The position numbers and the translations under genes are program-made. 64,000 bases of DNA from Candidatus Micrarchaeota archaeon (GTDB taxonomy: Archaea; Micrarchaeota; Micrarchaeia; Micrarchaeales; CABMGC01): contig JAJZNA010000032.1 of the NCBI GenBank assembly GCA_021848065.1, forward strand, positions 35,389-99,388. The letters run 5' to 3'. Of this stretch, positions 1 to 64,000 are shown piece by piece. The notes beneath the pieces are model-generated. The model had not been told where the DNA came from and ran no database searches. It was given only the letters and a program-made list of their open reading frames with translations. Positions within the stretch are counted from its first letter, which is position 1. Every line of letters begins with the position of its first letter.

Positions 1-2848
1 AATTCAGTATGGTGTTGTTGATGAGCTTTATGGACGTCTGTGCCACCGGCGCCGTAACGTTTATCGGGTTTGTGAACCCGTTGAGCACGCAGTTCTCTAT
101 AGTGACTCCGCTAGTGTTGTAAACGCTCACGAACGTGCCTCCATGGGTCGCGTATATCGTGTGCCCATTGCAGTTTATCACGCTGTTCCTTGCGCTCTGG
201 GTGGCATTGCGTGTGTACACATTGAAGCATGAGCTTCCGAAAGTGTACATCATGTCGTATCCTATCGAGACTGTCTGCGGCGATGTTATGAGCATGCACT
301 GCACCTGCTGCTGTGCGGACGGTATGACTGCCATCCACCTGCAGTTCTCCTTTGTGTTTCCGTAGTTGACTACGCCCAGGTTTGCGTCCGGGGCTGAAGA
401 GCCCGAGTAGCATGCGAAGTCGGCCTGCCTGTTCCCGTTGGCCGTGTTGTTCTTTACGAAGTTGGACTGCGTGCCGTTCTGGAAGCTGAATCCGTACCCC
501 ACGTTGTCCAGGGCCGTGTTGTTTACTACTGTGTTGTTCAATGCACGCGAGAACCTGAATCCGAACACCGACGTCCCTGCCCCTCCTTTTGCAGTGTCCT
601 CGGTTATGGTGCTTGATCCCGTGCCTGAGAATAAGTATCCCGTGCCTGAGAATCCGGTAACTATATTGTTGGACACCATTGCTGAACTGGCTCCTGAGAG
701 GCTTATTCCTGATTCAAGGCTGGAGAACTGCATGTTCTGTACTATGAGGTATTTGGAATTCGATGATTCTATTCCCGTGTTGAAGCCGAGTATCTTACAG
801 TCAAAGAGCGAGACATCCGATACGTTGTTTGCCATTATCGCCGTTCCCGTACCCACGCCGTTTATTGCGTGGTTGGCGCACTCCAGGCTCACGTTGCTCG
901 CAGTTATGTCAAAGCAGTTGCCCTTCGCCACAAGGTTTGCGTTTACGATGTACTGCCCTGGCACAGAGATCGTTGTGCACGCGGATATCGGGTAGGTGGT
1001 AAGGTTTGGCAGATAATGTATGGGGCATGATGTTGCCCATACGCAGTCGGTGCTGCCGCATGTCGTTCCCGACATCGTGCTCAGGGTGGAGTTGTACGTG
1101 TTCACCGAGCAGTATATGTCTGCCTTTGAGTTATGCAGGGCGGTGCCAGAGTTTAGGGTTATGCTTGTGCTGTTATCCATAGCTATCCCATAGCTGTTAT
1201 TCAGGGTGCTGAATCTCGTAAGCACTGCGTATGTTGTCCCGTTTATGTACACTCCGTACTTGTTGCCTGCTGCCTTCAGGTTGGTGAAGTTGTCATCCGT
1301 CGACCCCATTATGTATGCTCCATACGTGCCATTGTTGGCTGTGATTGTGTGCAGCCCCAGCTTGAGCACGCTTGCGAAGTACATTGCATAGGTATTATTG
1401 TCAAAGCTGCAGTCCGAGACCGTTACGTTGTACGCGTTTGCCGCGAACACCCCGTATGCCCCATTGTCTATCGAATGGCCGTTGCAGTTCAGGTTCACAT
1501 TCGAGGCGTTGACAATTATGCATGGCGTGTTCGGGCTAAGCTTAACGTTCAGGAAGTTTGGCACGTTTATGTTGGATGAGAGCGAGTACGTGCCTGCGTA
1601 ATTTATTGTTCCGCACGTGTTCACCTGCTGCTGCAGCACTGTCGATTCCGGAGTGGCCTGAAGGTTCTGTGATGTGCATGATGCGAAGTTGCAGTAGTTG
1701 TTAACATAGCACGTCGTGTTCTCGAACCTGTTGTATGACGTGTATCCTGTAGAAGGGTTGCATGCGAGGTCAACCGGGTTCCCAACCATAGTATCGTTTG
1801 CTATCCTGTTTCCTGTGGAGTTCACCACTATGCCATAGTAGGAATTGTCAAGAAGCGATGTGTAGGACACTGTATTGTTCCCTCCTCCGACTATTGATAC
1901 CGCGCCTCCCTGGCCGTTTACACTTGTTATGTTGCTGTATGAGAGCCTGTTGTCAAGCGATCTTGCGAAATAGACTCCTGCTATTGTCATGTTGTGCATG
2001 ACTATGTATGAGATGTTGCTTTTCCTCGTGTTGTTCAGGTATATTCCGTATGAGAATTTGGATATGCCTAGCCTCGTCACAGTGACGTTTGATACCGAAT
2101 CCAGCATTATTCCGTATGAGTATGGCGGATTCTGCGAAGTGAACGGCCCGCTGCCTATGAGGCTGTATCCTTCCCCATTCAGCTTAACATTGCTAGAAGC
2201 CACTTTTATGCATGGCGCGCTCTGGCTTGATGATGCTATGTTTCCTGTCAGGTTGTACACTCCAGGGGCCGTTATGGTCATGCAGGAGCTGATGCTAAAT
2301 GCCTTGGGGCCTATTGTTGTGGTTGAAGATGTCCCCGCGGCCTGGTGTCCTGATGCCACTGCATATATTATTGCTAATATTATTATGAGTGCGGCTGCAC
2401 CTCCTATGATCTTCCATGGTGGCTGCATCCTGGCATGCTCTTCTTGCTGTGCTACTGGGGCCTGGATAACGCGCGGCGCTGAAGGCTGTGCTCCTTTGGG
2501 CTGCACTACTTCTACCCCCTCTTCAGGCTCCTTCTCCTCTTCCGGGATTTCTTCCTCTTTTTGGGCCTCTTCTTCCTTCTCAGGCTCCTTGACCTGCTCC
2601 TGCGGCTTAGGCACTGCCCCGGCCGGCTTTGAAGGCTGCTGCGGCGAAGGCTCTTCCTGCGGCTCCTCGGCGCCTTTCCCAGGCACCTCTTCAGGGAGAA
2701 GCCCTGATGGGTGCTCTTCAGGCTGTTGTGGCAGGTACTGTGCAGATCCCTCTATTCCCTGTGGCCCCACAGGCCCTCCTTTCCCTACCAAACCATTATT
2801 ATCTTCCCCCGCAGGGTTTATGGGCGTCTTGCCCTTCTTGTTCGCCAT
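1..2848 (-). CDS. membrane-anchored parallel beta-helix (PbH1/NosD-like) repeat surface protein; C-terminus runs off the left window edge
   Basis: My own minus-strand translation from the ATG at 2848 gives MANKKGKTPINPAGEDNNG..., then a Pro/Glu-rich tail and one TM helix (WKIIGGAAALIIILAIIYAV). This is followed by several hundred aa of Asn/Ser/Thr/Gly-rich beta-helix-like repeats (e.g. NVTVTRLGISKFSYGIYLNNTRKSNIS). The frame stays open to position 1, so there is no stop in the window and the ORF is absent from the ORF track. Confidence 0.6.
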   Translation of the reverse strand, partial: MANKKGKTPINPAGEDNNGLVGKGGPVGPQGIEGSAQYLPQQPEEHPSGLLPEEVPGKGAEEPQEEPSPQQPSKPAGAVPKPQEQVKEPEKEEEAQKEEEIPEEEKEPEEGVEVVQPKGAQPSAPRVIQAPVAQQEEHARMQPPWKIIGGAAALIIILAIIYAVASGHQAAGTSSTTTIGPKAFSISSCMTITAPGVYNLTGNIASSSQSAPCIKVASSNVKLNGEGYSLIGSGPFTSQNPPYSYGIMLDSVSNVTVTRLGISKFSYGIYLNNTRKSNISYIVMHNMTIAGVYFARSLDNRLSYSNITSVNGQGGAVSIVGGGNNTVSYTSLLDNSYYGIVVNSTGNRIANDTMVGNPVDLACNPSTGYTSYNRFENTTCYVNNYCNFASCTSQNLQATPESTVLQQQVNTCGTINYAGTYSLSSNINVPNFLNVKLSPNTPCIIVNASNVNLNCNGHSIDNGAYGVFAANAYNVTVSDCSFDNNTYAMYFASVLKLGLHTITANNGTYGAYIMGSTDDNFTNLKAAGNKYGVYINGTTYAVLTRFSTLNNSYGIAMDNSTSITLNSGTALHNSKADIYCSVNTYNSTLSTMSGTTCGSTDCVWATSCPIHYLPNLTTYPISACTTISVPGQYIVNANLVAKGNCFDITASNVSLECANHAINGVGTGTAIMANNVSDVSLFDCKILGFNTGIESSNSKYLIVQNMQFSSLESGISLSGASSAMVSNNIVTGFSGTGYLFSGTGSSTITEDTAKGGAGTSVFGFRFSRALNNTVVNNTALDNVGYGFSFQNGTQSNFVKNNTANGNRQADFACYSGSSAPDANLGVVNYGNTKENCRWMAVIPSAQQQVQCMLITSPQTVSIGYDMMYTFGSSCFNVYTRNATQSARNSVINCNGHTIYATHGGTFVSVYNTSGVTIENCVLNGFTNPINVTAPVAQTSIKLINNTILN

Positions 2849-2911
2849 CCAATCATGCAGTAAACGTTTAGTTTATATCTTCGTATGCTACATTTACTTA
2901 TAAATATTATT

Positions 2912-2985
2912 GCCCCGTTAACTCAGCCTGGCAGAGTGCCAGTTTCGTAAACTGGAAGCCGAGGGTTCAAATCCCTCTCGGGGCT
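2912..2985 (+). tRNA. tRNA-Thr (anticodon CGU)
   Basis: Cloverleaf folded by hand. Acceptor GCCCCGT/TCGGGGC (one U-U at 7:66); D stem ACTC/GAGT; anticodon stem CCAGT/ACTGG with loop TTCGTAA; T stem GAGGG/CCCTC with loop TTCAAAT. Length 74 nt, no encoded CCA. Confidence 0.85.
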
Positions 2986-3117
2986 TTAAACACTAGCTAA
3001 TTATACTACGTAAAATGACTCGAAGCCAAAAGTGAGGGCTTTGAGCCCTGAACTAATATAGTTCCAGACTGGAAGTCTAGGCTTTTGGCGATTGACTGTT
3101 CGCAGGCACACCGTACT

Positions 3118-3669
3118 TCATTTTTCTCTAAAAGGATAACCGCATACGCCTGCTCTTGGCGAATTTACTCGCCCTTTATATGGGTTGACATTGCGTATTA
3201 GCAGCTCTACCTCTCCTTCTGCCGGATCGACGTGTACACTCCCCAGTACATGTATTGAAAGTTCTGTGGTGGAGCCAAAATCATACTGATATCTTGCATT
3301 ATCTGCTCCTGTAAAGACCTTGTATAATTCGATGTTCATCTTTTCAGTCTTCATGCCCCATATAGGGTAATCGGAGTCTACCTCGTACCGCTTACCGTTT
3401 ATTTCAAATGCACTCATATGCCCGCAACAATCAAGCCACACTTTTCTAAGGAGTTTATCTAAGTCGCTTAGCGTTGAGCCTTTACCTGCGCAGATATCGA
3501 GCCAGTAGTTTTTATCCTTTCCTTGAACTCTTATGTAGAAATAATTTCCGGTATAATTATCGCCTGGACTTATCTCTCCTGCAGTGCATTTGCATAGGTG
3601 CTTAAGCGCACCCTGCTTAGAGACTTCGCTGTTGCATACTGCGCATGTTCCTTTTGTAGACGTATTCAA
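3118..3669 (-). CDS. pRiA4b ORF-3-like family protein (PF07929-like) with N-terminal Cys-rich segment
   Basis: Pattern STLSDLDKLLRKVWLDCCGHMSAFEINGKRYEV...ARYQYDFGSTTELSIHVLG matches the family signature (tL.dLH...W.d.HL..F.i.g..y ... YeYDFGD.WeH.i). Confidence 0.55.
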   Translation of the reverse strand: MNTSTKGTCAVCNSEVSKQGALKHLCKCTAGEISPGDNYTGNYFYIRVQGKDKNYWLDICAGKGSTLSDLDKLLRKVWLDCCGHMSAFEINGKRYEVDSDYPIWGMKTEKMNIELYKVFTGADNARYQYDFGSTTELSIHVLGSVHVDPAEGEVELLIRNVNPYKGRVNSPRAGVCGYPFREK

Positions 3670-3864
3670 AACACCTGCGTGACAGTTCGTTAAGATGTGA
3701 CAATTAATGGGCTTGATCCCTTATAAACCCACAGTGCTATGACCCTAATAGCGGTTGCCATCTGCTGATGACCGTAAAGTGGTAGTTTAGCTCGAATTTG
3801 TAGGTTATTATTGTTTTATTGCAGAACAGAAAAGGTTATATATTGTCCTGTAGTAAAACAATTT

Positions 3865-5139
3865 ATGAACAAAAGCGATGTCTTTGAAGAGTGGAGCACA
3901 TATGCCAAGCGCAAGACCTTATTGCAAAGGAACATAGATCTCGACGCTGTGATAAAGAATTCCAATTCTAAAATAATAGCAATAACCGGAATGAGGCGCA
4001 CAGGGAAATCGAGCATCCTGATGCTTATGGCTCAGAAGCTAACTCGTGAGGGGAAGAGAGTCTGCTACGTAAATATTGAGGACGACCGGATAAAGGGGGA
4101 GCCAGATTTGCTTGACGAAATACTCAAGTGGTTTGGAGATGAGGGATTCATGCTGATAGATGAAATCACAAGCGCAGATGGTTGGGAAGGATGGCTATCC
4201 AGGAACCACGAACTGCTTAAAGGCAGGTTGCACCTGATTGTAAGCTCCTCAAGAAAAACGATAGCCTTGCCCAGCAAACCATTGCGCGGGAGGATTATAA
4301 GCTACGAGATATTCCCCCTTTCCTTTGCGGAATTTCTAAGGTTCAGGGGAGTGAAAATAGAGAAGACCACCGCAGGAAGGGGCAGAGTTGAGCGAGAACT
4401 GGAAGAGTACATGAAATACGGGGGCTTTCCCGAAGTTGCTCTAACTGAAGACCATACAGACAAAGTGAAGATCATCAACTCCTATTTCAAGGACATAATA
4501 GGGCTGGACGTTGCGGAAATGTCAAAACAGGACTTGAGCACTGTGGAAGTGTTTGGCAAGTATGTTATACAGTCAAACTACTTTTCGGCTTCGAAATGCC
4601 TCAACTTCCTTAAGACGCTAGGCTATAAAATAGGCAAGGAGAAGATTCTTGAACTGGAGAGGTACTCTGAAGCAAGTTATCTATTCTTCTTCATGACTAT
4701 ATTTTCGCGGAACATAAAAGACCGCTCACAATATCCACGTAAAGCATATTCTGGAGATACTGGTTTCTACTATGGAACCACGGGCAGGATGGATTTTGGA
4801 AGTGGATATGAAGGCATCGTCTTCCTTGAGCTTAAACGCAGACTGCGCGGGCAGCAAGAGCTGCACTATTGGAAGAATAGGCTTGATTATGAGTGCGATT
4901 TTGTCATGACGGAAGGACTTGAAGCTGCAATGGCAATGCAGGTAGTTTATGATCTGAATACTGGGACTGAGCGCAGGGAAAAGAATGGATTATTGCAATG
5001 CAGCAAGGAGCTTAAATCACATAATGCAATTATTGTAACAAGGAATGTTAAGAAAGTTGAAAATGCGGAAGGAATAAGCATAAAGTATATCCCTATAATT
5101 GACTGGCTATTGGAAGATAAGACTTGGGAGAATTTATAG
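3865..5139 (+). CDS. AAA+ ATPase of the COG1373 type (AAA_14 + DUF4143-like)
   Basis: Walker A ITGMRRTGKSSIL and Walker B-like FMLIDEI, with a length and C-terminal region typical of the family. I prefer the ATG at 3865 (MNKSDVFEEW) over the TTG at 3811. Confidence 0.7.
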   Translation: MNKSDVFEEWSTYAKRKTLLQRNIDLDAVIKNSNSKIIAITGMRRTGKSSILMLMAQKLTREGKRVCYVNIEDDRIKGEPDLLDEILKWFGDEGFMLIDEITSADGWEGWLSRNHELLKGRLHLIVSSSRKTIALPSKPLRGRIISYEIFPLSFAEFLRFRGVKIEKTTAGRGRVERELEEYMKYGGFPEVALTEDHTDKVKIINSYFKDIIGLDVAEMSKQDLSTVEVFGKYVIQSNYFSASKCLNFLKTLGYKIGKEKILELERYSEASYLFFFMTIFSRNIKDRSQYPRKAYSGDTGFYYGTTGRMDFGSGYEGIVFLELKRRLRGQQELHYWKNRLDYECDFVMTEGLEAAMAMQVVYDLNTGTERREKNGLLQCSKELKSHNAIIVTRNVKKVENAEGISIKYIPIIDWLLEDKTWENL

Positions 5140-5418
5140 CAGAAGGCTAGGATTGTTCAGGTTCAATGGCAAGGTAACCTATTCTATATCGAAAGACCGC
5201 TTTTGGGCTGCGCTCTTTACTACGAGAGAACTCTCGGGGCTTGCAGTTCAGGGGTACGATGCACTTGCCCACAACGCTTAATGGGGCGGGCAAGGCAGGC
5301 ATAGCAATAACTTAAACATAAGCAGTAATAGGAAATCTGTATCGGATCTCAGAGATATGACCAGTTAACCCACCTAATAAGTATACTACTAGTCTTGATG
5401 GCGCCTGATTTGCAGTAT

Positions 5419-6021
5419 TTAGATCAAGAGAACCTTATTTCCAACATTCTTCTTCCTGCCGTTCACAAGTTTGCCCAATGACTGCTGTAGCGAACGGGCC
5501 TTCTGAACCGTAAGGCCGTCGATGCAAAGCAAGTTGGTGTTAACCAATGCAATGCTGCCGTCCTTCTTGTATTTGATGCGGCCAATATTGACCAGTTTCA
5601 ACGATGCGGAGTCTTTCTTCTTGTTCTGTACAAATACTATGTTGGTTATATTCTCTAACGGCAGTGCTAAAATGTCCGAATCTTGTGAACGGTGTACCAC
5701 TCTTGAATTTGTGATCCAGAACTTTGGGTCATTGTGCTTGGTCAATAACACTATGAAACCTACTAATGAAACTAGCCCTATGAGAGACACCATCGTATCG
5801 TAGCCAGCAAAGATTGCGTTTAAACTCGATGCACCTATAAATGAATTGATAAGCGCAACTATCAGTCCCATAAGTATAGAGAATGCCCCTGCGAATGAAA
5901 CGCTGATGAGGATGGATCTGAAAATATATCGTCCATAATTGTGCATTGGTATTATCTCCTCTACGATATTCTCCTTTGCCAATCTGTCAAATGGCAATTC
6001 TGAGGTTTCCACCGAATGCAC
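5419..6021 (-). CDS. hypothetical membrane protein (two central TM helices)
   Basis: 200-aa ORF with two hydrophobic helices (ILISVSFAGAFSILMGLIVALI, VSLIGLVSLVGFIVLL) followed by a soluble C-terminal region. I recognise no motif. Confidence 0.45.
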   Translation of the reverse strand: MHSVETSELPFDRLAKENIVEEIIPMHNYGRYIFRSILISVSFAGAFSILMGLIVALINSFIGASSLNAIFAGYDTMVSLIGLVSLVGFIVLLTKHNDPKFWITNSRVVHRSQDSDILALPLENITNIVFVQNKKKDSASLKLVNIGRIKYKKDGSIALVNTNLLCIDGLTVQKARSLQQSLGKLVNGRKKNVGNKVLLI

Positions 6022-6057
6022 CTCTGATTTACCCGAAGTAAAAGCTTATATACCTAG

Positions 6058-6798
6058 ATGTACGGTATATGCCTCATGAAATCCAGGAAAAAGACGAGGA
6101 GCAAGACCATACTGGGCTATTATTCGGATGTCTTCAAGCTTATGAAGAATCCATCAAGGTTTACCGCAACCAAGATGACTGGTGCAGAGGCCATTAAATA
6201 CTACCTGAAAAGCAGCGCAGTTCCGATCATAGCCTTGGTTATCGGGCTTCCGCTTGCTTCCCTGTTGGGAGGAAACATCTATGTAGGCAGCCTTGGTCCC
6301 GTCATGGCATTTGCAAACTGGCTAGGCAGCTTTGGAAATGTTGGAGCAGCCATAGGCCTGGCATTCACGATTCTTTTTGATTTTGTTGTATTTGTCCCAC
6401 TTGCCATGCTCCTGCTTGCAGGCTTGATCCATCTGCCCAGCAAACTTCTTGGCTTACTGGAAGGAAAATATTCGCATACTCTTTCAGCAGTTTCGTATTG
6501 GGCTTCTACAAGCATGTTCTTTTTATGGTGGCTGCCTCTTACGGCTTTGGTCTCGCAGGCCACATATCCACCACTTGGCGCTCTGCTTGCCCTATTGTTC
6601 GGCTCAGTATGGTTCCTTTCGTTGTTTTACAGCTACTATGTCTTTATAACAGCGCTTTCCAAGCAGCATAACGTGAGTACGCTAAAGGCGTTTGGCAGCA
6701 TGGTAGTTGTGTTCTTCGTGATTGGTGCGATATCCTTAATTGCCATAGCCGCTATTGCAGCATATCTCCTCGGAGTTCATGCATTACCTGGCAGGTGA
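6058..6798 (+). CDS. polytopic membrane protein (Yip1-domain-like pattern)
   Basis: 246-aa ORF with a short soluble N-terminus followed by about five hydrophobic helices. The Yip1-like assignment rests on overall pattern only. Confidence 0.45.
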   Translation: MYGICLMKSRKKTRSKTILGYYSDVFKLMKNPSRFTATKMTGAEAIKYYLKSSAVPIIALVIGLPLASLLGGNIYVGSLGPVMAFANWLGSFGNVGAAIGLAFTILFDFVVFVPLAMLLLAGLIHLPSKLLGLLEGKYSHTLSAVSYWASTSMFFLWWLPLTALVSQATYPPLGALLALLFGSVWFLSLFYSYYVFITALSKQHNVSTLKAFGSMVVVFFVIGAISLIAIAAIAAYLLGVHALPGR

Positions 6799-6944
6799 GT
6801 CTCAACCGGTATATAAGATCCTAGGCAACCTGTGGCCAGGCCTGTTCCGAACTGCCATGGCGCTCCTGAGGCAGTACGCATCCATGCATAAATAATAAAA
6901 GCTTAGTATGGCAAATATAGCGCGTATAACTATTGTGGCTTGGG

Positions 6945-9900
6945 ATGCACATTCGCTTGTATGCTTTTGCACTGTTGTTCCTCTTCGCTGTTGGGGTGAG
7001 CCATGCAGTTACGCTCCCTTCCAACATAATCACGTACGTGCCAATAAGCCTATCAAACTCCCAGGGTTCGGCATTTTCTTACAATTCGCAGGTTATGATT
7101 GCCGTAAACGCCCTGGCTTACAAGAAGCTTGAGTCGCCAAGCATGCAGAACCTCGAGTTCTTCTATGCGAACGGGAGCATAATCCCATCATGGATGCAGG
7201 GCAATTCCTCCCTCTCATCAAGCGGAGCCACGCAGAACGCCTTCAGCGTTGGCTACACATCAACCAATGTGCTCTTCTGGCTCAGGATAGCGCCTGCCAA
7301 CACCTTCCTGTCTCAAGGCTCCAGCAATACTGTCTATATGGGCTTTGCCTCCAACTCCACAAACCTTCTCAGCAACACCCTGACCGGCGAGGCTCCGCAA
7401 TTGAGCAGCGCATACGGCCAGTACGATGACGGTGCAAACGTCTTCAACTTCTACATGAATGCCAAGTCCGTGCCATCATTGATAGACCCCGGCAGCATAA
7501 CTGCATATCAGGGAGGGGTTGTGGGCAATTCGTCCCAGCTCTCCATCGTATACGACCCGCTAATGGGCAATGCCATAGATGTGACCCCGAATACTACGCT
7601 CAAGGACACATACTACTTCATGCACGCGCCTGGCATACCTTCAAACTTCGTGCTAACCCAATGGACCTACTCGTCCGGAGGCGCAACCGACCAGTGGCTT
7701 GGCGCCATCAACTCCAGCACAATGGATGGCTACAGCGCCATGCCTGGTGACGGGGGCAACGGATTCCTCTCGATATATGTTGACAGCTCAAGGTCCCTGA
7801 TCGGCAATGCCGGATACTCATATCCATACAATGCATGGATCTCATCTGGCCTGATCTTCACATCCTCGGGCTCCATGCATGCGTATGCCTCCAATGGCAT
7901 AGGCCTCCTTCCTGGTGGCAATATAATCAACGCCACATCCACCCTCTACTCGACATTCAATACCATCTTCTTTGCGCCTTTCGTGTCAGGTACATACAAA
8001 AGGCTTATGGGGCTGATACTGGCCAGGACGTACCCTCCTGGAGGTGTCATGGCTCAGGCGTCCTTCGGTACTGCTGTTTCAGCCCCGACCATATCCCTGT
8101 CCAACACCCTGAGCCCAGGCCTAGTCGAGCTGATTTCTGGGTCCCCATCCGACCATGCTCTGGTTAGCGCCACGTGCACCAGCGGGGACACCTGCGCCAT
8201 ATACAATTCTAGCGGTTCGGCCCTTGCCTCAGCAACCTCGATTGCCACCCTGCCCTACAACAGCCTTCCCCTGGGATACAGCACGCTGTATGCAAAAGAT
8301 ACAAGCGCTGGCTTAACTTCGGGCAATGTCCATGTCAGAAGGATATCCGTAAATGCAAGCATAACGATAACCCTATCCAACTCGCATTCTGCAGCCGTAG
8401 CTGCAAACACACCACTCTCAATTAGCATCAACGCCACCGCATACCCTGGCTACGTATCCAACTCGCTCAATAACACTGTGGTCTACTTCAAAAACGGCAC
8501 GGTCGCATACTCCTGGATAGAGGGAAACCTTCTCAACGAGCAACAGCAGGCAAACACGCTTTATACTTCTAATGACGTCCTGATATGGTTCAAGTCCCCA
8601 GGTTCAAGCGCATACCTGCCTGCTGATGCAGGCTCTGCAACTACAAACACCATCTACCTTGGTTTTGCTCCGCTAACCACGCGCCTGGTTGACGGCAATT
8701 ACATCGGCGAGGCCCCGCAGCTCAGCTGCTCTGATCCCACATTTCCTTCAACCTGCTCCCCTGTTGGAGGTGCTTCAAGCTACGGGCAGTATGACAATGG
8801 CAATAATGTATTCACATACTATGTAAACTTCGCAGGCGCTAGCTGCCCTGCAGGGTGGTCGTGCTCTGCAACCACCATCAGCAATTCGATATCGGTCCCT
8901 GCGGGAAGCTACGCAGTCACTACTGGGACCTACGGACAGAATGCAAGCCGGATTCTTGATTTCGAAGGCTATATACCTACGGCGGCAAATGCCAACAACG
9001 CGGGCGCCGGGTACTTCTCATCACCATACTACAACACCGGCGGCGAAGGGGATAACTGGGAAATAAACACTGGAAACGGCGACTGCAACAGCGGCTATGC
9101 CTGTGCGGAAACATGGACCACCTCCCCGAGCCAGAAGGGAGTGCTCCCAAGCACGTCCATCGGATATAGCGTCTGGTCCATATATCTTCCTTCATCGAGC
9201 AGCACCACGCTCTCCTCAAGGTACGGCGCACAAAACAGCCTTACGATACTGGGCACCAACAACGGCATACCAAACACCAAGCTGCCAATGGGCTTCTCCA
9301 ATAACCAGAACACCGGCCAGCCGACTCCACTGGGGCCCTTCAACTGGCTAAGGCTCAGGATATACCCTCCTTCAGGAGATATGCCAAGCGCATCTTTCAG
9401 CGCTGTCACAACTACGCTTTCAGTAAACATAAGCTCATCCACAACACTTCCAGCCACGCTGAACTCAGGCCAGGCCATCACATTCAATGCCATACCCTCC
9501 GGAGGAAGTGGGGTATATTCATCGTACAATTTCCTGGTCTACAACAGCGTGACCAATGCCGAGGTGGCTAATTACCTTACCCAGGAAACTGAAAACACTA
9601 TAATAAGCAATATCCCCTATGGGTTAAACCGTGCGTGCTCAATAGCCGTATCGCCTTCGGGCACATATGCCTATGTGTTGAATTATAATAGTGGAAATAT
9701 CGTGATCCTAGATACCGGCACCAACTCAATTACTGGCGCCATATCAAATGGCTTTTCATCTCCCAGGTCTGTTGCCTTTTCTCCTTCCGGAACATATGCG
9801 TACGTTACTAATTACGGGTCAAGCAACGTTGTAATAATAAACACCGCGACAAATTCTGTTACAGGCTCAATACCTGGCTTAAGCTATTCCTGGGGCGTTG

Positions 9901-11300
9901 CATTCTCTCCTTCAGGTACATATGCATATGTGTCGGATTTTGTACAAAGCAATGTGTCGATAATTGATACCGCAACAAATTCAATAACAAACTCAATAAA
10001 TTCAGGCTTCTACGAGCCATTCGGCATCGCATTCTCACCCTCCGGATCCTATGCCTACGTGACAAATTATGCCGGCAATGCTGTAATAATAAACACCGCG
10101 ACAAATTCTGTTACCGATTCAATATCCGGCCACGGGATATCGGACCCTTCTGCAGTGGCCTTCTCCCCATCCGGCACATACGCGTACATAGGGAATTCGG
10201 GCAATAGCACAATCTTAATAGTGAATAGCGCAACAAATACTGTAGACGGAACCGTTTCCGGCAGCATCGATACCCCCTATGGGATTGCATTCTCCCCATC
10301 CGGATCTCCCGCATACGCTGTCTCGTATTCATCTGCCAATATTTATCTTATCGGCACAAAAGCCCTAAACAACAGTTTTACATATTCAATACCTTCGCTG
10401 CAGGATGGTAGCACGCTATATGCATCTGTTTCGGTCACTGATAGCCAAGGCGTTAGCGCCACCTCCAAGCACACCGGAATCCTGACCGTCGCATCGCCTT
10501 CAACAACTACAACAACCACTGTAACAACTACAGTCACTCCAACCACAACTGCCGGGGGCTGCGGCGCAGGGTGCATACACGGGAGCGGAGGCACGGGGGC
10601 ATCAAGCAGCATCACAACAAGCTCCACAACCATAAAGACCACGCTGCCTACCACTACCCTGCAAACCACTACCTTGCCTACTACCACCATGCCCACTACA
10701 ATTACAACTACTGCGCTCCCAATCCCCCCGATAGAAGTGACCGTAAAACCAGCCGGCGAGACGACTCCGCAGCTGTGCAACGATCTAGCCACCGGATACA
10801 ACGTGACTTACACCTCACTTGGGGCAACCTTCCAGGTGGGTCCTGGCATATCCGGGTGCTTCAACATGACTGCCATCAATGCCACCACTGAGGACATAAA
10901 TGCTTCGAACAGCACAATGAGGCTTCTGGACGCTGTCAACTTCACTGCAAGCAGCAACGTACGCGTTAATGCAACCATGCACTACGCGTGCAGCCTGCCT
11001 TCATCTGACGTTGCGCCTTTCATACTCTCCAATGGCACATGGGATGAGATCCGCCCATTCACCGTGGACCCCAGTGCATGCACTGTCACATTTGCCGTTC
11101 CTTCAGACCCTGTCATAGCCCTATTCGATCTTCTCGGCGGCGCTTCCCAGTCAACGGCCCCTACGACATCTGCAAACCAGCAGGAACAATCCGGCCAGCA
11201 GCAAAACTACCCAATCCTGCCAGCACTTGCAGTCATTGCAGCCATCCTTATCCTACTTGCGCTATACACTAGGCGCAGGGGAAGGCGCCTTGGCTCATGA
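6945..11300 (+). CDS. giant cell-surface protein: signal peptide, two DUF2341/LamG-like modules, YVTN beta-propeller repeats, Thr-rich linker, C-terminal TM anchor
   Basis: Signal peptide MHIRLYAFALLFLFAVGVSHA. A duplicated module is present (NLEFFYANGSIIPSWMQGN...VLFWLRI...VYMGFAS...GEAPQLSSAYGQYDDGANVFNFY versus VVYFKNGTVAYSWIEGN...VLIWFKS...IYLGFAP...GEAPQLS...YGQYDNGNNVFTYY). These are followed by SPSGTYAYVTNY repeats, a poly-Thr linker, and the C-terminal anchor ILPALAVIAAILILLALYTRRRGRR. Confidence 0.75.
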   Translation: MHIRLYAFALLFLFAVGVSHAVTLPSNIITYVPISLSNSQGSAFSYNSQVMIAVNALAYKKLESPSMQNLEFFYANGSIIPSWMQGNSSLSSSGATQNAFSVGYTSTNVLFWLRIAPANTFLSQGSSNTVYMGFASNSTNLLSNTLTGEAPQLSSAYGQYDDGANVFNFYMNAKSVPSLIDPGSITAYQGGVVGNSSQLSIVYDPLMGNAIDVTPNTTLKDTYYFMHAPGIPSNFVLTQWTYSSGGATDQWLGAINSSTMDGYSAMPGDGGNGFLSIYVDSSRSLIGNAGYSYPYNAWISSGLIFTSSGSMHAYASNGIGLLPGGNIINATSTLYSTFNTIFFAPFVSGTYKRLMGLILARTYPPGGVMAQASFGTAVSAPTISLSNTLSPGLVELISGSPSDHALVSATCTSGDTCAIYNSSGSALASATSIATLPYNSLPLGYSTLYAKDTSAGLTSGNVHVRRISVNASITITLSNSHSAAVAANTPLSISINATAYPGYVSNSLNNTVVYFKNGTVAYSWIEGNLLNEQQQANTLYTSNDVLIWFKSPGSSAYLPADAGSATTNTIYLGFAPLTTRLVDGNYIGEAPQLSCSDPTFPSTCSPVGGASSYGQYDNGNNVFTYYVNFAGASCPAGWSCSATTISNSISVPAGSYAVTTGTYGQNASRILDFEGYIPTAANANNAGAGYFSSPYYNTGGEGDNWEINTGNGDCNSGYACAETWTTSPSQKGVLPSTSIGYSVWSIYLPSSSSTTLSSRYGAQNSLTILGTNNGIPNTKLPMGFSNNQNTGQPTPLGPFNWLRLRIYPPSGDMPSASFSAVTTTLSVNISSSTTLPATLNSGQAITFNAIPSGGSGVYSSYNFLVYNSVTNAEVANYLTQETENTIISNIPYGLNRACSIAVSPSGTYAYVLNYNSGNIVILDTGTNSITGAISNGFSSPRSVAFSPSGTYAYVTNYGSSNVVIINTATNSVTGSIPGLSYSWGVAFSPSGTYAYVSDFVQSNVSIIDTATNSITNSINSGFYEPFGIAFSPSGSYAYVTNYAGNAVIINTATNSVTDSISGHGISDPSAVAFSPSGTYAYIGNSGNSTILIVNSATNTVDGTVSGSIDTPYGIAFSPSGSPAYAVSYSSANIYLIGTKALNNSFTYSIPSLQDGSTLYASVSVTDSQGVSATSKHTGILTVASPSTTTTTTVTTTVTPTTTAGGCGAGCIHGSGGTGASSSITTSSTTIKTTLPTTTLQTTTLPTTTMPTTITTTALPIPPIEVTVKPAGETTPQLCNDLATGYNVTYTSLGATFQVGPGISGCFNMTAINATTEDINASNSTMRLLDAVNFTASSNVRVNATMHYACSLPSSDVAPFILSNGTWDEIRPFTVDPSACTVTFAVPSDPVIALFDLLGGASQSTAPTTSANQQEQSGQQQNYPILPALAVIAAILILLALYTRRRGRRLGS
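9630..10350 (+). repeat. about eight tandem ~40-aa YVTN-type beta-propeller repeats inside the surface protein
   Basis: Recurring (A/V)FSPSG(T/S)YAYV(T/S)N(Y)..(S/G)N(V/I)..I(N/D)TATNS(V/I)T..I units, read directly from the translation. Confidence 0.75.
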
Positions 11301-11441
11301 TCGGCCCTTGCTTATTGCAGAAACTTCGCTGAAAAATGTAGCACTGTCTAAGTATGGCAATACGCAGTAGTTACGTTTATATATCTGTGCAGCCCCACTA
11401 CGCACAGTGATTTTATAGCGGCTATTAGAACTACCGCTGCG

Positions 11442-12380
11442 TTGCACGCACAAAGCGCAGATGTCAGGGCGGTTGTGGTAGAGTGCCTTAAGGGGACCCT
11501 CAGGAATGCCAATCTCGGCCCCGAGCTTCTGGCGCTCAATCCCGGAAGCAGCACTACGAAAGGCTACAGGGAGGGTTTCAGCGATGTTGACTTCATGGTG
11601 CTATTTCGGGATGCGGCATCAAACTCAGGGCGCTTCGATCTTGGCAGGATCAAGCTCCTTACAAACTGCTGCAGGGACGCTTCAAGGGCCCTTTTAAATG
11701 AAGGCATAGTTGTCGCTGCATTCCCTTCATTCTTTGTAGAGAATTTCATTGTGTACATAACAAACGAGGAGGCACGGAAGGCTTCTCCATCGCGCAAGCT
11801 AAGGACCGTCCCATTACATTTCCTTGCGTATCCAAATGTATCTGCCCTTTTGGGTTGGGAGAGGGATCCGCGGCTGGTCAGGAACCTGGTGCGCGCAAGC
11901 GGCCTGGTGCTCGGGACTGACTCAGGAAAGCAGCAGCTGTTGCACACCGTAGAGCGTGCGATGGATACAGGATCCCCATCTGGATTTGACGCAGAGCTTA
12001 TGACTGCGGAGTACACGCTTGCGAATGCGTACGTCCTCCTAGTGGCAAATCCATACCTTCCTGCCGATCTAGTTGCGATAGACGCCCTTTCAAAGATAAA
12101 ATATGCGGCACATCATATTATCACACGATATCTGGAGATGGCTCCTAAGCCCATTGTCGTCTCCACGTGGGAAAAGGCCTCTTCTGAAGCCATTCTCAAT
12201 GATATTGATGCTAAGATTGATGCCAGTGTAAGAGACTTCGTGCGCTTTGTGAGCAAGCTAAGGGACAATGAAAGACCCCCGTCAACGAATGAGCTGGAGG
12301 AGGCTTTCGCCAAGGCAGATATCGCCATAAAGCATGTATTCCGGCAGATACATTCTGGGAACTCCTCTTCGCGTGGCTGA
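11442..12380 (+). CDS. Pol-beta-superfamily nucleotidyltransferase domain protein
   Basis: GSSTTKGYREGFSDVDFMVLF matches the GS-x(n)-DxD minimal nucleotidyltransferase signature. The C-terminal ~200 aa are unassigned. Uses a TTG start. Confidence 0.5.
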   Translation: MHAQSADVRAVVVECLKGTLRNANLGPELLALNPGSSTTKGYREGFSDVDFMVLFRDAASNSGRFDLGRIKLLTNCCRDASRALLNEGIVVAAFPSFFVENFIVYITNEEARKASPSRKLRTVPLHFLAYPNVSALLGWERDPRLVRNLVRASGLVLGTDSGKQQLLHTVERAMDTGSPSGFDAELMTAEYTLANAYVLLVANPYLPADLVAIDALSKIKYAAHHIITRYLEMAPKPIVVSTWEKASSEAILNDIDAKIDASVRDFVRFVSKLRDNERPPSTNELEEAFAKADIAIKHVFRQIHSGNSSSRG

Positions 12381-12463
12381 AGTACCTACCTGGATCAGTT
12401 TTAACATCTGCACCGCCTTGTGAAAACCTTAAGAATCTGGATTGCAATGATTGGAGCGATAAA

Positions 12464-12799
12464 ATGGCTCCCACTGGCCGCTGGTTCAAGTTTTTAGGAA
12501 GGAGAGTTGACCTAATAATAGATCACATGCCTTCTGCGGGTATCTTGGAAGTGCGTGTAAAGATGGCACCATTGGCCGGAATTCTTAGGAGAGAAGATGC
12601 ACTTTCAGAAGCCGCAGAACTCGCGCGCTCGGCCTTAGGGGCCGACGATCTTCGCGGGCCACTGCAAGCCCTCTCAGAAGACCCAGCACGCGACGCAGGC
12701 ATTTTAGAGGCAGTGGCTCATGCGCTCGAAAACATGGTGCGCAAAGGCAGTGATGTTGCAATGGGCGAGGAAGGCATACGCTTTTCTATGCGCCTGTGA
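12464..12799 (+). CDS. hypothetical protein
   Basis: 111-aa ORF in an otherwise empty interval. Composition looks protein-like, but there is no motif. Confidence 0.3.
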   Translation: MAPTGRWFKFLGRRVDLIIDHMPSAGILEVRVKMAPLAGILRREDALSEAAELARSALGADDLRGPLQALSEDPARDAGILEAVAHALENMVRKGSDVAMGEEGIRFSMRL

Positions 12800-12918
12800 A
12801 TTCCCTCTTTCTTTATCCCATTTCCGTATCTTTCCCAGAATGCATCTGCAAGCCCGTGCCTTCACATTGCAGCTTTTCAGCACCCTGCCTACGCGTAATT
12901 TACATCCTAAGTCGTACC

Positions 12919-13395
12919 CTACTGCTCCTTTGTCCCTTCTTCATCATCCTTTGCGGTATCTGTGTACATGGCCAAGCCGGCACCTCCATGCACCTTCATT
13001 ATGTGCCTTCCCATCTCCAGATGGGAGTTCGTGCTGTACTGGCACCTGTCGCATTTATACCTCTTCGAAGGCGGAGCCGGTTTAGTGACTGATACGGCAG
13101 GCTTAGGGTTCGCTGCCGCCTTCTTTACTACGTCATATCCTTCAAGCACGAACCTTACGCCGCCCAATTTACCTGCTGCAAAGTTGTACAGCCAAGCGCT
13201 TATGGCTCCTGTTATAAAGCCCAGAAGGGCAATGAGTATGGGCACAGCTATCAACATGATGATGCCTACGGCCACCGAACCGCTTGCCAGGGAGAGGAGA
13301 CCGACCACGACCCCGTAAACTATCCCTATTACCAGATAAATGAATCCGTATATCTTTGCCAAGGAAATCGGGTCAACGCTTTTCAGAACGGGCAT
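12919..13395 (-). CDS. membrane protein with C-terminal C2H2-type zinc finger
   Basis: Three hydrophobic helices at the N-terminus, then YKCDRCQYSTNSHLEMGRHIMKVH, which is a textbook C-x2-C-x12-H-x4-H spacing. Confidence 0.55.
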   Translation of the reverse strand: MPVLKSVDPISLAKIYGFIYLVIGIVYGVVVGLLSLASGSVAVGIIMLIAVPILIALLGFITGAISAWLYNFAAGKLGGVRFVLEGYDVVKKAAANPKPAVSVTKPAPPSKRYKCDRCQYSTNSHLEMGRHIMKVHGGAGLAMYTDTAKDDEEGTKEQ

Positions 13396-13478
13396 ATACT
13401 CTCATGTATCTATTTCGGCACCTTTAATAAATATCTTGGCCGTACCTGCTATATACGAGCGGGATTTGCGGGATTTTG

Positions 13479-14036
13479 ATGGGGAGGAATGCTGTAATAC
13501 TCCATGGCACAGGTGAGACTGACGGGTCGTTCTGGCTGCCTTACATAAAGAAGGATCTCGAGGCCAAAGGATATTTTGTATCGATACCTCTTCTTCCCGA
13601 TGCAGGCAATCCCCGTCTCTCGAACTGGCTGCCCGTGGCGCTCAAAGAGGCATACACAAAGGATACTGTCCTGATAGGCCACTCTGCAGGATGCCCGCTT
13701 GCGCTCAGCGTATTGGAGCGCCTTGATTCTGGGATAAAGCAGGCAATACTGGTTTCAGGTTACGCCCGCAAGCTGGGCGCATCCACAGGCCCTGGCGAAG
13801 ACCCGATCCTTCAGGGCAGATACGACTGGGGTAGGATAGGGCGCAATGTAACTGACCTGGTGCTGCTGAACTCTGACAACGACCCCTGGGGATGCAACGA
13901 TATTGAGGGCAGGCACATTCTTGATAGCATAGGCAAGGGGAAGCTGATAGTCATGAAGGGCGAAGGCCATATGGGATCCGACAGGTTCAAGCAGCCTTAC
14001 AGGGAGTTCCCTTTCCTTGCAAAATTAATTGATTGA
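13479..14036 (+). CDS. alpha/beta serine hydrolase, YdeN/RBBP9-like
   Basis: Starts AVILHGTGE..., has the nucleophile elbow GHSAG, a late DPWG and a terminal GEGHMG. The ~185-aa size is typical of PF06821-like hydrolases. Confidence 0.6.
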   Translation: MGRNAVILHGTGETDGSFWLPYIKKDLEAKGYFVSIPLLPDAGNPRLSNWLPVALKEAYTKDTVLIGHSAGCPLALSVLERLDSGIKQAILVSGYARKLGASTGPGEDPILQGRYDWGRIGRNVTDLVLLNSDNDPWGCNDIEGRHILDSIGKGKLIVMKGEGHMGSDRFKQPYREFPFLAKLID

Positions 14037-14209
14037 ATGCATTGCCCATCGCACTGCAAAATGTGCTAACCTGACCTGCATTAATGCATGATGGGCAAAC
14101 AGAAAAATTTCTGATGCGCTGCCAAGTATCTGGCTTGGCATCAATGCCAACTGCGATATTGGCCCAGTAAACGGCAAACATTATAAGCTTCCACGCCAAG
14201 TAGAGCTGC

Positions 14210-15073
14210 ATGTATTCCATATCTGTCATTAGTTTGATCTTTGCGGTATTCTCAATGCTAGGTTATGGTGTTGTGGACTTGATTTCCTTCCTCCTGTCAC
14301 GCCAGGCCGATCCGCGAACCGTGCCGCTATGGACTACTGCCCTATCTATTGTATTCATTGGGATAGGTGCCTTTTTCATCAAATTTCCAGGAATCACTAC
14401 TGGCTCCTTGCTGCTGCTTATTTTTGCTTCAGTGATAGGCGTTGCAGGAATACTATCTTTCTACAGGGGCCTAAACAAGGGGAGCATATCCGTTGTGGTG
14501 CCAATAGCAAACCTCTGGCCGCTGGTGTCCGTAACCCTAAGCCTTGCCCTTCTGGGAGAGGCAATATCCTCAGTGCAGCTTTACGGCATTGCGCTTGCAA
14601 TGCTCGGAATCCTTCTGGTCTCATTCAAGTTCAAGGATCTTCTCAGCCTCAATTTCAGGAAGGCGGCTATGGGCGCCGAGTATGCACTGGCCACCATGCT
14701 GTGCTGGGGGATCTTCTACACTTCGCTGGGGTTCCTGTCAAAGAGCATGGGCTTCTTCTGGCCCACCCTCCTGGCCCAGATTCTTGTTGGAGTAGGCATA
14801 CTCATATATCTCCTTCTCAAGCGCTCCGACCTCACGTTTCCAAGGCAGGCCAGCAGGAAGCTGGTACTCTTTGCAATAATCCTAAGCGTATCCGTGCTGT
14901 GCTACATGGTGAGCACTGGGTCGGGGTACGTGACGCTTACCGCTCCAATAACCGGCGCCGCTCCGGTGATCACCGTGCTGCTTGGTGTCGTACTTCTCAA
15001 GAACAAGGTGGGGAAGAATCAGATGCTTGGGGTAATATTGATAGTCGCAGGGATAGCCTTGATATCCATCTAA
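14210..15073 (+). CDS. EamA/DMT-family transporter
   Basis: 287 aa with about ten TM helices in two similar halves, typical of the drug/metabolite transporter fold. Confidence 0.65.
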   Translation: MYSISVISLIFAVFSMLGYGVVDLISFLLSRQADPRTVPLWTTALSIVFIGIGAFFIKFPGITTGSLLLLIFASVIGVAGILSFYRGLNKGSISVVVPIANLWPLVSVTLSLALLGEAISSVQLYGIALAMLGILLVSFKFKDLLSLNFRKAAMGAEYALATMLCWGIFYTSLGFLSKSMGFFWPTLLAQILVGVGILIYLLLKRSDLTFPRQASRKLVLFAIILSVSVLCYMVSTGSGYVTLTAPITGAAPVITVLLGVVLLKNKVGKNQMLGVILIVAGIALISI

Positions 15074-15107
15074 TGTGGTTTTAATCCCTAATGCCGATTA
15101 GATAACC

Positions 15108-15665
15108 ATGAAAAAACCGGAAGGCCTCTTTGCCTTTGTGGTGCACAAGCACAAGGCTACAACCCTGCATTACGACTTCAGGCTGCAGATTGGCGAGGCC
15201 ATGCCTTCCTGGGCAATACCAAAGGGCCCCACGCTTGACAACTCCGCCAGGCGCCTTGCGCTTCCAACTAGCGACCATGCGCTCGAGTACCGCCATTTCG
15301 AAGGGGTCATACCAAAAGGCGAGTATGGCGCAGGCCCTGTCATGATATGGGACGAGGGGACTTACAATCCGGAAATAGAGCTGGACAACGGCTCCCGCAA
15401 GGAGCTAACCTCAAGGAAAGATGCGCGCAGCGCTGCGATAAAAGGATACAAGCTGGGAAACCTCAAGTTCACCCTTTATGGAAAGAAGCTGCATGGCTCC
15501 TTCGCGCTTGTCAGGACCGCGTTTGCAGGCAGGAAGGATGCGTGGCTACTGATAAAGCATAAGGACAGGTACTGCAAGAAGGGATACGATGCCAATGACT
15601 ACGACTTTTCCGCAGAGAGCGGCAGGTCCCTGGCTGAGATATCCGGGATGCCACGAACCGATTAG
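15108..15665 (+). CDS. stand-alone LigD-type 3'-phosphoesterase (PE) domain protein
   Basis: FVVHKHKATTLHYDFRLQ...SWAIPKGPTLD...RLALPTSDHALEYRHFEGVIPKGEYGAGPVMIWDEGTY closely follows the LigD PE domain consensus. Confidence 0.8.
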   Translation: MKKPEGLFAFVVHKHKATTLHYDFRLQIGEAMPSWAIPKGPTLDNSARRLALPTSDHALEYRHFEGVIPKGEYGAGPVMIWDEGTYNPEIELDNGSRKELTSRKDARSAAIKGYKLGNLKFTLYGKKLHGSFALVRTAFAGRKDAWLLIKHKDRYCKKGYDANDYDFSAESGRSLAEISGMPRTD

Positions 15666-15694
15666 CGATGGCATCTGGGTTATTCGTTACCTGC

Positions 15695-16927
15695 TTACTT
15701 CCTTTCAGCTGCAATTAGCTGCCTTGCCATCTCCTCTTCCTTCAACAGCGATAATGCCCTCGGATCGCCTGGGCCTGGCCTTGGCGGCATGGTGCGTATA
15801 AGCTCTCCAGCCAGCAGGGCGTCTATCCCTGCAGCAAGGGTGACTACGTTTGCGGTGCTGTACGGCCCGTCCCAGTAATAGCCTATGTATCCTGCCTGCA
15901 GCCCGCTGCCCCTGTCGTATTTCCATATCGACTCCGAGTTCAGCATCATGAACCCTATGAACTCTGGATTGCGAGTCGCTCTGTACAGGTCTGCAAGGTT
16001 CTGTATGTATATCCCCTTGAAAGGCAGGTAGGAGAGGTCTTTGCATATGCCTTTGTATTCGCAACCGACCCCCATGAGTATGCCGTCATTGTCTGCGAAC
16101 GCAGCATCTGACGCATAGGCTACGCCCTGCGCCTTCCTTATGTAATACTGGTTGTGCGTGGCCTTGGCATAGCTGACCAATCCGCCTATCCAGAGCCCCT
16201 GCAGGTATGCCGAGTTACCCCTGTCAAAGCCGCCATGGACGTATCTGCCGTCAGATATCCTGCCATTTGCTACCATGAGGCCGCTGTGCATTAGCCAGCG
16301 GTAGGATCTCCTTGCCCAGCCGAGGTAATATTTATCCCTGTGCATGGCGTCATGTATCTGGCTCGCCAGGTCGAAGTATAGGAGATTGGTGACCGCATTC
16401 TTGTAGCTGTCCCACTGGTTCCATGTAAGCCCTCCGCCCAGGCTTGCGGACCAGCTCTGTTTCATATAGTTGAATGAGTACTCTGCCTGGTATAGGTATT
16501 GGCGTTCGTGGAAGGTGTTATACGCCATCACCCATGTCAGCCCCCACCACCCTTCATCGTCATTGTAGCCCGTAGAGATGAACCTGTTCATATTGAACGC
16601 TAGCCTCACGTCATTCTTGTATACTGGATTGTGCGTGGCCTGGTAGCCTTGCATAATTGTCTGCAATATGTTCGCGTTCTGCCACCATCCCGTGTCCCAC
16701 GACCCTGCCACAGGGCTGAACTGCTGCTGCAGTACCGAAAGCTCTGCGTCGATCTGTGCCTTGCCTGGCAGGTAGTTCACGCTGAAGTTAGACGGCCCTC
16801 CACTGCGCTGCAGGGCTATGTATGGGTAACTCGGATTTGCATGCGAGAATGCCACTACCATGGTCAGGCTTGCAGCCGCTGCCACCGCAGCGCCTCTTGC
16901 TGCAAGCTTCAGCATCCTACTTCTCAT
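15695..16927 (-). CDS. secreted glycoside hydrolase family 76-like (alpha-1,6-mannanase-like)
   Basis: Motifs WWQNANILQTIMQGY, NDDEGWWGLTWVMAY and GGGLTWNQWDSYKNAVTNLLY fit the GH76 pattern. I prefer the ATG at 16927 (MRSRMLKLAARGAAVAAAASL signal-like) over the ORF-track start at 17044. Confidence 0.6.
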   Translation of the reverse strand: MRSRMLKLAARGAAVAAAASLTMVVAFSHANPSYPYIALQRSGGPSNFSVNYLPGKAQIDAELSVLQQQFSPVAGSWDTGWWQNANILQTIMQGYQATHNPVYKNDVRLAFNMNRFISTGYNDDEGWWGLTWVMAYNTFHERQYLYQAEYSFNYMKQSWSASLGGGLTWNQWDSYKNAVTNLLYFDLASQIHDAMHRDKYYLGWARRSYRWLMHSGLMVANGRISDGRYVHGGFDRGNSAYLQGLWIGGLVSYAKATHNQYYIRKAQGVAYASDAAFADNDGILMGVGCEYKGICKDLSYLPFKGIYIQNLADLYRATRNPEFIGFMMLNSESIWKYDRGSGLQAGYIGYYWDGPYSTANVVTLAAGIDALLAGELIRTMPPRPGPGDPRALSLLKEEEMARQLIAAERK

Positions 16928-17178
16928 CCTCCCTTCCTTGGCCTGTTCATGTGCGCTTTCGTGGACTGCCTTGGCAGGCTCTCCATGCCTGATCAATGCC
17001 ACTTTGCCACCTTGCCTTCCAGGGCCTTCTCTGCCATGAAACAAGACCGCATCTCCTGATATTTATTATTGCCGTCCCTCCAGCCATCTGGCTTGTCATT
17101 GCCGCGCCATGCCCCGATCCTTTTGCCCATGCCTCGAATTAACAAAGCCAATATAATGCTTGCATTTGTAATATCTGC

Positions 17179-18009
17179 ATGCGAAGCCTGCCAAAACTGC
17201 GCAAGTTGCAGTCCGCCATGGAGTACCTCATGACCTATGGCTGGGCGATACTTATCATTGCAGTTGTGATGGTTGCACTCTTCGCCTTGGGGATATTCGA
17301 CAGTGCAAATTTTGCACCAAAAGCGCAGGCAGGCGCATGCCAAGTGGTACGCAATGTAGAATCGGTAACTCTCCAGGGCCAATGCCAAGGTGAGTTGCCC
17401 AGGTATGCCGCGGTATTCGATAGCCCGTCAAGCTATGTAAGCATACCCTATTCAGACATCGGGGGCTCGATAACATACTCAATGTGGGCAAAACCAACAT
17501 CGCCTCCCAATTCGTGGAGCCTATTCTCGTTTATGGGCACCCTGATCAGGATAAGCACCGGAAATATAATATTTTATCCAAATGTCTATACTGGAAACAG
17601 CCTAAGCATAAGTTACACAGTGCCTGTAAATGCTTGGACAAGCATAATCATAACCCAAAACGCTACAGATTCAAATATATACGTAAATGGTATCCTTGCA
17701 GGCAACAGCACAATTACAGCCCCAGTGGATACTGCCAGCTATACACAGTATATAGGCGGATATTTCGGAGCCTCCAATTGGCAAGGCCTCATATCAAATG
17801 TGCAGATCTACAACACATCCCTCTCCGCAAACGATGTGCAGCAGCTGTACCTCGAAGGCATCGGCGGCGCACCTATCGACCCCCTACACATCGTTGGCTG
17901 GTGGCCGCTAAACGGCAACGCGCAGGACTATTCGGGCAACTCCAACAACGGCAACCCTTCCAGTGTGTCGTACACCTCTTCCTGGACTTCCGGCTACACG
18001 CAGCCGTAA
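17179..18009 (+). CDS. class III signal peptide (archaeal prepilin-like) protein with LamG/concanavalin-like domain, paralog 1
   Basis: N-terminus KLQSAMEYLMTYGWAILIIAVVMVALFALG (PF04021-type motif). LamG-like core ending GLISNVQIYNTSLSANDVQQLY. Confidence 0.75.
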   Translation: MRSLPKLRKLQSAMEYLMTYGWAILIIAVVMVALFALGIFDSANFAPKAQAGACQVVRNVESVTLQGQCQGELPRYAAVFDSPSSYVSIPYSDIGGSITYSMWAKPTSPPNSWSLFSFMGTLIRISTGNIIFYPNVYTGNSLSISYTVPVNAWTSIIITQNATDSNIYVNGILAGNSTITAPVDTASYTQYIGGYFGASNWQGLISNVQIYNTSLSANDVQQLYLEGIGGAPIDPLHIVGWWPLNGNAQDYSGNSNNGNPSSVSYTSSWTSGYTQP

Positions 18010-18062
18010 ATCTGTGCAGCTATTTATTGCTTTCTGACAGAAAATAATTAGGTAGTTGTTGA

Positions 18063-18998
18063 ATGCGCAGGTTTTTGGCAGGGCTGAATGGTTTGGATGG
18101 AAAATCCAAAGCCCAGTCCGCCATGGAGTACCTCATGACCTATGGCTGGGCGATACTGATTATCGCAGTTGTGATGGTTGCACTCTTCGCACTGGGGGTA
18201 TTCAACGGTGCAAACTTCGGCCCGCGCGCAACTGCCGGCGCCTGCCAAGTCGTCAGGAATGTTGAATCGGTAACCTTGCAGGGCCAGTGCCAGGGTGAAC
18301 TGCCCATGTATGCTGCCTACTTCAACGGCCAGACCTCCAGTGTAGAGATACCTTATAGCCCGGCCCTGCAGCCTCTATCGCATTTTACATGGGCTGCATG
18401 GCTATATATCGAACCCTACCAAGGCCCTCCTCCAACAAAATACGGGTCAAGGATATATATGAACGGCGGCGGTGGCTCGAGCCAAGGGTGGGAGATAACC
18501 GTGCCCTCAAGTAACCTGGGAAGCCATGCCCCGGTCAGTGCCGGCATAGGCCTGGGCTCTTCGGAGCAGTCCCTCTCGGGAAGCGTCCCTACAGGCTCAT
18601 GGCAATTCCTTGCGATTGCTTTCAATTCTTCTGCGGGAACTGCCTCAATGTATCTCAACTCAAACACATATCCCATCGGCATTCTTAGTTTCACCCCAGG
18701 TACGGACATGAATGCGTATGTGGGCAATGTGGTGATAGGGGCTTACGGGGACTCGCCTTTCGATAACTTCAACGGTTCCATATCCAATGTGCAGATGTAC
18801 AACGCCACACTATCCGCCAATGACATATCCTCATTATACCGCGAAGGGATCGGCGGCGCACCTATCGATCCTCTGCACATCGTTGGCTGGTGGCCGCTAA
18901 ACGGCAATGCGAATGATTATTCAGGCAATTCCCATGACGGCACTTCTGCAAGCGTGTCGTACACCTCTTCCTGGACTTCCGGCTACACGCAGCCGTAA
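18063..18998 (+). CDS. class III signal peptide protein with LamG-like domain, paralog 2
   Basis: Same N- and C-terminal modules as 17179..18009, with a different central region. Confidence 0.75.
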   Translation: MRRFLAGLNGLDGKSKAQSAMEYLMTYGWAILIIAVVMVALFALGVFNGANFGPRATAGACQVVRNVESVTLQGQCQGELPMYAAYFNGQTSSVEIPYSPALQPLSHFTWAAWLYIEPYQGPPPTKYGSRIYMNGGGGSSQGWEITVPSSNLGSHAPVSAGIGLGSSEQSLSGSVPTGSWQFLAIAFNSSAGTASMYLNSNTYPIGILSFTPGTDMNAYVGNVVIGAYGDSPFDNFNGSISNVQMYNATLSANDISSLYREGIGGAPIDPLHIVGWWPLNGNANDYSGNSHDGTSASVSYTSSWTSGYTQP

Positions 18999-19051
18999 AA
19001 CCGGGCAGCTATTTATTGCTTTCTTGCAGATTATAATCGGGTAGTTATCTA

Positions 19052-19939
19052 ATGCGCAGGCTTTGGGCAGTGATGAATGATTCGCATGCAAAATTCAAGA
19101 CCCAGTCCGCCATGGAGTACCTCATGACCTATGGCTGGGCGATACTCATCATTGCGGTCGTAATGGTAGCTCTCTTCGCACTGGGCGTATTCAACGGCTC
19201 AAACTTTGGCCCACGCGCAACCCCAGGCGCCTGCCAGGTCGTCAGGAACGCAGAATCCGTAACCCTTCAGGGCCAGTGCCAGGGTGAGCTCCCGATGTAC
19301 GCCGCCTATTTCAGTGCTCAAAGCGGTCAAAGCGCAGTTACAATATCGACCCCTAGCGTGGAGAGCGCCATCGGCTCAGGGTTTTCAGAAAGCGCATGGA
19401 TATACGACATGGCATCACCTACCTCAAGGAACGATATAGTCAGCGCTTACGGCACATACCTCAATCTCCAAGGTTCACAACTATGCTTCTGGGTGAGCGG
19501 CGTAAATACGAAATACCTGTGCTCAGGAAGCACTGGCGTATCGCAGAATACCTGGTCATTTGTAGCAGCAACGTACTCAAACGGCGCAGAAACAGTGTAC
19601 ATAGATGGCCAGGCTGCGGCAAACACTCTCCTTTCCGGCACACCAACCGGCGGGGCCGTGCCTGCGACTATAGGCGAATGCGGTTACTGTGGCAGCGTCC
19701 ACTTTTCCTTCCTTGGTTATATAAGCAACGTGCAGATGTACAACACAACCCTATCTGCGAACGACATCAATGCATTATATCATGAGGGCATCGGCGGCGC
19801 ACCTATCGACCCCCTGCACATCGTTGGCTGGTGGCCGCTAAACGGCAACGCGCAGGACTATTCGGGCAACTCCAACAACGGCCAGGAGACGAGTATAAGC
19901 TATACGAGCAGCTGGACTTCCGGCTACACGGTGCCATAG
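19052..19939 (+). CDS. class III signal peptide protein with LamG-like domain, paralog 3
   Basis: Same N- and C-terminal modules as the other two paralogs, with a different central region. Confidence 0.75.
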   Translation: MRRLWAVMNDSHAKFKTQSAMEYLMTYGWAILIIAVVMVALFALGVFNGSNFGPRATPGACQVVRNAESVTLQGQCQGELPMYAAYFSAQSGQSAVTISTPSVESAIGSGFSESAWIYDMASPTSRNDIVSAYGTYLNLQGSQLCFWVSGVNTKYLCSGSTGVSQNTWSFVAATYSNGAETVYIDGQAAANTLLSGTPTGGAVPATIGECGYCGSVHFSFLGYISNVQMYNTTLSANDINALYHEGIGGAPIDPLHIVGWWPLNGNAQDYSGNSNNGQETSISYTSSWTSGYTVP

Positions 19940-19955
19940 CCCCAAAGCCTTAAGA

Positions 19956-20381
19956 ATGATGGTTGCCCAACCTCCTGCGATTAACATGCATATGCGATTC
20001 AGGCCCATGCAACACGCTCAGGAGCCTAATGAGAGATATACTCTAACACTGCCCTTCAACCCCAGCCGTGTGTATTCCAAACAGCTTAAGCAGCTCAGAA
20101 GGGACCTAATAGCAAGGGGCATGTCTGCCGTAGGCTCTGCAGCGCTCCTTCCTCTTCCCGCGTCTCTTGTCTTTTCCGAACATGGCCTGTGGCCCAGGGC
20201 GCTGTGGGCATCGGTAAGCGTTGTACTTATAGCGTCCCTTGGAAGGCATATGGGTGGCATTGCCAATAACCGGCTCAAGAGCAGGACATATCGCAGCAGG
20301 AGGGCAACTGCCGAGCAGTCCGAAATGAAGGAACTGCTCGCAAGGCTTGAAAGGAAACAGCCCATCAATGTAATCAGATAA
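19956..20381 (+). CDS. hypothetical membrane protein
   Basis: 141-aa ORF with two hydrophobic segments and a charged C-terminus. It competes with an antisense ORF at 20018..20458 that looks less protein-like. Confidence 0.3.
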   Translation: MMVAQPPAINMHMRFRPMQHAQEPNERYTLTLPFNPSRVYSKQLKQLRRDLIARGMSAVGSAALLPLPASLVFSEHGLWPRALWASVSVVLIASLGRHMGGIANNRLKSRTYRSRRATAEQSEMKELLARLERKQPINVIR

Positions 20382-20551
20382 GCTGCAAGTGCCAGTAGCC
20401 ATGGCCTTTCCAGCAACGTGCTTGCGCTCAGGTTTAAATAGGAGAAATATCCAGCCATTTTTGTGATTAGATGGCTGCTATAAGGGCTGCAAAAAGGCCG
20501 GTTACAGATTAGGCATTCCTTGCCTCTGTAAAAAGGGAAGGCGACACATTA

Positions 20552-21088
20552 GTGCTTCCGCTATCTGTAGGGGCGGATAGAACGCTCCAGAGGGCCATGC
20601 ACGTCTCAGGAGGTCGCGTAGTGCTCATAACGTCACGCCATCCTTGCAATTTCCATGTGGACTTTGAGATGCCGCATGGCGATCTTCGCGTCTACCACTC
20701 TAAAGACCAATATGGCACAACAAAATACACTTATACTGATCAGAAGATATCATCCATCTTCAGCTTCCCTCTCATAGCAGCGCAGATAGTAGACCAGCGC
20801 GCCATGCTCGAAGCCGGGACGCGTGTGGACATGCATTCCATTGCAGGCGGTATGGATCAGTATCATTATCCGGTAGTGCTCGACCTTTCAGGCAGCACTG
20901 CTAAAGTATTGTCAATAAATGCGCTCCAGCCTTCAGACCCTTTCAAGAGCGTGATTCACGCCCAAAGCCTGACGACCCACATGACCGTGACCATGGCAAG
21001 GCGTGATCCGGCCGAGATCTCTTTCGGAGGCCTGCTCTCCCCTTTCCGTGGCACATTTGAGTACATAGGCGACCTTGCAAGGCAGTGA
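20552..21088 (+). CDS. hypothetical protein
   Basis: 178-aa ORF with balanced composition and no motif. Confidence 0.4.
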   Translation: MLPLSVGADRTLQRAMHVSGGRVVLITSRHPCNFHVDFEMPHGDLRVYHSKDQYGTTKYTYTDQKISSIFSFPLIAAQIVDQRAMLEAGTRVDMHSIAGGMDQYHYPVVLDLSGSTAKVLSINALQPSDPFKSVIHAQSLTTHMTVTMARRDPAEISFGGLLSPFRGTFEYIGDLARQ

Positions 21089-21314
21089 GCTACCTGGCGA
21101 ACAGTGCATTGCGGATGCATGGCATACGCACAAAGCGCCAGGGGTATGGGGCTCAAGGGCTCCATGAAAGGGGTGTTACCTGCCATACACAGGAAGGCGC
21201 AGAGAAATTGCAGCCCATCTAGCTACAATGTTTTAAATATCTGGAAAGTTGATAACTTTTTGTGTCACTATCGGCTCTGAGCCGTAGCAGCACTGTATAT
21301 TATAGCGTGATAGA

Positions 21315-21650
21315 ATGGTTTTAAAGCGCAATACTGGTGGAATGTATCCTGGCAGGCTCTCAGTTTTCGGCACGGTGCCGCAGCAGCCAAATTTCGGCCT
21401 TCCCGGTGAGGTAAGGGATCTTAGCGCCATAGTGGTTGGCGCAACCTACCGCAGGGTATGGACGCAGCGCACTGCGGATGGTGAGGCTCCGACAACATTA
21501 AAAGTGCTCAGCGAGCCGTCAAACGGGTGGGTTGAAGTGGAGCAGGTCCCCGAAAGCGGGATAAAGTACAGGGTCTCCCTGGCAGACATGGGCGTAATCC
21601 CATACGAAAACGGCACTTACAACGCCTTCAATGCGCTCGTAAGGGTTTAA
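21315..21650 (+). CDS. hypothetical protein
   Basis: 111-aa ORF with no motif. Confidence 0.4.
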   Translation: MVLKRNTGGMYPGRLSVFGTVPQQPNFGLPGEVRDLSAIVVGATYRRVWTQRTADGEAPTTLKVLSEPSNGWVEVEQVPESGIKYRVSLADMGVIPYENGTYNAFNALVRV

Positions 21651-21803
21651 TTGCAACCTATGTGATTTAAGGGCCTGGCTGCTGCTTCAACTTGCATATA
21701 GCTGCCTGTGTACATAATTTATGTCTAGCCATGCCCATGCCTTTCCCATCTAAGGCATGTTGAATCAGGCTAGCCCTACCTGCCTGGCATCATGATACCT
21801 GCT

Positions 21804-22301
21804 TCAATCAAGCCTCATTATGCCGAACAGCACTTCCCCATCATCCTCTTTCTTTTCCTTAGTATAATCCCTTATGACTCCCCCGTCCTTAAGGCGCTCG
21901 AGCGCATTTATCATGTATCTTTTCACGTCCGAAGTGGTATCTATCAGTATGCTCTCCACTCCAGGCCTCCTTACCGCGTCCCTTATCCCGCTATCAAGCA
22001 GTGCCCCGCAAATTCCCTGCCTCCTATGCTGCGCGCCTACCTGCACCCTCACAAATTCGACCCTAGCCCCAGATATCTCGGTCCACAGCAACCCCACTAT
22101 CTCCCCTCCGTCTCTCCTCCTTGCCGCATGGTATACGCTGCCTGTCCAGCTGCCCATCTGCGCGTAAGAGAGATCCGCAACGCTGCCCAGGAACGGCCTG
22201 AGCTCAAGCCTTAGGCTATCCCCACGCCCAAGCGCTTCGCTGCCTATGACCTCCACTCTGACTGCCGGCTGTGCAAGCCTTCTCATAGCGTTCCTGTCCA
22301 T
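21804..22301 (-). CDS. GNAT-family N-acetyltransferase
   Basis: Acetyl-CoA binding motif VQVGAQHRRQGICGALL (R-x-x-G-x-G/A). The 165-aa size is typical. Confidence 0.65.
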   Translation of the reverse strand: MDRNAMRRLAQPAVRVEVIGSEALGRGDSLRLELRPFLGSVADLSYAQMGSWTGSVYHAARRRDGGEIVGLLWTEISGARVEFVRVQVGAQHRRQGICGALLDSGIRDAVRRPGVESILIDTTSDVKRYMINALERLKDGGVIRDYTKEKKEDDGEVLFGIMRLD

Positions 22302-22374
22302 GGCCTGGATGGACGCTTTCTGGTATTTATTATTTGGCAGGCATCGGGATCAAGCATCCGGCCAGCGGCTTCAG

Positions 22375-22485
22375 TGACATCTACAAGCGGCCTAGGTCAG
22401 CGCAAAAACCCGCCCAGCCCTTCCAGCGCGAGCCGTATGGCGCAGCCCCGCAGCGCATCGAGCCTAAACTGGCCAGGTTCACTTG
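22375..22485 (+). pseudogene. 5' stub of an M48-like peptidase gene (paralog of 24657..25445)
   Basis: DIYKRPRSAQKPAQP...IEPKLARFT parallels PIFKRHRAAQKPAPS...LEPKLVRFT. The nucleotide strings agcgcgagc and gagcctaaactgg(c/t)caggttcac are shared. Similarity stops abruptly after about 110 nt. Confidence 0.55.
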
Positions 22486-22560
22486 GCAACATATCCGCGC
22501 TCGATTATGGATTAAGGCCTATGCTAGGGCCTGAGCGCAGTCACTGTGCCCCATATTGAT

Positions 22561-23772
22561 TCATCTGGGTATTTCGCCTTTCCTCGCCCTGGCTATCTGG
22601 TGCGTGTATGCGCCCCATGCCTGCTTTGGCTTTCCATGCACATCAAGAAGGCCAAAGTGGTTCTCCATCTGCGGGAACGACTTCCAGTAACTGTCGGCAA
22701 ACCGGTATATGCCAAGCCCACTCACCCTCCTGTCCGAGAACGCAGCAATGCACGCTGAGTTGATATACTCCCGCTGCCTTTTCTCGTTGTAGCCAAATAT
22801 TCTTGGGCCGGACGCATAGCCCGTCTCCATTATGTACACCGGCATATGCGTAGCCGCATGCGCCTCATCCACTATCCTCCTTGCTGCCGAGAGCCGGGTA
22901 TGGAACGGATTTGCATATCCCTGATAGAAGTCTATGCCAAGGACGTTGCAGTATTTTGCATACCTCTTCCAGTCGGTCCTTAGCCCTATGTAGTCTATGT
23001 TTATGGCTATTGGGGCGCCGGGGGCCTCTTTGGCCACCACCTCGTGCAACGCAGAGAGTATGGGCTCCTTGCTCGATTCCCGGAGCCATATCGATCCCGC
23101 TCTCCAGTCTGCCATCGCATGCCCCAGCCAGGCATTGGGCTCGTTCTCTATCTGCCATGCGTCCACCCTTCCCTTATAGTGCCTTACTATCTTGCTTGAG
23201 GACCTGTATAGTTGCTCCACATATTCTTCTATATTGCCGCTGGCCGTTCCTAGCGGCATGAAGCGCTTGTAGCCATCGCCTATGACTGCAACTAATCCTA
23301 TCCCTGCGTCATTCATCTCCTCCACGAAGTAGTCTAGGGGAAAGCAAAATCCCGACCCTATTTCCGGCTCGAAGAAGTTCCATGGGAACCAGCAGCGCAC
23401 ATAGTCTATGCCATTGGCCTTGAGGAACGCCGCCACCGAGCGCGTGAGCTTTCTCGTGTCGTGCCTGTTCTCCCTGTATACCAGGGAATCCGTGAAATTT
23501 CCCTCCCCATACCTATGCGCCCGCTTGCCGCGCTCGTTGGGCAGGCCGAACCTCCCATTGCGCGTTGGCCTGTATGCAAGGAATGGGATCACTACTGAAG
23601 GCGGGTCGGGCAAGCCCGCGAACCTCCACATGTCATCTATGTCTACACCGAAGTTGAACCTCTCCCCAACCATGGTAAAAGTCATGGAATCGCCGCATCC
23701 AGCGTACAGACCTGGCTGCTGCTCATAATTGCAAGTCAAATAATAAATATGGGTGGATGCCAGTTGCGCCAA
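22561..23772 (-). CDS. clan GH-A (TIM-barrel) glycoside hydrolase, family not assigned
   Basis: Acid/base motif WQIENEPNAW and nucleophile motif VYIMETGYASG in the expected order and spacing. The TTG start is uncertain. Confidence 0.6.
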   Translation of the reverse strand: MAQLASTHIYYLTCNYEQQPGLYAGCGDSMTFTMVGERFNFGVDIDDMWRFAGLPDPPSVVIPFLAYRPTRNGRFGLPNERGKRAHRYGEGNFTDSLVYRENRHDTRKLTRSVAAFLKANGIDYVRCWFPWNFFEPEIGSGFCFPLDYFVEEMNDAGIGLVAVIGDGYKRFMPLGTASGNIEEYVEQLYRSSSKIVRHYKGRVDAWQIENEPNAWLGHAMADWRAGSIWLRESSKEPILSALHEVVAKEAPGAPIAINIDYIGLRTDWKRYAKYCNVLGIDFYQGYANPFHTRLSAARRIVDEAHAATHMPVYIMETGYASGPRIFGYNEKRQREYINSACIAAFSDRRVSGLGIYRFADSYWKSFPQMENHFGLLDVHGKPKQAWGAYTHQIARARKGEIPR

Positions 23773-23899
23773 TATGTTTGCAGCGCAATTGCCTTTGCGG
23801 CATGCCTATGCCGTCCATCAGCCTGCCGGATAGCGCTGCGTGGCCTGGAAATCCTCAAAGGCCGCCACACTTTCCATAATGTGTAGTGGGGTCTTGGCC

Positions 23900-24613
23900 T
23901 TAGCACCTGACCTCATATTCCCCAAACGGATACTTCACCGTTATGCTCCCATTCAGCATCGGCGTAGTCACTTGCGCGCCTCTGGCTTGCAGTATCTCGC
24001 GTGCAAGCCCGGAAAAGCCATCGTCCACCTTAAACTCGAGATGGAACTCCGCGCCCTTCATGGCCACAAAATTGCCGCCAATGAGCATCAGCTCCCAGCC
24101 CTGCGCTGCCTCAATGCGCTCGGTGACGTGGATATCCAAGGTTCCGTTCGACTTCGATCCGAACGCAGCCACCCTGTGGTTTCCCCCTCCAGTTACGACG
24201 TAGATGCTCCTGCCTTCGGGCATGGCTATCTCCGCCACGTCTGGCGGCTCCTTCCTGATGAGCCCCTTTAGGCCTCCGGCATCAAGCTCCATTAGGCTGC
24301 GAAGCCGCTGCGCATTCCATGGCACTGCGACCAAGCTGCGTACATCCGCCACCGTATGCGTGTCCGCGCCTGACGCCAGGCCTGCAGTGAAAGATACCAC
24401 GACAGTGCTCTGGTACTTTGCGGGTTCTGACCTGAACAGCCCCCGGTATGCCTGATCTGGGCTGCGCTGCGGGTCTATCCTATCTACTATATGTGCTCTG
24501 TATGCCATCCAAACCAAGTGCCCCGCCGGGCATATATGATATGGCTTTTTTGATATATATCCCTTTACCCATGCCGAGCTGCTCTTCATTGCCTGCTCCT
24601 GATATCGCTCCAA
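23900..24613 (-). CDS. hypothetical protein
   Basis: 237-aa ORF with no motif. Start uncertain (TTG at 24613, or ATG at 24589). Confidence 0.4.
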   Translation of the reverse strand: MERYQEQAMKSSSAWVKGYISKKPYHICPAGHLVWMAYRAHIVDRIDPQRSPDQAYRGLFRSEPAKYQSTVVVSFTAGLASGADTHTVADVRSLVAVPWNAQRLRSLMELDAGGLKGLIRKEPPDVAEIAMPEGRSIYVVTGGGNHRVAAFGSKSNGTLDIHVTERIEAAQGWELMLIGGNFVAMKGAEFHLEFKVDDGFSGLAREILQARGAQVTTPMLNGSITVKYPFGEYEVRC

Positions 24614-24656
24614 TGCCTATCTTTTTATACCAGAATGCGTGCTATCCCGTAATATC

Positions 24657-25445
24657 ATGCCCATCTTCAAGCGGCATAGAGCAGCACAAAAACCAGCCCC
24701 ATCCCGCCAGCGCGAGCTGGATGACGAAGCCCTTGAGCGCCTCGAGCCTAAACTGGTCAGGTTCACAGAATTCGTATTCGCCCTCGATGGCGCATTCAGG
24801 ACCGATGTGCAAGCCTGCGCGCTTGGATACGGCGACGACCTCACGGCGGGATGCGCCATTCTTCCCGGGCTGGGAACCTCGGTGGTGATAAATCCTGCAT
24901 TTCTCGATGCCGTTCCGGAAAGGTTTCTCGGGCCTATAGCCATGCACGAGATTGCACACCTCAAGCGCGGTGACCGAGACAGAGTCACGCGCAATCTCAG
25001 AAAAGCAGCATACTTCTTCATGGCGGCTAGGACTGCAACGGTGTACTCGGCATCCGCACTCAACGTCTTCACCTTCGGGCTTGGCATCTGGGAACATTCC
25101 TCAAGCCTAAGGTCCATTGCAGATTCCATTCCAGGCCTGCTGGCCGGCCAGGCTGTCCTTGCAAGCGTGTCTTACCTGGCCGCCTCGGCGGCCATAGGCG
25201 CATTCAAGCATGCATCCGCATTCTTCGTAGCCTCGTCCATGAGGCGCAATGAGAAGCAGGCCGACCTCGAGTCCGCAAGGATTTTCGGGGTCTCGGCAAA
25301 CATAGAGATGCTCGGGTTCTTGAAAGGATACTCCCGCGGCCCAAGGCCCACGCTAAGGGAACGCCTATATTCTCACCACCCAACCCCCAACTCCAGGATC
25401 AGGCATCTTGGCAGGGCTTCCAATCGCTACGATCTTCCGAGGTGA
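24657..25445 (+). CDS. M48-like zinc metallopeptidase, paralog 1
   Basis: Contains HEIAHLKRGD, then hydrophobic helices, then NEKQADLESA (E-x-x-A-D) and SHHPTPNSRIRHL (M48 C-terminal HP...R motif). An ATG at 24657 follows a TATA-like CTTTTTATAC. Confidence 0.65.
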   Translation: MPIFKRHRAAQKPAPSRQRELDDEALERLEPKLVRFTEFVFALDGAFRTDVQACALGYGDDLTAGCAILPGLGTSVVINPAFLDAVPERFLGPIAMHEIAHLKRGDRDRVTRNLRKAAYFFMAARTATVYSASALNVFTFGLGIWEHSSSLRSIADSIPGLLAGQAVLASVSYLAASAAIGAFKHASAFFVASSMRRNEKQADLESARIFGVSANIEMLGFLKGYSRGPRPTLRERLYSHHPTPNSRIRHLGRASNRYDLPR

Positions 25446-25519
25446 TTCCGGCCGTCCAGGCTGAGCCTGCACATTATAATCGCCACGCTTAAATATGAGG
25501 AAAAGCATACCCATCGCAT

Positions 25520-26005
25520 ATGGGAATCTCTTTCAGGAGGAGGCCTCACGGGCGTGAAGATGCTCTTGCCTCTGCAGTGCGTGGAATCGAAGCCGGGCTT
25601 GTGCCAAGGCAAGGAGTTGCCCCAAGGCTGGCTACGCTAGCGGTCCTCATGCGCGATAGGCTCGGGCCGGACTGGCTGGGCGGCGAGACCTTCAGGGCGA
25701 GGACCCGCAGGCTCTCGCTTCTCTACGAATGGACCAGCCTTAATGACCTGGGAGACCCATACATTCGCGCAGTCAAGGACGGGATGGTAGCGCTGAGCAG
25801 CAGCCATGTGCGCCCCCGCGGCTTCCTGGGCGTCGTAGAAGCGACTGCGGCCGCAATGAATGCGCTGAGGTCTGATGAAAGCCTGCCCGGAAACTATGCT
25901 CGCATGCTCTCCGGAGCGATAGAGGAGCTAAGGGCCCAGGGCCTCATAGAAGTCGATCCTGTGAGCAAAAGCATAAGGCCTGCGCAGGCTGTGAATAAGC
26001 CGTAA
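25520..26005 (+). CDS. hypothetical protein
   Basis: 161-aa ORF downstream of the peptidase, with no motif. Confidence 0.4.
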   Translation: MGISFRRRPHGREDALASAVRGIEAGLVPRQGVAPRLATLAVLMRDRLGPDWLGGETFRARTRRLSLLYEWTSLNDLGDPYIRAVKDGMVALSSSHVRPRGFLGVVEATAAAMNALRSDESLPGNYARMLSGAIEELRAQGLIEVDPVSKSIRPAQAVNKP

Positions 26006-26230
26006 AAACGCATGCGCGCATGGAACATTGGCTTGACACTATCAAAACTCTTCACGCTAGAAGGAGAAGTAATAAGAGCCAATGCTTCAGAGGTTGAAGC
26101 TGGTGGCAATAATAACCATAGCTATCTGCTCATTTTTCAGAATAGATAATACTTAGGCTCGTTTTCCCCATTTCATAAACACTTATTCTAGCCTCTTTAT
26201 GATGTGGTAATACGCAAGAATTAGGCTTTA

Positions 26231-26617
26231 TTAAAGTTCCAAAGTTTTGACCCCTACTTTTCTAGCGACTTCTGCTTGATGCTTGTCACAGGTGAGTAGC
26301 TCATAGCCATCCTTCATGGCAGCAGCAATAAACATGGCGTCATATACGGATGTATCGTATTTACTGGCTATCTCAAAGGCCTTGCTTATACTCTTCTTCT
26401 GTTCCACAAATCTAAAGGTACTGGGATATCTATCTAGCACTTCTATTGCAGTATCTTCATCAAAACTGTTCTGTCTCACTTTCTTCAAGAGCGCACTTGC
26501 TAGTTCCATCATCGAGAGCTCTATGCTTATTGGAGTATATAGGTACTCTCGCAAAGAATCCCAACCAGGCTCCTCGGAGAAGAACTTTACTATCACTGAG
26601 CTATCAATGAGTCGCAT
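26231..26617 (-). CDS. vapC: PIN-domain toxin (VapC-like)
   Basis: Starts MRLIDSSVIVKFF... with acidic residues at PIN positions (D5, E-rich centre, D near CDKHQ). It is 128 aa and overlaps the upstream small gene by 14 nt. Confidence 0.7.
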   Translation of the reverse strand: MRLIDSSVIVKFFSEEPGWDSLREYLYTPISIELSMMELASALLKKVRQNSFDEDTAIEVLDRYPSTFRFVEQKKSISKAFEIASKYDTSVYDAMFIAAAMKDGYELLTCDKHQAEVARKVGVKTLEL

Positions 26618-26837
26618 ATCTATCTTCCCTTATTGATTTTAGAGCGAAGCCTGCCTTTGATGGCTTGGAGTGCTTCTTTACAAGTAGTTCTAACTCGTTT
26701 AGGGTTTTCTTAGCATCAGCTTTCCAAGCAAGATCTTCAAGGTACTCTCTAGCCTTCTCCGAACTGTTTATTCCAAGTTTCTTCAGCCTTTCAGCTGTGC
26801 CTTCCCTTACTCTAATACTGATAACTTCGCTTTCCAT
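26604..26837 (-). CDS. vapB: VapB-like antitoxin
   Basis: 77-aa protein (ISIRVREGTAERLKKLG...) immediately upstream of and overlapping the PIN gene. Confidence 0.6.
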   Translation of the reverse strand: MESEVISIRVREGTAERLKKLGINSSEKAREYLEDLAWKADAKKTLNELELLVKKHSKPSKAGFALKSIREDRYATH

Positions 26838-26907
26838 GATAATATTATTCTACTACAGATATATAAACATTTTAGTTTACAAAAATGATTACGAACTTTA
26901 TAGGTAA

Positions 26908-27048
26908 CGCATATGTTCGCCTATCCGCAACAATAAAGGTATTTCCTTTTATCGCAAAGAGGGTTTCAAGGAGACAGGAAGAAAGAAAGAGGTTGTAGGA
27001 GGACAGAAAGTGTCTACAGTAGTAATGCAGAAAAGAATAAGTAGGTAA
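26908..27048 (+). pseudogene. C-terminal remnant of a GNAT acetyltransferase
   Basis: The open frame reads ...SPIRNNKGISFYRKEGFKETGRKKEVVGGQKVSTVVMQKRISR*, which resembles the GNAT C-terminal N..a..fY.k.GF...G motif. There is no start codon, and a TAA lies directly upstream. Confidence 0.4.
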
Positions 27049-27114
27049 CTCGGACTCTCGATTTTAAATAATCCTTATTCCAGCCCCTTTATTATGCTGC
27101 AATATGGCGGATGG

Positions 27115-27450
27115 CTACTGGCAGGAAGTCCCCTTGGTGTCGCCATTGCGCTTCAACTTGGCTATAGCATCAAGCGCAGTGTTCAATCCTATCATAATGT
27201 CTCCCACCGCTTCGCTCTTGCCCCTAAATGTGGTGGCCGCATCCCCTCTCCTCATTGCATCATCTATCATCTTCTGTGCCCCGCTTACAATGATCATCTC
27301 TTTCGGCACTCTTGCGCTTTTAAATACCATGCCTATCAATGAACTTGCATTATTTTTCCTATATAGTGTTATCCGATTCTGGCAGTTCTTATGCTGGCAT
27401 CTGTTTTTTTGCAATGCAGCCGGGCCACCTGCAAGGCTAGCCCTGCACAA
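27115..27450 (-). CDS. hypothetical protein
   Basis: 111-aa ORF. The real start may be the internal MVFKSARV. It competes with the plus-strand ORF 27104..27580. Confidence 0.3.
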   Translation of the reverse strand: MCRASLAGGPAALQKNRCQHKNCQNRITLYRKNNASSLIGMVFKSARVPKEMIIVSGAQKMIDDAMRRGDAATTFRGKSEAVGDIMIGLNTALDAIAKLKRNGDTKGTSCQ

Positions 27451-27466
27451 AGCGCCATCTTGTCCT

Positions 27467-28246
27467 TCACTGATCCCCTGCCAATCGCCTAAGGAGCTCC
27501 AGCACCTGCGGGTCTGCCAAGAACCTTACGGGCTCAATGCTGCCTGCAGTTATGTGTTCCTCAATATATTGCTGCAATAGCTCTGCGGGGCTGTTCCTTT
27601 GCAGCGCCTCTGCATGCATCCTCAGGATATCCCTTGCCACCGGGGCAAACACTGCCGACTCCTGGTCATTGAACATCGCCCTGTCAAGTATCACGTCCGC
27701 TACCGTCATGCTCCGGCCCCCCTCATGCCTCATCGCCTCGGTGCTAAGGATCCACGGACTCTCGTCGACTATCATCCTTGCCACTGCCGCAGAGCCAAAT
27801 GCAATTGCAGAGATTATGCTCTCCCCGTTCTCTCCCCTGTGCATGAAGAGCTCCGGGTCCGGATGGCATAGGTAGATCAGGGCCGGCACGTCCGTATCCA
27901 CGTGCGCTACCGCTATCCCGGCCGCTACGGTGGCAAAATACCCCTCGCTCATGGCATCTTCGGGATCGTCCTTTAAGTGGAAGTCTGCCTTCAGGATATC
28001 GGGGTACTTTGCTATTGCAAGCCGCGCCGCATCTGCATCACGCATCAGGAACTCCCCCAGCCTGTCAAGCCCCTCCTGCCTCTCAAGCGAGCTTTCAGTT
28101 CCCTGGGCCCTTCTTACCAGCCTGCCAAGCTCCACCACAGTGCTAAGCCTCGCTCTTGGTTTGTAATCCATAAAATGTGCCTTATTTCCAGTTTCCAGGT
28201 TTCTGATACTTAAATCTGCCAGTGCCCCCATCCGCATCCTGCTCAC
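27467..28246 (-). CDS. hypothetical protein
   Basis: 259-aa ORF with protein-like composition and no motif. Start uncertain (GTG 28246, ATG 28237 or 28231). Confidence 0.45.
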   Translation of the reverse strand: MSRMRMGALADLSIRNLETGNKAHFMDYKPRARLSTVVELGRLVRRAQGTESSLERQEGLDRLGEFLMRDADAARLAIAKYPDILKADFHLKDDPEDAMSEGYFATVAAGIAVAHVDTDVPALIYLCHPDPELFMHRGENGESIISAIAFGSAAVARMIVDESPWILSTEAMRHEGGRSMTVADVILDRAMFNDQESAVFAPVARDILRMHAEALQRNSPAELLQQYIEEHITAGSIEPVRFLADPQVLELLRRLAGDQ

Positions 28247-28995
28247 GTATAAATATGACCATTATTGCAATATTCCTGATATTGATGGCAATATTTATCA
28301 TGCCTGAAGAGAGGCATCCAAGTCTTGAGACTGAAAATGCCATGAAGGCGCTGAGGGCGCAGTTCCAGGAGCTCTACGATGCCACTACTTCCGGCATAAG
28401 GCGCTTCTCCGGCTATTTCGCCGATAACGATGCGAGGTATGCAGAAGGCATAAGGCGTATGTGGGACGGGCGCACCGACCGGGCATTGCAGAGGATAATT
28501 GAGACCGGGGGCTCGGAGAAGGTGTACGGGCCGATGCGCGTGCCGATACCTGATTCCATTGCCTCAGTATCCGCAGCTCACGGGGTGTGGTCATCCATGA
28601 TTGGCGCTGACTACAATCTTGCATACGGCTCGCTTCGCGAAGGGCTCAAATGGGATATAGTGGATGCCGAGACATTTGGAAGGGCGTGGGAGACTGTGGA
28701 TAGCGCAATGCGCAGCATATACCTGCATGTCGCCAGCGACATGGCCAATACTCTTTCAGCCATCAACTCCGCTTCATCAGGCAGTGGGGTCGAGAAGGCC
28801 TGGTTCGATCAGTTAGAGCGCCTGAGGCTTGGGCCTCTGGGGGCAATAAACGATATCGAGCAGGCTGTCAGGGCACATGGTATAAAGGCAATAGCAGCCC
28901 TCGAAGGCCCCGAGGCATTTCTCGGGCTCCTATCCCAAGGAAGGGCCAGCTCACGCAAACTGTTTGAAAGCCTCCTTAGGCCTTCTGAAGGATGA
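28222..28995 (+). CDS. hypothetical protein (true start probably 28255-28300)
   Basis: The ORF-track limits overlap the divergent gene. Internal ATGs lie at 28255, 28285 and 28300, downstream of a TATAAATA box at 28248-28255. Confidence 0.4.
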   Translation: MPPSASCSRINMTIIAIFLILMAIFIMPEERHPSLETENAMKALRAQFQELYDATTSGIRRFSGYFADNDARYAEGIRRMWDGRTDRALQRIIETGGSEKVYGPMRVPIPDSIASVSAAHGVWSSMIGADYNLAYGSLREGLKWDIVDAETFGRAWETVDSAMRSIYLHVASDMANTLSAINSASSGSGVEKAWFDQLERLRLGPLGAINDIEQAVRAHGIKAIAALEGPEAFLGLLSQGRASSRKLFESLLRPSEG

Positions 28996-29159
28996 GCCAA
29001 GCATTCCGTTCAATGGGCTTGCGGCCTCTCTAATCAATCATTTGCATGCAAGAGCGGTTACTACTAGATCAGAATTTGTATGATCTAGTGATAACTCATT
29101 CGAAGGATATCTCATTCCTGATTATTCGGCACCAGTTATATATCCGATGGCCTTCCAGC

Positions 29160-29441
29160 TTACTCCCTGTGCCTTATGGCTCCATGGCGCCTTAGCTGCA
29201 TGGACGCCGCATAGATCGTATTGTGTCCCATTGCGATCCCCCTTGCCATGCTCTCCCACTCTGCCTGCGTAGCGGCCCTGCTCCCGTCCCTGATTGCAGC
29301 CGCCACTCCATCAAGCCCCGCCTCCATGACTATGATCTCCTTGGGCTTCCTTGTGAAAATTGCCACGCCTATCGATAACCCTCTTCCATGCCTCATATAT
29401 AAACTCTGCAGGCTTTCTGGGCCCCATGCAAAAATGCCCAA
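29160..29441 (-). CDS. hypothetical protein
   Basis: 93-aa ORF divergent from peptidase paralog 2, with no motif. Confidence 0.3.
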   Translation of the reverse strand: MGIFAWGPESLQSLYMRHGRGLSIGVAIFTRKPKEIIVMEAGLDGVAAAIRDGSRAATQAEWESMARGIAMGHNTIYAASMQLRRHGAIRHRE

Positions 29442-29453
29442 TTCCGCAAATGC

Positions 29454-29470
29454 TTTTTATATGAGAAAAG
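29454..29470 (+). promoter_or_regulatory. conserved TATA-containing promoter motif TTTTTATATGAGAAAAG upstream of M48 paralog 2
   Basis: The identical 17-mer recurs at 52950..52966, at nearly the same distance (38 versus 40 nt) from the paralogous start codon. Confidence 0.6.
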
Positions 29471-29491
29471 GCGCAATCGTATTGTGATAAA

Positions 29492-30295
29492 TTGGGCATT
29501 ATAGCGAGGCGGCGTTCCAAAAACACCCAGGCGAGCATGCCCGCTGCAACTCTGACTGCGCAGGAATCCGCCGAATTGGGCAGCAGGCTTCTCGCCTTCG
29601 AAAGAATCGTAAGGGATCACAGCTGGCGCCTTGGCATCATGGCCCCGAATGTAGGGCTAGCTTCCGAAAAGACGAACGCATCAGCACAGACTTTTGGCAT
29701 TTTTGGCAGGTCCAGCATAAGCATAGGCGCGCATATGCTTGTCCACCTTAGTGACAGGGCCTTGGCATCCCTTGCTGTCCATGAGCTCACGCACTTGAAA
29801 AGGAACGATGCCGCCAGCGATTACAAGTTGAAGAAGCGCATATCTATTTTTCAGGTTATTGCATCAACATCCATTGTGGCAGGCTCCATCACCGCCTTCG
29901 GCTCTCTCAAGGGAAGGGTCTTCGAATATCTGAACGCGTTTGAGCATTACCTTGGCATCCACCCTTCCGGTTTCTGGTTTGCCACCGCCCGCAGCCTGAA
30001 TGATGCCCTCACCCTCTTGGCATACTCCTTTGTCGCACTCCAGGCAATGGCCATTACCGCCACAGTGTCCAGGTACCTGAAATACTCGCGCCAGAGGGCA
30101 AATGAGCTCAAGGCCGACCGCGAGGCCGTGAAGTCCATTGGCATTCGCCCGTACCTAGAGCTCCTGGAGTACACCAAGACTTTCATGCCCGATCCCAAAG
30201 GTATTCGCGCACGGCTTTTCGAGTCGCACCCTTCATATGCAAGGCGCAGCAGGAAGATGAAGGCATACGCCCGCAGGAACGGCATAATCGAATGA
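29492..30295 (+). CDS. M48-like zinc metallopeptidase, paralog 2
   Basis: Contains HELTHLKRND, hydrophobic helices, NELKADREA and SHPSYARRSRKM, in the same architecture as 24657..25445. Confidence 0.65.
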   Translation: MGIIARRRSKNTQASMPAATLTAQESAELGSRLLAFERIVRDHSWRLGIMAPNVGLASEKTNASAQTFGIFGRSSISIGAHMLVHLSDRALASLAVHELTHLKRNDAASDYKLKKRISIFQVIASTSIVAGSITAFGSLKGRVFEYLNAFEHYLGIHPSGFWFATARSLNDALTLLAYSFVALQAMAITATVSRYLKYSRQRANELKADREAVKSIGIRPYLELLEYTKTFMPDPKGIRARLFESHPSYARRSRKMKAYARRNGIIE

Positions 30296-30344
30296 ACTTT
30301 GTATCTTGAGTTTTTTGCCCGGTCCCGCTTCACCAGGCATTGGC

Positions 30345-30887
30345 TTAAAATCCCTGGCTATCCGCAGCCCTCCCTATTTTCAGGTAGCTCCTATAATGCA
30401 GGTATGCCGCAATGGTCATCTGGTCCTCTATCTTGTTGTTTTTCACCATCGATTCAAACTCATCCAGGCTTACCTTAAATGCGCTGAGCCCGCCCAGCTG
30501 CTCCCCTTCGTCTAGATGCCGCTCCTTCTTTTCAAGCCCCTGCGCGAGGTAGAAGTAGATGAGGCTCGACATCCTCGCCGGCGCCTGATAGGCCTTGAAC
30601 ATCAATTCGAGCTTATCCGGGCTAAAGCCAGTCTCCTCCTCAAGCTCCCTTCTTGCTGCATCCTGCGGCCTTTCGCCTTCCTCAATGAACCCCGCAGGCA
30701 ATTCGTAGCTCTCCTTGCGTATCCCTCTCCTGTACATCTTCTCCAGGAGTATGCTGCCATCGTCTATCGCCAGCACCGCCACAAAATCCGGCTGCACGAC
30801 CCTTGCGAATTCCCTCTTGTTGCCGTTTATCTCTACCTCTTCAACCTCTATCTTTACCGGCCCGCCTTCAAATATTGTCTTTGTCAT
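30345..30887 (-). CDS. NUDIX hydrolase (ADP-ribose pyrophosphatase-like)
   Basis: Nudix box GFIEEGERPQDAARRELEEETGF. Confidence 0.8.
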   Translation of the reverse strand: MTKTIFEGGPVKIEVEEVEINGNKREFARVVQPDFVAVLAIDDGSILLEKMYRRGIRKESYELPAGFIEEGERPQDAARRELEEETGFSPDKLELMFKAYQAPARMSSLIYFYLAQGLEKKERHLDEGEQLGGLSAFKVSLDEFESMVKNNKIEDQMTIAAYLHYRSYLKIGRAADSQGF

Positions 30888-31608
30888 ACCCTTTTCAACC
30901 CCTTAAAATATTCTTCGGCCTCTTTAAATTCCTCTGGTGTACCAACATCGAATAATGCATGCGTTTCATCTATATATATCCCTAGTTCATTCGCATCTAC
31001 AAGCGGCTGAACAAGCCCGGCAAAATCTATACTTGTTTCCCTGTCTGCATATGATAATGCTGTCCTGTCTAATATTATAGTTCCTGTGAGAACTGTTCCT
31101 CTAGCGTTAGGTGCTCTTCGATATGATTGGTCACGAATAGTAAATCCTAAAACACGTCTGCGTTCAAGGTCGAAACTTACCTGCCAATGGTGATATAATC
31201 TGTCTGTTTTAGTAGTAACTACTGTGGCCGGTATTCCAAGTGACTGGTGAAATTCTAGTGCTCCTTGCAACTGCATTCCAAGGCGTATTACATCCGTATG
31301 AAGCAAAAGTATAGTGTTTTTATCAGACGCACTAAACGCGCACTCAACGGCGTTAAGAAAGCCTGGCTGTTCTTGATTTGAAAAGACTACGTCATACGGC
31401 AACGATACTGATTCTACCCACTCCCGTATCTGTCTTTCATGATGATCTACTGCAAATATCAATCTGTCTATAAATGTGGGGGCTAGGAGATCCATAGAAT
31501 AACTTATCAATTCCTTGCCGTTTACCCTAACTAATGCCTTAGCCACCTGGTCATGCGTGATGGGTTCTATACGTGTCCCTTTACCGCCACAAATAAGTAC
31601 GCAATCAT
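30884..31608 (-). CDS. sugar-phosphate nucleotidyltransferase (GT-A/NTP_transferase fold), 5' end disrupted by a 1-nt frame problem
   Basis: The G-loop LICGGKGTRIEPIT lies in frame upstream of the ORF-track start (GTG 31546), but there is no ATG/GTG/TTG before it. An ATG at 31608 is in another frame (MIAYLFVAVKGHV*), and the frames meet at the coding-strand run TTATTTG (31591-31596). Confidence 0.6.
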
Positions 31609-31648
31609 ACCTCTGTTGCTGTGTTCCCTTAATGTTCGTTACAACACC

Positions 31649-32392
31649 TTATTTTAGCTGAAATCCAGCATCAACATGTATGACTTCCCCAGTTATCCCG
31701 TCTGAGTCTTCAGACGCTAAGAATAGGCATGTTCGTGCTATCTCCTCAGGTCTCAGTATTCTTTTTAGTGCAGATGCACTTATTACTTGCTCCACATATT
31801 CTGGGGATGTTGCCATTTCTGTATCTACGAAACCCGGTACCACGCAGTTTACAGAGATTCCAGGGCCAAGGGCCTTTGCCAATATCCCTGTTGCACTAAC
31901 AACCGAAGCTTTGGACATAGCATAATGCATATTACCTGGGGTCCCAAAGTTCCTTATGCCGCTTATTGATGCTATGTTTATTATCTTGCCACTCTCTTTT
32001 GGCATCATTATTTTTGCAACTTCTTGTGAGCATAGAACCACTCCCGTAACATTAACACCAAAAACCAAGTCCATATCCTCCCGTGTTAACTCAAGAAAGG
32101 GTTTAGGTACACAAATCCCCGCGTTATTAACTAAAATATCAACCGTACCGAAAGCTTCCGTTGCCCTTCTGAACAGGAGTTTTATGTCTTTTGGTTCGGA
32201 AATATCTGCCTGAATGGCTATTGCCGAACCCCCCTTTTGCACTATCGAACTGACAACATCTTCCGCACTTCCCAATCTTTCCCTATAGTTTATCACCACT
32301 TTTGCCCCTTCTTCTGCAAAGAGTAAAGCTGTAGAGCGGCCTATTCCTCTGGAAGAACCAGTTATCACTGCAACTTTATTTTTTAATCTCAT
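31649..32392 (-). CDS. classical short-chain dehydrogenase/reductase (FabG-like)
   Basis: Contains TGSSRGIGRS (TGxxxGIG), NNAG and YAMSKAS (YxxxK). ATG at 32392. Confidence 0.8.
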   Translation of the reverse strand: MRLKNKVAVITGSSRGIGRSTALLFAEEGAKVVINYRERLGSAEDVVSSIVQKGGSAIAIQADISEPKDIKLLFRRATEAFGTVDILVNNAGICVPKPFLELTREDMDLVFGVNVTGVVLCSQEVAKIMMPKESGKIINIASISGIRNFGTPGNMHYAMSKASVVSATGILAKALGPGISVNCVVPGFVDTEMATSPEYVEQVISASALKRILRPEEIARTCLFLASEDSDGITGEVIHVDAGFQLK

Positions 32393-32400
32393 ATGAACCA

Positions 32401-33213
32401 CTAGTCTCTTTTTAAAGCTAGCATTAAATTTTCAAATTCCGCCAAGTCATTTACTATAATGTCCGGGTTTTCCTGTTTAAGGTGTATTTCTAGACCCATA
32501 CCACTCAGTGCAGCGGCTGACATTGTGCCTGCATCTTTAGCTGCTTTTATATCCACAGAAGCATCGCATACAAATATGGTCTGGTGTGGCAACGTCCCGA
32601 AGCTTGACATTATCTGCCTTATGCCATCTCCAGAAGGTTTCTTTTGCGCAACTTCATCTTCTGATAAGATGAGATCGAACGCGTCTGTGAAAGGGACATC
32701 TCTTTCTACAGTGACTCTATTTCCATTGGTAAGAAGCGCTACTTTATATCCTTCTTGCGAGAGGGACCTTATGGAGGACTCTGCATAAGGGTGTATGCTT
32801 ACAAGGCTTCTAGGTTTATCTGAGTTAAAGAATTCCTTATATTTTAATCTGATTCGCTCTGCCCTATCTATCCCAGCTGCATCGAGTGTGCTATTCACTA
32901 TGGCATCCAGCACAGACTCTGCATCTGACCTCCTAATTATCTCCTGTAGTAACGAGCTTTCACCTCTTAGCTCCAACGCCAATAGCGCTTTAAGGCATTC
33001 TAATCCTATATCATATTTACCTATGCCTCTTAGATGCCAGGTATCTGTGTGGCTGTATCTATACGGTAGGCCTTCACTCAGAAAGCCAGCCTTATACCCC
33101 CCATCTAAGCCTCTTGAAGTATCCCTAATTACCCCACCCAAATCAGATACGATCAATCTTACGGATGAAAGCTGCAATGCTGTTGTTTCATTTCTGCATA
33201 TTTTACTAGCCAC
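32401..33213 (-). CDS. HAD-superfamily hydrolase-like protein with atypical motif I
   Basis: Motif I is LIVSDLGGVI (DxGG rather than DxDG). Motif II is LLTNG, the motif III Lys is in KKPSGDG, and motif IV is FVCDASVDIKAAKDAG. Confidence 0.6.
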   Translation of the reverse strand: MASKICRNETTALQLSSVRLIVSDLGGVIRDTSRGLDGGYKAGFLSEGLPYRYSHTDTWHLRGIGKYDIGLECLKALLALELRGESSLLQEIIRRSDAESVLDAIVNSTLDAAGIDRAERIRLKYKEFFNSDKPRSLVSIHPYAESSIRSLSQEGYKVALLTNGNRVTVERDVPFTDAFDLILSEDEVAQKKPSGDGIRQIMSSFGTLPHQTIFVCDASVDIKAAKDAGTMSAAALSGMGLEIHLKQENPDIIVNDLAEFENLMLALKRD

Positions 33214-33352
33214 ATTAACGACCTCATTTTTAAGCAGTTTCTTTGTACACCTATAATAACACTCCGCTTTGATTGGCTTTGTTTATACTATCTACCCATA
33301 AATGCTTTCCATAAAACGCGTATTTTTATTGCTTGATTGGCCAACTTAATCC

Positions 33353-33511
33353 ATGGGAAACGGGTATGCATGTAGTATATGCGGCCTACATTACAGGGAC
33401 AGGGAGCTCTCAGAGAGGTGCCATGCATGGTGCTCCAAGCACGATAGCTGTAACTTGGAGGTGGCAAGGCAATCCGTAGAAGCCGCCAAACGCCGCAAGG
33501 TTGACATATAA
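33353..33511 (+). CDS. small Cys-rich (putative zinc-binding) protein, 52 aa
   Basis: Hand translation gives MGNGYACSICGLHYRDRELSERCHAWCSKHDSCNLEVARQSVEAAKRRKVDI. It is below the ORF-track size cut-off. Confidence 0.35.
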   Translation: MGNGYACSICGLHYRDRELSERCHAWCSKHDSCNLEVARQSVEAAKRRKVDI

Positions 33512-33728
33512 CGTTAGCCGCTATCCCTGCCTACTGCGGAATTCGGTTCCATTATAATAGAGCCATGCATCAGTAGCCCATCTCCTTACGTCATTTGCCT
33601 ACTCCCACTTCGCCTCCAAACCTTTTCATCAATTATCCTTCCCTTCCGTTTGATTAAAGGCCTTCTTATCCCGTAGGGAAGAGGGGCGGCGAATTCCTTT
33701 GCGTGATTTGATTAAAGGTTTGCGCCTC

Positions 33729-35153
33729 TTATTTCCCTAGTGCCTTCTGCCCTAGTACCCTTATCTCATACCCCTTTCCTGCAATCTTCCTTATTCCCGA
33801 CTCAACTCCCCTGTCATTTGTTACGAACACCAATCCATATCCTGCCCCTCTTGCCTTCTCAATGCACTTGAGTATCTCCTCCTTCCTTGCATTTGTCTGC
33901 ACCTCGTATGCCTTTATGCTCCTCCTGTCCCACGCGCCCTTTCTCCTTGCCCTCTCCATCCCCACAACATCGAAGCTCTCCTTCTCCCTCCCTACGAACG
34001 CATACTCTCCCCTCTCCTGCAGCTCCTTTATCACCTTCTTCATGAGCATCCTGTGCGTCTCCGAGCCTGCATGCTCTCCCTGTTTCTCTATCATCCTATC
34101 GGGATCTACTGTTTCCAGCGCCCTTCCCGTGAGCCTGCCTCCCTTCAGGTATCCCTCGTTCATAAGCCTCTGCCTTATCGGCACTATTCCTGCGCCCCCG
34201 TACAGGGTCCTTGCACTCGTTATCCACTTCCTCTCCCTGCATATCCTCCCAGCCTCCTCTACATTCCCTGCGGCCATGTGCATTGCAAGCATGTACAGGT
34301 ATACGCTTACAGAAGGCACGTCCTCTCCTGCAAGCCTTGGCGCCTTTGCACCTGCATCATATCTCTTCCCTCCATCAGCCTCCTTCACGTCAATCCTTCC
34401 TGCCTTATCCTCCAGCTCCCTCCTCTCCTCCCTTCCTATGACATCTATCTCCACGTACGCCGGGTTCGGCCTCCCTGCCTGCACCGCCCTCTGGTCGAAC
34501 ATGAACGCGCTGCCTATCGGCATCCTGTAGAGTATGTCTTTCTCTATGCCAGACATGTTCAGCATCGCATGCACCCTGTGCTGCAGCGCAGGTTCATGGT
34601 ATCCGAGCACGAACTTGACTGCGGTATTGCCCACTATCGCATCCGGCACGTCCTGGAGCAGCTGCGTTGCCGCTATTATCCCGAATCCGTACTTCCTTCC
34701 CTCCCTGACGACCCTTGTTATGTTGGTCTCCTTCCCGTAGTAGTTTAGCAGCGCCTGGTACGCATCGTCCAGCGCGATGTACAGCCTTATCTCCCTGCTC
34801 TGCCTGAACTCTTCTATTATCCTCTGCACTATGGTGTAGGTCACCAGCTTCTTTTCCGCATCTGTAAGTTCATGCATGTCCACCACATTGCACCTCTCTT
34901 CATACCCCTTCCAGAACCCCTCCGGCTCATCCCCGAATATCTCCGAGGCCTGCCTGAGCTTGTTGGTTATGTACGTAAGCTGCAGCTTCGTCTCCTTGTA
35001 CCTCTCCTCCGGCATCTGCGCAAGCAGCACGCCGTGCAGCATCTCCATGTTCGGCTCCCTTCCCTGCGCGTATAATCCTGTCAACGTCTCCCTCACCTTC
35101 TGCGCCTGCATCTCCGTCAGGTTCAGCCCCATCTGCAGCAGCTCCGCCGCCAC
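33729..35153 (-). CDS. HerA/FtsK-VirB4-type ATPase, C-terminal part (Walker B, RecA-like core end, PD-(D/E)xK-like tail)
   Basis: Contains RLYIALDDAYQAL (Walker B-like) and REGRKYGFGIIAATQLLQDVP. The tail FDVVGME...IKAYEVQT resembles a D...E-x-K nuclease-like motif. It continues the upstream ORF after a frameshift. Confidence 0.6.
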   Translation of the reverse strand: MAAELLQMGLNLTEMQAQKVRETLTGLYAQGREPNMEMLHGVLLAQMPEERYKETKLQLTYITNKLRQASEIFGDEPEGFWKGYEERCNVVDMHELTDAEKKLVTYTIVQRIIEEFRQSREIRLYIALDDAYQALLNYYGKETNITRVVREGRKYGFGIIAATQLLQDVPDAIVGNTAVKFVLGYHEPALQHRVHAMLNMSGIEKDILYRMPIGSAFMFDQRAVQAGRPNPAYVEIDVIGREERRELEDKAGRIDVKEADGGKRYDAGAKAPRLAGEDVPSVSVYLYMLAMHMAAGNVEEAGRICRERKWITSARTLYGGAGIVPIRQRLMNEGYLKGGRLTGRALETVDPDRMIEKQGEHAGSETHRMLMKKVIKELQERGEYAFVGREKESFDVVGMERARRKGAWDRRSIKAYEVQTNARKEEILKCIEKARGAGYGLVFVTNDRGVESGIRKIAGKGYEIRVLGQKALGK

Positions 35154-35839
35154 CCCTGCCCTCCTCTCCCCTGCATCCCCCTTAGCGCAAACGGGTTTAT
35201 CCTCAGGTTCTTAGGCACGTTCCATGTGGTCGCTCCCATGTCCCCGTATATGCCCGACCAGTCCATTATCAGGAACGGTATCTTGAATTTCAGGTAAGCC
35301 CTCGTAAGCATGGTGGTTATCAGGTTCGACTTCCCCAGGCCGCTCTCCCCTATTATCATCATGTGCGGGTTCGGCTCTTCCTTTATCTGCAGGTCATATA
35401 CTCCTTTCGATCCGGCATTCACCACAATCGAAGGCTTCCTATCCTCTCCCGCGATGCCTATATTCTGCTCCGCGAAATTCACCGGGTGCGGGTATTCATA
35501 CCCTATCCTTATCCCGTTGTGCCTGTGCCTCTTTGCAGTATCCATCTGCCTTGCGTATGCGTATGCCACTACTACCGATATCGCCATCCTTTCCGTAAAA
35601 CTCATGTATGCCTTCTGCATCATCAGTATTGCAAATAGCGGGTATAGCATCTGCATCATGAAGAACCCGAAAGGATGCTCCCTTAGCCTTGGTACCTTCC
35701 CCCTTCCCCTGGCCACATATTTAAAGAACCCGTCCACAACCTTCTTTGGGCTCTGCGCCTGGTACTTTATTGCCAAACTGACCGCGAATAGCATCGCCAT
35801 GTATATTATGTAGAGCATTATGTCTAGCAGCAGGCCCAC
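35123..35839 (-). CDS. HerA/FtsK-VirB4-type ATPase, N-terminal part (TM helices + Walker A)
   Basis: Three or four TM helices, then MIIGESGLGKSNLI (Walker A). The frame is lost near the C5 run at 35177-35181 and continues in ORF 33729..35153. Confidence 0.6.
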   Translation of the reverse strand: MGLLLDIMLYIIYMAMLFAVSLAIKYQAQSPKKVVDGFFKYVARGRGKVPRLREHPFGFFMMQMLYPLFAILMMQKAYMSFTERMAISVVVAYAYARQMDTAKRHRHNGIRIGYEYPHPVNFAEQNIGIAGEDRKPSIVVNAGSKGVYDLQIKEEPNPHMMIIGESGLGKSNLITTMLTRAYLKFKIPFLIMDWSGIYGDMGATTWNVPKNLRINPFALRGMQGRGGQGWRRSCCRWG

Positions 35840-36007
35840 TTTTCATACCCAGGAATAGTAAGCTGGAAAAGTATTTATCGGTTGCAGTTTGAAGACATTA
35901 CACTATAATTTTGGTTTTGCAACTGCTTTGTAAAGGTTTATAATAACAGATAATGGATCATATATGTGTTAGGGTCTAAATAAAGTAAAATTATACCGTT
36001 GGGTCGT

Positions 36008-37078
36008 ATGATGTCAGATCAAGACGAACATATAAAAATACTTAAACAAAGATATGCTAAGGGAGAAATAACCAAAAAACAGTACATGGAAATAAAGGAA
36101 GATCTTAAAGAAGAGAAAGAAAGTATTCCATATTCAAAAAGATATAACTCTGGAGGACATGGGCTCAGAAATCTAATCGTATTAATCATAATACTTGGCA
36201 TCATTTTCTTTCTTTATCAGATTGCTCAAGCCGAAGCTTTTAGAAATGTACAAATTACTTTATCAGGCGCATCTATGGGTAATGTCGGTTTAACTAGTGC
36301 AGATTTGAATCTAGATCTGAATTTTTATAATCCCCTATCCATTCCAGCAACTCTATCCAGTATTTCCTATTCCGTGTATGCAAATAATAACTATCTTGGC
36401 AGCGGAAGTATAAATGGACCAATAAGTATAGCCCCACATAATACTGCTACAGAGCCAACTACCGTGACTATCTCCTATCTTGGTGCAGTTCAGAGTGTGT
36501 GGGCTACGTTAACTAGCGGGCAAGTTCAGTTAACTGTAAGTGGCGACGCTGTGATAAACACAATTTTAGGGCCCATAACTATCCCTTTTAATCAATCCAT
36601 TTATTCTTCTAATTCCAGTTTATCTGTAAGCTCTACTAGTTATCCTACAACTCAATCAACACAGTATACTAGCTATTACACGACAAGCATACCAACCACA
36701 ACTGCATATTATGGTTCGCAATGTTTACCCCAATCTGGTTATACTTGCTCCAATCCTTTTCTATCAAGTTATAGCGGAGAGCTAAATGTAACGCTTGGTG
36801 AAAATACTGGAAATAACTGGTATGATGTTGGTTTAGTCTGGGTTCCTTCAGGTACAGATCTTTCCAACGTGCAGAACCTATTCAACTCTCCGACTGCCAG
36901 ATTTTATAATTATATGTATAGTGGTTCCACATATTATTTCTTATTACCTGTTACTGGTCAGGGTGCCGGCCCTGGAACCATTTATAATGGAACAATATGG
37001 GCTCAGTACAGTGTTTCTCCTGGGGGAGGTACTTATTACACCGAAATTGCATCTGCATACCTAACAGCAACTCCTTAA
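36008..37078 (+). CDS. SHOCT-like N-terminal motif + TM + LEA_2/WHy-like domain protein with Ser/Thr/Tyr-rich C-terminus
   Basis: LKQRYAKGEITKKQYMEIKEDL (SHOCT-like), TM helix LIVLIIILGIIFFLY, then LDLNFYNPLSIPATLSSISYSVYANNNYLGSG (LEA_2-like pattern). Confidence 0.45.
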   Translation: MMSDQDEHIKILKQRYAKGEITKKQYMEIKEDLKEEKESIPYSKRYNSGGHGLRNLIVLIIILGIIFFLYQIAQAEAFRNVQITLSGASMGNVGLTSADLNLDLNFYNPLSIPATLSSISYSVYANNNYLGSGSINGPISIAPHNTATEPTTVTISYLGAVQSVWATLTSGQVQLTVSGDAVINTILGPITIPFNQSIYSSNSSLSVSSTSYPTTQSTQYTSYYTTSIPTTTAYYGSQCLPQSGYTCSNPFLSSYSGELNVTLGENTGNNWYDVGLVWVPSGTDLSNVQNLFNSPTARFYNYMYSGSTYYFLLPVTGQGAGPGTIYNGTIWAQYSVSPGGGTYYTEIASAYLTATP

Positions 37079-37160
37079 GAATTTGTGGTAGGCACCTTTC
37101 CCCCAGTAGTTTATTGGTTTGTATTTTATTCAACTTACAAATATTCCATTATAAATTTAC

Positions 37161-37232
37161 GCAAGTTTGCGGCTTTGTTTATAATTACTGTTGATAAAAC
37201 TATTTATAAACATACAAGGCAATTTATAAACA
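37161..37232. repeat. left repeat cluster: GCAAGTTTGCGGCTTTGTTTATAA plus two TTTATAAACA decamers 20 nt apart
   Basis: Decamers at 37203-37212 and 37223-37232, with an inverted copy inside 37176-37184. Confidence 0.6.
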
Positions 37233-37241
37233 GGTGTAAAT

Positions 37242-37466
37242 ATGGTTCTTGAGCAGAATAGAGACGGGCAAATTTGCCCTAATTGCAAGAAAGGCAAACT
37301 ACATCAAATTTCATTCAGGGAACACGTGAAAGACATTGGAGACGCAGGTATCGTAGAAGGAGAATCTGATAGACATTACCGATGTGATTACTGTAAAGAA
37401 GAAATAAATGATGCTGGTATCGGTAGGGGTTTTGGTGTCGGTGCATCTACAAAGCCTAAGAAATAA
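37242..37466 (+). CDS. zinc-ribbon protein, 74 aa
   Basis: CPNC ... CDYC pairs. A TATA (TTTATAAACA) lies about 20 nt upstream of the ATG. The 3' end overlaps the transposase stop by 11 nt. Confidence 0.5.
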   Translation: MVLEQNRDGQICPNCKKGKLHQISFREHVKDIGDAGIVEGESDRHYRCDYCKEEINDAGIGRGFGVGASTKPKK

Positions 37467-37935
37467 ATTCTGTTTTTACCCCTAACTCGTTCACCGCAGA
37501 GTTAAGCACAACTATATTGTGGCAGAGTATCTTTAGGAGCAATTCGTTTATCTGTGCTGTCCTTGTCTTGCTCTTTAGCATATCGTTGAACTTAGCCTTT
37601 ACCATGAAGAAGGTTGTCTCTACGTTAGACCTCTTGTGGTAATGCTCCATAAACTCCTCTCGGCACATCTGAAAGTAGTAGAACATCTTGTTCCATACCC
37701 TACCACCCCTGCTATGCTGTGAGCTATTTGCCTTGAACGGCACATAGGCTATTGCTCCCATCTCCGCAACTGCGTCAAGATTGTCTCTTGATAGGTATGC
37801 CTTGTCTCCGCTTACCTCTCTTATAGTAAATCCTGCGTCCTTAGTAGCCTTGACAAGAGGTATGAACTGCGGACTATCACCACCCATATTGACCTCAACT
37901 GCGGTAATCACATTAGTCTTGACGCCAGTTATCAC
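37456..37935 (-). CDS. transposase C-terminal DDE fragment
   Basis: Contains TGVKTNVITAVEV..., SGDKAYLS and YHKRSNVETTFFMVKAKF. Its frame continues upstream as EYCREKHNTKQQHEWLKVHV until a TGA. Confidence 0.6.
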   Translation of the reverse strand: MITGVKTNVITAVEVNMGGDSPQFIPLVKATKDAGFTIREVSGDKAYLSRDNLDAVAEMGAIAYVPFKANSSQHSRGGRVWNKMFYYFQMCREEFMEHYHKRSNVETTFFMVKAKFNDMLKSKTRTAQINELLLKILCHNIVVLNSAVNELGVKTEFIS

Positions 37936-37943
37936 ATGAACCT

Positions 37944-38636
37944 TTAGCCATTCGTGCTGTTGCTTTGTATTGTGCTTCTCTCTGCAATACTCTCATCTAC
38001 CGCAAAATCAATCTCTACGCTCCGCGGGGCAAGAGAGGACTGGGTAACAAGTTCGCTAAGAATAGGCGTTATATCCTCTCGTTCCATGAACTTGCCAACA
38101 AGCGAGTAGCAAGGCACGTTATTGACATATCCCTTGTCCTTCGCAACTCTAAGGTCGGTCATAAATCGCCTTAGACTGAACTGGCTAAAGACCTTGAGAG
38201 TAGAAGCAAATAAGAGGTCTCTTACTGGCATCTGCGGTCTGCCCCTGCCTTCTCTGTGGTTCTCTGGGACGTTCTCAATAAGTCCCTGCAATAGCTCCAT
38301 GAAGCGTTCCTTCTCTGTTATCTGGCTAAGGTTGTATGCGCTCCAATTCTGGGGTATCTGTATCTTCTTGACCTGCGTTATAGTAGTAGAGCCGTCAGGG
38401 TTTCTTTGTTTAGTTATCATGAACTCTACGCTGAATATGTGCTTGCACTTCATACCACGTTCTACATAATCAGGGCAGGTGCATCCTGAGTTGCCTATAC
38501 CTAAGACCACTTCATAGGTCTTACTGCAACTCTGCGAAGGCACTATCCACGTATTGCCGTGAAGCCTTACGTTCCCCTTCTCTACTATCGCCTTATCCTT
38601 TTGCTTTCGGACTTGTAGTTGTTCTCGTGTCTGCAT
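37944..38636 (-). CDS. transposase N-terminal fragment with SWIM zinc finger
   Basis: CTCPDYVERGMKCKHIF fits CxCx(n)CxH. The ORF ends ...DFAVDESIAERSTIQSNSTNG*. Confidence 0.6.
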   Translation of the reverse strand: MQTREQLQVRKQKDKAIVEKGNVRLHGNTWIVPSQSCSKTYEVVLGIGNSGCTCPDYVERGMKCKHIFSVEFMITKQRNPDGSTTITQVKKIQIPQNWSAYNLSQITEKERFMELLQGLIENVPENHREGRGRPQMPVRDLLFASTLKVFSQFSLRRFMTDLRVAKDKGYVNNVPCYSLVGKFMEREDITPILSELVTQSSLAPRSVEIDFAVDESIAERSTIQSNSTNG

Positions 38637-38737
38637 CCAATCACTTACTTATTGATATATTACTATTAAGTATATACCAATATAAATACCTTGTGGTATA
38701 ATACCACTATTTATATACTTTATTGTTGATATACTAC

Positions 38738-38929
38738 TATGGCGATTGTACTATTAAAAGGTTTCAAATGCGAAAGATGTGGGCATGAGTGGATTCCGAG
38801 AGACCCAGAGGTTCCACGTGTTTGCCCTCGGTGCAAAAGCCCATATTGGAACGTACCTCGAAAGCAGAAAGGAAAGGAAGGGCAGGCAAAAGGCGCAAAG
38901 AAACAGTAGTCTTTATATACTTTAACTGA
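38738..38929 (+). CDS. small zinc-ribbon protein (about 63 aa)
   Basis: Hand translation gives MAIVLLKGFKCERCGHEWIPRDPEVPRVCPRCKSPYWNVPRKQKGKEGAGKRRKETVVFIYFN. It is not in the supplied ORF track, so the coordinates should be rechecked. Confidence 0.45.
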
Positions 38930-38967
38930 GCCTACTCATAGACTGAGGCTAAAGACTCAGCCAATAG

Positions 38968-39501
38968 ATGAGGCTTATGCCTGAACTCAATACAGATGTT
39001 TTGAACAAACTTTCATTGGAGGAGATAAAACTCTTACCGACGGAAGAACGGAGCAGATACTATGAGCGATACATATTCGAGTTAGTGAAGACTCATGAGC
39101 GGGTCGGCATGACACAGAAGGAAATCGAGGGCTTGACAGGTATTGCAGGGAATACTGTGTCAAAGTATCTCGAAGTACTCTTCTCGAAGAGAAACGTTTA
39201 CAGGGTTAAGCGCGGGAACAATGTCACGTACTTCCCAAATGGGAAGATGCTCCATCCATTAGTGGATAGGGACGTGGTAGTTTATGATAGGGAGGGTGAG
39301 GAGCACAGGTATAGAGCATATGCAGTAGACAACCCTGATGGGAAGTTCCTATATCTGCAAGAAAAGGAGATAGACCGAAGGTCTGGAATGGAAAATATAG
39401 TCGGAGGAATCCTTATCCCGCAGGAGGGAATAGCAAAGTTCAAGGCGTTGTTCGTAGAATTTGACAGCGCATTCAAGGAATTAATATTGGAAGAGGATTG
39501 A
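38968..39501 (+). CDS. winged-helix DNA-binding protein
   Basis: VGMTQKEIEGLTGIAGNTVSKYLEVLFSKRNVYRVKRGNNVTYF has an HTH plus wing pattern. Confidence 0.5.
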   Translation: MRLMPELNTDVLNKLSLEEIKLLPTEERSRYYERYIFELVKTHERVGMTQKEIEGLTGIAGNTVSKYLEVLFSKRNVYRVKRGNNVTYFPNGKMLHPLVDRDVVVYDREGEEHRYRAYAVDNPDGKFLYLQEKEIDRRSGMENIVGGILIPQEGIAKFKALFVEFDSAFKELILEED

Positions 39502-39505
39502 AAAA

Positions 39506-40819
39506 ATGTTATCGACAATAGTGTATAAGGTAGTTGGCAGAGATGCGCAGACAAATGCGAAGGTAGTGGAGTTACAGAATCCAGTCACAGGTAAGAGTGC
39601 TGTGCTCACAGGTGCGTTCTTCGACTTGAGAAGTAACGAGGACTTCAAATTTATGCGCCAAATGTTCACGCAGACCGGTTACAAGATAGAGAACATAAGG
39701 GGAGTGCAGATACCTTTCCATTATCTGCCAAAGTACGCATCAAGAATGCTCGGCGTGTTGCCAAGCAACTGCTTTATGCTCAGCGACCTATGTACAGAAG
39801 TCATATACTTTGGCGGCGTGTCCGACGCAAAGAAGGACTTCTACTATACTGCTAACCTGTTCCCCGATGTGGTCAAGGAGAAGATGAGGAAGATTCAGGA
39901 GGCCGACAATTATGTGAAGAAGGGCGTATTGCATAAGCAAACATGGCAAGATATAACCTCCGATAAGAAGCTCCTTATAAAACTTATTACTAACTTCGTA
40001 CGCGAGCAGATGCACTTCAGGAACGATTTCATATCAGTACCATCTCCGCTGATTCTGGATACTGCTCACCTTGACTTCGTTGAGGCGTGTTATCAGATGG
40101 CACTAAACACATACAGCAGTCCTATGCTCGACATAGAGAAGGAGCAGGGAAGGATACTGGCGCTGTATCTAAACATACATAAGAACTTCCTGTTGAAGGA
40201 GAGCAATGTACGCGAACTCCTTGCCACGGTCAAGCGATTGGCGCCCAAGGCTATAATCTATAAGATATCTGGCCTTGATGACATAAGAAGCTCGCCAAAA
40301 CTTGTTGATGGTTGGGTAGCCCTAACGGGTGGACTTGGACTTATATCGAATGAGGACGCAGTACCAACGATATACATGGATACCTCTGTTGAGGGTCTAA
40401 TCGCTATGGGTTATGGCGTAGATAGCATAACGCAGACCTTCTATAAAATAGATAATATTGAGAAGAAATTTACGCTCTCGCGCGATGTTATGAGAAAGCT
40501 TTGGCGGGACAGTCACGGGACGCTGAGTGCTGGAAGAATATCTCTATATGATGATAAGGAGGCCATAAGCCGTCTGGACTTCGAGACGTTGTTACAACAC
40601 TCTCCGCCCCCTATACCAATGCCAGAGATAGAACCTTTGACGTATGACTATGTTCATGCAATGAGCAATTCATCGTTCAGAGACCTTGCTAAGCGCGTCC
40701 TTCTCTTCGAGAGGGAGATGGAGATAAGGGAACTAAAGGAAGCCATAATGAAGGGTGAGATAAGGCTTATGAAGGGGAAGTTCAAGAGATGGATGAAGAC
40801 AATAGATTTATTCCCTTAG
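39506..40819 (+). CDS. orphan 437-aa protein, function unknown
   Basis: Long clean ORF starting 4 nt after the wHTH gene. I recognise no motif. Confidence 0.55.
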   Translation: MLSTIVYKVVGRDAQTNAKVVELQNPVTGKSAVLTGAFFDLRSNEDFKFMRQMFTQTGYKIENIRGVQIPFHYLPKYASRMLGVLPSNCFMLSDLCTEVIYFGGVSDAKKDFYYTANLFPDVVKEKMRKIQEADNYVKKGVLHKQTWQDITSDKKLLIKLITNFVREQMHFRNDFISVPSPLILDTAHLDFVEACYQMALNTYSSPMLDIEKEQGRILALYLNIHKNFLLKESNVRELLATVKRLAPKAIIYKISGLDDIRSSPKLVDGWVALTGGLGLISNEDAVPTIYMDTSVEGLIAMGYGVDSITQTFYKIDNIEKKFTLSRDVMRKLWRDSHGTLSAGRISLYDDKEAISRLDFETLLQHSPPPIPMPEIEPLTYDYVHAMSNSSFRDLAKRVLLFEREMEIRELKEAIMKGEIRLMKGKFKRWMKTIDLFP

Positions 40820-40830
40820 ATGGCTATAAT

Positions 40831-40913
40831 GGCGTAAGACACCGAATCGGAAAACGGGCAGCTTTGCAAGCTGCTGCCTTAGTAGCTTAATGGGTTCGAC
40901 TCCTATTTACGAT
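40831..40913 (+). other. tRNA-like fragment (anticodon-arm-like and T-arm-like hairpins), not a canonical tRNA
   Basis: Stem GCAGC/GCTGC with 7-nt loop TTTGCAA (UGC in the anticodon position), and ATGGG-TTCGACT-CCTAT as a T-arm-like hairpin. A 17-nt spacer and a poor D arm and acceptor stem prevent a normal cloverleaf. Confidence 0.3.
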
Positions 40914-40934
40914 TATATCTATTAAAGTGATTTT

Positions 40935-41105
40935 ATGCCCTCAGATGATGACATTGTAAAAGCAGGTCTTGTAATAGGGGCCATAATATTGGGCGCAGGT
41001 ATTATTGATGCTCTTTCTAAGAAAACCTGTCCTGTATGCAAGAATAGGATTGATAATAATGCAAAGGTGTGCCCACATTGTGGCACGAGGTTTGACGGCA
41101 TATGA
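40935..41105 (+). CDS. small TM + zinc-ribbon protein, 56 aa
   Basis: Hand translation gives MPSDDDIVKAGLVIGAIILGAGIIDALSKKTCPVCKNRIDNNAKVCPHCGTRFDGI. Its stop overlaps the next start (ATATGA). Confidence 0.45.
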   Translation: MPSDDDIVKAGLVIGAIILGAGIIDALSKKTCPVCKNRIDNNAKVCPHCGTRFDGI

Positions 41106-41344
41106 GCAAATCAAAAACCCTCGTCAAGAGGTTGCCTTATTCGTCTAATAATGCCAGAATACTTGCATTTCTATCTTACTTTGCAGCTTTTATGGTAGTA
41201 GCTATATTTGCAGACTTTCTACTTACTCAGAGCTTCTACTCCTTTGCCTTAGTTGTTATAGTAATAGCAATAATTCTATTCAACTTATATGATGGCATGA
41301 AGAAGTTATCATTCGGGAAGAATGGCGTGGACATAGAAAAGTAG
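41102..41344 (+). CDS. small membrane protein, 80 aa
   Basis: Two hydrophobic helices. Translationally coupled to the preceding mini-ORF. Confidence 0.45.
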   Translation: MSKSKTLVKRLPYSSNNARILAFLSYFAAFMVVAIFADFLLTQSFYSFALVVIVIAIILFNLYDGMKKLSFGKNGVDIEK

Positions 41345-41348
41345 TCAT

Positions 41349-41410
41349 TTTATAAACAGAATCCTGAATTTATAAACAAAAGGCATTTTGTAAACAAAGC
41401 CCAAGTTTGC
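41349..41410. repeat. right repeat cluster: two TTTATAAACA decamers 20 nt apart, a TTTGTAAACA variant, then AAAGCCCAAGTTTGC (inverted partner of the left cluster)
   Basis: Decamers at 41349-41358 and 41369-41378, variant at 41387-41396. The reverse complement of 41388-41410 aligns with 37161-37184 at about 20 of 23-24 positions, counted by eye. Confidence 0.6.
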
Positions 41411-41528
41411 CAATTCGATTCAAATCCTTACCAGAGCATAATGTGTGAGGGTTATATCCAACTCGTCCGAATGTCTCACTCTCTAACATGGTTTTAGCAT
41501 GGAGAGAGACTAGAAATTTGGTGGTAGA

Positions 41529-42053
41529 TTAGGATTTGGTGATTGTGATAGGTATACTACCACAAATTTTATTGCTTATCCCTATAATTTTAATGCAAAC
41601 ATTCATAGATGTATTCATATTGGTAGTAGTTCTATTGACACTAAATCCACTACACTGAAATGAAGTTATATTTTTTGAAAATAGGGGGCTTGTTTGTGCA
41701 TGAAAATTAGGACTAACTTCAACATTATAAATGGGGCTTGTTACTATCTGTGTCGAATTTGTTCTTTGAATCGGAGTTGGATAAATTAGATTAGTGCTAA
41801 ATTCACATGTGCTTTGGGAGAAATTTATTGAATATTCTTGATTAGATGGATTCATTACATAAAATGGAAACGCTAAATTTGATGAATTGCTAGGGGTTTG
41901 AAGTCCTTGAGTAATAATATAAGGTAATGACGCTTCAAATAACTGACTTTGTAGGGCGTAATTTTGCCAAGCATAATAAGCTGCAACTATTACCGCTAAA
42001 ATTGCTATACTAGTGGTTATAACCCATTTTTTATCCTTATACCATTTATCCAT
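41529..42053 (-). CDS. membrane-anchored protein of unknown function (last gene of the island operon)
   Basis: N-terminal TM helix WVITTSIAILAVIVAAYYAW, then an Asn/Ser/Thr-rich presumably extracellular region. Starts 8 nt after the RM gene stop. Confidence 0.5.
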   Translation of the reverse strand: MDKWYKDKKWVITTSIAILAVIVAAYYAWQNYALQSQLFEASLPYIITQGLQTPSNSSNLAFPFYVMNPSNQEYSINFSQSTCEFSTNLIYPTPIQRTNSTQIVTSPIYNVEVSPNFHAQTSPLFSKNITSFQCSGFSVNRTTTNMNTSMNVCIKIIGISNKICGSIPITITKS

Positions 42054-42061
42054 AATGTCAT

Positions 42062-44917
42062 CTACCTTAGGCTCTCTTCAATTACCTTCTTTTCCTCTTC
42101 TGATATTCCATAGAGTTTATAGATTAGATTATCAATCTGTGAATCTGCTATTTTTATTTTTTCCTCAATCCTTTCCTTTCCACTTGTCTGTTTCCCGTCC
42201 ATCTGTAATACTTCCTTATTCCAATCTAGGATCTTTTCGACCAATTGGGCTATTTCGCCAGCCATTGCCTTTTCTATTCTATTCTGAGGAACGATAATGG
42301 GAAGTTCTTCTAGCGTTTTAACATAAATTCTTAGGTAATCTTGCTGAATTGAAATTGTTGAATTAGAAAGCAAAAACCAAGTCAGTTTACTATTTAATAG
42401 CCCAATCAAATATTTATCATCGCTAACAATAAAATTTGCTGGTGCATTAAGAAAGAATTTATTTGGATCAAATGTAAATGTTGGTTTAATCATAATACCT
42501 TGGAGAACAATCTTAGGTTTATCAAATTCTTTATAATAATCAGTTACATCTTGAATTTCAAACCATTTATATGAACCAGGTTTGCGCCCTACTTTTTCAT
42601 CTCCAGATTTAGGCGTTAATTTTTCTTTAAATTGTGAAAGATGATCTTTTATAGATGGCAAAGTATCAATATTTATTCCTCTATTAGTAAAAATGAGGAA
42701 TAGTTCTGGGTCTTTAATATAATAGCGACCTATATCGCTACCCCTAAGGAAAGGTTTGATAATTTCTGAAGACTTTTTATCTCTAGCAATAATATGATCC
42801 CTTGTAGTGGAATTTATAACGAATGCTTCATTTAGGCCAGTTGTTATGCCACGATAAATTTTTCCGTCTACATATTGCCTTAGCGGAATGCCTTTAGCTC
42901 TGAGTTTTTGGAACAAGGTGTGTGCGTCCTTATGTTGAATATTCCATTCATTTTCTCCTAGCTCTTTTTGATTTAGGAAAAAGGAATTTTTATCTATATC
43001 TACATAACCCTTAAGGTCACCAAATTTTAACGTTTCCACCATACATATTCTAATTTTTGGGTTTGGTTTTGCAATTTTTCTTATTATTATAATTGATGGG
43101 TATGTAGTAGCATCTTTAAATACTTTCAAATCCCCAAAATCGATAAATTCTTCTATCCAGAATTTATTAATGAATTGCCTTAGATTTTTTCCATAGCCTG
43201 CCCTAAGCCATTTGTTTGATACAATCATTCCAAAATACCCGCCATCTTTAAGCATTTTTAATTCTCGTTCAAAGAAATAAACAAAAAGATCTGCAGTTCC
43301 TTGAAAAACTTCGTAATTTGCTTCCAAATATGGTTTAATATTAGTAAGTTCTTCCTGCCTGACATAAGGTGGATTTCCAAGAATTACATCGAATCCTCCT
43401 TCCCGCATTATCCCTTCAAATTCTTCGCTCCACGTGAAAGCCTTGCTACCTGCCACGTTGGGATCATCTATCAGAGAATTCCCATTTTTAATGTTCTGTT
43501 GCAATATTGGCAACCTTCTCTTCTTCTCAGCGACCTTGAGCAATAAGTTCAACTGTGCTATATCCACCGCTTGCCTGTCTAAATCAACACCAAAGATGTT
43601 ATCATTGAGTATGCTAAGTTTAGTTGAGTATGTAGTTCCAGTACCGCTCATGTCGAGTTTGTTCTGGTTATAGCCCTCTTTTTTGCTGTAATACTCATTC
43701 AGTACATCGAAAGTCTTTATCAGGAACGAGCCAGAACCGCAGGCAGGATCTAGAACCTTGATTTTTGAAACATCAACCCTCTTGTTCTTTATCAACTCTC
43801 CAACAGTATTCCTTACAATGTAATCCACGATATAGCTGGGCGTATAGTATATGCCCTCTTCTTTCCTCTTTGCCTTGCTTTCTGTTAGTTTCGTTCTCTT
43901 CTCGGTCTTCTTTAGAATGTGCCCTAGATACTGTTCATAGATGTTGCCTAGAACATCGGCGTCTATCAATGAGAAGTCGTATTGTATCGAGCCATCTTCT
44001 GTGGCGTATAACCCATCCAATATGCGACTTAGAACGTTATCGCTTATATCTACCTGATCGCATAAGTGCTTGCTGAATATCTTGCTGTTATAGGTCTCGT
44101 CAAAGTGGGTAAAAAGGTCTCTGAGTTTGCTTACAAGCATGCCTTTTTTATTCTCTTTCCACTGCCTCAGGGTAGACAATAGGTCATAAGGTTCAAGTTC
44201 TCTATCCTCACAGTTCCTAATAAAGATAAGGCGGTCAAAGAGCCGTTGTATTGCCTCGTCTAATTCCTCCTCGGTTAAGTTTTTGCTCTTGTTCAGACTG
44301 TAAACATCTTTTGAGAGAATCGCCCTGAAGTTTGTAAAGTCCAAAAGTAACTGTTCTGTTATCGGTCTCTTTCTTGACTTTGTGCTATACTTTTCATTCA
44401 ATTTTCCTTGTATGAAGGCTTCTTTTGATAGCAGATAAACGCTTTCAAAATCACTCAGTAGACTATCTATCCATATTGCAAACCTAAAACTACTTTGAGA
44501 ACTCGCCTTTGCCCATGCATCGTAAACGATTATGCCCTTGAAGTTGGTTAGAATTGCCCAGTTGCATCCTTTGTAATAGGCGTAATTGATCGCCTGCTCT
44601 GCATAGGTAACTTGCCTGCCCTTTACCATCCGAGAACCTTCTAAATCCTCGGCCAGCCCTTTTGCCTCAAGAAAGAACTTTGGTATGCCATCTATCCTGA
44701 ACCCATAATCAACTCGCTTGCCAGAGATGTTCTCCTCTTTTGATACTTCATCCGAATCTTCTGTGTTCCATCCGAGTATCCTGAATAAAGGTAGTATAAA
44801 GTCGTTTTTTGTAGCCTCTTCATTGTACCTTTTGCCCTTCTCACGATTATACTTCTCGATGAGTTTTGTTATCTCAGTTTTCATTTGTTCCTTATCCATA
44901 AAAACACTAACGCTCAA
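42062..44917 (-). CDS. Type IIG restriction-modification enzyme (PD-(D/E)xK nuclease + gamma-class N6-adenine methyltransferase + target-recognition region)
   Basis: N-terminal HsdR_N-like VDYGFRIDGIPKFFLEAKGL, motif I VLDPACGSGSFL and motif IV ILGNPPYV, followed by about 400 aa of C-terminal region. 951 aa in total. Confidence 0.8.
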   Translation of the reverse strand: MSVSVFMDKEQMKTEITKLIEKYNREKGKRYNEEATKNDFILPLFRILGWNTEDSDEVSKEENISGKRVDYGFRIDGIPKFFLEAKGLAEDLEGSRMVKGRQVTYAEQAINYAYYKGCNWAILTNFKGIIVYDAWAKASSQSSFRFAIWIDSLLSDFESVYLLSKEAFIQGKLNEKYSTKSRKRPITEQLLLDFTNFRAILSKDVYSLNKSKNLTEEELDEAIQRLFDRLIFIRNCEDRELEPYDLLSTLRQWKENKKGMLVSKLRDLFTHFDETYNSKIFSKHLCDQVDISDNVLSRILDGLYATEDGSIQYDFSLIDADVLGNIYEQYLGHILKKTEKRTKLTESKAKRKEEGIYYTPSYIVDYIVRNTVGELIKNKRVDVSKIKVLDPACGSGSFLIKTFDVLNEYYSKKEGYNQNKLDMSGTGTTYSTKLSILNDNIFGVDLDRQAVDIAQLNLLLKVAEKKRRLPILQQNIKNGNSLIDDPNVAGSKAFTWSEEFEGIMREGGFDVILGNPPYVRQEELTNIKPYLEANYEVFQGTADLFVYFFERELKMLKDGGYFGMIVSNKWLRAGYGKNLRQFINKFWIEEFIDFGDLKVFKDATTYPSIIIIRKIAKPNPKIRICMVETLKFGDLKGYVDIDKNSFFLNQKELGENEWNIQHKDAHTLFQKLRAKGIPLRQYVDGKIYRGITTGLNEAFVINSTTRDHIIARDKKSSEIIKPFLRGSDIGRYYIKDPELFLIFTNRGINIDTLPSIKDHLSQFKEKLTPKSGDEKVGRKPGSYKWFEIQDVTDYYKEFDKPKIVLQGIMIKPTFTFDPNKFFLNAPANFIVSDDKYLIGLLNSKLTWFLLSNSTISIQQDYLRIYVKTLEELPIIVPQNRIEKAMAGEIAQLVEKILDWNKEVLQMDGKQTSGKERIEEKIKIADSQIDNLIYKLYGISEEEKKVIEESLR

Positions 44918-44926
44918 TTTATCTCT

Positions 44927-45571
44927 TCATATATCATGTTTTTCATTCCAGCACCAGTAATCGTATAGGATGGGAACTATACTCGCTTTTTTACATAACT
45001 CAAATACTGCATTCTGAATTATCCGATACAGATCAGGACTGTTTATATAACTCATTGTGGGATTAGTTGGAATATTTATCCTATATTTTACTTCTGTAAG
45101 CTTATTGATTACATTTTTTATTGGTTTTAATGAGAATTCATCAAATGGGACATTAAGAAATGGTACAACATTTTCGTTGCTTAGAAACGTAGATTCATTC
45201 AGCGTCTTTATTAGTACATTAACTATTTTACTTGCCTGTCCAAAAATTATTCGTTTATTCGAATCATTTATTTGTGAATTCCAATAATCGATGAAGTCAT
45301 CGATCCATTCAAAAAGATGTGCATCGAAATCTTCTTTAGCGGTTATGCTGTTCAACACTGCAATTATTTCATCTATATTCTTGTTAGCCCATTCTCGATA
45401 GATTGATGACGGTGGTCTATTTAGTTTATGGAATCCTCTAACAATGTTTGACTGAATTGAACTTTTAATTATCGCCTCTTTCGCAAGGTCCTTTTTATCT
45501 ATTGTTTTTTTATAGTTTTTTAATATGCCAACTGCGTCTTCGACGTTTTCAAATATATGGATGTCTTGCAT
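44927..45571 (-). CDS. orphan 214-aa protein directly upstream of the RM gene
   Basis: Clean AT-rich ORF whose start codon abuts the stop of the 73-aa ORF. No motif recognised. Confidence 0.5.
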   Translation of the reverse strand: MQDIHIFENVEDAVGILKNYKKTIDKKDLAKEAIIKSSIQSNIVRGFHKLNRPPSSIYREWANKNIDEIIAVLNSITAKEDFDAHLFEWIDDFIDYWNSQINDSNKRIIFGQASKIVNVLIKTLNESTFLSNENVVPFLNVPFDEFSLKPIKNVINKLTEVKYRINIPTNPTMSYINSPDLYRIIQNAVFELCKKASIVPILYDYWCWNEKHDI

Positions 45572-45793
45572 TTACTTACCTAGTTTGTTCATAATCTTGC
45601 CATAAACCTTGATTCTCTTGCCTTCTCTTATGTGTTTCTGCATATACCACAGAGTTGACTTATTTATGCCTAACCTCTTGCGGTCTTGCGGTGTTAGGGT
45701 TAGCACTCTGTTGCGAATTGTATTATCCTTTAGTCTTATCCTGACTTCTGTCCTATATTCGACTTCATGTAAGGATACTCTTAAATCATCCAT
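45572..45793 (-). CDS. small 73-aa protein with HTH-like segment
   Basis: Sequence MDDLRVSLHEVEYRTEV...LTPQDRKRLGINKSTLWYMQKHIREGK. The ATG at 45793 overlaps the helicase stop (ATGGATGA). The ORF-track start at 45838 lies inside the helicase gene. Confidence 0.45.
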   Translation of the reverse strand: MDDLRVSLHEVEYRTEVRIRLKDNTIRNRVLTLTPQDRKRLGINKSTLWYMQKHIREGKRIKVYGKIMNKLGK

Positions 45794-48461
45794 CCCACCC
45801 AACCTCCTGCTTGACCAGCACGCACAGAATGCTCTCATCTCCTTTCTTTTTCAGCTCTTTTATGAATTGCTGCGGGTCCTTCCTGTACTCCAGGAACTTC
45901 CCGATGTGCCTAAGCACAGTATCATACTGCCCTTTATCCGGCTGCTTAACTTCAAGCCTGCAGCCCATCTTCCCGGTGTTTATGTTGCCTCTCAGGGCTA
46001 TGAAGCCTATCGCGGTCCTTATGCTGCCCTCATCTACCTTGTTTGCAATGGAATAAAGCTTCCTGTAAGCTGCCAGCTGCCTCCTGTGCTCAGAGGCCTT
46101 CCCATCGGTCCTGTCGGTCTTCCAGTCAACTATCAGATATCCCTCCCTGGTCTTGTAGACTGCATCGAGCTTGGCCTTGAACTCCATGCCTTCAGGGGCT
46201 CCGGGCACAAGGTCGCAAAGTGGAAGGACTATGGAGTCCTCCGCGCCTATCTGCCTAGCCTCACTAGAAGACCTTATCTCCAGGTCCAGCCTCCTTATGT
46301 TCTCAAGGTACGGCTTCTCATCAGAAGGTATGGTGGACTCGTCAAGGGTCTTGTTGAACATGCCCTCAGCCATGGAGTGCGCCTTGTTGCCCATGTTCAA
46401 AGCGCTGCTCTCCTCGCGCATGCACAGTATGTTCCTCTTGAGGAACTCGAAAGGGTCGCATAGGCCCTCTATTAGGGTATAGGAAAGCCTGTCGGCATGC
46501 TTGAAATAGTCGTATATGCGCTCGCGCAGCCACGGGTCCCTGGAGCCTATGAGTTTGCGTGCCTCATCGTACCTTCCGTTGACGAACATGCTGTAGGCCT
46601 GGTCGAACTTCCTTGAGATTGGCTCCGGCTCGTCCTCCATGGTCTCGTAGCTCTCAACTCCGTACTCCCCGGCTGCATACTCCTGGGCAGACTTGCTGTC
46701 CGCTATTATAGTGAGGCGATCCCTGGCCCTTGTGAACGCTACGAAGTCTACGCGCAGCTGCTCCTCGCCGAGCTCCTCCCTTATGTCTATCCCCTTCATG
46801 CCCTTTATCAGCCCGTAGACAACTGCGTCAACGAAGCTGAAGCTGTCCTTAGCCTTCCTTGGAACGTATATCACGTTGTCGAACTCGAGGCCCTTGGACT
46901 TGTGCACTGTGGTGAGGACGAGGTCCTCGTCCCTTCCGATGGGCTCGTAGCTCTCCTCGGTCACCTGCAGGTAGTTGAATAGGTCGGAGATCTGCGGGGC
47001 TTCAACAACATCGAAGAACTCGGATATGTTGTCCCTTATGGCCGAGGCCGTTATGTAGTAGTCCTTGCCTATGGATACGCTTATCGGTATTATCACTTCG
47101 TTGAAGATGCTTGCCAGCCCGGCCCTTGAGAAGGCAAGGGTGCGAAGCACCATGAACCTGGGGACTAGCCTGTGCAGCGTGGCGTCATCAAGCTTCCTAT
47201 CGCCATGAAGCTTAGAGACCTCGAAGGCCTCCTTGAGGCTCACCCCGGCGAAGGGGGTGAAGAGGGCATTGACTATGAGGCCATGGTCATCGTAGAGGAT
47301 GCCCTTAAGGAAGGCGATTATTGTGTTCTTGGCCTCTTGCGAAGTCGCATTGCTTATGGTCGTTGAGTATTTTACGTTCTTGGAGTCGAGCATGCGCGAT
47401 ATCCCAAGTATCTGGCCATTGGACCTTGTTATTATCGCAGTCCTGCCCTTTCCGCTTAGCGAGATTGCCTTCTTCACGGCAAGGCTGGGCTGCTGGTCCC
47501 TGTTCACCCCTATTATCTCAACATGGCCCTGCGCATCCCTGTCCGCAGAGAAACTGGCAAGGTCCTGCGCATGGTCCAGGTGCCCGGTCCTTGACTTGAA
47601 TGCCTCAGCGGCGTACTTTATTATCTGCCTAGAGCTCCTGTAGTTCTTGCCAAGCACCTCCCTTTCCATGTTTGGCAGCTTCTCCATCTTCGCGAAGTTC
47701 CTGATCGAGCCTCCCTGGAACCCGAATATCGACTGCTTCCTGTCTCCTACAAGGAAGAGCTCCTCCCCGCTCTCTAGCGCTATGTCCGCCTCTATCTCAT
47801 TGACGTCCTGGAGCTCGTCCACAAGCACGAACCTGAACCTCTTCCTATCCCTAAGCCTCATGAACCTGAGCAGCATGTCATTGTAGTCTATGTATCCCGG
47901 CTTCTTGGATTTTTCATAATCCTGGAAGGCATCAACGAAATAGTCCGCAAATTTAAGCTGCTCATCCTGCGATATGTTAGTTATCCCGTTCTCAATGTAT
48001 GCCTGCTCTATGTAAGGCCTGCACCTGGCAAGGTCTATCGCCTCGGGGGTTATGCCGTAGCTCTTTAGGTAGCGTATGGCGTTCTCCACCTTTGGCACTA
48101 TGTCCCCTATTATGTAAGCCAGAGAGTAGTTGAGCGCCTTGTTGGCCTCGAAGCTCTTGAATATCGAGTACCTTATCGCGTTGTTGCCAAGCACCTGGTG
48201 GCTTCCCTCGCTCTCCTCCAAAAAGGCGAGCGCGTAGCTGTGGAATGTGTGTATGCTTAGGTCATGCAGCTTTGCATCAAGCCCTTCCTTCTTGGCAAGC
48301 TCGCGTATCCTCTGCCTCATCTCGTTGGCTGCCTTCTCCGTGAAGGTTATGCAGAGTATGTCCTTTGGCTGTGCCCCTTCCTTAAGCAGCTCTATGACGC
48401 GCCTGGCAAGTGTGGTAGTCTTCCCTGTCCCGGGGTTTGCGAGTATAAGCCTGTTTGCCAT
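45786..48461 (-). CDS. UvrD/PcrA-family SF1 helicase fused to a RecB-type PD-(D/E)xK nuclease domain
   Basis: Helicase motifs ANPGTGKTTT, TFTEKAANEM, VDELQDVN, VGDRKQSIFGFQGG, KNYRSS, TVHKSKGLEFDNV and AFTRARDRL. Nuclease motifs KLDAVY...YLIVDWKTD...RRQLAAYRKLY. Confidence 0.85.
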   Translation of the reverse strand: MANRLILANPGTGKTTTLARRVIELLKEGAQPKDILCITFTEKAANEMRQRIRELAKKEGLDAKLHDLSIHTFHSYALAFLEESEGSHQVLGNNAIRYSIFKSFEANKALNYSLAYIIGDIVPKVENAIRYLKSYGITPEAIDLARCRPYIEQAYIENGITNISQDEQLKFADYFVDAFQDYEKSKKPGYIDYNDMLLRFMRLRDRKRFRFVLVDELQDVNEIEADIALESGEELFLVGDRKQSIFGFQGGSIRNFAKMEKLPNMEREVLGKNYRSSRQIIKYAAEAFKSRTGHLDHAQDLASFSADRDAQGHVEIIGVNRDQQPSLAVKKAISLSGKGRTAIITRSNGQILGISRMLDSKNVKYSTTISNATSQEAKNTIIAFLKGILYDDHGLIVNALFTPFAGVSLKEAFEVSKLHGDRKLDDATLHRLVPRFMVLRTLAFSRAGLASIFNEVIIPISVSIGKDYYITASAIRDNISEFFDVVEAPQISDLFNYLQVTEESYEPIGRDEDLVLTTVHKSKGLEFDNVIYVPRKAKDSFSFVDAVVYGLIKGMKGIDIREELGEEQLRVDFVAFTRARDRLTIIADSKSAQEYAAGEYGVESYETMEDEPEPISRKFDQAYSMFVNGRYDEARKLIGSRDPWLRERIYDYFKHADRLSYTLIEGLCDPFEFLKRNILCMREESSALNMGNKAHSMAEGMFNKTLDESTIPSDEKPYLENIRRLDLEIRSSSEARQIGAEDSIVLPLCDLVPGAPEGMEFKAKLDAVYKTREGYLIVDWKTDRTDGKASEHRRQLAAYRKLYSIANKVDEGSIRTAIGFIALRGNINTGKMGCRLEVKQPDKGQYDTVLRHIGKFLEYRKDPQQFIKELKKKGDESILCVLVKQEVGWDG

Positions 48462-48473
48462 CCCATCACGCGA

Positions 48474-49067
48474 TTACAACAGCGCTAACTTTCCAGCGTC
48501 AGTTATATTGTAATCGTCATCCAGGTACCCCCCGTCTTTGAGCTCCTTTAAGTGCTGGTATATCATCCCCCTGGTCCTGTGCATCTCCTTGGAAATCTGC
48601 CCTATGGTCTTATCCTTCCTGCTTGCAAGCCTTGTGAGGAGGTCCCTCTTCGTAGACCCTATGTTGTATGAGAGCTTGGGCAGGCTTATGAGCTCGTTGC
48701 TGTGCGTGCTGTTCGTGACTATCCTCTGCACCCTGTCTGGCCTTGCATAAGAGCCGAAGAGGACCGCATTTGTGAGTACCTTATTGGCTCCGGCCACGCT
48801 CACTATTATCCTATTTCCGGCGGCCTTGTTGCTGTCTATGAGCTCCACCGTCGCCTTTGCTATTGCGTGTATGTCATCCTTGGGCACTTTCACAACCTCG
48901 AACTGCATTGCGTTCTGGAATACCTTCTTGACAGCCTTTATGTTCTCCTTCACCTTCCCGTCCCCACTGTCCACGAGAAGCACTATCTTCTTGGGAGAGT
49001 ACTTCAGTGCAGCCGGCAGGAATGGTTCGGGGCTGTAGAAGGTTGCTATCAGCGTAACGTTGTCCAT
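48474..49067 (-). CDS. CARF-like Rossmann domain + winged-helix regulator (Csa3-like)
   Basis: Alternating strand/helix N-terminal half (VTLIATFYSPEP, KIVLLVDSGD, RIIVSVAGANKVLTNAVLFG). C-terminal wHTH is TKRDLLTRLASRKDKTIGQISKEMHRTRGMIYQHLKELKDGGYL. Confidence 0.55.
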   Translation of the reverse strand: MDNVTLIATFYSPEPFLPAALKYSPKKIVLLVDSGDGKVKENIKAVKKVFQNAMQFEVVKVPKDDIHAIAKATVELIDSNKAAGNRIIVSVAGANKVLTNAVLFGSYARPDRVQRIVTNSTHSNELISLPKLSYNIGSTKRDLLTRLASRKDKTIGQISKEMHRTRGMIYQHLKELKDGGYLDDDYNITDAGKLALL

Positions 49068-49178
49068 TACTGAAATAAGTATGCAGTAATTATTTTATAT
49101 ACTTATGTATAGGAAAAAGGTATACACTTATATATTTTGCCTTAATAGTCAATACTTGCGATTGACTGAGGGGTATAG

Positions 49179-49670
49179 ATGGAAAAGATAACCGAGGACA
49201 TATACATAGGGGGCATAACCACAAAGCGTGACGTGGAGGTGCACGGCATAAGGCACGTGATAAACCTTGTAGGCAGGAAGGTCTCGTATAGGTCGAAGAT
49301 GTTCCCCTTGATGGATTCGGGCTTCAACAACGACCCCCTGCAGTTCCTCAGGATACTGCAGGACATAGACAAGCACGTCAAGAGGAGGAGGGTTCCCGTA
49401 TTCATACACTGCGCGATGGGCATGTCCAGGAGCCCTGTAGTGTGTGCACTTTACCTGTATTATGACCAGAGGTTTGGCACCTTCGAGGATGCGTTATCTT
49501 ATGTGCTGGAGATGAGCAGGGTCGCCAAGCCCAATCCCTCCTTGGTGGACTTCGTAAGGTTCCAGGTTGTGCCGCTTGCAGTCAAGAAGCGGAAGAGGAG
49601 TGCCTCAAGGAAGGCGATGCCACGCGGTCAGGGTCCGGCTGCAAAGAGGAATTCGAAAGGGAAGGGGTAG
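49179..49670 (+). CDS. Cys-based dual-specificity/tyrosine protein phosphatase with basic C-terminal tail
   Basis: P-loop VFIHCAMGMSRSPVV (HCx5R(S/T)). The tail is Lys/Arg-rich. Confidence 0.75.
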   Translation: MEKITEDIYIGGITTKRDVEVHGIRHVINLVGRKVSYRSKMFPLMDSGFNNDPLQFLRILQDIDKHVKRRRVPVFIHCAMGMSRSPVVCALYLYYDQRFGTFEDALSYVLEMSRVAKPNPSLVDFVRFQVVPLAVKKRKRSASRKAMPRGQGPAAKRNSKGKG

Positions 49671-49675
49671 TTATC

Positions 49676-49867
49676 GTGGTACGCGTAGTGATATCAAAAA
49701 GGCCCGAGGTCTGCTCGAGATGCGGCAATGCCCTTGCAGTGGGCGTCATAGCCGAAGTGATATGTGGCTCGTTTAGCCATGTATACGAGTGCAAGAAGCC
49801 TTCAAGGAGGCGCATGCGGAGTGGGTCCACAGAAGGTTCCAAGGGATTTGGGAAAAAACACGGATAA
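49676..49867 (+). CDS. possible small Cys-containing basic protein
   Basis: 63-aa ORF with a GTG start 6 nt after the phosphatase stop. It has CSRC plus two further Cys. Support is weak. Confidence 0.25.
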   Translation: MVRVVISKRPEVCSRCGNALAVGVIAEVICGSFSHVYECKKPSRRRMRSGSTEGSKGFGKKHG

Positions 49868-49987
49868 AGCTATGGATCGCCGTTCCACAATCTTCTGGAA
49901 ATTGGGATTGCCGGATGCAGGAAAGCTTAAAGCGGTTTTCAAATCACTACGCATGGGGAGATACTGCCTTAAGATTGTCAGGATACG

Positions 49988-50224
49988 ATGGCCTATAAGA
50001 ACATATTTAAGATAAAAGACAGGAAACGCTTCTTGCGTGAGATGACAGAATCAAAGAAAAAGAACGCAGAGGATAACTTAAAATTTGTCAGGTGGCAGGC
50101 GCTCTGGCTCCAGCGCAAGAGCAATAAGGATTGGAGCAAAAGGCAAAAGATGATATTGGATCAGATATACCGATCAAAGAGGCATCGCCATATCAAGCTT
50201 GCAACATGGCTCCCTCCAGAATAA
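49988..50224 (+). CDS. small basic protein, paralog of 50592..50777
   Basis: Shares NLKFVRWQALWLQRKSNKDWSKRQKMILDQIYRS with RLRFVRLWADYMRKTPNAIWSKQQNLLINSVMKS. Confidence 0.45.
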   Translation: MAYKNIFKIKDRKRFLREMTESKKKNAEDNLKFVRWQALWLQRKSNKDWSKRQKMILDQIYRSKRHRHIKLATWLPPE

Positions 50225-50591
50225 AGCGTCGATGAAATCCTGTAACCCACGTTTTAACCTCTTATGCAGAGAATTCACAAGGTTGCGACTAGGGATCATA
50301 TGGCGGCGTTCTGGCATTAATGATATGCCTGGTATTTTATGGGGCAACAAAGCAATGTCAGCAATCCATTCCCTTACACGCACATTCTGTGCCCTTAGGA
50401 AATGACGCGAACGGACAGGTATGCTTGGTAGCCTTGAGGGATAGCGTTGAGAACTTAAAAGTGCCGGAGACAAAGAATGCTAGCTCCGAGAGGCCAGTTC
50501 TGGTAAAAAGGGCGCAGAGCCTAATATGTTTATACAAAAGTAGATTATTTGCACATGTTCCATGGTAGTTGTTGTCTAGCCATAAGGTACT

Positions 50592-50777
50592 CTATCTTGC
50601 CGCTAACTTCTTCACTCTTGAATACCTCTCTGCATTCTGATCTGCGGATTTCATTACAGAATTGATCAATAGGTTTTGCTGCTTGGACCATATTGCATTA
50701 GGCGTCTTTCTCATGTAATCTGCCCATAGCCTTACGAATCTAAGCCTCTCACTTAAATCACGCCTATGTAATGCCAT
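50592..50777 (-). CDS. small basic protein coupled to the upstream nucleotidyltransferase-like gene
   Basis: 61-aa ORF overlapping the 200-aa gene by 14 nt. Paralogous to 49988..50224. Confidence 0.45.
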   Translation of the reverse strand: MALHRRDLSERLRFVRLWADYMRKTPNAIWSKQQNLLINSVMKSADQNAERYSRVKKLAAR

Positions 50778-51366
50778 ATTTAATCATCTCCTTTTCTACT
50801 TTTAATTCTTTCGAAATTTTCGACATTAGGCCCTTATCAAGCTTTTTCCCAAACAACTCATAAATGTGCAGCGCGTCCTCTATATCCTTATCGCTTCCTA
50901 GCCATATTTTGAATGGTATCTGTATCTCGAGCGGGGACATGAACAGTTCATTGCCATTTACTATAACCTTCATTGGCCCATTTAGTGACATATATTCGAT
51001 ATCTTTTTTCGGAAACTTGATTTCGAAATTTGGTATAACGGTGTCTTTCCTTGCCATTCTTATTGACAGTTGGCTCTGCAACCTGTCAAATGCATCTTCC
51101 ATGGACTCGGAATCTACTGGCCAATAACCAGTGCCTTCTGCTAAATCAAAGAACTTTTTAAAAGTATCAAAATCCACCTTGCCTATGAAAATGTCTATGT
51201 CTTCTGTAGTTCTTGATCTACCTAGGATTATGGCAACATATCCGCTTATTATGGCATATTTGATTTTTGACTTGTTGATCAACCCTACAAAATCTATTAC
51301 AAGTTTGTCCAGGTCCGACAACTCTTTGTCAAACTTCAGCACCTTGCCATCATATTCGAACTCCAC
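50764..51366 (-). CDS. nucleotidyltransferase-fold protein (minimal NTase-like)
   Basis: ISGYVAIILGRSRTTEDIDIFI fits the G(S/G)-x(n)-D-x-D motif. 200 aa. Confidence 0.45.
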   Translation of the reverse strand: MEFEYDGKVLKFDKELSDLDKLVIDFVGLINKSKIKYAIISGYVAIILGRSRTTEDIDIFIGKVDFDTFKKFFDLAEGTGYWPVDSESMEDAFDRLQSQLSIRMARKDTVIPNFEIKFPKKDIEYMSLNGPMKVIVNGNELFMSPLEIQIPFKIWLGSDKDIEDALHIYELFGKKLDKGLMSKISKELKVEKEMIKYGIT

Positions 51367-51532
51367 CCAATCCCCATAGTAAATAATATCATATACATTC
51401 AGGATTAATAAAGACTTAAAGCTTCTGCGGATTTCATTTATCTATAAATTATTAAAACCGCATTAGGAACTCCGCTCAACCGATTGGTGCGAGGGCCAGA
51501 CCCATGGACCTGACAAACAGATTATCAAAGCT

Positions 51533-52141
51533 CTACTTCTTCACATACGCGGCGCGCACGAATTTGCCTTTTACAACAATGCCCTTCACTCTCAGCCCGG
51601 TGCCGTGCGCAATCTCGCGCAGCTCCTCTACGCCTGCGCTGTGCATGTCCACAAAGCGATCAAGCATCCTGCCGCTCTTCACGCGTTCGTATATCCTTAT
51701 CTCCCCTCTGCGTTCCAGGAACCGCGAAAGGTACTGAAGGGACTCCTTCTTGTGCGCCCAGTGGTGGAATGATAGCGTGCTTATTATCATGCCGAACTTT
51801 AAACTGAAAGGAATGCGCCGGCTGTAGCCAAGGGCGAATTTCACCCCTCTATTGCCTTTTCTATTCCTGGCTATCCTGAGCATTGACGGCGACGGGTCAA
51901 CTGCGTAAATGCGTATCCTGCCCTGCCTGGAGGCAAGCATCTCGGGAAGCCTTCCGGGCCCAGTGCCGACATCAAGAAGGCTGAAGGCCCCCTTCTTTCC
52001 AAGTATGTCCAGGCAGGCGAATTCGTACAGCCCCTGCACCCCGCTGCTTGCAAAGACGTTGTAGATCCTGGACATCACGGGGCCGAAGCGTTCCTCTCCA
52101 TGCAGATCCATGCCTGCCGCTTTCATCTTTGCATTGCTCAT
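51533..52141 (-). CDS. class I SAM-dependent methyltransferase
   Basis: Motif I LLDVGTGPGRL followed by the acidic loop YAVDPS. Confidence 0.7.
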   Translation of the reverse strand: MSNAKMKAAGMDLHGEERFGPVMSRIYNVFASSGVQGLYEFACLDILGKKGAFSLLDVGTGPGRLPEMLASRQGRIRIYAVDPSPSMLRIARNRKGNRGVKFALGYSRRIPFSLKFGMIISTLSFHHWAHKKESLQYLSRFLERRGEIRIYERVKSGRMLDRFVDMHSAGVEELREIAHGTGLRVKGIVVKGKFVRAAYVKK

Positions 52142-52265
52142 ATTACCGCCTAATCCTGTCAGGGGACAAGGTTCAAGGTCCCTTAAAGGTATGGTGGCTA
52201 TCCTGTTTATAATGGCGCAGGTATGGCTGGCAACAAATGACTTGCCGCATTTGCGATACCGGGTT

Positions 52266-52880
52266 TTATTCCCTCTTGGAAATTAATGCCTTGGCTGCCA
52301 AGCCTATGCCTGGATTGGAAGCGAATGCGCTTGCGGCATCCTCATTGTTGCTTGCAGCAATGATCCTTGCCAGTTTGAACTGTATTTGCAGATCTATTCC
52401 AGGATTGCCTGCAAACGCGATTAAAATCGGCATTGCATCATTGCCTGCACGCATGTCATCTATTATCTTTGCAATGATCTCCCACTGGATCTCGGGAATT
52501 GCGCCAGGGTTTCCTGCCAGGATCTCAAGCAACCTGCTATCTGCATTGCCAACTATGTGCCTCTGAATGGGCTTGCATAGTCTGGGATTAGCTGCAAGGG
52601 CGTATCTGACTTCATGCACAATACTGTTGAAAAGAGCAGTCTGTATCTTAGGGGCTATGGCCGGGTTGGAGGCAAGGGCCGAAAGAGTTCCCTCTCTGCC
52701 ATTATTGACCATCACCAACTGTGTGTTAAGCCCTATCTTCGCATCCAGCGCCAGCGCAATAGCATCATCACCTCCACGCCTTATTACCTGGTATATTTCC
52801 TTATCAACCCATGCTTTAGGCATCGGGTCATCCTGCCTGGGGATCCTCCGTGTCACTGGTTTTCGCGCTAGTGGCAGCAT
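52266..52880 (-). CDS. leucine-rich-repeat-variant (LRV)/HEAT-like repeat protein
   Basis: Recurring LA(S/A/G)NP(A/G)I..(K/E/D)IQ units (ALASNPAIAPKIQ, LAANPRLCKPIQ, LAGNPGAIPEIQ, FAGNPGIDLQIQ, FASNPGIGLAAK). Confidence 0.55.
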   Translation of the reverse strand: MLPLARKPVTRRIPRQDDPMPKAWVDKEIYQVIRRGGDDAIALALDAKIGLNTQLVMVNNGREGTLSALASNPAIAPKIQTALFNSIVHEVRYALAANPRLCKPIQRHIVGNADSRLLEILAGNPGAIPEIQWEIIAKIIDDMRAGNDAMPILIAFAGNPGIDLQIQFKLARIIAASNNEDAASAFASNPGIGLAAKALISKRE

Positions 52881-52949
52881 ATTATCATCTCAAACGGTCA
52901 GATTGGTTATATATATGCCTTTTCCTGGCGATGAAGTACCGCGTGCGCA

Positions 52950-52966
52950 TTTTTATATGAGAAAAG
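52950..52966 (+). promoter_or_regulatory. second copy of TTTTTATATGAGAAAAG promoter motif, upstream of M48 paralog 3
   Basis: Exact 17-mer match to 29454..29470, located 40 nt before the ATG at 52990. Confidence 0.6.
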
Positions 52967-52989
52967 AGATTATTAATCCTGTAATAAGC

Positions 52990-53784
52990 ATGCATATTTT
53001 CAAACGCCACAGCCGTGCCCAGGTTAGCACTGCCCCAATGTCCAAGCTCAGTGCAAGCGAACTTGAAGCGCTAAGGCCCAAGATAGGGCTTGTCAAGGGC
53101 ATTGTGAGGGATCTCGGCCCTTCGATGGGCGCCGAATTCACGTCATTCGAGCTGGACCATGCAGGCAGCAGGACGCCCACCTTTGCGTCCATGCCCGGCC
53201 TCCCGGGAACTCTCGTGATTAATGCGCCCTTTCTGAATTCAGTGCCCCAGGAGCACCTGCGCGCCATACTTGCGCACGAGCTCGCACACGAGCGCCGCGG
53301 AGATGCTGAGAATTCAGAACGCCTGGCGCAAAAATTCAAAGGCAAAGTAAAGAACCTTAGTAACACTGCACTATTGCTTGCCATTGCATCCAATCTCGCA
53401 TTTGCAACATACAATCTGCTGGAGATGAACGGGCGCAGCATTGGGTCACAGCTGGAGGCCGCGCCCGGATTCCTTCTCAAAGAGTCTATTGCCGTGGGCT
53501 TGTCATACGTGGCTGTGGCTTCATTCACCAGGGCAATCAAGGCAGCATACAGGATTGCATTTGCACGCTATCTGCGAGGCACCGAGAGTGCAGCGGACTT
53601 GGAGGAGGCCAAGGTAATTGGTGTGGGCCCCATGGAAGAGCTGTACCTGTTCCTAGGCGCAGCGGAAGCCAAGAGAAGTATATCCCCGATATCTATCGCC
53701 CGGGGCATCTATGCACATCACCCCTCGCACAGCGCTTCAATCAAGCAGCTGCGCAGGGCTGCTACGGAGCTCGACCTTTCCTAA
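52990..53784 (+). CDS. M48-like zinc metallopeptidase, paralog 3
   Basis: Starts MHIFKRHSRAQ (parallel to MPIFKRHRAAQ) and contains HELAHERRGD, TESAADLEEA and AHHPSHSASIKQL. The first ~140 codons of the ORF-track ORF (52567..) are antisense to the LRV gene. Confidence 0.65.
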   Translation: MHIFKRHSRAQVSTAPMSKLSASELEALRPKIGLVKGIVRDLGPSMGAEFTSFELDHAGSRTPTFASMPGLPGTLVINAPFLNSVPQEHLRAILAHELAHERRGDAENSERLAQKFKGKVKNLSNTALLLAIASNLAFATYNLLEMNGRSIGSQLEAAPGFLLKESIAVGLSYVAVASFTRAIKAAYRIAFARYLRGTESAADLEEAKVIGVGPMEELYLFLGAAEAKRSISPISIARGIYAHHPSHSASIKQLRRAATELDLS

Positions 53785-53907
53785 TACCCTAAAGTTAGTG
53801 CATATTTACTTGTACAACCCTGCATTTCCTTCTAACCTGAAGGTACGGGTGCTGTGTCTTGCAAGTGTAAGGAGGTCAGGCTGCATATATATTGCCTGGG
53901 CCTATTT

Positions 53908-55119
53908 CTAAGGCCTCAGGACAAAAGAGTACGGATTTGGATTGCTTCCTGTTCTTACTACAGTTTCTCTAGCCGTATGGCGCAAGACAATGCCGCTGGC
54001 TGTCTCCGAAGTGTTGGAAAGGCCGTTATTCTGCGGTGTTATCACATTGAAGAGCGCGTTTGAGCCGTCCCCTGTCTGATACTGCATTGAGAGCTTGGCA
54101 TAAAGCGCTGTGAAGTCCGCATTGCTCGCCGAGCCGTTGTAGCCGCAAAACACGAGGGAGAAATCCTCCGGATAGCTGCAGAATGGCACTGAGGTGCATG
54201 CGTACTTTCCAGATAACGGCGCCGCGCCCGAGGTATAGAAGCCAATTCCAGAAACGTTGCTTATGTCTACGCTGGAACTGTAAACGCTATTGCCATTGAC
54301 GTAATAGCCGAACGAGACGCTGTTGCCAGAGGCCGTATCGACTATGCTAAGCTGCATAGGCAGGCTGTAATGCATGCTAAATCCGCTATAACGGCCTACA
54401 AAGTCAAAGGGCTTGCCGTTTTGAGTGGCCTTCTCGCTGTCACATGCCCTCTTCACGGAAGGGCTAGCTCCAGGCATGCCATAGTATTTGACGTAATTGC
54501 TGACAAGGTAGTAGAAGCTCAGCCTGCTTGTTTTGGTATTGAACTCTGCTACCGACTGGACGAACCAGTAAGGGCATCCTTTGTTGGTCTCCATCATTCC
54601 GTTTAGTTGCATAGAGCTTCCATATTTCATGTCCCCTTTCAGGCTCGGGCTGTATACTGCAAGCTTCTTTATGTAGGCATTGCCTGTTACTGCATCAGTG
54701 CCAACGGGCCTTATCACTTCAACGCCCGTCTTGGCATTGCAGGTAGTTATGCCTGGGGAATTTATGCCCACCGGGCTTTGGGCCTGCCAGGGCCCAGTAT
54801 AGACCTGCTGCGGCATTCCGTTCCCTTCTTGCGCACATACGCTTGATGACATGGATGTTGATGACACCGGGCCACCCTGGAACCCGCACGATGAAGCAGC
54901 AATTGAGAGGACTGCAGCAGCTCCCACTATTGCGGATCTCCTTGCGGCTCTCTTGAGCCAGCCTGCTCCTGAAGCTACCCCTATCCCATCAATCCCAGGC
55001 GCATGTACCTGTAGGGCATTCCTAACTGACATGGCAATCAAAAGCATATGCACGTGGTGGTAGATAAGCGTTTTCATAAACGGTTTATAACATGGCATGC
55101 GCGTTAACCACGGACCCAT
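53908..55119 (-). CDS. secreted thermopsin-like (peptidase A5-like) protein
   Basis: SSMQLNGMMETNKGCPYWFVQSVAEFNT matches the thermopsin pattern (S.QLN...YWvQ.Va..NT). N-terminal hydrophobic signal-like segment. Start uncertain. Confidence 0.5.
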   Translation of the reverse strand: MGPWLTRMPCYKPFMKTLIYHHVHMLLIAMSVRNALQVHAPGIDGIGVASGAGWLKRAARRSAIVGAAAVLSIAASSCGFQGGPVSSTSMSSSVCAQEGNGMPQQVYTGPWQAQSPVGINSPGITTCNAKTGVEVIRPVGTDAVTGNAYIKKLAVYSPSLKGDMKYGSSMQLNGMMETNKGCPYWFVQSVAEFNTKTSRLSFYYLVSNYVKYYGMPGASPSVKRACDSEKATQNGKPFDFVGRYSGFSMHYSLPMQLSIVDTASGNSVSFGYYVNGNSVYSSSVDISNVSGIGFYTSGAAPLSGKYACTSVPFCSYPEDFSLVFCGYNGSASNADFTALYAKLSMQYQTGDGSNALFNVITPQNNGLSNTSETASGIVLRHTARETVVRTGSNPNPYSFVLRP

Positions 55120-55220
55120 CTCGATATGGCATATCTTATATACTTGGCAATGCTAATTTCAGTCAGTGAAAACGGCCGCAGGCCTGATCTTCAACTGCCG
55201 TATAAGCTGGTAATGCCGAA

Positions 55221-56258
55221 ATGAAAACCAAAATTGCAATTGTCACGCTTTCATTATTGGTGTTGGTTGCGATAGCGCTCTTTGTATTCATGGGCGTTAA
55301 TCGTGCCCCTACAGGTGACACCACCACACTTCAACAGGTGCCCCACAGCTTCTCGCAGAGGTTTTGTGTCAACGGCCCAGGCAACGGGACTGTGACTGAT
55401 TTTGCGCTAAAAAATGGCATAAACTGTTTCAGAACAGACATATTCCTAAGCTCCAATGAGATCTCGTCCATATCAAACGGCACCAAGAAGGGCGCACAGT
55501 ACCTTGGCATACTGGACTACAACACCGTTGGAGCCCAGCCATCCGGAAATGGCTGCGTCTCGGGATGCAACTGGACCCTTGCCGACTGGAACGCGAGCGT
55601 TGCCAATGCCATAAGAGACTATCCCGATGTGAATGAATGGGAGATATACAACGAGCCGCTGGCATCGATATTCATCAGCGGGTACGACAACGGGAGCGCA
55701 CTAAACTATTTCAACATGATAAAGGGCGCATACACCATAATAAAGTCAAAAGAGCCAAATTCCACTGTTGTCTGCTTCGGCGGGGCGATGATGTATCCTG
55801 TGCAGAGCGCAGCCGCAGACTACCAATTCTACAAGGCCGTCTGGCAATACGGCGCATCAAGATACTGCGATGCGATATCCCTGCATGCATACAGCCTGCC
55901 ATATTACGACCTTAACCAATCCGTCTATGGGAACGTGACCCTGGGGCAGCTCTATAACTACACCCTTTTCATGTACGAGAACATGACAGGCAAGCCAATC
56001 TGGATAACCGAGACGGGCATAACTTCGAATAACTGGGTGCAAGGCCTCAACATGTCCCAGCAGAAGCAGGCATCGTTCCTCATGCAGGACTTTGGCCTGT
56101 TTGCAAGCCATCCTTACGTTAAACGGGTATATTGGTTCAACCTGCAGGGGCCGGCATCGGGAAATACGCCTGACTATGGCCTGCTCAACGCAGGCACGCT
56201 CCAGCCAAAGCCTGCTTTTGGCGCATTCCTCTACTTCTCCAGAAACAGCCTATCCTGA
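55221..56258 (+). CDS. signal-anchored clan GH-A glycoside hydrolase, family not assigned
   Basis: TM/signal segment IAIVTLSLLVLVAIALFVF, acid/base motif WEIYNEPL and nucleophile motif IWITETGIT. Confidence 0.6.
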   Translation: MKTKIAIVTLSLLVLVAIALFVFMGVNRAPTGDTTTLQQVPHSFSQRFCVNGPGNGTVTDFALKNGINCFRTDIFLSSNEISSISNGTKKGAQYLGILDYNTVGAQPSGNGCVSGCNWTLADWNASVANAIRDYPDVNEWEIYNEPLASIFISGYDNGSALNYFNMIKGAYTIIKSKEPNSTVVCFGGAMMYPVQSAAADYQFYKAVWQYGASRYCDAISLHAYSLPYYDLNQSVYGNVTLGQLYNYTLFMYENMTGKPIWITETGITSNNWVQGLNMSQQKQASFLMQDFGLFASHPYVKRVYWFNLQGPASGNTPDYGLLNAGTLQPKPAFGAFLYFSRNSLS

Positions 56259-56293
56259 ATCACGGTGCGCTCTCCCCAAAGCCCTGATCCGCC

Positions 56294-56893
56294 CTACCTC
56301 TTCGCCTGAATGAAGACTCCTGCCTCCTCTCTATAACTCCTCAACGTGTTGTCAAGCTCAACTAGCTTGAGCGCTATGTCGTGCATCTGCAGGTCGGATG
56401 CAAGCCCAGCGGCGAGATTATAGTATCCCAGGCTTATGCCATAGGCCAATGCGCGCCTGACATTCTCAAAAAGCTCGTAGCATAGCGCTTCAACTTCCTT
56501 TCCATCTGCAGTTGAAGCTGCATCGTTATTGCTTATGTCCAATATCCTATCCCTGATCATCTCATTCTCCTGAAAAATCCCATGTAGCTTCATGGAGGCA
56601 TAGCCTCTCCAGCGTGTGTATCCTGCCATTGCCCTATAAACCATCCTGTGGTCTTCCTGAGACCTGTGGTGCCTGTACACCTGCGCAAAGTGCGCCTGTA
56701 TCGTGAGCGCATTGTATGCTCCCTGATTCTGCTCAGGCGAAGTGAGCACCTCGCCAAATATCTCTTCAGCAAGCGCCGCTACGGCGCTGAATTTAGAGAC
56801 CCTCCCACGCGGCGTATCAACCTGTGCAAGGGCAGGGCTGTCTGCGCCAACCTTGGCGTTCATAAAAGACTGGTCCAGAATGCGTAGCTTCAT
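56294..56893 (-). CDS. hypothetical protein
   Basis: 199-aa ORF with helical-looking composition and no motif. Confidence 0.4.
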   Translation of the reverse strand: MKLRILDQSFMNAKVGADSPALAQVDTPRGRVSKFSAVAALAEEIFGEVLTSPEQNQGAYNALTIQAHFAQVYRHHRSQEDHRMVYRAMAGYTRWRGYASMKLHGIFQENEMIRDRILDISNNDAASTADGKEVEALCYELFENVRRALAYGISLGYYNLAAGLASDLQMHDIALKLVELDNTLRSYREEAGVFIQAKR

Positions 56894-56987
56894 CTTACCT
56901 ACCTGGTTTCACAATGTGTGGTATGTGCTGCCAATCCTATATACGGTATCCCTGCTGTCTACATTACCTGCACTGCCATCGTGCAAA

Positions 56988-57341
56988 TTACTGGCGCATA
57001 GGTGGTAGATCGCCCAACCTGCCATCGCCATACTGCTTTGGGATATCTTTTTTAAGCGCATTTCCTCCAGCGATGCTGTATGGACTTAATCCCACAAGTA
57101 TTTTCAGCCTATTCTTCGAATACTCTTCTAAACTCATGCCGTCCCCGGCCGCAGCTTGGTCAAGGTCAACCAGCCTTCCGGCAATGCCATATCGCACTGC
57201 CTCTGGTGCCAGCGGATACATTCGCTTCAACTGCCCTGCCACGCGCCCAATCTCATTAAGCCTTTCCGTGTCTTTCAGGGCTAGAAAACCCTTTTCCAAG
57301 GGAATCTTCTTAAACTCAGGAGTTGGCATCTTAAAAGCCAT
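56988..57341 (-). CDS. hypothetical protein
   Basis: 117-aa ORF with no motif. Confidence 0.4.
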   Translation of the reverse strand: MAFKMPTPEFKKIPLEKGFLALKDTERLNEIGRVAGQLKRMYPLAPEAVRYGIAGRLVDLDQAAAGDGMSLEEYSKNRLKILVGLSPYSIAGGNALKKDIPKQYGDGRLGDLPPMRQ

Positions 57342-57807
57342 GGAACCACATAACCCTATAATATTTCCATATATTTAAAACATAGCCTCCGGCCTTGCCG
57401 TATTTTCATCACCTACCCAAAATTAACCAGTGGCGTACCTATCTTCTGTGCAATGAAAGTCTATCCCGCAATCTGCTGCCGGGAATATCCTTTGTGACGC
57501 CAGGGATGCGATTAGGGATGGCGAATACGTAAAAGCCCGAACATTACTCATTACTGGATGGCGCATTGAATAGCATCCCCACAGATGTGTATGAAAGGGC
57601 CAGATCTGTTGCCCCTGTCAGGATGACCCTTGGGCGGGGTGCTTTGGGCCGGAAGCCGAAGACTGTACAGAAGAGGTGGCATCTCTTCAAGCCATTATAA
57701 GGGGCTGCGAGGAATAGCGCATCTTGCAAGGCTAAATCCTCAGCGGATTTATTGGACAACGCCTGGCCTCGTCAACCTATAAATATGAGATCCCTTAAAA
57801 TAATGTC

Positions 57808-58467
57808 ATGGCACTAAAACGCGCTCCGCATGCAGCCGGTGCGGTCGAATCAAGGCTTGTGGCAGGCGCAACCGATATAATAAGCGGGTCTGCAAAGGCG
57901 GGAAACCTTGTACCTCTGGTGCAGAAGGGCAGTCTGGGCAGGCAGCGCGCCTCTCCGGCGATTTTTATCACAACAGAAATCGTGAACGAGAAGCAGAAGG
58001 CCATGGTTGTGCCTCTTTCAGGAAGGGACGCTGGCAAGGTCTTGTCGGTCGCACTCAACGAGGAGGAGTCTCCAAGGGTAGCAAGGGATACATCTGGCAT
58101 ACTTGCCAGGACAGCAGAGTTTCGCAGCCTAATTGCTTCCACAGCAAAGTCGATAGTAAGCAGGCTTGGGGATGGCCAGAGCACATACGCCACCCGCGAT
58201 GACATAAGCACGGGCAGGGCAGTCCCTGGTAGCATAATCGCGATAAATCTGGGAACCTCAAGGGAACCGCGCTTCGAGGTCGCGGCATATCTGCACAAAG
58301 GGGACCTAAGGGGTCCGCGCAATGAATTGGTAAGCAGCAACCTGGTGTATGCGCTGCAACTCTCCGGCCCGGAGGCCGGCGCGGTGCTGGCTCCGCTTCC
58401 ACGATCGATATCAAACAGGCCCGAAGAGAGGATCCTTGACAAGCTGCACAGGATAATAACGCAGTGA
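57808..58467 (+). CDS. hypothetical protein
   Basis: 219-aa ORF. I prefer it over the fully overlapping antisense ORF 57795..58442, which is Ser/Pro/Leu/Arg-rich and shadow-like. Confidence 0.4.
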   Translation: MALKRAPHAAGAVESRLVAGATDIISGSAKAGNLVPLVQKGSLGRQRASPAIFITTEIVNEKQKAMVVPLSGRDAGKVLSVALNEEESPRVARDTSGILARTAEFRSLIASTAKSIVSRLGDGQSTYATRDDISTGRAVPGSIIAINLGTSREPRFEVAAYLHKGDLRGPRNELVSSNLVYALQLSGPEAGAVLAPLPRSISNRPEERILDKLHRIITQ

Positions 58468-58480
58468 GGGCCGCAGGTAT

Positions 58481-58894
58481 TTAACCTTCCTTCCTCAGCG
58501 CATGCCTTATGCCGTGGAGCATTCCCATCGCCTTCTCGATTTCCGCCCTATCCTCAGCGCCCAGGTCCTTGTCAACCTTTAACAGGCTCTCCTCTATCGC
58601 ATCAAGGAAGCCAAGCCACCTATCTGCATCGTCCCGTACCAGCCTTATGAATGCCTTGTCAGTAAGCAGAAGGTCCAGGGTCCTGAGCAGCGCCTTATTC
58701 TCATCTATGTTCTCATTGTTTCCGAGCCTTTCGGTTATGCTGTCCCTGAGCTCGTTTATGGTATCCGTATTGACTTCATCGTTCTTCTCGACCATCCTTG
58801 ACGCATCAGACGAGAACCTCCTTATGGAATTGTGGAGCTTTGAGAAGAGCTGGCCTATGCGCAGCCTGCCTATGCCCTCTGTTATTGATACCAT
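58481..58894 (-). CDS. hypothetical acidic helical protein
   Basis: 137-aa ORF with no motif. Confidence 0.4.
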   Translation of the reverse strand: MVSITEGIGRLRIGQLFSKLHNSIRRFSSDASRMVEKNDEVNTDTINELRDSITERLGNNENIDENKALLRTLDLLLTDKAFIRLVRDDADRWLGFLDAIEESLLKVDKDLGAEDRAEIEKAMGMLHGIRHALRKEG

Positions 58895-58982
58895 GTTACC
58901 TGATACAGCATTTTCTATAAATGTATTTAAACCGGAATGGAGTGCGCACTGATTAAATACCTTGGAAGCATAGTGTCAAAGC

Positions 58983-59315
58983 ATGAGGATGTGGGGCGTA
59001 GATCCTAGAAAAATGTGCAGGGAGCACCTTTTGGGGGAGCACAGCGAGCTGCATCTTGCAGTGTTTTTGTTGAGGAAGGGCGTTAGCCTGAGGGGCTTCG
59101 TAGAGAAGGGCCTTATGGATATCTCCCTAATTTCCAAAAGGCACGACGAGCTTGCAAAAGAGATGTCAAGGCGCGGGTATAGGCACACATCTTCCCTAAG
59201 AATAAGCAAAAGGGATCTGGCCAAGTGGCTAAAGGCGAATCCCTACGCCCCGTGCATCTCAACATCCTCAAACCGTAAAGAACTCAGGAGGAGGTGCAGG
59301 GAATGCCGCGTATGA
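58983..59315 (+). CDS. pyrimidine-dimer DNA glycosylase-like protein (endonuclease V/DenV family-like)
   Basis: MRMWGVDPRKMCREHLLGEHSELH...SKRHDELAKEMSRRGYRH fits the MR.W..P..L....LLgeH.E ... RH..L..Em.rRGy pattern. Confidence 0.55.
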   Translation: MRMWGVDPRKMCREHLLGEHSELHLAVFLLRKGVSLRGFVEKGLMDISLISKRHDELAKEMSRRGYRHTSSLRISKRDLAKWLKANPYAPCISTSSNRKELRRRCRECRV

Positions 59316-59325
59316 TGGTGACTGG

Positions 59326-60186
59326 ATGGACATATTGTTGGTAGGCGGGTCTGGATTTGTTGGAAAGAACCTTTATGCTAGCCTAAAGGGCAGGCATAAT
59401 GTAAGCATAATGTCAAGGCACATGCCTGCATGGATAAGCAGGGACCGGTGGGTCGAGGGTGACATAACCAAAAAGGATTCCCTGGCCAAAGCAGATATTG
59501 CGGATTTCGATGTTGTTGTGGACCTGGTCGCGGTGATAGGCCAGAAGGAGCAGATGCACAGGGATGTCAACGTGCTTGGCACAAGCAACCTCATAGAGAA
59601 GCTCAAGTTGGGCCGCAGGGCGCTTCTGGTTTACTTCTCCGCGATAAACAGCGACGCCGGCTCTACGGAGTATTTTCGCACGAAGAGCATGGCCGAAGGC
59701 AACGTTAGGGCGTATGGGGACTACCTCATAATAAGGCCTTCGCTGTTTTACGGCCCAGGCGATTATATAACCACCCAGCTGGCGAAGTCTGCACAGGGCT
59801 TCATTCCGGCATTCCCGCGCTCCAAGCCCATGTGTCCAGTATACATAATGGACTTTGACCGCATGTTCAGGGAAATTATCGAAAAGGCCCCAAGAAATGC
59901 CGAATACAACGTATGCAGCAATGAGATGCTCACGATGGGGGATATGCTTAACCTGATACGCAAATCCATGGGAAAGGGCGATGTGCCGCAGGTCCCGCTT
60001 GGCTTGTTCAAGGCATTGGGCCCCATGCTGGATGCCGCTGGGATAATAAGCCGCGAGCAGCTCTCAATGCTTGGGTATTCTTTCTACAGGGATGACACCG
60101 TCCTGTACCGATACATAAAGCGCCCTGTCAGGTACGCCGAATTTGTAGCGGAAATGGCAAGAAAGGGCTTTGCCAGTCCAACATAA
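59326..60186 (+). CDS. NAD(P)-binding extended-SDR/epimerase-family protein
   Basis: N-terminal ILLVGGSGFVGKNL Rossmann motif. The 286-aa length is typical. Confidence 0.65.
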   Translation: MDILLVGGSGFVGKNLYASLKGRHNVSIMSRHMPAWISRDRWVEGDITKKDSLAKADIADFDVVVDLVAVIGQKEQMHRDVNVLGTSNLIEKLKLGRRALLVYFSAINSDAGSTEYFRTKSMAEGNVRAYGDYLIIRPSLFYGPGDYITTQLAKSAQGFIPAFPRSKPMCPVYIMDFDRMFREIIEKAPRNAEYNVCSNEMLTMGDMLNLIRKSMGKGDVPQVPLGLFKALGPMLDAAGIISREQLSMLGYSFYRDDTVLYRYIKRPVRYAEFVAEMARKGFASPT

Positions 60187-60200
60187 ATCTGCATAGCCCC

Positions 60201-60785
60201 TCATTTACTGCATAACCTGAAATAGGACAGCAGGGCCTCACGTGTCAGGGAATCGTCAATTATGCCTTCATCAAGCATCTTCAGTATGCGCTGCCTGCCT
60301 AGCTTCACAGTGGATATTACCTCATCGCTGTCCAGCAATTTACTGCTCCTCTCAAGCCCCTGGGCAGTGCAGACCCATTCCATCGCATCTGTGGCATACG
60401 GCGCTATGGCTCGTTTGTATAGTACCTTTACCTCGGACGGGATGTAGCCCACCTCCTCTTCCAGCTCTCTTGCGGCGGCTTCTTGCGGACTTTCCCCGCT
60501 GTGGATATGGCCTCCGGGCAGCTCGTACACATACCCTCTCCTGCTCTTTCTTCCTGTGGCTTCAAGAAGCGCCGCACGATACTGCCTCTCCATAATCAGG
60601 GACCCATCCTCCAGAATCGGCAAGACCATGACGCAATCTTCTTCGTCTATGAAGTTGGACATGACCTTCATTCCCTTCACAATGTCCCTGGTCTCAAGCA
60701 CTGCAAACCCTGTTTTCCTGTTTACAAAGGCTCTGCGTCTTCCCAAACGCCTAGGAGAGCTAGCGTCCATGCTAGTCACTGGCAA
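60201..60785 (-). CDS. NUDIX hydrolase
   Basis: Nudix box GGHIHSGESPQEAAARELEEEVGY. Start uncertain. Confidence 0.75.
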   Translation of the reverse strand: MPVTSMDASSPRRLGRRRAFVNRKTGFAVLETRDIVKGMKVMSNFIDEEDCVMVLPILEDGSLIMERQYRAALLEATGRKSRRGYVYELPGGHIHSGESPQEAAARELEEEVGYIPSEVKVLYKRAIAPYATDAMEWVCTAQGLERSSKLLDSDEVISTVKLGRQRILKMLDEGIIDDSLTREALLSYFRLCSK

Positions 60786-60879
60786 ATGCCTAATATAACG
60801 CTTCTGCTTCCTAGCTGCATATGCCTCCTGAGACAGTCTAACTCTTTATAAATCTTAAATCTCATTAAACTGTGAGGGT

Positions 60880-62097
60880 ATGTCTGCCATTCCGATCCTG
60901 CAGGTTCCTGCATCTCCCGTCTCTGTGCTTATTACGATTTCCTTCATCCTGATAATAGGATACATCGCCAGGGAGATATTTAGGAAGACCAAGATTCCAG
61001 AAGTCCTGATCCTGATACTGATAGGTCTTGTGTTAGTCCCCATAGGGCACGTCCTTCCTTCAGACTATGTGGTTACTCTAAGGTCCCTTGCCCAGCTATT
61101 CGGGGCAATAGCCTTGATAACCATAATGTACGGGGGAGGGAAGAAGATAGGTCTTACAAGCTCATTCATGAATTTCAAGGGGATGTCCCTAGGCATCTTG
61201 GACGTACTTGTGCCGGCAGTGCTGGTGGCATATGCAATGAACCTTCTTCTGGGATGGCCATTGATCTACGGTGGCCTTTTGGGAATAATGTTCGGAGCCA
61301 CCGCATCTGCTATAGTGATACCCATTATAAGAGGGCTTAAGATGCCCAGCGAGATCTATGAAATGCTGATTGTAGAGACAGCGCTAAGCTCGGTGGTTTC
61401 GATAGTCCTATTTACCGTTATGCTATCAATGCTTGCCGGCCACGTATTCTCAATACAGTCCTTTGTTGAATACGTAGTGGATTACCTAAGCGTTGCGGTG
61501 TTTGTCGGCATACTTGCAGGCTTCCTGTGGCTTGTGGCCCTGAGCAGGATCAAGGCGGCAGATGAATACCTGGCCAAGCTTGCAATAGCCATACTTGTTT
61601 ATGGGATAGTGAGCTTGCTAAACGGTGCTGCCATAGTCTCCGTGCTGATATTTGCCATGATGATGGGCAATTACCGTCCAATATCAAAGCTCATAAAGCT
61701 AAACATAAGGATAAGCAGGAATACGGCGAGGCAGGAGATCGAGGTCGGCAGCGCGCTGGAATTCCTAATACGCACGTTCTTTTTTGTATTCATAGGTATG
61801 ATAGCCCTCCTATCCTACTCCTATTTGGAATATGCCCTCATAGTAACCGTATTGCTAGTGCTGGCCAGGTTCGTGGAGGTAAAGCTCGCCCTCTGGAAGT
61901 CCAAGCAGTACCAGACGCTTACATTCTCCATGATGCAGAGAGGAACTGTGGTGGCTGTCCTAGCCACATTGCTTTATTCCATGGGTGGCAGTTACTTCAA
62001 TCAGATATTCTACATTTCTTTCATGGTGATAATAGCAACCAATATAATAGGCAGCATACTCGTTTCCAGGGTGAAATTCGAGGTCAAGCCTGATTAG
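60880..62097 (+). CDS. monovalent cation/H+ antiporter (Na+/H+ exchanger family)
   Basis: 405 aa and about 11-12 TM helices. The N-terminal region IGYIAREIFRKTKIPEVLILILIGLVLVP is typical of CPA-type exchangers. Confidence 0.6.
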   Translation: MSAIPILQVPASPVSVLITISFILIIGYIAREIFRKTKIPEVLILILIGLVLVPIGHVLPSDYVVTLRSLAQLFGAIALITIMYGGGKKIGLTSSFMNFKGMSLGILDVLVPAVLVAYAMNLLLGWPLIYGGLLGIMFGATASAIVIPIIRGLKMPSEIYEMLIVETALSSVVSIVLFTVMLSMLAGHVFSIQSFVEYVVDYLSVAVFVGILAGFLWLVALSRIKAADEYLAKLAIAILVYGIVSLLNGAAIVSVLIFAMMMGNYRPISKLIKLNIRISRNTARQEIEVGSALEFLIRTFFFVFIGMIALLSYSYLEYALIVTVLLVLARFVEVKLALWKSKQYQTLTFSMMQRGTVVAVLATLLYSMGGSYFNQIFYISFMVIIATNIIGSILVSRVKFEVKPD

Positions 62098-62114
62098 CTG
62101 CATACCTGCCTCTT

Positions 62115-64000
62115 TCAGCTAAGATATCTTGTCCACCACTTTCCTATTCCCATTGCGTCTCTGACTACTGCGCCTGTCACGCCATAATAGCTTCCATTGT
62201 ACGTTCTGGCAAGTACTTTGGCGCTGCCGTTTATGTCAACGGGTTCGGCCTGTACCCCTGCGCTTCCTATGAAGATCGGGCTTACCCTTATCATTGCAGA
62301 TGCCTCTCCCCAAAGCCCTGATCCGTCTTTCACGTACACCGTGACCATGTCCGGCGAACCTGAAATTGCTGAAGCATTGCCTACAAAATCAAGAACACTG
62401 GAGTTCTCTCCTACTGGCTTCCCATTTATGGACCATGAGTATGTGTAATGGGAATCTCCTCCTGATACATTGGCAGTTATTGTCTCGTTTCTCCCTGCCA
62501 TTATGATTTTATACGGCACATCGAGCTTCACTGCAAATTCTCCCGGAGTGGGCAGAACCACCATATTCGCGCTGTCTTTCACGTGCTCCTTGCCATTAGA
62601 GGTAGAAGCCTCCAGGGATACTGTGTAAGTGCCTGTGCGGCTGAACACGAATGTATTGCCTACTCTGGTGAAGTTCGCATTAGGGGTCACAGTGTACGTA
62701 TACTTGGTGTACACGTCATTGCTCTTCGTGGTCCTGTTCGTAAATGTGACCGGCTGTCCAGTGAATACAACAGTGCTTTCAGGCGTCAGTGTGAGGTTCT
62801 CAACCACCACTGCCCTTGATACCGAGGTGTTGTACGACTGTGTGTACCTGCTGGCTATGTCCTTGGAATCCAGCGGAACAATCGTGCTATTTACCCTTAT
62901 CTTGAAGAAGAGCGCACCCCTGCTCTTAAGGCCTATAGGGGATTTTGCATTGTTCTTGTACCTGCAAACTATTGTGTGCTGTCCATAAGAGAAGTTGTAG
63001 CACTGTCCTGCATCAACGAAATTGCCGGTGTTGTTGTATGACACGAACAATGTTCCAGAATATGTCCTCAGGAGGCTGATTGGGTCTACTATCGGCATAA
63101 CTGTCGTGCTGACGTTTATGGCCCAGTATTCATCTATGGTCTTGGGAACATGTGTATTGTTTGTATTGTTGTCATATACTGCTATTGCAGCATTTGCAGC
63201 AACGCTATTCCCTGAAGCATCTGTTACTTGCACTGCTATGGCATCGGGCGAATTTGCAAGTGTAGTTGCGTTCCCGTAGAATTCCAATGTCGAGGCATTT
63301 GTGCCCACCTTGTTGCCGTTGACCATCCACGAATATGCGTATGGGGCATCTCCCCCACTTACTGATGCCGTGAGCGTCTCGCTAAGGCCGTTGTAGATCA
63401 CGTTTTCCGGCACCACCATCGTGACTCCATAGTTTACAAAAGGTGGCATTATGTGCATCTTAACGCTGTCCTTCACATGCTCCTTTCCGTTCGCTGTAGA
63501 CGCCTCAAGCGTGACTAAGTATTCTCCAGCGCGGCTGAACACGAATGTATTGCCTACTCTGGTGAAGTTCGCACTGGGTTCAACTGTGTACGTATAATTT
63601 GTGTACACATCGTTGCTCTTCGTGGTCCTGTTCGTGAATGTGACAGGCTGGCCTACGAACACTACAGTGCTTTCAGGTGTCAGCGTAAGGTTCTCAACCA
63701 CCACTGCCTTAGATACTGATGTGTTGTATGACATGTACGGCTGCATGTACTGTTCGGTTATGTTCTTCGTACCAGATCCCAATGGGTCTATTGCGCTGTT
63801 TACCCTTATCTTGAAGAAGAGCGCACCCCTGCTCTTAAGGCCTATCGGAGAATTTGCATTGTTCTTGTACCTGCAAACTATTGTGTGCTGTCCATAAGAG
63901 AAGTTGTAGCACTGCCCTGCATCAACGAAATTGCCGGTGTTGTTGTACGACACGAACAATGTTCCAGAATATGTCCTGAGCAGGCTGACCGGATCCACGA
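62115..64000 (-). CDS. surface protein with PKD/Ig-like domains built from a ~303-aa tandem duplication; N-terminus beyond the right window edge
   Basis: PKD-like segments VVFVGQPVTFTNRTTKSNDVYTNYTYTV...GEYLVTLEAST and SGGDAPYAYSW. The frame is open to the window end. Confidence 0.65.
   Translation of the reverse strand, partial: VDPVSLLRTYSGTLFVSYNNTGNFVDAGQCYNFSYGQHTIVCRYKNNANSPIGLKSRGALFFKIRVNSAIDPLGSGTKNITEQYMQPYMSYNTSVSKAVVVENLTLTPESTVVFVGQPVTFTNRTTKSNDVYTNYTYTVEPSANFTRVGNTFVFSRAGEYLVTLEASTANGKEHVKDSVKMHIMPPFVNYGVTMVVPENVIYNGLSETLTASVSGGDAPYAYSWMVNGNKVGTNASTLEFYGNATTLANSPDAIAVQVTDASGNSVAANAAIAVYDNNTNNTHVPKTIDEYWAINVSTTVMPIVDPISLLRTYSGTLFVSYNNTGNFVDAGQCYNFSYGQHTIVCRYKNNAKSPIGLKSRGALFFKIRVNSTIVPLDSKDIASRYTQSYNTSVSRAVVVENLTLTPESTVVFTGQPVTFTNRTTKSNDVYTKYTYTVTPNANFTRVGNTFVFSRTGTYTVSLEASTSNGKEHVKDSANMVVLPTPGEFAVKLDVPYKIIMAGRNETITANVSGGDSHYTYSWSINGKPVGENSSVLDFVGNASAISGSPDMVTVYVKDGSGLWGEASAMIRVSPIFIGSAGVQAEPVDINGSAKVLARTYNGSYYGVTGAVVRDAMGIGKWWTRYLS
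62181..63998 (-). repeat. two tandem 909-nt repeat units inside the surface-protein gene
   Basis: TTACCCTTATCTTGAAGAAGAGCGCACCCCTGCTCTTAAGGCCTAT... occurs at 62891 and again at 63800. The unit-start codons for VDP(I/V)SLLRTYSG lie at 63089 and 63998. Confidence 0.8.

What the first reader, a model, noticed from the sequence alone, without database searches (positions are those of the whole stretch)
17179..19939. Tandem triplet of pilin-like LamG genes with conserved ends, variable cores and patchwork identity
All three genes share a 44-nt identical stretch (cagtccgccatggagtacctcatgacctatggctgggcgatact) and about 85 conserved N-terminal residues. They also share a conserved ~70-aa C-terminus (ISNVQ.YN..LSAND...LY.EGIGGAPIDPLHIVGWWPLNGNA.DYSGNS). 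Their central 120-150 aa are essentially unrelated.

Identity is mosaic:
- Genes 1 and 3 are identical, apart from one base, over about 90 nt (tcggcggcgcacctatcgaccccct.cacatcgttggctggtggccgctaaacggcaacgcgcaggactattcgggcaactccaacaacgg).
- Gene 2 shares its last ~45 nt and the following intergenic stretch gcagctatttattgctttct with gene 1.

This is the signature of gene conversion maintaining the constant ends of a cassette family whose lectin-like cores diversify. That would fit surface-filament subunits with alternative binding specificities.
Basis: seen in the sequence. Interest (0 to 1): 0.6.

Follow-up and report, generated by a model that had tools for sequence, protein, structure and literature searches.

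The report
Recombining lectin-headed pilin genes, Micrarchaeota
Three neighbouring genes of a tiny symbiotic archaeon (Micrarchaeota) encode pilus-type surface proteins with one shared stem and three very different sugar-binding-type heads; short DNA patches copied between the genes keep the stem-coding ends alike, which is real but belongs to a large gene family that has already been noticed.

Summary
Window 17179-19939 holds three complete + strand genes (276, 311 and 295 aa). Each has a prepilin-like leader and hydrophobic helix, a Laminin_G_3 jelly-roll and a conserved 72-aa C-terminus.

They belong to a family of at least 17 full-length copies in this 1.2 Mb Micrarchaeota genome. The family is present in all 41 related genomes searched.

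- **Recombination in the ends.** Two tracts are significant after correction for all pairs: genes 1/3 (96 nt, one mismatch) and genes 1/2 (45 nt up to the stop codon). PHI and AU tests also reject a single history.
- **Ends versus cores.** Across 61 members from five genomes, the ends cluster by genome and the cores do not. Some cores have well-supported partners in other genomes. So the ends evolve in concert around an old repertoire of cores.
- **Selection also acts.** Synonymous divergence in the ends is high (pS 0.4-0.6 in the triplet), so protein-level selection contributes to their conservation.
- **Not a cassette switch.** Every copy is a complete gene, and no reverse transcriptase was found.
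- **The C-terminal tail** is the first two strands of a LamG module, which makes the domain a circular permutation.

The LamG expansion in Micrarchaeota and lectin-type modular pilins are both published. This scan has reported the same pattern in other genomes. Function is inferred, and read and transcript data were unavailable.

The parts
17179..18009 (+). Gene 1 (276 aa). Leader 17179-17208, constant N-terminal part (helix plus Cys-Cys hairpin) 17209-17403, variable LamG core 17404-17790, constant C-terminal part 17791-18009.
   Evidence: ORF. PF13385 E 8e-21. Boundaries. AF2 mean pLDDT 88.7: helix 13-36, jelly-roll, tail strands 238-242, 259-261 and 264-266 at pLDDT 94-95.
18010..18062 (+). 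Spacer 1. It holds the family-specific module GCAGCTATTTATTGCTTTCT (18016-18035) followed by ..AGGTAGTTGTTGA before the ATG. It is a putative archaeal TATA-like promoter plus ribosome-binding site for gene 2; this is inferred from the pattern only.
   Evidence: The 11-mer YTATTTATTGY occurs 12 times in the genome, 7 of them directly upstream of family genes.
18063..18998 (+). Gene 2 (311 aa). Leader 18063-18113, constant N-terminal part 18114-18308, variable core 18309-18779, constant C-terminal part 18780-18998.
   Evidence: (PF13385 E 3e-15).
18999..19051 (+). Spacer 2, with the same module (19005-19024).
19052..19939 (+). Gene 3 (295 aa). Leader 19052-19102, constant N-terminal part 19103-19297, variable core 19298-19720, constant C-terminal part 19721-19939.
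   Evidence: (PF13385 E 4e-17). In the AF2 model the core has pLDDT above 90 but the tail is low.
17209..17252 (+). The 44-nt stretch identical in all three genes (also at 18114-18157 and 19103-19146). It encodes QSAMEYLMTYGWAIL, the start of the mature protein, and uses a codon set specific to the triplet (TCC GCC .. CTC .. ACC .. GGC).
   Evidence: Permutation p=0.011 and 0.038.
17857..17952 (+). Conversion tract shared by genes 1 and 3 (equals 19787-19882): 96 nt with one mismatch. Gene 2 differs at about 8 synonymous sites over the same stretch.
   Evidence: The run covers 37-41 polymorphic sites, global p<0.0005.
17965..18035 (+). Tract shared by genes 1 and 2. The last 45 nt of the coding sequence are identical (equals 18954-18998), and the spacer motif follows both genes.
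   Evidence: The run covers 29-34 polymorphic sites, global p=0.001-0.002.
17790..18324 (+). Junction repeat. The unit 'C-terminal constant part + spacer + leader + N-terminal constant part' recurs at 18779-19313 (536 nt, 83% identity). The constant DNA is therefore continuous across gene boundaries and alternates with unique cores.
   Evidence: blastn.

Best explanation
The triplet is a local array of a large Micrarchaeota family of modular, type-IV-pilin-like surface proteins.

**What each gene encodes (inferred from sequence and models)**
- A short basic leader, probably cut before Gln+1 by the genome's single A24 prepilin peptidase.
- A hydrophobic helix of about 25 residues with Glu at +5. 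This helix would anchor the protein in the membrane or a filament. The filament would be assembled by one of the genome's two type IV pilus ATPase loci.
- A small disulfide-stapled hairpin.
- A LamG jelly-roll head.
- A 52-aa C-terminal tail made of strands beta1-beta2 of a LamG module, which folds back to complete the head. The domain is therefore circularly permuted.

**What the conserved and variable parts do (inferred)**
- The conserved N- and C-terminal parts would form the common assembly and structural frame.
- The hypervariable core (15-32% identity between any two paralogs) would give each copy its own ligand-binding surface, probably for host-cell glycans.

**How the family evolves (shown)**
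- The constant ends, together with the spacer between genes, form a continuous junction repeat of about 540 nt.
- These junctions exchange short patches by gene conversion between copies of the same genome.
- As a result the ends evolve in concert and cluster by genome.
- The cores are an old repertoire. Some have well-supported partners in other genomes.
- Purifying selection on the protein also keeps the ends constant.

Processing, filament incorporation and glycan binding are all inferred, not shown.
For: **Architecture**
- PF13385 matches all three genes.
- The N-terminal motif [KR]-x|Q-S-A-M-E-Y-L is followed by 20+ hydrophobic residues in 17 paralogs.
- The same Q[ST][SA][VM]EYL motif occurs in the pilin-like ORF next to the ATPase on contig C9.
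- AF2 predicts a helix, a hairpin and a jelly-roll. Foldseek and HMM searches hit LamG and pentraxin lectin folds.

**Machinery**
- The genome has one Peptidase_A24 match and two T2SSE ATPase matches.

**Tail as beta1-beta2**
- The geometry is constant in all 18 single-module copies: end motif, +34 aa, W, +36 aa, stop.
- The same motif opens internal modules of the giant multi-LamG proteins, 48 aa before the Pfam domain start.
- In the gene 1 model the tail has pLDDT 94-95 and forms strands.

**Family size**
- At least 17 full-length copies in this genome.
- Matches in 41 of 41 related genomes and 3073 database hits.

**Recombination**
- GENECONV-type tracts.
- PHI test: p=0.004 (N-terminal part), 0.048 (C-terminal part), <0.001 (both joined).
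- AU tests: p=1e-5 and 1.6e-4.
- N- and C-terminal partners differ. C6_6656 and C6_4817 are 93% identical in the N part but 63% in the C part.
- Codon haplotypes are specific to each cluster.
- In relative G030, two adjacent genes share an identical block of about 650 nt with a sharp breakpoint at the N/core border.

**Concerted ends and old cores**
- The nearest neighbour lies in the same genome for 49/61 (N part), 48/61 (C part) and 19/61 (core); chance gives 13.
- Genome-label changes on the tree: 12 for the ends against 35 when shuffled; 35 for the cores against 35.5 when shuffled.
- Cross-genome core clades have SH-aLRT 99.

**Selection**
- pN is 0.03-0.16 against pS 0.40-0.59 in the ends.
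Against: - No profile recognises the N-terminus as a pilin. PF04021 gives no hit on this family, and neither Pfam nor PDB matches the first 81 residues.
- The -1 residue before Gln is A, L, I or T, not the canonical G or A.
- No pilus machinery gene lies near the triplet. The neighbours are a GH76 glycosidase and small ORFs without family matches.
- The gene 3 AF2 model leaves the tail at pLDDT 28-60, so folding back of the tail rests on one of two models.
- Clustering of the ends by genome at protein level could partly reflect co-adaptation to each genome's own machinery.
- Core pS is uninformative because the cores are close to unalignable.
- There are no expression, proteomic or population data.
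Confidence: 0.68

Rival explanations
1. Plain tandem duplication followed by divergence, with no recombination. The ends are alike only because selection keeps them alike. The cores differ because they are free to drift or are under positive selection.
For: High synonymous divergence in the ends shows that purifying selection is strong (pS 0.4-0.6 in the triplet, 0.73-0.76 family median). In both the N- and C-part trees the three genes are each other's nearest relatives.
Against: - Two globally significant identity tracts.
- PHI p<0.001 on the joined ends.
- The N and C data each reject the other's tree.
- Core types are shared across genomes while the ends cluster by genome.
- A sharp block boundary in G030.
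Confidence: 0.07
2. A programmed antigenic- or phase-variation system of the Neisseria pilE/pilS type. One expressed locus would be rewritten from silent cassettes.
For: The constant ends flanking variable middles, and the detectable conversion tracts, resemble such systems on the surface.
Against: - All 17 copies are complete, with a start codon, leader and N-terminus.
- Most copies have their own upstream spacer module.
- In this genome the tracts lie in the constant ends, not in the variable part.
- Three assemblies from different samples are identical, with no sign of switching.
Confidence: 0.04
3. The proteins use a class III signal peptide only for export and surface anchoring. Known examples are the Sulfolobus sugar-binding proteins of the 'bindosome' (from my own knowledge of that system). 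On this view they form a surface lectin layer or short stubs, not pilus subunits.
For: The triplet is not linked to any pilus machinery genes. The head is large for a shaft subunit. No pilin profile matches the N-terminus.
Against: The N-terminal motif is the same as in the pilin-like ORF next to the pilus ATPase on C9. Giant multi-LamG proteins with the same module sit in the pilus locus on C22. The family's near-invariant helix with Glu+5 is typical of assembled subunits.
Confidence: 0.2
4. The cores are hypervariable because a diversity-generating retroelement or similar targeted mutagenesis acts on them.
For: From my own knowledge, such retroelements are described as common in DPANN and CPR genomes and often target lectin-type folds.
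Against: No RVT_1 match in the genome, which is 93% complete. The cores differ by indels and throughout their length (15-32% identity), not by point changes in a short region copied from a template. Core types are shared across distant genomes.
Confidence: 0.01

Closest known systems
Expansion of LamG-like jelly-roll proteins in 'Ca. Mancarchaeum acidiphilum' Mia14 and other Micrarchaeota/DPANN (Golyshina et al. 2017, PMC5498576)
   Same: It is the same lineage and the same domain. That paper reports an expansion of the family, with some copies linked to type IV pili loci and genomic islands, and proposes a role in host-cell contact. It also reports one FlaK-like peptidase and two pilus systems, matching what searches find in this genome.
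   Different: In the passages I read, the paper does not describe the pilin-type N-terminus of the single-module copies, the constant C-terminal tail or permutation, or the concerted evolution of the ends around old cores.
Bacterial modular type IV pilins with a lectin module: Streptococcus sanguinis PilC, and the 'pilin + PF13385' architecture catalogued by Raynaud et al. 2021 (PMC8179133) and Shahin et al. 2023 (PMC9934059)
   Same: A class III signal peptide and pilin helix is fused to a ConA/LamG-type lectin module. PilC is a minor, probably tip-located pilin that binds host glycans. This is the best functional analogue.
   Different: The system here is archaeal, with a very reduced pilin moiety (helix plus hairpin) and a circularly permuted LamG. 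There are 17 or more paralogs per 1.2 Mb genome, not one. There is no sequence relationship outside the fold, and glycan binding is untested here.
[quoted passage not shown] 2013, as cited in Makarova et al. 2016, PMC4858521)
   Same: Several paralogous archaeal pilins, encoded away from the machinery, share a conserved hydrophobic N-terminus and serve one assembly system.
   Different: Those pilins are small, have no lectin head and have no conserved C-terminal module. Gene conversion between them was not tested here.
Neisseria pilE/pilS gene-conversion antigenic variation (from my own knowledge)
   Same: A pilin gene family in which gene conversion occurs between copies that share constant segments.
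   Different: The Neisseria donors are silent, 5'-truncated and promoterless, and the variable part is what gets rewritten. Here every copy is a complete gene, and in this genome the detected tracts lie in the constant ends.

Membership tests
Laminin_G_3 (PF13385), ConA-like lectin/glucanase superfamily | Match to the Pfam model above its gathering score. | tested here: met
   75.2, 57.1 and 63.1 bits against a cut-off of 27.6. The PDB profile search hits LamG-type domains. Foldseek hits pentraxin/LamG folds with probability 1.00.
Laminin_G_3 (PF13385), ConA-like lectin/glucanase superfamily | Canonical strand order, with beta1-beta2 (W.l.g...D.SGn.n.G) preceding the FdG strand. | tested here: not met
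   The beta1-beta2 motif lies at the C-terminus, 34 aa after the last-strand motif and 36 aa before the stop, in all 18 copies. In the multi-LamG proteins it lies 48 aa before the Pfam start. The gene 1 AF2 model packs the tail as strands at pLDDT 94-95. The domain is therefore a circular permutant.
Archaeal type IV pilin-like proteins (class III signal peptide) | A short charged leader, a cleavage motif, then a hydrophobic helix of about 20 residues with a conserved acidic residue near +5. | tested here: met
   By inspection of 17 paralogs: leaders of 10-17 aa end in [KR]-[ALIT], followed by QSAMEYLMTYGWAILII.. with E at +5. AF2 predicts helix 13-36 in gene 1 and 20-44 in gene 3. The -1 residue is not always G or A.
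Archaeal type IV pilin-like proteins (class III signal peptide) | Recognition by a curated pilin or class III signal profile (PF04021), or similarity to a solved pilin. | tested here: not met
   PF04021 hits only the C9 pilin-like ORF (22 bits, below the cut-off) and no family member. There is no Pfam or PDB hit for the first 74-81 residues.
Archaeal type IV pilin-like proteins (class III signal peptide) | A prepilin peptidase and an assembly ATPase present in the genome. | tested here: met
   Peptidase_A24 at C21:73244-73573 (37.9 bits). T2SSE at C9:41932 and C22:90083. None is near the triplet.
Archaeal type IV pilin-like proteins (class III signal peptide) | Processing by the peptidase and incorporation into a filament. 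| not testable with these tools
   This needs N-terminal proteomics, a processing assay, or cryo-EM or cryo-ET.
Modular type IV pilins (Raynaud et al. 2021) | An N-terminal pilin module fused to a functional module not specific to pilus biology. | tested here: met
   The pilin-like N-terminus plus PF13385 is one of the frequent bacterial architectures listed in PMC8179133. The bacterial IPR012902 motif was not tested and is not expected in archaea.
Silent-cassette antigenic variation (pilE/pilS type) | One expression locus plus truncated, promoterless donor copies. | tested here: not met
   All 17 copies have a start codon, leader and N-terminus. The only truncated copies are a remnant at C19:34604-34855 and copies cut by contig ends.
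Diversity-generating retroelement targets | A reverse transcriptase plus a template repeat matching a short variable region. | tested here: not met
   No RVT_1 match in the genome. The cores differ over their whole length and by indels.

The most novel reading that the evidence does not exclude
The continuous junction (constant C-end + spacer/promoter + leader + constant N-end) might act as a portable frame that lets a lineage-wide, ancient repertoire of lectin cores be moved between gene copies, and possibly between strains or species. On this reading, a host-dependent archaeon with a 1.2 Mb genome re-equips its attachment proteins by homologous exchange of whole heads.

In addition, the orphan beta1-beta2 tail could complete the jelly-roll of a neighbouring subunit, a domain-swap or donor-strand link, and not its own.
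Probability: 0.12. Interest if true: 0.7.

Novelty: new variant of a known kind. Interest (0 to 1): 0.4.

Why it matters
Micrarchaeota and other DPANN archaea depend on contact with host cells, yet the molecules that recognise the host are not known. A family that takes up about 1.5% of a 1.2 Mb genome is an obvious candidate for host recognition and for differences in host range between strains. It puts many unrelated lectin-type heads on one conserved pilin-like frame. The evolutionary pattern found here, concerted ends around an old shared stock of cores, points to which part of the protein is the assembly frame and which part meets the ligand. It also gives concrete constructs for binding and structural work. 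The recombination mechanism itself is ordinary.

Tried and rejected
- **Population and transcript evidence.** Three other assemblies that carry the triplet are 99.97-100% identical and so carry no information on variation.
- **dN/dS on orthologous cores.** The same-genus genomes are far too distant; the neighbouring GH76 protein is only 34-38% identical. G053 against G030 gives only 64-77% nt identity on fragments. The protein database holds nothing between 58% and 100% identity to gene 3. Selection on the cores could therefore not be measured.
- **Core pS values.** They are 0.75-0.88, which reflects saturation or misalignment, so I did not use them as evidence.
- **Gene 1 core against 150 genomes of the order.** There was no match above 36% identity.
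- **Bacterial promoter and terminator scan.** It gave nothing above shuffled sequence and does not apply to archaea.
- **Pilin profile and structure searches of the N-terminus.** No hit.
- **Retroelement explanation.** No reverse transcriptase was found.
- **Assembly chimera.** Rejected, because the identical tracts (96 nt or less) are shorter than the k-mer size named in the contig labels (k141) and three independent assemblies agree.
- **N-terminal GENECONV tracts.** None survives the correction for all pairs. In the N part the recombination signal comes from the PHI test, the AU test and the codon haplotypes.
Full report
**1. What is there**

Window 17179-19939 holds three complete + strand ORFs of 276, 311 and 295 aa, separated by 53-nt spacers. 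All three match Pfam Laminin_G_3 well above its cut-off.
- The 44-nt stretch occurs exactly three times, with none expected by chance.
- Each gene has four parts:
  - a leader of 10-17 aa;
  - a constant N-terminal part of 65 aa;
  - a core of 129-157 aa;
  - a constant C-terminal part of 72 aa.
- Genes 1 and 3 share 96 nt with one mismatch (17857-17952 = 19787-19882).
- Genes 1 and 2 share their last 45 nt and the spacer motif GCAGCTATTTATTGCTTTCT.
- The constant DNA runs across gene boundaries. The unit 'C-end + spacer + leader + N-end' at 17790-18324 recurs at 18779-19313 with 83% identity.
- Three assemblies from other samples carry the same triplet at 99.97-100% identity, so the mosaic is not an assembly artefact.

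**2. Context**

The window is part of a 1.2 Mb, 35-contig genome, 93% complete. Names attached to homologues place it in the Micrarchaeota.
- The triplet is a small part of a family of at least 17 full-length copies in this genome:
  - five in tandem, in inverted orientation, on the same contig just before the window starts;
  - three on contig C6;
  - single copies elsewhere, several of them at contig ends, so the true number is probably higher.
- All 41 related genomes searched have 7-58 matches each. The protein database holds 3073 hits.
- The neighbours of the triplet are a divergently oriented GH76 glycosidase and small ORFs without family matches. No pilus machinery lies nearby.
- Elsewhere the genome has one A24 prepilin peptidase and two type IV pilus ATPases. 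This matches what was published for the cultured relative Mia14.

**3. Protein anatomy**

- *N-terminus.* Every copy has a short basic leader ending in [KR]-[ALIT]. QSAMEYLMTYGWAILII.. follows, with Gln at +1, Glu at +5 and more than 20 hydrophobic residues.
  - The same Q[ST][SA][VM]EYL motif opens the pilin-like ORF next to the ATPase on contig C9, which nearly reaches the PF04021 cut-off.
  - No profile or solved structure recognises the family's own N-terminus. 'Pilin-like' therefore rests on the motif, the predicted helix and the presence of the machinery.
- *Fold.* AF2 predicts a long N-terminal helix, a hairpin between two invariant cysteines, and a jelly-roll. The fold matches LamG, pentraxin and lectin-type domains.
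- *C-terminal tail.* The tail EGIGGAPI...VGWWPLNGNA.DYSGN.NNG...V.YTS.WTSGY..P is the most conserved part of the family.
  - Its geometry is fixed in all 18 single-module copies.
  - In the genome's giant multi-LamG proteins the same motif opens each internal module, 48 aa before the Pfam domain begins.
  - The tail is therefore beta1-beta2 of a LamG module placed after the last strand, which is a circular permutation.
  - AF2 packs the tail confidently onto the domain in gene 1 (pLDDT 94-95) but not in gene 3 (pLDDT 28-60).

**4. Is it gene conversion?**

Several independent tests agree that the ends recombine.
The gene 1/3 tract has global p<0.0005 and the gene 1/2 tract 0.001-0.002.
- *PHI test.* p=0.004 for the N part, 0.048 for the C part and <0.001 for both joined.
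- *Different histories for the two ends.* C6_6656 and C6_4817 are 93% identical in the N part but 63% in the C part. Each data set rejects the other's tree (AU p=1e-5 and 1.6e-4).
- *Codon haplotypes.* Synonymous codons in the conserved first 15 codons vary freely across the family but are uniform within each tandem cluster.
- *Relatives.* Arrays in related genomes show the same anatomy. In G030, two adjacent genes share an identical block of about 650 nt (core plus C-end), with a sharp breakpoint exactly at the N/core border, although their N-terminal parts are only 63% identical.

**5. Conversion is not the whole story**

- In the triplet the ends have pS 0.40-0.59 with pN 0.03-0.16. Across the 17 copies the median pS is 0.73-0.76.
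- The amino-acid conservation of the ends is therefore mainly due to purifying selection. Conversion is patchy and not frequent enough to erase synonymous differences.

**6. Concerted ends, old cores**

I collected 61 members from five genomes.
- *Identity.* Within a genome the N and C parts are 85% and 68% identical (medians). Between genomes they are 62% and 60%. The cores are 21% and 20%.
- *Nearest neighbours.* The nearest neighbour lies in the same genome for 49/61 (N), 48/61 (C) and only 19/61 (core), where chance gives 13.
- *Trees.* On the ends tree the genome label changes 12 times, against 35 when shuffled (minimum 29). On the core tree it changes 35 times, against 35.5 when shuffled.
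- *Cross-genome cores.* Several core clades that span genomes have SH-aLRT 99. Gene 3's core is 42% identical to a G030 core and at most 32% to any paralog in its own genome. The ends of that pair are only 51-54% identical.
- *Reading.* The cores are an old stock that predates the divergence of these genomes. The ends have been homogenised within each genome. Co-adaptation of the ends to each genome's own machinery could add to the protein-level signal, but the nucleotide tracts show that real exchange occurs.

**7. What it is not**

- It is not a silent-cassette switch. All copies are complete, and most have a family-specific upstream spacer. The 11-mer YTATTTATTGY occurs 12 times in the genome, 7 of them directly upstream of family genes. 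Reading that spacer as a TATA-like promoter plus ribosome-binding site is pattern-based inference.
- It is not a retroelement target. No reverse transcriptase was found, and the cores differ by indels along their whole length.

**8. Comparison with what is known**

- The LamG expansion in Micrarchaeota, its partial linkage to pilus loci and a proposed host-contact role were published for Mia14 (PMC5498576).
- Bacterial 'modular pilins' with a PF13385 lectin module are catalogued, and S. sanguinis PilC is a proven glycan-binding minor pilin (PMC8179133, PMC9934059).
- Earlier reports of this scan describe the same family pattern in other Micrarchaeota and CPR genomes. I reached my reading before seeing those, and it agrees with them.
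- What this analysis adds is threefold:
  - a formal test for this locus;
  - the five-genome contrast between ends and cores;
  - sequence plus one confident model for the permuted tail.

**9. Limits**

- Function (processing, assembly, glycan binding) is inferred.
- Selection on the cores could not be measured because no close relatives exist in the collections.

Noticed in passing
window 20426-20427 (G000:C19:55814): In two assemblies from other samples the sequence departs from the window right after position 20426. It continues into a repeat that matches the ends of contigs C28, C9 and C21 of this genome at 98-100% identity. This is probably a multi-copy insertion sequence present at this site in some populations.
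   Followed up: partly
window 15695-17044 (-): A 449-aa GH76 (alpha-1,6-mannanase family) protein with an N-terminal hydrophobic segment lies divergently next to gene 1. Only 3 of 12 same-genus genomes have a homologue, at 34-38% identity. The locus therefore looks like accessory, glycan-related surface equipment.
   Followed up: partly
G000:C19:29915-34855, just before the window start: Five more family genes lie in tandem on the opposite strand, plus a C-terminal remnant with an in-frame TGA at 34604-34855. Together with the triplet they form inverted repeats about 18 kb apart, which could mediate inversion of the segment between them.
   Followed up: no
L049 (G030:C3, genes at locus positions 3281 and 4209): Two adjacent family genes share an identical block of about 650 nt (core plus C-end) that begins sharply at the N/core border. 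Their N-terminal parts are 63% identical and their flanks are unrelated. This is the clearest case of a whole head being copied between different frames.
   Followed up: yes
L042 (G032:C1:583628-590410): Four family genes sit in tandem with a period of 1974 bp. Three are identical, and the first differs only in its N-terminal part. This looks like a very recent amplification.
   Followed up: partly
window 17791-18009, 18780-18998, 19721-19939: The C-terminal tail is beta1-beta2 of a LamG module, so the domain is circularly permuted. AF2 packs it with pLDDT 94-95 in gene 1 but leaves it at 28-60 in gene 3, using the same set of 118 sequences with a different one placed first. A link to a neighbouring subunit is not excluded.
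   Followed up: partly
contig ends C2:192, C10:8078-8914, C19:102784-102949, C9:42946-43989: Several family or pilin-like genes are cut by contig ends. The assembly evidently breaks at these repeats, so the copy number of 17 is a lower bound.
   Followed up: no
window 18016-18035 and 19005-19024; five other places in the genome: The spacer 11-mer YTATTTATTGY occurs 12 times in 1.2 Mb, 7 of them directly upstream of family genes. Gene 1 has a different upstream type (..aatataat..), which it shares with C19_31805 and C6_5723. This suggests at least two promoter classes within the family.
   Followed up: partly

Follow-up and report, generated by a model that had tools for sequence, protein, structure and literature searches.

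The 64-kb stretch of Candidatus Micrarchaeota DNA analysed here (the window) contains, between positions 37171 and 41401, a discrete unit of 4,231 bp whose features are collected in Table 1. The gene inventory of the first-pass annotation was borne out: the unit encodes three zinc-ribbon mini-proteins, a winged-helix (wHTH) protein, a 437-aa orphan, a small membrane protein and a frameshifted transposase. Downstream of the 437-aa gene there is a tRNA-like remnant that scored 20.7 bits against the Rfam tRNA model, below the 29-bit threshold, and was not called by ARAGORN, and a decayed stretch resembling the 3' end of a tRNA lies directly to the right of the element at 41411-41438. The DNA surrounding the element is foreign and low in GC.

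Table 1. Features of the element and its immediate flanks (positions in the window)
Feature	Positions	Strand	Remarks
TATA-like A/T run in left flank	37148..37159	.	ATTATAAATTTA; 2 nt from the target 9-mer; read from sequence
Left target-site duplication copy, 9 bp	37162..37170	.	CAAGTTTGC; 9/9 match to 41402-41410
Left terminal inverted repeat, 14 nt, 'A' end	37171..37184	+	GGCTTTGTTTATAA; 13/14 complementary to 41388-41401
Extra direct motif copy	37189..37198	+	TGTTGATAAA; element position 19
Subterminal motif copy, TTTATAAACA	37203..37212	+	Element position 33 (siblings: 34); inverted relative to terminal copy
Subterminal motif copy, TTTATAAACA	37223..37232	+	Element position 53 (siblings: 54); inverted relative to terminal copy
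74-aa zinc-ribbon protein, passenger	37242..37466	+	Weak zinc-ribbon matches only
Own transposase, IS5-family DDE_Tnp_1, pseudogene	37456..38636	-	Split into two frames near 37940-37990
56-aa zinc-ribbon protein	38739..38909	+	Divergent from transposase; CxxC...CPxCKSPYWN
177-aa winged-helix protein, passenger	38968..39501	+	C-terminal beta domain; first gene of conserved pair
437-aa protein, tRNA-guanine-transglycosylase (TGT) superfamily, passenger	39506..40819	+	Structure model and profile match
tRNA-like remnant	40846..40914	+	No D arm; anticodon loop UUUGCAA; long variable arm
56-aa protein, one hydrophobic helix and zinc ribbon, passenger	40935..41105	+	Zn_ribbon_3, 26.7 bits
80-aa protein, two predicted membrane helices, passenger	41102..41344	+	Weak 2TM match
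Subterminal motif copy, TTTATAAACA	41349..41358	+	Position 44 from right tip; same orientation as terminal copy
Subterminal motif copy, TTTATAAACA	41369..41378	+	Position 24 from right tip; right end
Right terminal inverted repeat, 'B' end	41388..41401	-	+ strand reads TTGTAAACAAAGCC
Right target-site duplication copy, 9 bp	41402..41410	.	CAAGTTTGC

The ends of the unit had been described as imperfect inverted repeats of 23-24 nt. The sequences lie where they were reported, but each resolves into a 14-nt terminal inverted repeat (TIR), matched at 13 of 14 positions, and an adjoining 9-bp direct repeat, CAAGTTTGC; because this 9-mer is nearly palindromic, it had been mistaken for part of the inverted match. 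The TIR pair, GGCTTTGTTTATAA / GGCTTTGTTTACAA, begins with GGC, and the inner 10 nt of the left TIR constitute the terminal copy of a repeated motif. IS903B has the inverted repeat GGCTTTGTTGAATAAATC, which likewise begins with GGC and shares the start GGCTTTGTT with the left TIR, together with a 9-bp direct repeat (PMC10569121). The copies of CAAGTTTGC on both sides of our element are a 9-bp target-site duplication (TSD), as is characteristic of the IS903 group. No empty site for the window insertion was found among 100 genomes of the family; for 10 of the 13 insertions in the family of related elements described below, an A/T run of 8 nt or longer lies no more than 18 nt from the target, compared with 22% of non-coding positions.

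The 'broken transposase' is the element's own mobility gene and not a later insertion, and a search inside the cassette found no further TIRs and duplication that would delimit the transposase gene alone. Its C-terminal piece matched PF01609 (Pfam, E 6.6e-12), its SWIM-like N-terminus gave a weak SWIM match, and at the junction of the two pieces the frames differ and stops are present. An intact but divergent 406-aa copy of the transposase is located on contig C22 of the same genome; the window pieces are 61% and 43% identical to it. Against the NCBIfam IS5 model NF033579, the window fragment scored 71.3 bits and the intact transposase of a sibling element (L005) 132.9 bits, the latter just short of the cut-off of 140, a near miss consistent with a divergent branch. 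An intact sibling transposase was 22-25% identical (E 3e-8 to 3e-11) to IS5-family transposases from plasmids, one of them of the IS903 type; the latter, on a Klebsiella plasmid (22% identity over 89% of the length, E 3e-8), belongs to a 1,055-bp copy with the same inverted repeat as IS903B and a perfect 9-bp TSD. The element resembles enterobacterial IS903/IS903B (about 1.06 kb) in its detectably homologous DDE_Tnp_1 transposase, GGCTTTGTT ends and 9-bp duplication, and one sibling (L058) even shares its first 14 nt, GGCTTTGTTGAATA, with IS903B. It differs in its archaeal host, in a transposase with ~100 additional residues and an N-terminus resembling a SWIM zinc finger, and in being four times longer: whereas a simple insertion sequence of about 1 kb consists of a transposase and one repeat per end, the 4,231-bp element carries seven passenger ORFs besides its transposase.

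Transposase relatives were detected in 53 of the 201 genomes of the order, and 12 more complete elements were delimited (2.6-9.3 kb, the smallest 2,571 bp) with GGCT(T/G)TG TIRs, 11 of which are flanked by a perfect 9-bp TSD and one by a duplication matching at 8/9 positions; one complete relative resides in the host genome itself (C22:34574-39302). Passenger genes were present in every complete copy found, most of them restriction-modification or defence genes. Insertion polymorphism was evident at locus L085, where a B-type end is inserted in a transposase gene whose L005 counterpart has no such interruption, the DNA beyond the insertion junction being 100% identical between the two. With a single transposase and one TIR pair and TSD enclosing genes unrelated to transposition, these elements are comparable to transporter IS and unit transposons. 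No description of an archaeal IS903-group branch was found in the literature searched. Transposon-like restriction-modification units have been described as mobile cargo in bacteria, in a survey that reported no archaeal case passing its filters (Furuta et al. 2010, PMC2853133); the present elements differ from those units in forming one coherent transposase family of cargo carriers with conserved multi-site ends.

Since the ends are of the IS903 type, the duplication is 9 bp long and 12 further elements have the same layout, we regard the cassette as a DDE transposon and not as an integrated plasmid or virus. The first-pass annotation, which proposed a small integrated plasmid or virus-like element, was thus correct in recognizing a discrete mobile unit but not in the kind assigned to it. 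That the decamers near the ends are plasmid or viral iterons or attachment sites, and the transposase a secondary insertion, is extremely improbable, and the data contradict it. Archaeal plasmids and viruses do commonly carry small zinc-ribbon and wHTH genes, and the tRNA-like sequences outside and inside the element recall such a setting, but the entire cassette lies between the IS903-type ends and the 9-bp duplication, the transposase has no separate ends of its own, sibling elements combine the same ends with entirely different cargo, and the element holds no replication, capsid or integrase gene (no match to these families in Pfam, PHROGs or NCBIfam, in agreement with the earlier remark that no integrase is visible). 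An integrative plasmid or provirus of the tyrosine-recombinase type was also considered and rejected, given the missing integrase and a direct repeat that is 9 bp long and placed outside the inverted repeats, an arrangement typical of transposons.

The decamer TTTATAAACA occurs four times in the window, twice near each end as initially noted and nowhere else in the 64 kb, against ~0.15 copies expected; none of 100 shuffles reached four. The 1.2-Mb genome contains 10 copies in all, the six outside the cassette being singletons. The degenerate third copies suspected at the two ends are real (TTTGTAAACA at 41387-41396, and TTATAAACAA at 37175-37184 on the minus strand). In all 13 elements a 10-12-nt motif is present in approximately three copies at each end, and the positions hardly vary: 6/24/44 at one end and 6/(19)/34/54 at the other (26 ends); position 19 is also occupied in L010, L045, L046 and L049. 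The subterminal copies are spaced 18-20 nt, or about two helical turns, apart, and the two ends are not mirror images: at the right (B) end all copies are direct, whereas at the left (A) end the 34/54 copies are inverted relative to the tip. The motif varies from element to element and always matches that element's own TIR. Over the subterminal 95 nt of the 26 ends, an element's own TIR motif recurred 2.5 times per end as opposed to 0.20 for the motifs of other elements, and 66 matches were counted in total versus 5 in shuffled sequence. Because the TTTATAAACA decamers occupy the conserved motif positions of the family, they are most likely transposase-binding sites. The original preference for iterons or binding sites over independent promoters therefore stands with respect to binding sites, given the rarity of the decamer genome-wide and its conserved positions, but not with respect to plasmid or virus iterons.

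The motif core, TTTATAAA, is also the archaeal TATA-box consensus, and the decamers may act as promoters, either instead of or besides being binding sites, given this core and the inward ORF that starts 60-140 nt from the A end in 8 of the first 12 elements. In the window the decamer at 37203 precedes the ATG at 37242 by ~35 nt, and the six singleton genomic copies are found in apparently intergenic, promoter-like places. It is nonetheless unlikely that the decamers are mainly promoters, driving the first passenger gene on the left and outward transcription on the right, with only incidental likeness to the TIRs. Sibling motifs are often not TATA-like (TGCACCTAAAGT, TGCTCCTAAAGT), yet they occupy the same positions and always copy their own TIR; the three B-end copies stand behind the last gene and point outward; at the A end of four elements a gene ends rather than starts; and the decamer is rare, with 10 copies genome-wide, and its positions are kept in relatives. 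A small element-encoded regulator or helper, either the 56-aa zinc-ribbon protein encoded divergently from the transposase or the wHTH protein put forward in the first-pass annotation, could instead bind the sites. A small gene of DNA-binding type does often lie divergent from the transposase, encoding a zinc ribbon in four elements (the CxxC...CPxCKSPYWN protein, which recurs at this location in 4 of the first 12) and AbrB-like ORFs in two. Neither protein is universal, however: the site layout is found in 13/13 elements and the wHTH gene in 3/13, the repeats being present in the 10 complete elements that lack it. The transposase alone is found in all, so the 177-aa protein is unlikely to be the decamer binder, and we judge a small helper of either kind to be very unlikely.

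Considering these results together, 37171-41401 is very probably a DDE transposon of the IS903 type (IS5 family) that carries cargo and has the decamers as its docking sites. If the element works as its homologue IS903 does, a transposase of the kind encoded at 37456-38636 would bind the ends and excise the element or nick it at the GGC tips; the element would then be joined to a target cut with a 9-bp stagger, repair of which would yield the CAAGTTTGC duplication. The approximately three motif copies per end would serve as multiple transposase-docking sites on which an asymmetric transposition complex is built. IS903B, by contrast, has a single 18-bp repeat, and no further motif copy is obvious in the 50 nt printed for each of its ends (PMC10569121); bacterial IS903 is without both extra sites and cargo. 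Phage Mu and Tn7 have several phased transposase-binding sites at each end, and their left and right ends differ. The layout of the window family appears analogous, although its much smaller elements have an unrelated IS5-type DDE_Tnp_1 transposase and neither an accessory ATPase nor a target selector. Since the window transposase is frameshifted, this copy can no longer move on its own and would depend on a related enzyme supplied in trans.

What had appeared to be a cassette with iterons thus becomes a defined mobile element and a well-resolved member of a widespread archaeal branch of the IS903 group. Three traits mark the family: mostly defence cargo, three phased element-specific sites per end in a non-mirror layout, and a tendency to insert beside TATA-like A/T runs; on these grounds it is plausibly a main vehicle by which restriction-modification and other defence genes move between the very small genomes of DPANN-type archaea. 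Covariation of TIRs and subterminal sites also provides a natural panel of site variants for IS5-type end recognition.

Everything in the element other than the ends and transposase is passenger DNA, the core of which is a conserved unit of the wHTH gene and the 437-aa TGT-superfamily gene, whose product is related to tRNA base-exchange enzymes. The 177-aa protein was modelled with a pLDDT of 72, and its Foldseek matches were winged-helix domains only. For the 437-aa protein (pLDDT 81, pTM 0.84), the best 50 Foldseek matches in the PDB were all TGTs (E 1.5e-6, TM 0.55/0.64), and the model predicts a TGT-like barrel in common with bacterial TGTs, the archaeal ArcTGT and the DNA-modifying relative DpdA; its family profile matched ArcTGT 1iq8 (E 4.9e-8). 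No Pfam match was obtained for the protein, and hence no PF01702, and the best distant member of its family reached 16.7 bits relative to a Pfam TGT threshold of 26.3 bits. The family conserves an Asp (D94) in an 'iDP' motif and a GxDxF/Y motif. Under a provisional mapping, the alignment to solved TGTs being partial, the nucleophile position after GxDxF is T/S/I/V/C and acidic in no member; only distant members retain the CxCxxC...H zinc site, which the window's clade has lost. The 437-aa gene was absent from all 60 related genomes examined, and no canonical TGT was found in the host or in 40 relatives. The known partner in the Dpd system is the ParB-like DpdB. Here the partner is the wHTH protein, and the 93%-complete host genome yielded no convincing QueC, which would supply preQ0, but only PP-loop N-terminal matches inside long proteins; the pair thus departs from a DpdA-type 7-deazaguanine system. 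In the wHTH + TGT-like pair the element offers a concrete candidate for a novel activity in nucleic-acid modification or defence. It is possible, though we hold this view with considerable doubt, that the pair represents a new system, borne by transposons, that acts on the bases of nucleic acids (DNA or RNA base exchange or excision), for defence or restriction-modification-like self-marking, in archaea without a canonical TGT. The wHTH gene lies directly upstream of the 437-aa gene at every locus where upstream DNA could be examined, and the pair is carried by at least three complete elements (the window, L005 and L072). At a fourth locus (L009) a family end follows right after the pair, and at a fifth (L085) another family member is inserted beside an identical copy of it; in all five loci the pair occupies the slot in which siblings carry restriction-modification, AIPR or HNH genes.

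The first-pass annotation had bracketed this cassette with a 23- to 24-nt imperfect inverted repeat, and the sequences that it quoted are present where it placed them. Only the inner 14 nt, however, form a true inverted repeat, whereas the outer 9 nt are a direct repeat that was mistaken for an inverted match because its sequence is nearly palindromic. Terminal inverted repeats (TIRs) flanked by a 9-bp direct repeat, or target-site duplication (TSD), are the insertion signature of DDE transposons. The cassette is thus a mobile unit, as had been proposed, but a transposon rather than an integrated plasmid or virus, since TIRs and a TSD enclose it. Both its end sequence and the length of its duplication are those of IS903. 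The IS903B inverted repeat is GGCTTTGTTGAATAAATC, with a 9-bp direct repeat (PMC10569121), and an IS903B-type copy that we re-found on a Klebsiella plasmid (1,055 bp) shares that inverted repeat and is flanked by a perfect 9-bp duplication. Within the IS903 group, the window element is a new member of an archaeal branch that is divergent, carries cargo and has multiple sites at its ends. No paper describing archaeal cargo-carrying IS903-type transposons was found in the open-access literature, and a search with the joined flanks found no empty site in 100 genomes of the family. Elsewhere in the window a solitary TIR match, GGCTTTGTTTATAC (33275-33288), has neither subterminal repeats nor a partner; it was rejected as a real solo end and is probably due to chance, because by our own estimate such an 11-mer is expected ~0.6 times in the genome.

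Coordinates of the window element, its parts and the second element of the same genome (window positions unless a contig or locus is named)
Feature	Coordinates	Strand	Sequence	Remarks
Element	37171-41401			4,231 bp
Left TIR	37171-37184		GGCTTTGTTTATAA	13/14 match with right TIR
Right TIR	41388-41401		TTGTAAACAAAGCC	13/14 match with left TIR
TSD	37162-37170 and 41402-41410		CAAGTTTGC	Perfect 9-nt direct repeat
Decamers	37203, 37223, 41349, 41369	+	TTTATAAACA	Exactly four copies in the window
Transposase	37456-38636	-		DDE_Tnp_1, E 6.6e-12; weak SWIM zinc-finger match
177-aa wHTH protein	38968-39501	+		
437-aa TGT-superfamily protein	39506-40819	+		
tRNA-like sequence inside element	40846-40914			20.7 bits, sub-threshold; no D arm; anticodon loop UUUGCAA
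Second element, own genome	Contig C22 34574-39302 (locus L010 1075-5803)		Ends GGCTTTGCTCATAAA / GGCTTTGCTAATTTA; duplication CTGCAACTC	4,729 bp; perfect 9-bp duplication

The transposase of the window element also matches the NCBIfam IS5 model, and its gene is broken into two pieces whose reading frames differ; where they join, near 37940-37990, there are stops and a few codons are missing. An intact 406-aa transposase from a sibling element is 22-25% identical to bacterial IS5-family transposases, including that of the IS903-type copy on the Klebsiella plasmid. We rejected the alternative of an independent insertion sequence sitting inside a larger element, as the transposase gene alone is not flanked by a second pair of TIRs with a duplication; it is thus the mobility gene of the cassette itself and not a later insertion.

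Transposase relatives occurred in 53 of the 201 genomes sampled from the order. Twenty of them were fetched with 8 kb on each side and scanned with a script requiring GG-initial repeats (at least 11/14 matches) and a 9-bp duplication (at least 8/9) that together enclose a transposase. Complete elements were found in nine of the 20 loci, and the script also recovered the window element, the second element of the same genome (contig C22) and that of locus L005; a thirteenth (locus L072) surrounds a distant homologue of the 437-aa gene. The 13 elements range in length from 2.6 to 9.3 kb, and the duplication is perfect in all except one (8/9). The C22 element has an intact transposase, a small zinc-ribbon gene that diverges from it and is shared with the window element, and a type II methylase and restriction-endonuclease pair as cargo. 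The terminal repeat of one sibling (L058, 6754-10779), GGCTTTGTTGAATA, is the same as nt 1-14 of the enterobacterial IS903B repeat, while the transposases are only distantly related. A nested insertion provides direct evidence of recent movement in the family: at L085 4700-4790, compared with L005 8840-8900, the right-type (B) end of another family member, GAGCTTTGTTTAAAAAGT, with motif copies at positions 6, 24 and 44, interrupts an L005-type transposase gene that is uninterrupted in three other records, and past the junction the DNA of this one sample is 100% identical to L005 over 2.5 kb.

The phased decamers, which the first-pass annotation had read as binding sites, are accounted for by the same family. 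About 0.15 matches to the decamer are expected by chance in the window, and none of 100 shuffles gave four. In the whole source genome (1.2 Mb in 35 contigs, 49% G+C, 93% complete) there are ten copies, the six outside the element all being singletons, and pairs spaced 20 nt apart occur only at the element's two ends; with so few copies, the decamer is not the common generic promoter word that the annotation had set against its own reading. Across all 13 elements, the inner part of the TIR (the motif, 10-12 nt) recurs subterminally at near-fixed positions from the tip: B ends carry direct copies at ~6, 24 and 44; at left-type (A) ends the terminal copy is at 6, a further direct copy often lies at 18-19, and two copies in inverted orientation follow at ~34 and ~54. 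The motif itself varies from element to element (TGTTTATAAA in the window; TGCATTTAAA, TGCTAATAAAGT, TGCACCTAAAGT, TGTGTATAAAGT and TGTTGAATAAAT in siblings), in each case following the element's own terminal repeat. Not counting the terminal copy, an element's own motif recurred 2.5 times per end over the 26 ends, as against 0.20 times for the motifs of other elements, and own-motif matches numbered 66 compared with a total of ~5 in shuffled subterminal DNA. The window decamers match this conserved layout, lying at 33 and 53 counted from the left tip and at 24 and 44 counted from the right one; they are subterminal sites of the transposon family and, as had been proposed, putative binding sites. 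Judging from gene content, the transposase is most likely what would bind them, because no other protein is encoded by all the elements; four have the zinc-ribbon protein, elements other than those four have AbrB-like small ORFs, and 3 of the 13 have the wHTH protein. The decamers may have an additional promoter role, given that the core of the window motif is a TATA consensus and that an ORF begins just inside the A end in eight of the first 12 elements, although several sibling motifs are not TATA-like and yet keep the layout.

The passengers of sibling elements are mostly defence genes, among them Eco57I-like type IIG enzymes, type I methylase and specificity subunits, an AIPR protein, a Dam-type methylase with an HNH protein, and an N4/N6 methylase with a type II endonuclease. 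At the core of the window element's cargo are the 177-aa winged-helix protein and the 437-aa orphan. For its passengers, PHROGs, PADLOC and NCBIfam gave nothing useful, and a search of viral structures found no match at E <= 0.001. The window and L005 are similar at the DNA level from 38646 to 40822, that is, from the start of the transposase to the stop codon of the 437-aa gene. Because this similarity stops there, the last 580 bp of the element, which hold a tRNA-like remnant together with two small genes for membrane or zinc-ribbon proteins, constitute a different passenger block.

Homologues of the 437-aa protein are rare, with nine in a word-indexed search and 47 clusters among 1.84 billion representatives; a profile of the family (A1) gave one distant match, in Acidilobaceae, among genome contigs and none among metagenome contigs. 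A protein of ~170-180 aa lies directly upstream of the homologues at every locus with upstream DNA, and the pair is conserved as a unit. No Pfam model matches the 437-aa protein. The 50 best PDB fold matches to its structure model (pLDDT 81, pTM 0.84) are all tRNA-guanine transglycosylases (TGTs), and a 29-sequence profile of the family matched archaeosine TGT (1iq8) with an E of 4.9e-8. Even so, the protein is no standard TGT: no member of the family has an acidic residue in the place of the nucleophile Asp after GxDxF, and the CxCxxC zinc motif is kept only in distant ones. Canonical TGT (PF01702) was absent from the source genome and 40 related genomes and detected in 14 of 14 control genomes, and QueC had no convincing match in the source genome, where the 437-aa protein is the only TGT-superfamily protein detected. 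The wHTH model combines an ordinary winged helix, for which a fold search returned generic winged-helix domains only, with an unmatched beta domain. A nucleic-acid-modifying or defence role for the pair is suggested, as a lead only, because the pair takes the place that restriction-modification genes have in siblings.

The element is inserted between the convergent 3' ends of an LEA_2/SHOCT membrane-protein gene and a 174-aa gene, with an A/T run, ATTATAAATTTA, 2 nt to the left of the duplicated 9-mer. An A/T run of at least 8 nt lies within 18 nt of the target in 10 of the 13 elements, the background frequency in the same loci being 8% over all positions and 22% over non-coding ones (binomial p = 4e-5). 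This lends partial support to TATA-adjacent targeting, partial because the insertions are few and those that survive are biased toward intergenic DNA. The element lies within a ~10-kb stretch of low G+C (35850-45800; 32-45% vs ~50-52% in the surrounding window), and so does a type IIG restriction-modification gene (42062-44917), which encodes a protein resembling the Eco57I-like sibling cargo; no family ends were found around that gene.

Sequences resembling tRNA were noted in and around the insertion. The sole Rfam match in 36900-42100 is the sub-threshold sequence inside the element. A stretch that looks like a decayed tRNA 3' end (41411-41438) adjoins the insertion on its right. The joined-flank search further turned up a ~65-nt sequence (41444-41519) present at 81-96% identity in at least 13 of the 100 family genomes; RNAalifold on five copies gave a hairpin but no compensatory changes, and in each of the three relatives examined an intact tRNA gene (Pro, Glu, Lys) lies upstream of the sequence, at a distance of no more than ~100 nt. 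In two siblings, ARAGORN called tRNA-like genes directly upstream of the transposase genes (L046 9255-9332 and L058 7634-7720), one with an unreadable anticodon and one an 87-nt 'tRNA-Val'.

Follow-up and report, generated by a model that had tools for sequence, protein, structure and literature searches.

A CARF regulator and helicase-nuclease gene pair followed by a foreign low-GC restriction cassette in a Candidatus Micrarchaeota genome

Described relatives of the regulator and the helicase-nuclease

BrxR and CapW are ligand-sensing regulators of the wHTH-WYL type that head variable sets of defence genes, and GajB, from Gabija, is not known to carry a nuclease domain. AddAB, RecBCD and AdnAB combine an SF1 UvrD-like motor with a RecB-family PD-(D/E)xK nuclease that carries D...DxK...QxxxY motifs. 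Csa3a and Csa3b of Sulfolobales (2WTE, 6WXQ) have a CARF domain at the N-terminus followed by a wHTH domain. Csa3 proteins recognize palindromic sites, Csa3a switches on genes for DNA repair, and cA4 is bound through motif 1 (Phi-G-F-N/D-x-z-F) and motif 2 (G96-x-R98), its binding being abolished by the G96A substitution (PMC8844856). MM_0565 of Methanosarcina mazei, another CARF+wHTH regulator, induces a casposon cas1-solo gene (PMC7465815), and WYL domains and RtcR-like CARF proteins adjoining restriction-modification systems have also been discussed (PMC4012209). No description of a CRISPR-independent association of CARF, helicase-nuclease and restriction genes, with an operator, was found in the searchable literature.

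The gene cluster studied here lies in a 64-kb window, the whole stretch of 64,000 nucleotides that was analyzed. Six ORFs run head to tail on the minus strand, and the coordinates and close spacing given in an earlier reading of the sequence alone (hereafter the sequence-only reading) were reproduced, with gaps of at most 27 nt. The first gene (48474-49067, minus strand, GC3 0.70) encodes a protein of 197 aa that matches the PADLOC model CARF3 (PDLC01849) over its full length (E 3e-51). Its AF2 model (pLDDT 92.3) has Csa3 structures (2WTE, 6WXQ, 6W11) as best Foldseek matches, followed by other CARF proteins, at a probability of 1.00. Pfam HTH_5 matches residues 138-182 above its cutoff (1.6e-5), and residues 138-195 are modelled as three helices and a hairpin. 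Judged by its predicted structure, the protein is a Csa3-like CARF + wHTH regulator; a CARF-like domain with a wHTH had been proposed from the sequence. It shares the domain order of Csa3a and Csa3b, but is only ~15% identical to the Csa3 structures and scores 53.7 bits with TIGR01884 (Csa3), under the cutoff of 60.2. Moreover, no CRISPR-cas locus is near, the partners being a helicase-nuclease and restriction enzymes, and no cas genes were seen adjoining the CARF gene in the loci of relatives. In an alignment to Csa3 made by eye, the motif 1 region of the regulator family reads L-I-A-T-F-Y (that is, T-F-Y and not G-F-N/D) and the motif 2 region GGx[RK], replaced by AGANK in the clade of the window. 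If that alignment is right, the AGANK deviation falls at the position of Csa3 G96. As with BrxR and CapW, a small-molecule-sensing wHTH regulator would head variable defence genes; here, however, the sensor is CARF rather than WYL and is found in DPANN and acidophilic archaea, and the conserved partner is a helicase-nuclease.

That partner (45786-48461, minus strand, 891 aa, GC3 0.72) starts 12 nt behind the CARF gene. Matches to Pfam UvrD-helicase (2e-44), UvrD_C and PDDEXK_1 bear out its earlier description as a UvrD/PD-(D/E)xK helicase-nuclease, and Walker A, DExQ, D766, D779-x-K781 and Q795...Y799 are invariant in 22 orthologues. It shares the motor, the nuclease and the nuclease motifs with AddAB, RecBCD and AdnAB, but is much shorter than AddA or RecB, and its top NCBIfam matches ('RecB-like helicase', recB and addA) all score far below the cutoffs. 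Membership in AddAB or RecBCD was rejected, as no AddB, RecC or RecD partner gene adjoins it. The top PADLOC matches are GajB models, a result of the generic UvrD core. GajB chains of the PDB are ~495 aa long, and their similarity to this helicase is limited to its first ~50 residues. A gene for an OLD-family ATPase-TOPRIM protein does follow the helicase gene in one related locus (L020), resembling Gabija. Gabija itself was discarded as a candidate, with no GajA, OLD or TOPRIM match among the six proteins or the annotated neighbours. The helicase may serve in repair and play no part in defence.

A low-GC block joined to the helicase stop codon

The cluster consists of two layers, namely a native CARF and helicase pair and, behind it, a foreign low-GC block of ~4.3 kb. 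GC3 is 0.70-0.73 in the CARF gene, the helicase gene and a neighbouring dual-specificity phosphatase gene and drops to 0.22-0.43 in the four downstream genes, the step falling exactly at the stop codon of the helicase. Joined at this stop codon, the foreign block is made up of a casposase relic, a 214-aa protein, a Type IIG enzyme and a 174-aa protein. This sharp compositional break was missing from the sequence-only reading.

The first ORF of the block (45572-45793, minus strand, 73 aa, GC3 0.43) overlaps the helicase gene by ATGGATGA, and its start codon and an SD-like GGAGGT are located within helicase sequence. It matches 201 clusters at E<=1e-3, among which the matches of ~400 aa are Cas_Cas1 proteins. 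One casposase relative (P0222; 9e-79 against the casposase of PDB 6OPM) is matched by the 73-aa protein at 4e-17 (BLASTP), and the 73-aa protein aligns to residues 360-411 of 6OPM. By tblastn, casposase homology is confined to 45575-45787, and no further casposase pieces were found in the 64 kb; what is kept corresponds to the last ~57-69 codons (~residues 339-400 of ~400). Judged by these alignments, the ORF is the leftover 3' end of a family-2 casposase (Cas1-solo) gene and codes for the C-terminal HTH domain. Of the 'two orphans' recognized earlier, this one has lost the label and is a C-terminal casposase fragment instead. Likewise, the earlier statement that neither a cas gene nor a CRISPR array is visible stands for the array, since no CRISPR arrays or tandem repeats were detected in the 64 kb, but has to be qualified for cas genes in view of the cas1-solo fragment. 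The link to a casposon gene recalls MM_0565, although the gene for MM_0565 belongs to a type I-B CRISPR locus and its product works in trans, with an intact casposon as target; the fragment here lies within the CARF-headed cluster itself.

The start of the 214-aa ORF (44927-45571, minus strand, GC3 0.28) directly abuts the stop of the casposase remnant. Its protein belongs to a small DPANN-type family of 17 homologues (52-66% identity), each standing alone in an unrelated context; HMM searches gave no family match, and the helical model (pLDDT 65.6) has no fold match. Next comes an intact Type IIG restriction-modification enzyme (42062-44917, minus strand, GC3 0.37), matching the full-length PADLOC model REase_MTase_IIG at E 2.5e-129. 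Its true start is likely the ATG at 44899 rather than at 44917, because alignments to homologues and HMMs begin at residue 7-8; this start leaves a gap of 27 nt behind the 214-aa gene. Pfam domains Eco57I, N6_Mtase, TaqI_C, HSDR_N and MmeI_N, together with the motifs D70...E84-A-K86, DPACGSGSF and NPPY in the translation, give an N-terminal PD-(D/E)xK nuclease, a gamma-type N6A methyltransferase and a TaqI_C target-recognition domain in one polypeptide, in agreement with the Type IIG call of the sequence-only reading. Close relatives of the enzyme (33-60% identity) occur alone and have no neighbours in common. BREX was considered and rejected, with PglX models at 71-131 bits against cutoffs of 400-900 and no PglZ or Brx domain in the neighbours. 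The last gene of the block (41529-42053, minus strand, 174 aa, GC3 0.22) is a singleton, its 90% cluster containing this sequence only and four HMM libraries giving no match. It has six N-x-S/T sequons and four Cys, and a single N-terminal hydrophobic segment (top 19-residue hydropathy window from residue 10, mean 1.98) is consistent with the membrane anchor assigned to it earlier. An IS transposase and more low-GC DNA adjoin the cluster at 36-41 kb.

Restriction cargo in the loci of relatives

Comparison with related loci revealed the CARF-helicase pair at several of them. Its members lie side by side in L040, L092 and L094/L095, and probably in L049, whose contig breaks off within the helicase gene. 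In L088 the pair is kept with an unannotated 263-aa gene between its members and a PIN-domain gene after them, and methyltransferase and Mrr genes lie ~5.7 kb downstream. L091 encodes a CARF protein 86% identical to that of the window, the nearby helicase being 48% identical and on the opposite strand. The native pair would be a bicistronic unit conserved across several archaeal lineages. Four loci carry cargo between or after the two genes, namely GmrSD and an Eco57I methyltransferase (L089), GmrSD, OLD and Type IIG (L020), McrBC, HNH and HsdR (L016), and HsdM/S (L017). Furthermore, the CARF orthologue of L096 heads a methyltransferase-MvaI/BcnI-methyltransferase operon devoid of a helicase, and that of L093 adjoins an Eco57I-like enzyme and a PLD-helicase. 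The pair in L094/L095, from Marsarchaeota, is bare of restriction cargo.

Restriction genes track the CARF gene, not the helicase. Restriction-type genes occur in 6/8 CARF-linked versus 3/38 CARF-less loci (Fisher p = 2e-4), a comparison in which the CARF-locus seeds favour the CARF class. At the 38 helicase loci that lack CARF, the 128 neighbours are housekeeping genes, and CARF-linked helicases occupy at least five separate positions in the helicase tree. As for the foreign genes of the window, homologues of the 73-aa, 214-aa and 174-aa proteins were absent from 44 other helicase loci, and these three and the Type IIG protein were never seen together, nor with the helicase, elsewhere.

We read the CARF-headed unit as a recurrent slot for interchangeable restriction modules (GmrSD, McrBC, Type I, OLD, Type IIG and MvaI/BcnI). 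For the window, the favoured reading (probability about 60%) is a native CARF-helicase unit with a foreign restriction cassette behind it, that is, one promoter, one regulator and swappable restriction cargo. It would be a composite and not a six-part machine because the restriction cargo varies in relatives and CARF-less helicases sit among housekeeping genes. The composite defence island under one promoter that the sequence-only reading offered as one of two options is supported by the GC3 drop, the truncated casposase, the lack of co-occurrence elsewhere, the single promoter/operator-like element and the absence of an internal terminator-like site.

It is also conceivable, if unlikely in our judgement, that the CARF-wHTH protein has no other target than a housekeeping helicase-nuclease for double-strand-break repair and that the restriction cassette is an accidental neighbour, with its own expression and no functional or regulatory tie. 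The helicase orthologues are indeed widespread, most of them without a CARF gene and among housekeeping genes, the Marsarchaeota pair has no restriction cargo, the cassette is foreign, and activation of DNA repair genes is a known property of Csa3a (PMC8844856). Yet unrelated lineages repeatedly have restriction modules in their CARF-headed units, such modules are scarce around CARF-less helicases, the L096 orthologue stands directly in front of restriction-modification genes in an operon that lacks a helicase, and the cassette genes of the window follow one another at 0-27 nt with no terminator-like site. Quite improbable is a live mobile element with the 3' end of the helicase gene as its target, for instance a casposon or derivative with a restriction-modification system. 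Casposase-derived sequence does lie exactly at the junction, casposon insertions occur at the extreme 3' end of host genes (PMC6977970), and the IS transposase and further low-GC DNA are close by; however, only the last ~57-69 casposase codons are left in the 64 kb, no terminal inverted repeat or target-site duplication was found at the block borders (no significant repeat between them), and annotated neighbours show no family B polymerase domain. A casposon proper was rejected, given that the full-length casposase is missing. Finally, a single defence system integrating all six proteins, the other option of the sequence-only reading, is close to refuted: the tight same-strand packing, in which stops and starts overlap or abut, and the plausible partnership of nuclease and helicase domains are outweighed by the compositional break, the gene fragment, the singleton, the four genes that never co-occur elsewhere and the self-contained nature of Type IIG enzymes.

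Predicted operator and promoter, and proposed working

Only one promoter/operator-like element is present, at the head of the cluster. The predicted operator is a 21-bp palindrome, TGTATAGGAAAAAGGTATACA (49106-49126, pattern TGTmTA-N9-TAkACA), with 38 nt between it and the CARF start codon downstream. It is the sole match in the 64-kb window, versus 0.10 expected from shuffles, and no second copy was found inside the cluster. The palindrome is shared with at least six orthologous loci: it occurs at the equivalent position upstream of the CARF orthologues of L089, L091, L092, L094/L095 and L096, with one mismatch in L093, and in L040 it precedes an AAA-CARF-helicase unit. Comparison of upstream regions showed that its half-sites vary in a compensatory fashion. 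A TATA-box-like element, TATATAAAA (49093-49101, minus strand), read from the sequence at -34 to -26 from the CARF ATG, is conserved across the aligned upstream regions of CARF orthologues. Standard archaeal promoter geometry suggests that it is a promoter element, and its position implies a nearly leaderless transcript. The palindrome flanking this TATA box is probably the binding site of the regulator itself.

In the proposed working of the native unit with its foreign cassette, a dimer of the regulator would bind the palindrome. Occupation of the CARF pocket by a nucleotide-type ligand would alter this binding, and the expression of the helicase-nuclease, together with any restriction cargo in the unit, would be set in this way. 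The foreign block would most likely be expressed by read-through from the CARF promoter because it has no recognisable promoter, operator or terminator and lies 0-27 nt behind its neighbours; a scan with bacterial-type signals found no promoter for it, although its A+T-rich DNA could hide archaeal ones, and no minus-strand terminator-like site was found inside the cluster. As established for its family, the Type IIG enzyme would methylate host DNA and cut unmodified DNA unaided, and the helicase-nuclease may process or degrade the resulting DNA ends, much as RecBCD and AddAB do after restriction. The earlier suggestion of nucleases under the control of a ligand-sensing regulator has gained comparative support, since in several archaeal lineages CARF-wHTH orthologues head operons that contain the helicase-nuclease, restriction modules or both.

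The dual-specificity phosphatase gene (49179-49670, plus strand, GC3 0.73; Pfam DSPc on the identical contig) is divergent from the CARF gene, and the intergenic region with the predicted operator is common to both. DSPc homologues adjoin the CARF gene in L089 and L091 too.

Layout and composition of the cluster

Six minus-strand ORFs, encoding a 197-aa CARF-wHTH protein, an 891-aa helicase-nuclease and proteins of 73, 214, 951 (Type IIG) and 174 aa, were read from the sequence at 41529-49067, where the earlier sequence-only reading had placed them. Independent ENA assemblies of this organism show an identical gene order. The tight packing described in that reading was likewise borne out: a 12-nt gap separates the CARF and helicase genes, the helicase gene and the 73-aa ORF overlap by ATGGATGA, the stop of the 73-aa ORF abuts the start of the 214-aa ORF, and short gaps precede both the Type IIG gene and the 174-aa ORF. 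HMMs and a 60%-identical homologue align to the Type IIG enzyme from residue 7-8 onward, which makes the ATG at 44899 a likelier start than 44917 and would widen the preceding gap to 27 nt. The CARF gene at the head of the cluster looks leaderless. Partial Shine-Dalgarno-like sequences accompany the helicase, 73-aa and 174-aa ORFs (gaps ≤12 nt), the match being weak at the 214-aa gene and absent ahead of the Type IIG start. No hairpin-T terminator was found on the coding strand of the cluster by a bacterial-type promoter/terminator scan, which is uninformative for archaeal promoters and was used for this purpose only, and the longest T-run on that strand is ≤5. Spacing, Shine-Dalgarno-like sequences and the lack of a terminator fit one transcription unit, without proving it; internal archaeal promoters may occur in the A+T-rich DNA.

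At the helicase stop codon, give or take a few bases, GC content falls from ~0.53 to ~0.33. GC3 values are 0.70 in the CARF gene, 0.72 in the helicase gene and 0.73 in the divergent DSPc phosphatase gene (49179-49670, plus strand), as opposed to 0.43, 0.28, 0.37 and 0.22 in the four downstream ORFs, in that order. This step divides the cluster into two pieces of different origin, a native and a foreign layer, and favours the first of two explanations proposed earlier, a composite defence island, probably under one regulated promoter. The second, a single six-component system, is not supported: no homologue of the 73-aa, 214-aa or 174-aa protein was found in the 44 other full-length helicase loci, and the foreign genes are not seen as a group elsewhere. 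The lesson of the cluster is that close gene packing by itself does not define a system. The core of interest is smaller than first claimed, yet more general: judged by sequence and gene order, a CARF regulator and a helicase-nuclease form a conserved unit that has a candidate operator and would be a docking place for restriction cassettes.

The CARF regulator, its candidate operator and the helicase-nuclease

The 197-aa protein matched the PADLOC CARF3 model from end to end (E 3e-51), matched CasR and Csa3 models and Pfam HTH_5 as well, and scored slightly under the cutoff of NCBIfam Csa3. A sequence search of the PDB matched the HTH only, and a fold search was needed for the CARF part. The AlphaFold model (27 homologues, pLDDT 92.3) matched 2WTE and 6WXQ best among PDB entries, both of them Csa3 structures, with further CARF proteins ranking next. 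The CARF-like N-terminal domain on which the sequence-only reading had depended therefore survives, as the predicted structure has a CARF fold. Csa3 is structurally the closest known protein and the regulator is predicted to work likewise, without two features of Csa3 membership, namely the curated cutoff and a CRISPR context. No CRISPR array or tandem repeat was detected in the 64-kb window, and viral contigs held no relatives of the CARF protein or of the 214-aa protein. CARF sensors are mostly understood as receiving cyclic oligoadenylates from type III CRISPR systems.

The CARF family keeps a GGx[RK] motif behind strand 4 that corresponds by position, in an alignment made by eye, to G96-x-R98 of Csa3, which is essential for cA4 binding (PMC8844856). 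At this motif 2 (48782-48793, CARF residues 92-95) the window's clade carries AGANK and its relatives GGx[RK], and motif 1 reads T-F-Y versus G-F-N/D in Csa3. The regulator may have a ligand other than cA4, or cA4 may be bound weakly by this clade. If aligned to Gly96, the Gly-to-Ala replacement of the clade is the same change that abolishes cA4 binding in Csa3 (PMC8844856).

A 21-bp palindrome at 49106-49126, TGTATACC-TTTTT-CCTATACA, lies upstream of the CARF gene as a candidate operator, four bases 5' of a TATATAAAA box at -34 to -26 relative to the CARF ATG. The pattern TGTmTA-N9-TAkACA had one match in 64 kb versus 0.10 expected, and no second copy was found inside the cluster, where a relaxed search gave chance-level matches only. 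Among loci fetched from relatives, the palindrome occupies the equivalent position in L089, L091, L092, L094/L095 and L096, has one mismatch in L093, and stands ahead of an AAA-CARF-helicase unit in L040. Nine of the 11 matches in 1.5 Mb of fetched loci stood just ahead of a CARF gene or of a unit that contains one, and the half-sites covary (TGTATAG/CTATACA in one locus, TGTCTAT/ATAGACA in another). By analogy with Csa3 proteins, which bind palindromic promoter sites (PMC8844856), we infer that the palindrome would serve autoregulation and control of the downstream unit, through either activation or repression.

The 891-aa protein joins a UvrD-type SF1 helicase to a RecB-type PD-(D/E)xK nuclease, and every catalytic motif is invariant across 22 orthologues. 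It is similar to AddA/RecB but comes without a partner subunit. Membership tests led to the rejection of AddAB, BREX and Gabija; the PADLOC GajB matches of the helicase reflect the shared UvrD core only. Orthologues of the helicase are common across DPANN, Thermoplasmata and Thaumarchaeota. The 128 nearest neighbours at 38 CARF-less helicase loci are ordinary metabolic and translation-related genes, and therefore the helicase alone is not a defence-island gene. A subset of loci, scattered over the phylogeny, has a CARF-wHTH orthologue upstream of the helicase in the same orientation. The two genes are adjacent in L040 (Micrarchaeota), in L092 and L094/L095 (Marsarchaeota) and probably in L049, whose contig breaks off within the helicase gene. 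Between them lies GmrSD in L089 (an Eco57I-type methyltransferase after) and L020 (an OLD-family nuclease plus a Type IIG enzyme behind the pair), McrBC in L016 (HNH and HsdR after), and an unannotated 263-aa gene in L088, which has a PIN-domain gene after the helicase and methyltransferase and Mrr genes ~5.7 kb downstream; HsdM/HsdS follow the CARF-helicase pair in L017. In two loci that lack the helicase-nuclease, the CARF orthologue heads a methyltransferase-MvaI/BcnI-methyltransferase operon (L096) or neighbours an Eco57I-like enzyme and a PLD-helicase (L093). Restriction-type genes were present at 6 of 8 CARF-linked versus 3 of 38 CARF-less helicase loci (p = 2e-4, from a biased seed set). 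The pair is bare in Marsarchaeota, which fits an ancestral two-gene operon that later takes in cargo.

Several features of individual loci were also observed. In the Diapherotrites MAG locus L020 (3506-8340), the OLD-family ATPase-TOPRIM protein directly follows the helicase-nuclease and resembles a Gabija pair in reversed order with a nuclease-bearing helicase, within a CARF-headed unit that also carries GmrSD and a Type IIG enzyme. The CARF orthologue of L091 (GCA_027362985.1) is 86% identical to that of the window and the nearby helicase only 48%; this helicase is the last of seven genes in a row (Ank-AAA ... DSPc ... helicase) that point away from the operator-bearing intergenic region, and the histories of regulator and helicase are incongruent. 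An ankyrin-repeat AAA ATPase is recurrently divergent from the CARF gene (L016, L089, L091, L094). An HTH_3-CBS protein recurs as well: in L091 and L094 its gene lies downstream of the helicase, and in L040 it precedes the unit. The window has kept the DSPc phosphatase neighbour alone.

Origins of the downstream genes

Two downstream ORFs had been described as orphans. This does not hold for the 73-aa ORF, which is casposase-related. An exhaustive HMMER search with the 73-aa ORF matched 201 clusters at E≤1e-3, the ~400-aa matches being Cas1 proteins aligned within their last ~55 residues. One of these matched 6OPM, the structure of the Methanosarcina mazei casposase, from end to end (9e-79), and the 73-aa ORF aligned to 6OPM residues 360-411, the C-terminal HTH region, a domain crucial for casposase activity (eLife, PMC6977970). 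By tblastn, five casposases found a sole piece in the window, at 45575-45787, ending at the helicase stop. The start codon and GGAGGT of the ORF lie within native helicase sequence, and it is therefore a chimeric relic, translated or perhaps not. Many short metagenomic relatives have in-frame casposase sequence behind unrelated N-termini, so these are gene remnants too. Where the low-GC block meets its flanks, inverted and direct repeats scored no better than in shuffled sequence, and neither a target duplication nor, among the annotated neighbours, a polymerase was found; an intact casposon was rejected on these grounds, and the remnant is a scar. Dozens of metagenomic 'proteins' of 55-120 aa (P0171-P0210) are 3'-terminal casposase fragments with unrelated N-termini, which points to casposase tails as a frequent scar in the genomes of archaea.

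The 214-aa and 174-aa proteins had no family match in Pfam, PADLOC, NCBIfam or PHROGs. The 17 homologues of the former (52-66% identity) are mostly on Nanoarchaeota-type contigs, each with unrelated genes as its only neighbours, for example SRP54 or FtsX/ABC transporter genes. Its AF2 model is mediocre (pLDDT 65.6), with no PDB fold match (best E 1.1). The PDDEXK_1 match of one homologue, P0138, was rejected as evidence of a nuclease fold for the family; in this N-terminal chimera (locus L087), the N-terminus of the family has given way to ~60 residues from the N-terminus of a PD-(D/E)xK protein, through either recombination or an assembly artefact. The 951-aa protein has the nuclease, methyltransferase and TaqI_C domains of a complete Type IIG enzyme, with intact motifs, and is an ordinary representative of that class. 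It served as the query of a metagenome scan, and five Type IIG relatives (33-60% identity) had no homologue of the 73-aa, 214-aa or 174-aa protein alongside. The 174-aa protein is a singleton; it resembles a small protein with a membrane anchor and bears six N-glycosylation sequons.

A possible control layer and the low-GC surroundings

A Csa3-like regulator thus recurrently heads a RecB-like helicase-nuclease and exchangeable restriction modules with no CRISPR locus in sight. The closest concept is that of WYL regulators, sensor-regulators at the head of variable defence genes. A 2014 CARF/WYL survey reported RtcR-like CARF proteins adjoining restriction systems (PMC4012209); for the CARF/helicase-nuclease/restriction arrangement, no description was found in the searchable literature, a scope outside which the 2020 CARF census falls. 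At roughly one chance in four, the CARF3 subfamily would constitute a nucleotide-ligand-gated, CRISPR-independent control layer in DPANN, Micrarchaeota, Marsarchaeota and related archaea, with one palindrome-bound regulator switching on the helicase-nuclease and whichever restriction module is plugged in. The signal could come from a synthase yet to be identified or from infection-derived nucleotides. Casposon-type elements could be the cargo carriers, a delivery at which the casposase relic hints. A Csa3-like protein of M. mazei induces the casposon cas1-solo gene (PMC7465815); against that background, a casposase scar within a CARF-headed unit is noteworthy as a coincidence and no more. If such regulation were true, CARF signalling would reach restriction-based innate defence in little-studied archaea, restriction cassettes of foreign origin (in this case bearing a casposon scar) would be wired into a host-controlled unit, and a directly testable protein-DNA pair and ligand question would be at hand.

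Other possible traces of mobility lie beyond the cluster. Within the adjoining low-GC region, an IS-type transposase of intermediate GC (0.44-0.47) at 37456-38636 (minus strand) is split into a 230-aa ORF with a SWIM-like zinc finger and a 159-aa DDE_Tnp_1 ORF. Two copies of TTTATAAACA are found at each of 37171-37232 and 41349-41401, and a 14-nt inverted pair, GGCTTTGTTTATAA and TTGTAAACAAAGCC, flanks a 4.2-kb segment with the IS and several unannotated plus-strand ORFs. The pair could mark the ends of another mobile element, its match being within chance for the region. At 33729-35839 (minus strand), a DUF87/HerA-FtsK-like ATPase is apparently split into ORFs of 238 and 474 aa with a shared stretch at 35123-35153. 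Its gene, perhaps for conjugation or packaging, may have suffered a frameshift, a hint of a larger integrated element. Finally, a 359-aa protein encoded at 35999-37078 on the plus strand (GC3 0.27) combines SHOCT and LEA_2 domains with a single membrane segment and a tail rich in Ser/Thr/Tyr; it is probably a horizontally acquired surface protein.
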